The notes under the pieces were generated by a model. The model was not told the origin of the DNA. It was given only the letters and a program-made list of their open reading frames with translations, and made no database searches. The position numbers and the translations under genes are program-made. This document shows, piece after piece, positions 1-11,251 of a stretch of DNA of 11,251 nt (positions are counted from its first letter, which is position 1; each line of letters opens with the position of its first letter). Origin of the DNA: an uncultured bacterium (GTDB lineage: Bacteria; Lernaellota; Lernaellaia; Lernaellales; Lernaellaceae); the NCBI GenBank assembly GCA_964534375.1, contig CAZHPN010000188.1:1-11251 (forward strand). Direction: 5' to 3'.

Positions 1-2
1 TG

Positions 3-44
3 CCGCGTGAAATCTTTGCACCAGAACAAGAAACAAAGGAATAG
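3..44 (+). CDS. Possible 3' end of an upstream gene entering the window (...PREIFAPEQETKE*)
   Basis: Frame 3 reads CCG CGT GAA ATC TTT GCA CCA GAA CAA GAA ACA AAG GAA TAG TAG: a protein-like C-terminus, tandem stops, then hairpins. Too short to verify. Confidence 0.25.
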   Translation, partial: PREIFAPEQETKE

Positions 45-317
45 TAGTACAGAGAGCACAGCGAATCAAACATTATTAGGCTCTGTACTACTATCCGCGA
101 ATTTCTTCGCTCGGCGCGAAGAATTTGGAAAGTTGAATACAACCGCAGATTACGCCGATGAACGCAGATTAGCGTGGCGGGCCGGGGCGAAATTTCGGCC
201 GCCGAAATTTCGATTTCCCGGCCCGCAAATCTGCGCCAATCTGCGCAATCTGCGGCTAAAGAAAAATCATTTGGTTGCGGCCGAAGGCCGCGCTAAGATC
301 TCTGTGTCTCTGTGGTT
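41..317. repeat. Composite palindromic intergenic repeat region (REP/MITE-like)
   Basis: 14-bp inverted repeat ATAGTAGTACAGAG (41-54) / CTCTGTACTACTAT (81-94). TTCTTCGC/GCGAAGAA hairpin (103-123). CGCAGATT arms (143-170) opposite AATCTGCG x3 (228-255), enclosing CGAAATTTCGGC-C-GCCGAAATTTCG (188-212). GCGGCC-GAA-GGCCGC (277-291). TCTCTGTGTCTCTGTGG (about 299-315). Confidence 0.75.
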
Positions 318-339
318 CAATCCAAAATCGTCCGCGGCC

Positions 340-1653
340 TCACCCGCCGGGAAACAGGTCGTGCAGAATCTGCAGGATGGTGACGATCTTGGTCTTCAAG
401 CCGGTCGGGTCGGCGTCGTAATAGCTCTTGCCGAAATCGATCGACAGGAACGACCAATCCGGAATGATCGCCGGCAACCCGAAGGCCGTCAGCAGGGGAT
501 TCAAATATGACAGCAGGAACGGATGCGGCACGCCGTGGTCGATGTCGTACGCCGTGTAGTCGAGGAAGCTCGCGGCCAGGTGCTGCAACACGCCCTGGAT
601 GGCCCAGGCCACCTGGTTCTCGCTCGGGGTGAGATCGCCCCACGACGGCACGATCAACGGGTCGTTGGGGTTCCATTGGTGCGTGCCGCTGAGGTCGTCA
701 TAACCGAGCACGGTGCCGGCCGGAGTGCCGCTCTCCTTCGTCATCATCGTGAAGGTTTCCGAGGCGTGCAGGAAGCCCAGGCCGGCCTCCAACCCCGCGG
801 CCTTCCACGGCGCCGCGTTGTCTTTGAGCGTGAGGAAGTCCGGGAACAGCGGGTTGTCGAAAAGTTCGAGCAACAGATTGACGAAATTGCCGAACACGAC
901 GTCGAACGACCCGTGGAAATCGAAGCCCACGATCTCGAAAATGACGCCGAGTTCGCAATCCAGATTCAGCGCCGGCACATGCGCAAGCAGGCCGCCGATC
1001 GAGCCGGCCCAGGCCTCGGCCGCCACCGCCGCGGTCAGGTCGAAGTTGCCGTTGGGGTTGGCCACCTGGGCGAAATTGAGAATGATCGGCATCGAAGCCA
1101 ACGGGTAGACGATCGTGGGATCGTTCGCGCGCAACCACTCGACCTCGGCGATGGCCTCATTCGCGGAGTCGACGTAGGCGGAGTTGATGATAATGTCCAC
1201 CAGTTCGTCAAAGAAACCCTGACCGGTTTGCGGCTCGTCGAATTTCGTCGGCGGCTGGTAGCCTTTGATCGCGGCCGCCACGTAAGAAACGATGATGGAA
1301 ATCGTGTCGAATTGGTTCAACGTGTCGGCTAGCGTCAGACCATAGCGGCAATTGACCGCGTCCGGGTCGATGCTCAAGCCCTGCTGGAACTGCAGCGCCG
1401 ACAGGCCGCCGTTGCCCGTGAGCAACAACTGTTTGCCGGCTTCGCAATACGGCTCGGCCGGCGACGGCGAGGTGTCGTCGTCCGCTGGCGAAGCGTCGTC
1501 ATCGTCCGGCGAGGCGTCGTCGTCCGCCGGCGTAACGTCGTCATCTGCCGCCGTGGAACTGCTCGATTTGCTGCTGCTGGCGCACGCGGCCGCCAACATG
1601 ACGATTGCGGCCAAAAACACAACGATTAGGGCGAAGCGTCTAACAAATAACAT
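340..1653 (-). CDS. Uncharacterised lipoprotein (437 aa) with Ser/Asp-rich linker and helical, TPR-like N-terminal segment
   Basis: Start moved from 1689 to ATG 1653, which follows a GGGGAG RBS; the predicted -10 lies at 1690-1695. MLFVRRFALIVVFLAAIVMLAAA-C is a type II signal peptide with lipobox. It is followed by SSSKSSSST, four (A/D)DDDxxP repeats and a globular region with GC3-biased codons. Confidence 0.85.
   Translation of the reverse strand: MLFVRRFALIVVFLAAIVMLAAACASSSKSSSSTAADDDVTPADDDASPDDDDASPADDDTSPSPAEPYCEAGKQLLLTGNGGLSALQFQQGLSIDPDAVNCRYGLTLADTLNQFDTISIIVSYVAAAIKGYQPPTKFDEPQTGQGFFDELVDIIINSAYVDSANEAIAEVEWLRANDPTIVYPLASMPIILNFAQVANPNGNFDLTAAVAAEAWAGSIGGLLAHVPALNLDCELGVIFEIVGFDFHGSFDVVFGNFVNLLLELFDNPLFPDFLTLKDNAAPWKAAGLEAGLGFLHASETFTMMTKESGTPAGTVLGYDDLSGTHQWNPNDPLIVPSWGDLTPSENQVAWAIQGVLQHLAASFLDYTAYDIDHGVPHPFLLSYLNPLLTAFGLPAIIPDWSFLSIDFGKSYYDADPTGLKTKIVTILQILHDLFPGG
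1465..1548 (-). repeat. 4 x 21-bp imperfect coding tandem repeat (ADDDVTP-ADDDASP-DDDDASP-ADDDTSP)
   Basis: Read directly from the DNA and the translation. Confidence 0.9.
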
Positions 1654-1689
1654 GAATGTCTCCCCTAGCACGATAGACTCAAGGTCCAC

Positions 1690-1718
1690 ATCATAAAAGC
1701 CTTCAAACCGACAAGCAA
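1690..1718 (-). promoter_or_regulatory. Putative sigma70 promoter of the lipoprotein gene
   Basis: Minus strand TTGCTT-17 bp-TATGAT in an AT-rich patch; the -10 ends about 36 bp upstream of ATG 1653. Confidence 0.55.
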
Positions 1719-1888
1719 TAGCAAGTTCCAGGCATTGCGAATTCTAAACAAAGTTGTGGTTGCCGCGGTCTCGTTCCGTTGGAGGCTTGACGTTCGCTCC
1801 GCAGTAGCGTGAAATGCGAATGAGACGGGCGGACGTTCCAGATTGCCGCGGTTTTGCGCAATCCGCTCCCAGGAAAGGTAAATAACGA

Positions 1889-2284
1889 ATGAAGACTGTT
1901 CATTTCTTGATGCTGTCGCTTTGCCTAGCCGCGGTCGGCGCGTTTTTGTGGGCCTGCGTCGACAGCCCCGCGGCGACCAATGGCGGTTGCACCACCAGTG
2001 AATTGGCGTGCGGCGGCAAGTGCTGCCCCGACAACGTTCACTACGCGTGCGCTTCGACCGGCTGCGTGCTGACCAGTTGCGACGAAGGTCTGATGATGTG
2101 CGGTCCCGGCTGCATTGCCGTTACGGCGGTTTGCTGCAGCCAGGTGACCGGGCTCAGTTGCGAAACCGGCGAGACTTGCTGCGGGGCCGGCTGCATACCG
2201 CTGTTCACCTCGTGCTGCTCCAACGGCCACTACTGCCCGGAGGGCACCGTCTGCTGCAACAACGGCACGCAATGTTGCCAGTAG
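1889..2284 (+). CDS. Cysteine-rich secreted protein/lipoprotein (131 aa, 24 Cys)
   Basis: AGGAAAGG RBS upstream. Signal peptide MKTVHFLMLSLCLAAVGAFLWA-C with lipobox-like LWAC. The mature part is built of repeated C-x5/6-C(C)-x3-C-x6-CC modules. Consistent TGC codon use. Confidence 0.85.
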   Translation: MKTVHFLMLSLCLAAVGAFLWACVDSPAATNGGCTTSELACGGKCCPDNVHYACASTGCVLTSCDEGLMMCGPGCIAVTAVCCSQVTGLSCETGETCCGAGCIPLFTSCCSNGHYCPEGTVCCNNGTQCCQ

Positions 2285-2397
2285 CCGCGCGCGGCTGAAG
2301 CCCGGAACTCGCCGTCGCCGATTATCGTCCGCTTCGCGGCGCCGCTCGGCGTCAGTTGCGCAACCGCCCGTCCGACCTATACTTGGTTGGGCCGTGG

Positions 2398-2426
2398 TTG
2401 ATACGGCGGGTCGGTTGTGCTAAAAG
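2398..2426 (+). promoter_or_regulatory. Possible promoter for small ORF-tatA
   Basis: TTGATA-17 bp-TAAAAG with an extended -10 TG; the final conserved T of the -10 is absent. Confidence 0.3.
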
Positions 2427-2458
2427 CGGGCCGTGCGAATGACGGGGAGGGGGCTCCG

Positions 2459-2590
2459 ATGCTCGAACGTTGGCGGAAATATTGGCCGGATGCCGTGCTG
2501 GCGGGCTTGATTCTGTACGCCTGCCTGCTCGGCTTCGCCACAGTCGACGAACTCATGGGCTGGGGCCTGATCACCCCGTACTTCAAGTAA
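2459..2590 (+). CDS. Small membrane protein (43 aa), not in the ORF track: MLERWRKYWPDAVLAGLILYACLLGFATVDELMGWGLITPYFK
   Basis: ATG 2459 follows a GGGGAGG RBS; TAA at 2588-2590, 15 bp before the tatA ATG. Basic/aromatic N-terminus, one hydrophobic helix, GC3-rich codons. Confidence 0.75.
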   Translation: MLERWRKYWPDAVLAGLILYACLLGFATVDELMGWGLITPYFK

Positions 2591-2605
2591 AGCGAGGACA
2601 GCAAC

Positions 2606-2842
2606 ATGTTTCACGGCATCGGTTTCGGCGAACTGCTCGTCATTCTGGTGATCGTCATTATCGTTTTTGGCGTGGGCAAACTGCCGGAAGTCGGCCGCGG
2701 CCTGGGCAAGGGCATCCGCGAGTTCCGCGAGGCGACCAAGACGGAAGAAGAGAAGATCCGCGATCGGGAAGACAAAGCGCGGATCACGGCGGAAGCGAGC
2801 AAGACCGAAGACCCGAACAAAACCACCGACAAGCCGGCCTGA
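2606..2842 (+). CDS. tatA: Twin-arginine translocase TatA/TatE subunit (78 aa)
   Basis: [40 protein letters not shown] helix, FG hinge, amphipathic helix and charged tail; GAGGA RBS. Confidence 0.96.
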
Positions 2843-2861
2843 AGCGGCGACGGCCCGCCAG

Positions 2862-3245
2862 CGAATAATGGGAATCATGGGAAGCCCGGGAAGCCTGAGA
2901 CGGCTTGCGCGGGCTTTGTGCCTTCAACACCAATTTGGGCGCTGAAAAGGGCCTGCGACTAGATAGGTCTTATAGGTCCTATAGGTCGTATAGGCCCTAT
3001 CGAGACTGTCGATTTTCTCGGATTGATCGATTTTGGCGAACGCGTCCCCCGCATAATGGCGAATGGCGAATGCAGAATCGCCGACGCGGCCCGAAATTCG
3101 CCATTCGCCATTCAACATTCAACATTTCGGTTTGCGCGCCCCAAAAAACTCAAGTTCGCAGCGATCGGTGGTCGGCGGTCGCGTGCGGAAGCGTAATCTT
3201 GTCGACAGTCTCTATCGCGCCGATGATTCGCATAATTCCCAGGCT
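2862..3245. repeat. Nested inverted/short tandem repeat region between convergent tatA and the AK-HSDH gene
   Basis: 9-mers GAATAATGG/GAATCATGG/GAAGCCCGG/GAAGCCTGA (about 2862-2898), mirrored at about 3221-3245. (T/G)ATAGGYCN x4 (2962-2997). 11-bp IR GAGACTGTCGA (3002-3012) / TCGACAGTCTC (3202-3212). Heptamers AATGGCG x2 + AATGCAG (3055-3075) opposite ATTCGCC x2 + ATTCAAC x2 (3096-3123). Confidence 0.8.
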
Positions 3246-5827
3246 CATCTGCCTCGCAGGGTCATCGAGGTTTTGAGGATATCCGACAGCACCCCGGCCG
3301 CGGTGACCAGGCCGCCGGCCCCCGCGCCTTGCACGATCAGCGGGTAATCGTGGTGCCGTTCGGTCGTGAAGGCGACGAACGCTTCGGTGCCGCGCAGGCG
3401 CGTCGCCGGGTGGTCCATCGGCACGTCGAGCGGGCCGACCTCGACCAGCGAGCGGCCGTCGCCGGGCCGCGCGCTCGGGTCGACGCGCGCCAGATATCGC
3501 AAAATCCGGTTTTCCTGCCGCAGCCGGTCGAGGCGGGCGCCGATCACCGCGTCGTAACCCTTTAGCGCCTCGTAAAATTCGGCCAGCGGCATCGGCCGCA
3601 GCATTTCCGCCGGCACCAGCGGCTCGACGCGAATGTCCGCGAACGCCAGCGGCAGGCCGAGTTCGCGCGACAGAATCAGCGCCTTGCGCGCCGCGTCCGT
3701 GCCCGACAGATCGTCTTGCGGATTGGGCTCGGTGTAGCCCAATTCCCGGGCTTTGCGCGTCGCCTCGGAAAGCGGCACGCCGCGCATGATTTCGTTGGTG
3801 ATATAGCCGAGCGTGCCCGAAAACGAACCCTCGATCAGCAGCGCGTGGTCGCCGGTGCGCACCAGGTTTTTCAGCGTCTCGATCACCGGCAGGCTCGCGC
3901 CGACCGTCGTCGAATAGAGATAGCCGCGGTGGCTGCGGCGCGCCGCGTCCATCAGCCGTTCGCGGTCCGGCCACGGAATGGTCAGCGGCTTCTTGTTCGC
4001 GGCGACGACGTGAATGCCGCGCGCGAACGCCTGCTCGTACAATTCCTCCATGCCGTCGGCGCCCGAACAATCGACCAGGATCGGCACCGGCAGCCGGCGC
4101 AACTGGTCCAGCAACGGCGTCAAATCGCCGAAGCCCGGGGCGCGGGCCGGCGCGGCGGCGAGGATTTCTTCCCATTTGTCGAGGTCGATGCCCTCTTCGT
4201 GGAAAACCACGCGGGCGCTGTCGCCGATGCCGACCACGCGCAGCGACACCTCGTTGTCGCGTTCGAGCCGCGCGCGTTCGTCGCGGATCTGCCGCAGCAG
4301 GCAGCCGCCGACCGTGCCCTTGCCGAGCAGCAGCAGCGAGACTTCCTGGTGCGCGAAATTGAACGCCGCGTGCACGGTGCGCACCGCCACCTGCGTGTCC
4401 GCCGCGTCGATCACGCACGAGATCGAGCGCGAACTGGCGCCTTGCGCGATGGCGCGAATCGGCACGCCGACCATGCCGAGCGATTGGAAAAAGCGGCCGT
4501 CGACGTTCACCGTGCGGCCCATCGCTTCGGCGACGAGGGTCAGCAGCGTCACGGGTTGCCGCACGTCGGTCGGCTCGACTTCGCCGCGGTGCAACTCCAT
4601 CGCCAACTCTTCGTGGATCGCGGCCGTCGCGCGTTCGACGTCGGAAATGCGCACGGCCGCCGCCACCGCCTGCCCGTGCGCGCTCAGCGACGCCATCCAG
4701 ATCGTGACGCCCGCGTTTTCCAGCGCCGTCAGCACGCGTCCGCTCACCTGCGCGCGCATGGCGATGCGGCGCACCTGCACGCCCAGCAGCGCCAGGTTCT
4801 CGATCGAGGTCACCGACGTCGCGGAGTTTTCGTCTTCGGCCCCCTGGGCGTCGATCAACGTGCCGGGGTCGTCCGGCTGCATCGTATTGCGGATGCGCAT
4901 CGCGATGCCGGATTCGATCAGCGGAATCATCGTGCGCGGGTGGAACATCGGCGCGCCGAAGTCGACCAATTCGAGCGCTTCCATGTAACTCAGGCGCGCG
5001 AGCGGGTACGCGTCGGCGACGATGCCCGGGTCGGCGGTCATGACGCCCGAGACGTCCGTCCAGATCACAACCTCTTCCGCGGCGAGCCAGCGCGCGAGCA
5101 TCGTGGCCGTGTAATCGGAGCCGTTGCGGCCGAGGGTCGTCGTGCGGCCATCGACCGTGCGGCCGAGAAAGCCGGTGGTGATCGGCGCCTTGCCGTCCCA
5201 GCCGGCCGCGAGTTCGGCGAGCCGCGCGCGCGTCGCGTCTTGATCGACCATCGCGGCGCCGAAGCGGTCGTCGGTGACCGTCCAGTCGCGCGAATCGACG
5301 AACACCGCCGGGATGCCGCGGGCGACGAGCAACTCCGTCAGCACCGCGCCGCTCAGCCGTTCGCCGAACGACATCACCAGGTCGAGGGTCTGGGCCGTTT
5401 GCTCGCGCAGCAGGCTGACGGCGTAGAGCAATTGGCGCAGGGGGAGGAGCAGCTCGCGCACGGTCGGCGTGATCGACGGCTTGTGCGCGGGCTTGCCGTG
5501 CTGTTGCTCGAACTGGCGCAGAATCATCAGGCCGTTCGAGGTGGTCAGATCCATCACCTCGTCGACGATTCGTTCGGCGCCGGTCAAATCGCCGCCGGCC
5601 GCCATTTCGGCCGCTTCGAGCAACCGATCCGTCGTGCGTTCCATCGCCGAAACCACTACCGCGATCGGGCCTTCGCGAAATGAACGCACGATGATTTCGA
5701 TCGCGCGCGTGAGCCGGTCCGCCGAACCGACGGACGTGCCGCCGAACTTGAGCACGCGGTATTTTTTCGCGGGCGCGTTCTGCGGCGCTTCGGTGGATGC
5801 GTCGCTCGGCGTTTCCTTCTTCTTCAT
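3245..5827 (-). CDS. thrA: Bifunctional aspartate kinase / homoserine dehydrogenase (860 aa; ThrA-type architecture, in a methionine operon)
   Basis: AK motifs KFGGTSVG, VVVSAM, SFGERLS, TTLGRNGSDYTA, IWTDVSGVMTADP. Two ACT-like segments. HSDH motifs GKGTVGG, AANKK, TVGASLP, SGTLGYI, GYTEPNPQDDLSGTDAARK. Confidence 0.95.
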   Translation of the reverse strand: MKKKETPSDASTEAPQNAPAKKYRVLKFGGTSVGSADRLTRAIEIIVRSFREGPIAVVVSAMERTTDRLLEAAEMAAGGDLTGAERIVDEVMDLTTSNGLMILRQFEQQHGKPAHKPSITPTVRELLLPLRQLLYAVSLLREQTAQTLDLVMSFGERLSGAVLTELLVARGIPAVFVDSRDWTVTDDRFGAAMVDQDATRARLAELAAGWDGKAPITTGFLGRTVDGRTTTLGRNGSDYTATMLARWLAAEEVVIWTDVSGVMTADPGIVADAYPLARLSYMEALELVDFGAPMFHPRTMIPLIESGIAMRIRNTMQPDDPGTLIDAQGAEDENSATSVTSIENLALLGVQVRRIAMRAQVSGRVLTALENAGVTIWMASLSAHGQAVAAAVRISDVERATAAIHEELAMELHRGEVEPTDVRQPVTLLTLVAEAMGRTVNVDGRFFQSLGMVGVPIRAIAQGASSRSISCVIDAADTQVAVRTVHAAFNFAHQEVSLLLLGKGTVGGCLLRQIRDERARLERDNEVSLRVVGIGDSARVVFHEEGIDLDKWEEILAAAPARAPGFGDLTPLLDQLRRLPVPILVDCSGADGMEELYEQAFARGIHVVAANKKPLTIPWPDRERLMDAARRSHRGYLYSTTVGASLPVIETLKNLVRTGDHALLIEGSFSGTLGYITNEIMRGVPLSEATRKARELGYTEPNPQDDLSGTDAARKALILSRELGLPLAFADIRVEPLVPAEMLRPMPLAEFYEALKGYDAVIGARLDRLRQENRILRYLARVDPSARPGDGRSLVEVGPLDVPMDHPATRLRGTEAFVAFTTERHHDYPLIVQGAGAGGLVTAAGVLSDILKTSMTLRGR

Positions 5828-5830
5828 CGC

Positions 5831-6904
5831 TTATTCCTTTTCCAATTCGACGCGCCGCCGAAATTCGACGACCATTTCGCTCAGCGCGTCCGTATCGATC
5901 AAAAACGAATCGTGGCCGTGAGGCGAATCGAGCCGGCGCAACTCCGCGTGCGGCAGCAGCCGCGCCAGTTCCTCTTGCTCCTCGGGCGGGTAGAGCACAT
6001 CCGACGGAATCGACACGACCAGCGCCGGCTGCCGGACGCCGCGCAGCGTTTCTTCGTAGCCGCCGCGGCCGCGCGCTACGTCGTGCGCGTCCATCGCTTC
6101 GGTCAATTTCATATACGTGCAGGCGTCGAAGCGGTCCACCAGCTTGCGGCCCTGGTGGCGCAGGTAGCTCTCGACCGCGAACAGGCCCGTTTCGTCTTGC
6201 GGCCGGCGGTCGAATCGTTGGTCGAAACTCGCGCGGCTGCGGTACGTGCACATCGCGATCATGCGCGCGACGGCGAGGCCCGCCGCCGGCGGCGATTCCG
6301 GCGCATAGCGGCCGTCGCGCCAGAGCGGATCGGCGCAGATCGCCTGCCGTTGGGCCTCGGACAAGCCGATGCACCACGCGGAATGCCGGCCGGAGACGGC
6401 GATCGGGGCGACCGCGCGAACCAGCGCCGGATAGAGCAGCGGCCATTCGAGCGCCAGCATGCCGCCGAGCGAGCCGCCGAGCGCCAGTTGCACGCGGCGC
6501 ACGCCCAGATGCTGCAGCAGGGCGAATTGCAGGCGCACCATGTCGCGCACGGTGACCGGCGGGAAATCGGGGCCGTAGCGCCGGCCGGAAGCCGGATCGA
6601 TCGCGGTTGGCCCGGTTGTGCCATAGCAACTGCCGAGCAGATTCGCGCAGACGACGAAGTCGCGGTCCGGATCGAGCGCGCGGCCGGGCCCGAACATGCC
6701 GGCCCACCAGCGATCCGCATCCGCCGAGCCGGTCAGGGCGTGGCAGACGACGACCGCGTTGTCGCCGGCTTCGTTCAGCACGCCCCACGTGCGGTAGGCG
6801 ACGCGCACGGGCGCCAGCCGCCGGCCCGCTTCGAGTTCGACGCCGTCGGGCAGGTCGAAGAACCGCGTTTCAGGCGAGACGAGGTTTTCGAGGTCCGCGC
6901 CCAT
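5831..6904 (-). CDS. metX: Homoserine O-acetyltransferase (alpha/beta hydrolase, MetX family, 357 aa)
   Basis: VCHALTG, NLLGSCYGTTGP, nucleophile elbow GGSLGGM, SDVLYP (Asp), HGHDSFL (His). AAGGAG RBS; 9 bp after the metY stop and 3 bp before the AK-HSDH start. Confidence 0.96.
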   Translation of the reverse strand: MGADLENLVSPETRFFDLPDGVELEAGRRLAPVRVAYRTWGVLNEAGDNAVVVCHALTGSADADRWWAGMFGPGRALDPDRDFVVCANLLGSCYGTTGPTAIDPASGRRYGPDFPPVTVRDMVRLQFALLQHLGVRRVQLALGGSLGGMLALEWPLLYPALVRAVAPIAVSGRHSAWCIGLSEAQRQAICADPLWRDGRYAPESPPAAGLAVARMIAMCTYRSRASFDQRFDRRPQDETGLFAVESYLRHQGRKLVDRFDACTYMKLTEAMDAHDVARGRGGYEETLRGVRQPALVVSIPSDVLYPPEEQEELARLLPHAELRRLDSPHGHDSFLIDTDALSEMVVEFRRRVELEKE

Positions 6905-6913
6905 GCTGCTCCT

Positions 6914-8269
<1,356 letters not shown>

Positions 8270-8341
8270 CTACTTCAACCACGGGAGTTTGTCCAGATTG
8301 GCGCGCCGTGGCTGCGCCGCGCCCAGGCGCAAGGTGGGGCG

Positions 8342-8377
8342 CTGGGAGTCATGGGAGTTCTGGAAAATCTGGGAAAT
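8342..8377. repeat. 4 x 9-bp imperfect tandem repeat (CTGGGAGTC ATGGGAGTT CTGGAAAAT CTGGGAAAT)
   Basis: Read directly; same TGGGAR core and 9-bp period as the repeat at about 2862-2898. Confidence 0.7.
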
Positions 8378-8450
8378 GCGCGGCGCCGCGTCGCACAACT
8401 TGTGTTGTTTTCGTCGACTCTGCGAACGACGGCCGGCTTCCGGCTGCCGA

Positions 8451-8478
8451 CTTTTTCCTTTTTCCTTTTTCCTTCCCC
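8451..8478. repeat. Heptamer tandem repeat (CTTTTTC)x3 + CTTCCCC
   Basis: Read directly; lies immediately downstream of the ispH-fusion stop codon. Confidence 0.8.
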
Positions 8479-8481
8479 CGC

Positions 8482-10227
8482 TCAGCCCGCCCAGCGCCAC
8501 GTCAGCGCCAGCAACCCGGCGACGATGAAATGCAAATCGACGATCATGTCGCGCTTGAGCGTCGCCATCTTCGCCGGCCACCGCGTGAATTCCACGAGCA
8601 GGAACTCGCCGAGGATCCACACCGCCAGCGGCCACGCCAGGCCCGGCAGCCAGCCGAGCGCGGCGGTCACAAAGAGCCCCGCGGCGAGGCCGACGATCGA
8701 GAAGCGCAGCAGCGTTCGCGTGCGTTGCGGGCCGAAGATCAGCGGCACGGTTTCGCGGCCCACCAGCCGGTCGGCGGCCATGTCGGAGAGGTCGAGAAAG
8801 ACCGAGCGGATGCCGGTGACCATGAACAGAAACAGAAACGCCAGGATCAGCCGGCGCCAATCGCGCGTCTCGGCGACGAAGAACAACGGGAAAATGCTGA
8901 CCAGCGCCCACGCCGAGGCGATGAAGACGTTTTTGCTCGCCGCCAGGTCTTTCAGGCGGCGGAAGCCGAAAACGCCCATCCAACTTTTCGGCACGACCCG
9001 CACGGAGTACAGCACGCCGACGATCGACGCCGCCAGCACGATGAGAAACGGGATCACGCCGAGGTGGAAGCCGAGCCAGATCGAAACGAGGCCCGAGCCC
9101 AGGCCCACCGGCCACAGCCAGAGCGTGTGCCGGCGATAGAACGTCTGCCGCTTCGGGTCGTCGCGGAACTTGTCGACGCCGGTTTCGGTGAAGCGATTGA
9201 GCACGTGCATCGACAGCACGTACAACGCGACCAGCAGGAAGAAATCGAAACGGAACGGCACGCCCAGCAGCGCCGCGCCGACGTAGGCGAGCGAGCCCGC
9301 GGCGAGGCCGGTCGTCGCGTGCGTCGCCGCCAGCGCCTCGAGCAGCCGCCGCGCCCGCGCCCGCCCCGGCCGCAGCTCTTCTTCTTCGAGTTCCCGCAGC
9401 CGGGTCATGACGCGGTCGATGATCCAACTCGGCGTGCTGGCGCCGGCCGTGACGCCCACTTTGTCGTACGGCGTGAAGTCGATGCCTTCGAGTTCCTCGG
9501 CGACCTCGATCTGCCAGGTCGGCAGGCCGAGTTCTTCGGTGATGGCCGCCAACCGGCGCGTGTTGCCGCTGTTGCGGCCGCCGACGACCAGCATGGCCTG
9601 CACGTGTTTGGCGAGGTCGCGCACTTCCTCCTGTTTGAGCTCGGTGGCGTTGCAGATCGTATGTCGAACTTCGAGCCGCGCGAATTTCGGTTGGACGTGC
9701 TCGATCAATTGCTGGTACCGCTCGCGATTGGCCGTCGTTTGCGCAACGAGCGTCAGCGGCGCGTCCGGCGACAGGCCCAGCGCGTCGAATTCCGCCTCGT
9801 CGCGCACGACAAAGCACGGCCGGCCGCGCGCGGCGCCGACCAGACCCACGACCTCCGGGTGCTCGGCGTCGCCGAAGATGACGATCGTGCGGCCCTCGGC
9901 GGCCTGCCGCTCGACCGTCGTCTGCACCGCGCGCACCTTCGGGCAGGTGGCGTCGAGCAGCGCCAGGCCGCGCGCGCTCAACTCCTCGATCACCGGCGGC
10001 GGCACGCCGTGCGTGCGAATCACCGCCATGCCGCTGCGGATGTCGTCGAGGTTGTCGGTGCAGCCGATGTCGCGCAGCTTCAGCAACTCGATCACCTGCG
10101 GGTTGTGCACCAACGGCCCGTACGTCGTGATCCGCTCGTGCCGCGAGCCGCTCTCCGACAACACCATGTCCACCGCCCGGCGCACCCCGAAACAAAAACC
10201 CGCGCTCTCGGCGAGGACGAATTTCAT
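8482..10227 (-). CDS. ispH: 4-hydroxy-3-methylbut-2-enyl diphosphate reductase (IspH/LytB) fused to a C-terminal UbiA-family prenyltransferase-like membrane domain (581 aa)
   Basis: N-terminal ~280 aa: AGFCFGVRRAV, GPLVHN, IRTHG, DATCPKV, HPEV, AQTT, TICNAT, GGRNSGNT, TAGASTP, including all three 4Fe-4S Cys. C-terminal ~300 aa: multiple TM helices with NRFTETGVD and DLSDMAADRLVGRETVP motifs. GGGAGG RBS. Confidence 0.93.
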   Translation of the reverse strand: MKFVLAESAGFCFGVRRAVDMVLSESGSRHERITTYGPLVHNPQVIELLKLRDIGCTDNLDDIRSGMAVIRTHGVPPPVIEELSARGLALLDATCPKVRAVQTTVERQAAEGRTIVIFGDAEHPEVVGLVGAARGRPCFVVRDEAEFDALGLSPDAPLTLVAQTTANRERYQQLIEHVQPKFARLEVRHTICNATELKQEEVRDLAKHVQAMLVVGGRNSGNTRRLAAITEELGLPTWQIEVAEELEGIDFTPYDKVGVTAGASTPSWIIDRVMTRLRELEEEELRPGRARARRLLEALAATHATTGLAAGSLAYVGAALLGVPFRFDFFLLVALYVLSMHVLNRFTETGVDKFRDDPKRQTFYRRHTLWLWPVGLGSGLVSIWLGFHLGVIPFLIVLAASIVGVLYSVRVVPKSWMGVFGFRRLKDLAASKNVFIASAWALVSIFPLFFVAETRDWRRLILAFLFLFMVTGIRSVFLDLSDMAADRLVGRETVPLIFGPQRTRTLLRFSIVGLAAGLFVTAALGWLPGLAWPLAVWILGEFLLVEFTRWPAKMATLKRDMIVDLHFIVAGLLALTWRWAG

Positions 10228-10262
10228 GACGCGGACCTCCCGGCGGCTGCCGCCGCCGGGGA

Positions 10263-10268
10263 AGTATA
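10263..10268 (-). promoter_or_regulatory. Probable -10 element (TATACT) for ispH
   Basis: TATACT on the minus strand, 35 bp upstream of ATG 10227; no good -35. Confidence 0.4.
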
Positions 10269-10365
10269 ACCGGGAGGGTGGATGAAGACGACCCGTAAGT
10301 GACTAGCGCCCGCGCTCCCCGCGACGGTCGACGAGCCACGCATCGTACCTATTTGATCAGAATTA

Positions 10366-10394
10366 TTGACTTCATCTCCGAACCTCAATAAGGT
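10366..10394 (+). promoter_or_regulatory. Putative sigma70 promoter of the R-M remnant/MTase unit
   Basis: TTGACT-17 bp-TAAGGT with AT-rich upstream sequence, followed by GGAGG at 10403-10407. Confidence 0.6.
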
Positions 10395-10413
10395 CCCGAA
10401 CTGGAGGCGGTCA

Positions 10414-10476
10414 TTGGGCGGCTGCCCGATTCTGGTTTTCGGGATCAACAACGGCCTCTACATCGAGGGCGAATAA
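10414..10476 (+). pseudogene. Remnant (C-terminal ~19 codons) of a BglII/BstYI-family type II restriction endonuclease: (M)GGCPILVFGINNGLYIEGE*
   Basis: GGCPILVFGI...LY matches, from recall, the C-terminal motif of the endonucleases that accompany this MT-A70 subfamily. Its TAA overlaps the MTase ATG (TAATG). A TTG start lies 6 nt after GGAGG. Confidence 0.65.
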
Positions 10477-11162
10477 TGGCGGGCCTGATCACGCCGGCGC
10501 AGGATTTCATCGCGAACGTCAAAGGTCGGTTTTCCACTGTGCTGGCCGATCCGCCGTGGCGTTTTTCCAATCGAACCGGGAAAATGGCACCGGAGCACCG
10601 CCGGCTCAGCCGCTACGAAACGCTCACCCTGCACGAGATCATGGAAATCCCGGTGCCGTTGGTCGCCGCGGAGAAAAGTCACCTTTACCTGTGGGTTCCG
10701 AACGCGTTGCTGGCCGAAGGCTTGGCGGTCCTGAAGGCGTGGGGGTTCACGTACAAGACCAATATCGTCTGGCACAAAGTGCGCAAAGACGGCGGACCGG
10801 ACGGCCGGGGCGTCGGCTTTTATTTCCGCAATACGACGGAAATGGTGCTCTTCGGCGTGCGCGGACATCTGCGCACGCTCGACCCCGGGCGCAAACAGGT
10901 GAATATCATCCGCACCGAAAAGCGCGAGCACTCGCGAAAGCCGGATGAGCTTTACGACGTGATCGAGACCTGCAGCCCCGGCCCATATCTCGAACTCTTC
11001 GCCCGCGGCGAGCGCCCGGGCTGGGCGCAATGGGGCAACCAGGTGGAAAACTACGAGCCGACCTGGGCCACGTACGCCAACCACTCGCGCCGGCGTTCGG
11101 CCGAGCCGCAGGTTCTGGACTTGTTCGGCGACGGCAAGCCGATGCGGAGGGCCCGCCGCTGA
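10476..11162 (+). CDS. MT-A70 family amino-methyltransferase (probable N6-adenine DNA methyltransferase, 228 aa)
   Basis: Catalytic ADPPW, HLYLWVPN, WGFTYKTNIVWHK, GVGFYFRNTTE, REHSRKP, LELFARG, WGNQ. Confidence 0.93.
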   Translation: MAGLITPAQDFIANVKGRFSTVLADPPWRFSNRTGKMAPEHRRLSRYETLTLHEIMEIPVPLVAAEKSHLYLWVPNALLAEGLAVLKAWGFTYKTNIVWHKVRKDGGPDGRGVGFYFRNTTEMVLFGVRGHLRTLDPGRKQVNIIRTEKREHSRKPDELYDVIETCSPGPYLELFARGERPGWAQWGNQVENYEPTWATYANHSRRRSAEPQVLDLFGDGKPMRRARR

Positions 11163-11210
11163 TCCGCCGCCGGATTTCGCGCCGGCCCCGCGCCGCGCTG
11201 TCGCTGACAG

Positions 11211-11251
11211 TTAAACAAGTCCGCAGTAGTAGCAGCTAAAGATGTCCGCTT
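11211..11251 (-). CDS. Possible 3' end of a convergent gene (...ADIFSCYYCGLV*)
   Basis: A minus-strand frame ends at TAA 11213-11211 with a CxxC motif, and composition becomes more AT-rich. Too short to verify. Confidence 0.2.
   Translation of the reverse strand, partial: ADIFSCYYCGLV

Follow-up and report, generated by a model that had tools for sequence, protein, structure and literature searches.

IspH is an essential enzyme and a target both for drugs and for engineering. The closest described relatives of the protein analyzed here are the 47 IspH-UbiA hybrid 'Rosetta stone' proteins, all from sulfate-reducing anaerobes, that are presented in the available sections of a 2015 study (Rao, O'Dowd, Li, Wang & Oldfield 2015, Chem Sci 6:6813, PMC4746011). 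Those sections class the UbiA part of the hybrids as PT_UbiA_5, propose that IspH feeds the attached prenyltransferase (the 'make-and-use DMAPP' idea), name membrane localization as one possible role, and state that expression of the full-length hybrid failed. Within the portions of the literature available to us, no activity is reported for any IspH-UbiA membrane domain and no study later than that of Rao et al. was found. We note that, beyond their paper, the term occurs in one other article found, which merely cites it.

The window analyzed here, a stretch of 11,251 nucleotides from an uncultured bacterium of the Lernaellaceae (contig CAZHPN010000188.1 of assembly GCA_964534375.1), carries on its reverse strand (8482..10227, -) a single uninterrupted ORF with an ATG start, encoding 581 amino acids followed by a stop codon and beginning with MKFVLAESAGFCFGV, as read from the ORF list and its translation. 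The original prediction was that this one frame holds a complete IspH, a charged linker and a multi-spanning membrane domain, and the translation, the Pfam matches and an AlphaFold2 model all agree with it. The Pfam search that it had proposed returned both expected domains in the same ORF: LYTB (PF02401) over residues 4-277 (E 5e-83, 278.8 bits against a threshold of 24.5) and UbiA (PF01040) over residues 313-548 (E 1.4e-13; 51.2 bits, gathering score 34.2). The fusion is a new member of the published hybrid family, whose architecture was already described in 2015; it has the order given in the available sections of Rao et al. (PMC4746011), with an N-terminal IspH followed by a UbiA-like domain of about nine helices in a protein of about 580 residues.

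Among the 120 best full-length homologues, identity to the fusion ranges from 35 to 85% over 91-100% coverage, and the source names include Desulfobacteraceae, Smithella and Syntrophales; Desulfobacterales, Thermodesulfobacteriota and Dethiosulfatarculus are found among the related loci. The hybrids from Desulfobacterales, Syntrophales and Thermodesulfobacteriota are homologous over their full length at 35-40% identity (E of about 1e-113 to 1e-122). The statement in the original prediction that such fusions occur in sulfate-reducer-type Deltaproteobacteria and have no known product is in keeping with the available sections of Rao et al. 2015 (PMC4746011). Unlike the hybrids presented there, the fusion has as its nearest public relatives metagenome-assembled genomes (MAGs) labelled FEN-1099, Candidatus Lernaella or 'Myxococcales'.

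That two neighboring genes were joined through a sequencing error, making the fusion an artefact of assembly or annotation, is so improbable that we set it aside. Nothing was found in support of this explanation, although these MAGs are not free of errors or pseudogenes, as illustrated by one relative (G008) in which the IspH part is spread across two frames. Against it, among 80 related loci in other genomes 73 have a frame of at least 569 amino acids open across the match, both Pfam domains are present in 120/120 of the best full-length homologues, and the LYTB locus lies within a frame of 585-640 amino acids in 13 of the phylum's 17 species genomes, being frame-shifted or cut by contig ends in the remaining four.

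The IspH (HMBPP reductase) domain occupies residues 1-283 (9379..10227, -). It matches NCBIfam TIGR00216 (ispH_lytB) with 270.3 bits against a cut-off of 187.85, spanning model positions 3-281 of 282, and phmmer aligns it over its full length with Aquifex IspH 3dnf (E 2.7e-63) and with E. coli IspH (E 1e-36). Foldseek likewise recovers the trefoil alpha/beta fold of 3dnf (E 1.4e-21, TM 0.82 by target, 40% identity), with further matches to 3ke8 and others at TM 0.81-0.84. C12 (10192-10194, -), C95 (9943-9945, -) and C192 (9652-9654, -) align with the Cys residues of the Aquifex and E. coli enzymes; from what is known of the E. coli structures, we take these three to be the [4Fe-4S] ligands, E125 to be catalytic, and the conserved His, Thr, Ser and Asn residues to bind substrate. 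C95, C192, H41, H73, H123, E125, T164, T165, S220, N222 and S264 are invariant in 120/120 fusion homologues, and C12 is present in 117/120, the other three having gaps at this position. The domain shares its fold and catalytic residues with the stand-alone IspH/LytB proteins of Aquifex aeolicus (3dnf) and E. coli (3ke8), from which the fusion differs by some 300 additional C-terminal residues making up the linker and the membrane domain. It is distinct as well from the fusion of IspH with ribosomal protein S1 (NF000907; Rao et al. 2015, PMC4746011, available sections): the IspH half matches positions 1-283 of that 671-position model, the score reaches 285 bits against a cut-off of 624, and the protein has no S1 repeats, so that membership in the IspH-RPS1 group was rejected.

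A LYTB search of the fusion's own genome, which is 94% complete, returned one locus only, the fusion itself, and across the 17 species genomes of this phylum the count is likewise one LYTB locus per genome. IspG was found in the same genome and a search of it for HMG-CoA reductase returned no match, leaving the MEP pathway as the only route seen. Since the fusion is the sole IspH found in this setting, it would be the housekeeping IspH of the organism, and we infer from these gene contents that it converts HMBPP to IPP and DMAPP. It is in our view very probable that the protein belongs to the known hybrid family and works as a functional, membrane-tethered, housekeeping IspH.

Between the two domains lies a charged helical linker, residues 277-303 (LRELEEEELRPGRARARRLLEALAATH; 9319..9399, -), modelled as two helices (267-285 and 287-302); the charged segment singled out in the original prediction, LRELEEEELRPGRARARR, is found at residues 277-294 of the translation. 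This region (residues 281-305) is the least conserved part of the protein, with a mean pairwise identity of 0.55 within its own clade and 0.23 family-wide. The UbiA-superfamily membrane domain follows at residues 304-581 (8485..9318, -), with nine predicted transmembrane helices on the combined evidence of Pfam, AlphaFold2, hydropathy and Foldseek. The AlphaFold2 model of the whole fusion (mean pLDDT 90.5, pTM 0.79) shows an alpha/beta IspH domain, the two linker helices and nine long helices within residues 304-580. These nine helices are hydrophobic (mean Kyte-Doolittle 0.8-2.8, compared with -1.4 to 0.4 for those helices of the IspH domain and linker that were examined alongside), and the loops of the membrane domain predicted to be cytoplasmic carry 20 Lys+Arg residues versus 2 on the opposite side, a positive-inside bias. 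The N-terminus and the motif loops are accordingly placed on the predicted cytoplasmic side, the same side as IspH. When the IspH (1-285) and UbiA (300-581) parts were submitted to complex prediction as separate chains, the outcome was 'no answer' (score 0.04, mark 0.32), which weighs neither for nor against a contact between them.

The prediction that the C-terminal domain adopts the UbiA fold was upheld by Foldseek, which matched it, with a probability of 1.00, to AfUbiA 4tq3 (E 3.4e-5, TM 0.66 by target), ApUbiA 4od4, DGGGP synthase 7bpu/6m31 and UBIAD1 8djk. The nine-helix fold is common to the solved UbiA proteins (AfUbiA 4tq3/4tq4, ApUbiA 4od4/4od5, DGGGP synthase 6m31/7bpu, UBIAD1 8djk) and to the fusion (TM by target 0.52-0.66), as is an Asp-rich second motif; the AfUbiA structures 4tq3/4tq4 are bound to GPP or DMAPP with Mg2+. 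In contrast to these proteins, with which it shares 14-18% identity, the fusion has a Glu for the first Asp of motif 1 and is joined to IspH.

Both Asp-rich motifs lie where the original prediction had placed them. The second, R474 ... D479-LS-D482-MAA-D486-RLV-G490-R-E492-T493-V-P495 (8743..8808, -), contains the DLSDMAAD segment (residues 479-486, 8770-8793) within a D479-x2-D482-x3-D486-x3-G490-x2-T493-x-P495 context, so that the DxxxD signature typical of loop 6-7 in UbiA proteins is present as D482-MAA-D486, with D479 ahead of it. It is near-invariant family-wide: D486 is found in 120/120 homologues and 92/92 representatives, G490 in 120/120, D479 in 118/120 and R474 in 114/120, and position 482 is Asp in 104 and Glu in 14 of the 120. 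Comparable conservation extends over a stretch running from the end of helix 4 through a cytoplasmic loop to the start of helix 5 (Y407-K432; 8932..9009, -), in which Y407 (120/120), P413 (119/120), D427 (118/120), S431 (117/120) and K432 (119/120) stand out among the fusion homologues.

The first motif is a variant one, N344-RFT-E348-TGV-D352-KFR-D356-D357 followed by R360 (9157..9198, -), in which the segment NRFTETGVD spans residues 344-352 (9172-9198) and Glu replaces the first Asp at position 348, giving the pattern N-x3-E-x3-D-x3-DD. In a BLASTP alignment with a paralogue from the same genome, E348 and D352 align with both Asp residues of a canonical NxxxDxxxD. Conservation of the Asp motifs in homologues, on which the original prediction depended, proved to hold for the second motif throughout and for the first within the fusion's own clade (n=33), where N344 (33/33), an acidic residue at 348 (E/D, 33/33), D/E352 (32/33), D479 (33/33) and D486 (33/33) are retained; it did not hold for the first motif family-wide. 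There, position 348 is Gly in 49, Glu in 36 and Asp in 30 of 120 homologues, about 20 of the 120 have patterns such as NGAIG that lack the acidic pair, and at most one acidic residue separates N344 from R360 in 15 of 92 representatives; the commonest first motif of the distant homologues, those of Desulfobacterales included, is N-x3-G-x3-D-x2-N-D, as opposed to the N-x3-E-x3-D-x3-DD of the fusion. Because the first motif is so often degenerate, canonical two-motif prenyl transfer cannot be a function that all members have in common, and if they do share a single function, it would need no canonical first motif. Within its own clade, the UbiA domain is conserved as much as the IspH domain (mean pairwise identity 0.71 vs 0.72; invariant columns 21% vs 20%).

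The position of this domain among named prenyltransferases was judged by curated HMM cut-offs, and on these grounds the expectation that it would stand apart from the ordinary quinone prenyltransferases was supported. The equivalog cut-offs for UbiA, MenA, MqnP, CyoE/CtaB, ChlG/BchG, DGGGP synthase and decaprenyl-phosphate phosphoribosyltransferase were not reached by the fusion protein, and the UbiA (TIGR01474), MenA (TIGR00751), MqnP (NF041585), CyoE/CtaB (TIGR01473) and DPPRS models gave no match to the full protein at E up to 1. Its best non-IspH NCBIfam match is NF009523 (28.1 bits, cut-off 269), and the DGGGP synthase models NF009521/2 reach 16-20 bits against cut-offs of 278-353. For all 12 fusion C-domains tested, the closest curated model is NF010117 (PRK13591, an uncharacterized 'prenyltransferase'), with a best E of 1.2e-16 and a score far under its 238-bit cut-off; the fusion protein itself scores 27 bits with this model, which is also the closest one to the nearest stand-alone relatives (74-81 bits). 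Clusters of such stand-alone UbiA proteins, about 285-311 residues long and not fused to IspH, are likewise without an assigned function, and one of them in the Atlas matches the fusion domain structurally (TM 0.97/0.89). A length-restricted search for the C-domain on its own returned six matches, mostly on contigs of 1-4 kb, and the 34 shorter representatives comprise 21 with a LYTB fragment, which points to truncated fusions, and 13 with UbiA alone, some of which are likely to be true stand-alone relatives of the PRK13591 type. Judging from these searches, stand-alone forms of the fusion's UbiA domain are rare.

An ordinary quinone, haem or archaeal-type lipid prenyltransferase (UbiA, MenA, MqnP, CyoE or DGGGP synthase) that merely happens to be fused to IspH is therefore a very unlikely identity for the domain. 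In its favor are the weak NCBIfam matches to archaeal-type prenyltransferase and DGGGP synthase models, together with the fact that a profile of the C-domain finds a single, weak match among PDB sequences, DGGGP synthase 6m31 (E 2e-5). Those NCBIfam matches, however, do not exceed 30 bits where the cut-offs lie at 238-353, and the ubiA_proteo, cyoE_ctaB and MqnP models find no match in the fusion protein at E up to 1. The genome moreover encodes, apart from the fusion, a MenA-like protein and six other stand-alone UbiA-family proteins; in having a separate MenA-like gene it resembles the genomes of Rao et al., for which the available sections also describe separate UbiA/MenA (PMC4746011). An archaeal-type, DGGGPS-like role in ether-lipid synthesis was rejected in view of the low scores of the DGGGPS models and of a search for PcrB/GGGP synthase that found none in the 94%-complete genome. 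Nor does the gene neighborhood single out a pathway. In 80 related loci, neighbors were collected by simple ORF calling and BLAST clustering, and 77 loci were counted (the row of the window itself and loci L015, L018 and L019 being left out): no cluster occurs beside the fusion in more than 22 of the 77, the recurrent neighbors are housekeeping genes (ParA, ParB, YacP-NYN, a convergent PlsY, Smr, EF-G and cyclophilin), and neither an isoprenoid, quinone or lipid-ether gene nor a conserved acceptor-pathway gene was found among them. Elsewhere in the window, the ORFs at 1-3300 have no match in PHROGs or Pfam; a promoter and terminator scan of positions 8000-10700, which gave one promoter-like site and six terminator-like sites versus 3.3 expected, was uninformative.

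Beyond the architecture, fold, residue conservation and sole-copy status documented above, what the membrane half does has to be argued from its residues. In the working model that we favor, the N-terminal domain would use a [4Fe-4S] cluster on C12, C95 and C192 to reduce HMBPP to IPP and DMAPP, and the nine-helix UbiA-type domain would hold it at the cytoplasmic face of the inner membrane. In this clade the membrane domain appears still to have a putative cytoplasm-facing diphosphate/Mg2+ site, its residues invariant or nearly so among the 33 clade members. Loop 2-3 would contribute N344, E348, D352, D356/D357 and R360 to it, the surroundings of loop 4-5 Y407 and K432, and loop 6-7 R474, D479, D482 and D486. 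The domain would most likely bind a prenyl diphosphate there and pass the prenyl group to some membrane acceptor, the donor being either the DMAPP produced by the adjoining IspH domain or a longer chain derived from that DMAPP. UbiA-family enzymes normally take long-chain donors from separate synthases, so that the proximity of IspH would bring no obvious kinetic gain, and we consider it unlikely that DMAPP in particular, channelled over from IspH, is the donor. We put prenyltransferase activity of the UbiA domain in this clade at a little short of an even chance, and the explanation as a whole, a housekeeping hybrid of IspH with a prenyl-transferring UbiA domain, at about even odds. It is the same working model as that found in the available sections of Rao et al. 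2015 (PMC4746011).

A rather less probable alternative is that the UbiA-like domain has lost prenyl transfer and acts instead as a sensor. The second Asp motif and the basic residues that it retains would then bind a prenyl diphosphate from further down the pathway (FPP, GGPP or undecaprenyl-PP) and so tune the attached IspH, which would provide MEP-pathway feedback at the membrane. The near-invariance of the second motif, Y407, K432 and R474 next to a first motif that varies, or is lost in some members, accords with a domain that binds its ligand but does not catalyse in the canonical way; this domain hardly ever occurs without IspH, and the 77 loci offer no conserved acceptor-pathway neighbor. 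UBIAD1, a UbiA-family protein, binds HMG-CoA reductase and controls its degradation, and its complex with that enzyme (8djk) is among the Foldseek matches of the C-domain; the available part of one report describes inhibition of HMGCR degradation through binding to UBIAD1 (PMC9314443). The analogy is nonetheless one of fold and logic only, and the acidic residues of the first motif, for which pure sensing has no obvious need, are strictly kept in the clade of the window. We know of no IspH that is regulated by prenyl diphosphates via such a domain. A UbiA-derived domain that serves purely as an anchor, its old site ligand-free, and that only localizes IspH, for instance near an electron donor or membrane-bound isoprenoid consumers, seems improbable to us. 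Membrane localization does figure as a possible role in the available sections of Rao et al. 2015 (PMC4746011), some family members have a degenerate first motif, and in some Atlas LYTB clusters of about 579 residues (commonest phylum Spirochaetota) the membrane domain is no longer recognized as UbiA by Pfam. Yet the degree to which D486, Y407, K432 and G490 are retained is not what would be expected of an anchor, the domain is as conserved within the phylum as the catalytic IspH, and its conserved residues, when mapped through the fold match, appear to cluster in the active-site loops of the solved UbiA enzymes. A more speculative proposal, to which we give limited credence, is that the domain is not of the quinone type at all and is either a prenyl-diphosphate sensor feeding back on IspH or a C5 prenyltransferase making a new prenylated membrane lipid in anaerobes. 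Either possibility would explain why the domain almost never occurs apart from IspH, why the first motif drifts when the second does not vary, and why the fusion is the sole IspH across a whole phylum; the sensor, if real, would correspond in bacteria, and in covalent form, to the pairing of UBIAD1 with HMG-CoA reductase.

What this window adds to the hybrid family is not a new kind of object but a FEN-1099/Lernaella-related clade with every part of the putative active site preserved, which makes its members a reasonable source of protein for biochemistry. As the membrane-bound form is the only copy of IspH in whole lineages, the end of the MEP pathway would be organized at the membrane in many anaerobes, and identifying a ligand of the strongly conserved membrane half would bring to light either a prenylated lipid or cofactor not described before or a novel form of feedback on the MEP pathway.

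The gene at 8482-10227 on the minus strand of the window is a single open frame of 581 residues, with no interruption in either the ORF listing or the translation. A Pfam search, proposed with the original prediction, found both domains in its product: LYTB spans residues 4-277 (E 5e-83) and UbiA residues 313-548 (E 1.4e-13; 51.2 bits vs a gathering score of 34.2). The protein scored 270 bits with the NCBIfam IspH equivalog TIGR00216, above the cut-off of 187.85. The IspH-UbiA fusion in one uninterrupted frame is therefore real and had been rightly described; the linker and both motifs lie exactly where they had been placed, NRFTETGVD falling on residues 344-352 (9172-9198) and DLSDMAAD on residues 479-486 (8770-8793) in the translation. 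An AlphaFold2 model built with 120 homologues as input (mean pLDDT 90.5, pTM 0.79) has an alpha/beta domain, followed by two helices in the linker and nine long ones (residues 304-580). In Foldseek comparisons, the N-terminal half resembled IspH structures (3dnf, E 1.4e-21, 40% identity) and the C-terminal half UbiA-superfamily structures, among them AfUbiA (4tq3, E 3.4e-5, TM 0.66 by target), ApUbiA (4od4), DGGGP synthase (7bpu/6m31) and UBIAD1 (8djk). All nine C-terminal helices are hydrophobic in character, and the predicted cytoplasmic loops of the C-terminal domain carry 20 Lys and Arg residues vs 2 on the opposite side, which puts the loops that bear the motifs, facing the cytoplasm, on the same side of the membrane as IspH.

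The fusion is very probably the organism's housekeeping IspH. It is the one LYTB match in its own genome (6.3 Mb, 94% complete), which also encodes IspG and in which, at that completeness, HMG-CoA reductase was not found. Each of the 17 species genomes of the phylum has one LYTB locus, 13 of them within frames of 585-640 aa; two loci of 506 and 513 aa are likely truncated since they lie near the start of a contig, one of 270 aa proved on checking to be cut off by the contig end, and one is broken over two frames within the IspH part. Aquifex and E. coli IspH can be aligned with the IspH domain along its whole length, the three Cys included; C95, C192, H41, H73, H123, E125, T164, T165, S220, N222 and S264 are invariant in all 120 fusion homologues, and C12 is present in 117, the other three having gaps.

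Its surroundings, too, are those of a housekeeping gene without a conserved partner: no family neighbours the fusion in more than 22 of 77 related loci, and those that recur are ParA/ParB, YacP, a convergent PlsY, Smr and EF-G. Here, it is followed after 215 bases, on the same strand, by a tight methionine/threonine-branch cluster (3245-8266) whose three genes, separated by 9 and 3 bases, encode according to Pfam a Cys_Met_Meta_PP enzyme similar to O-acetylhomoserine sulfhydrylase (6914-8266), an alpha/beta hydrolase similar to homoserine O-acetyltransferase (5831-6904) and an 860-aa aspartokinase/ACT/homoserine dehydrogenase fusion (3245-5827). Upstream and divergent lies a gene for an MT-A70-family DNA methyltransferase (10476-11162, plus strand; Pfam E 3.9e-31; PHROG 359 'DNA methyltransferase', E 4e-60). 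Over its left 3 kb, the window has a G+C content of 0.58-0.62 vs 0.64-0.70 elsewhere. A 449-aa ORF at 340-1689 (minus strand), with several rival ORFs lacking database matches on the other strand, possibly encodes a secreted lipoprotein: an N-terminal hydrophobic segment runs to a lipobox-like LAAAC and is followed by Asp-rich repeats of the ADDD.SP type, and no family was matched beyond a sub-threshold hit to DUF7537. A 131-aa ORF at 1889-2284 (plus strand) begins with what resembles a signal peptide, contains 24 Cys, many paired as CC, and matched nothing in Pfam or PHROG.

The fusion recurs across a widespread family. The 120 top-ranking homologues over the full length (562-606 aa, 35-85% identity) all have both Pfam domains, and their named sources include Myxococcales, Candidatus Lernaella stagnicola, Candidatus Alcyoniella, Smithella, Desulfobacteraceae and Syntrophales. 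With the C-terminal domain alone as query, an exhaustive HMMER search returned 857 cluster representatives at E <=1e-3 (359 at E <=1e-10), and 91 of the 150 representatives among the matches listed are 540-660 aa long. Of 34 shorter matches scanned, 21 start with a LYTB fragment, indicative of truncated fusions, and the remaining 13 contain UbiA alone; a search restricted to lengths of 157-501 aa yielded six relatives only. Species-representative genomes held 256 stretches coding for a relative; in 73 of the best 80 of these, the match sits within an open frame 569 aa or longer, and of the other seven, four begin at the first bases of a contig, two leave the end of the locus and one is a 528-aa frame. 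Labels among these 80 loci include Desulfobacterales, Syntrophales, Thermodesulfobacteriota, Dethiosulfatarculus sandiegensis, a Nitrospinaceae MAG and FEN-1099 MAGs, the last being nearest to the window (50-71% C-domain identity).

A few relatives depart from this pattern. In a Desulfobacteraceae MAG (L054:7071-9536), the fusion-bearing frame stays open over 822 aa to the contig end, which could reflect a C-terminal extension or an absent stop. In the genome of the window's phylum with the broken IspH part noted above (G008:C6:101975-102795, minus strand; locus L015), that part is divided between two overlapping frames of 381 and 528 aa, the cause being a frameshift or else an error of assembly. 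L015 probably corresponds to the 343-aa protein P0124, which is named 'UbiA family prenyltransferase' at its source and has 52% identity to the query C-domain, since both come from contigs of 145,778 bases. In one Atlas cluster of LYTB proteins of about 579 aa, for which Spirochaetota is the commonest phylum, the membrane half is structurally similar to the fusion C-domain (TM 0.85 by query) and yet goes unrecognised as UbiA by Pfam; the family is therefore wider, and its membrane domain more divergent, than Pfam annotation shows.

Judged from its 33 sequences, the UbiA domain in the window's clade is under as much constraint as IspH, with 21% vs 20% of columns invariant and a mean pairwise identity of 0.57 vs 0.58 (0.71 vs 0.72 in the 17 closest sequences). 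Over all 120 homologues, IspH averages 0.51 identity, the UbiA domain 0.39 and the linker 0.23. The only IspH of this organism is a membrane protein, anchored by a well-folded and strongly conserved UbiA-superfamily domain. Of the two Asp motifs in the original prediction, the second holds throughout the family, with D486 and G490 in 120/120 (D486 also in 92/92 representatives at 50% identity), D479 in 118, D or E at position 482 in 104 and 14, and R474 nearby in 114; Y407 (120/120) and K432 (119/120) are similarly retained. The first motif, in which E348 and D352 align by BLASTP with both Asp of the canonical NxxxDxxxD of a stand-alone paralogue, is kept in the window's clade and varies family-wide. 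N344 is found in 107/120, position 348 is G in 49, E in 36 and D in 30, and position 352 is D in 71; about 20 of the 120, a Smithella protein among them, show patterns like NGAIG without the acidic pair, and 15 of 92 representatives have at most one acidic residue from N344 to R360. The clade retains N-x3-E-x3-D-x3-DD, with N344, D356, D357 and R360 each in 33/33, position 348 as 32 E and 1 D, and position 352 as 28 D, 4 E and 1 N.

That the membrane domain is an ordinary quinone-type enzyme is very improbable. NCBIfam models for UbiA, MenA, MqnP, CyoE and phosphoribosyltransferases gave no match to the fusion protein, and all its non-IspH matches reached about 30 bits or less vs cut-offs of 238-353; the uncharacterised NF010117 (PRK13591) was matched, far under its cut-off, by 12 of 12 family members tested and also by the nearest stand-alone relatives. 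The genome has seven further, stand-alone UbiA-family genes, one MenA-like and two exceeding decaprenyl-phosphate phosphoribosyltransferase cut-offs. The paralogue mentioned above (G000:C2:70205-71140, minus strand, in the organism's own genome; L008:1381-2316) shares 29% identity with the fused domain across 194 residues (E 1e-9) and, like it, weakly matches PRK13591/PRK12884. Two polyprenyl synthases and a squalene-hopene cyclase are encoded; PcrB/GGGP synthase was not found in this genome, leaving an archaeal-type lipid role without support.

Rao et al. 2015 (PMC4746011) describe 47 hybrids of IspH and UbiA, occurring 'primarily in Desulfobacterales', with two DxxxD repeats, a UbiA part assigned to PT_UbiA_5, a class of unknown function, and modelled with Phyre2 on ApUbiA, and separate UbiA/MenA in the hybrid-bearing genomes; attempts to express the full-length protein failed. 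They propose that IspH, brought to the membrane by the UbiA domain, gives a high local concentration of IPP/DMAPP for a UbiA-like product. The fusion described here is a further member of this known family, and the hypothesis of the original prediction is the one already published. Our search of papers open without subscription found no later characterisation of such fusions and no reports of UbiA prenyltransferases fused to LytB; one other paper contains the term 'IspH-UbiA', in its reference list. We infer that the UbiA domain, putatively, still binds a diphosphate-Mg2+ ligand. A role as pure anchor, confined to the localisation proposed in that paper, is improbable for a domain with the conservation described here. 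A sensor or regulator role, suggested by the family-wide combination of an invariant second motif with a drifting first one and by the precedent of UBIAD1, a fold match here, binding HMG-CoA reductase (PMC9314443), we consider unlikely, if less so. Our tentative preference, held at somewhat under an even chance, is that in the window's clade the UbiA domain may still transfer a prenyl group. With its putative active site intact, the clade around the window is a possible source for the missing biochemistry.
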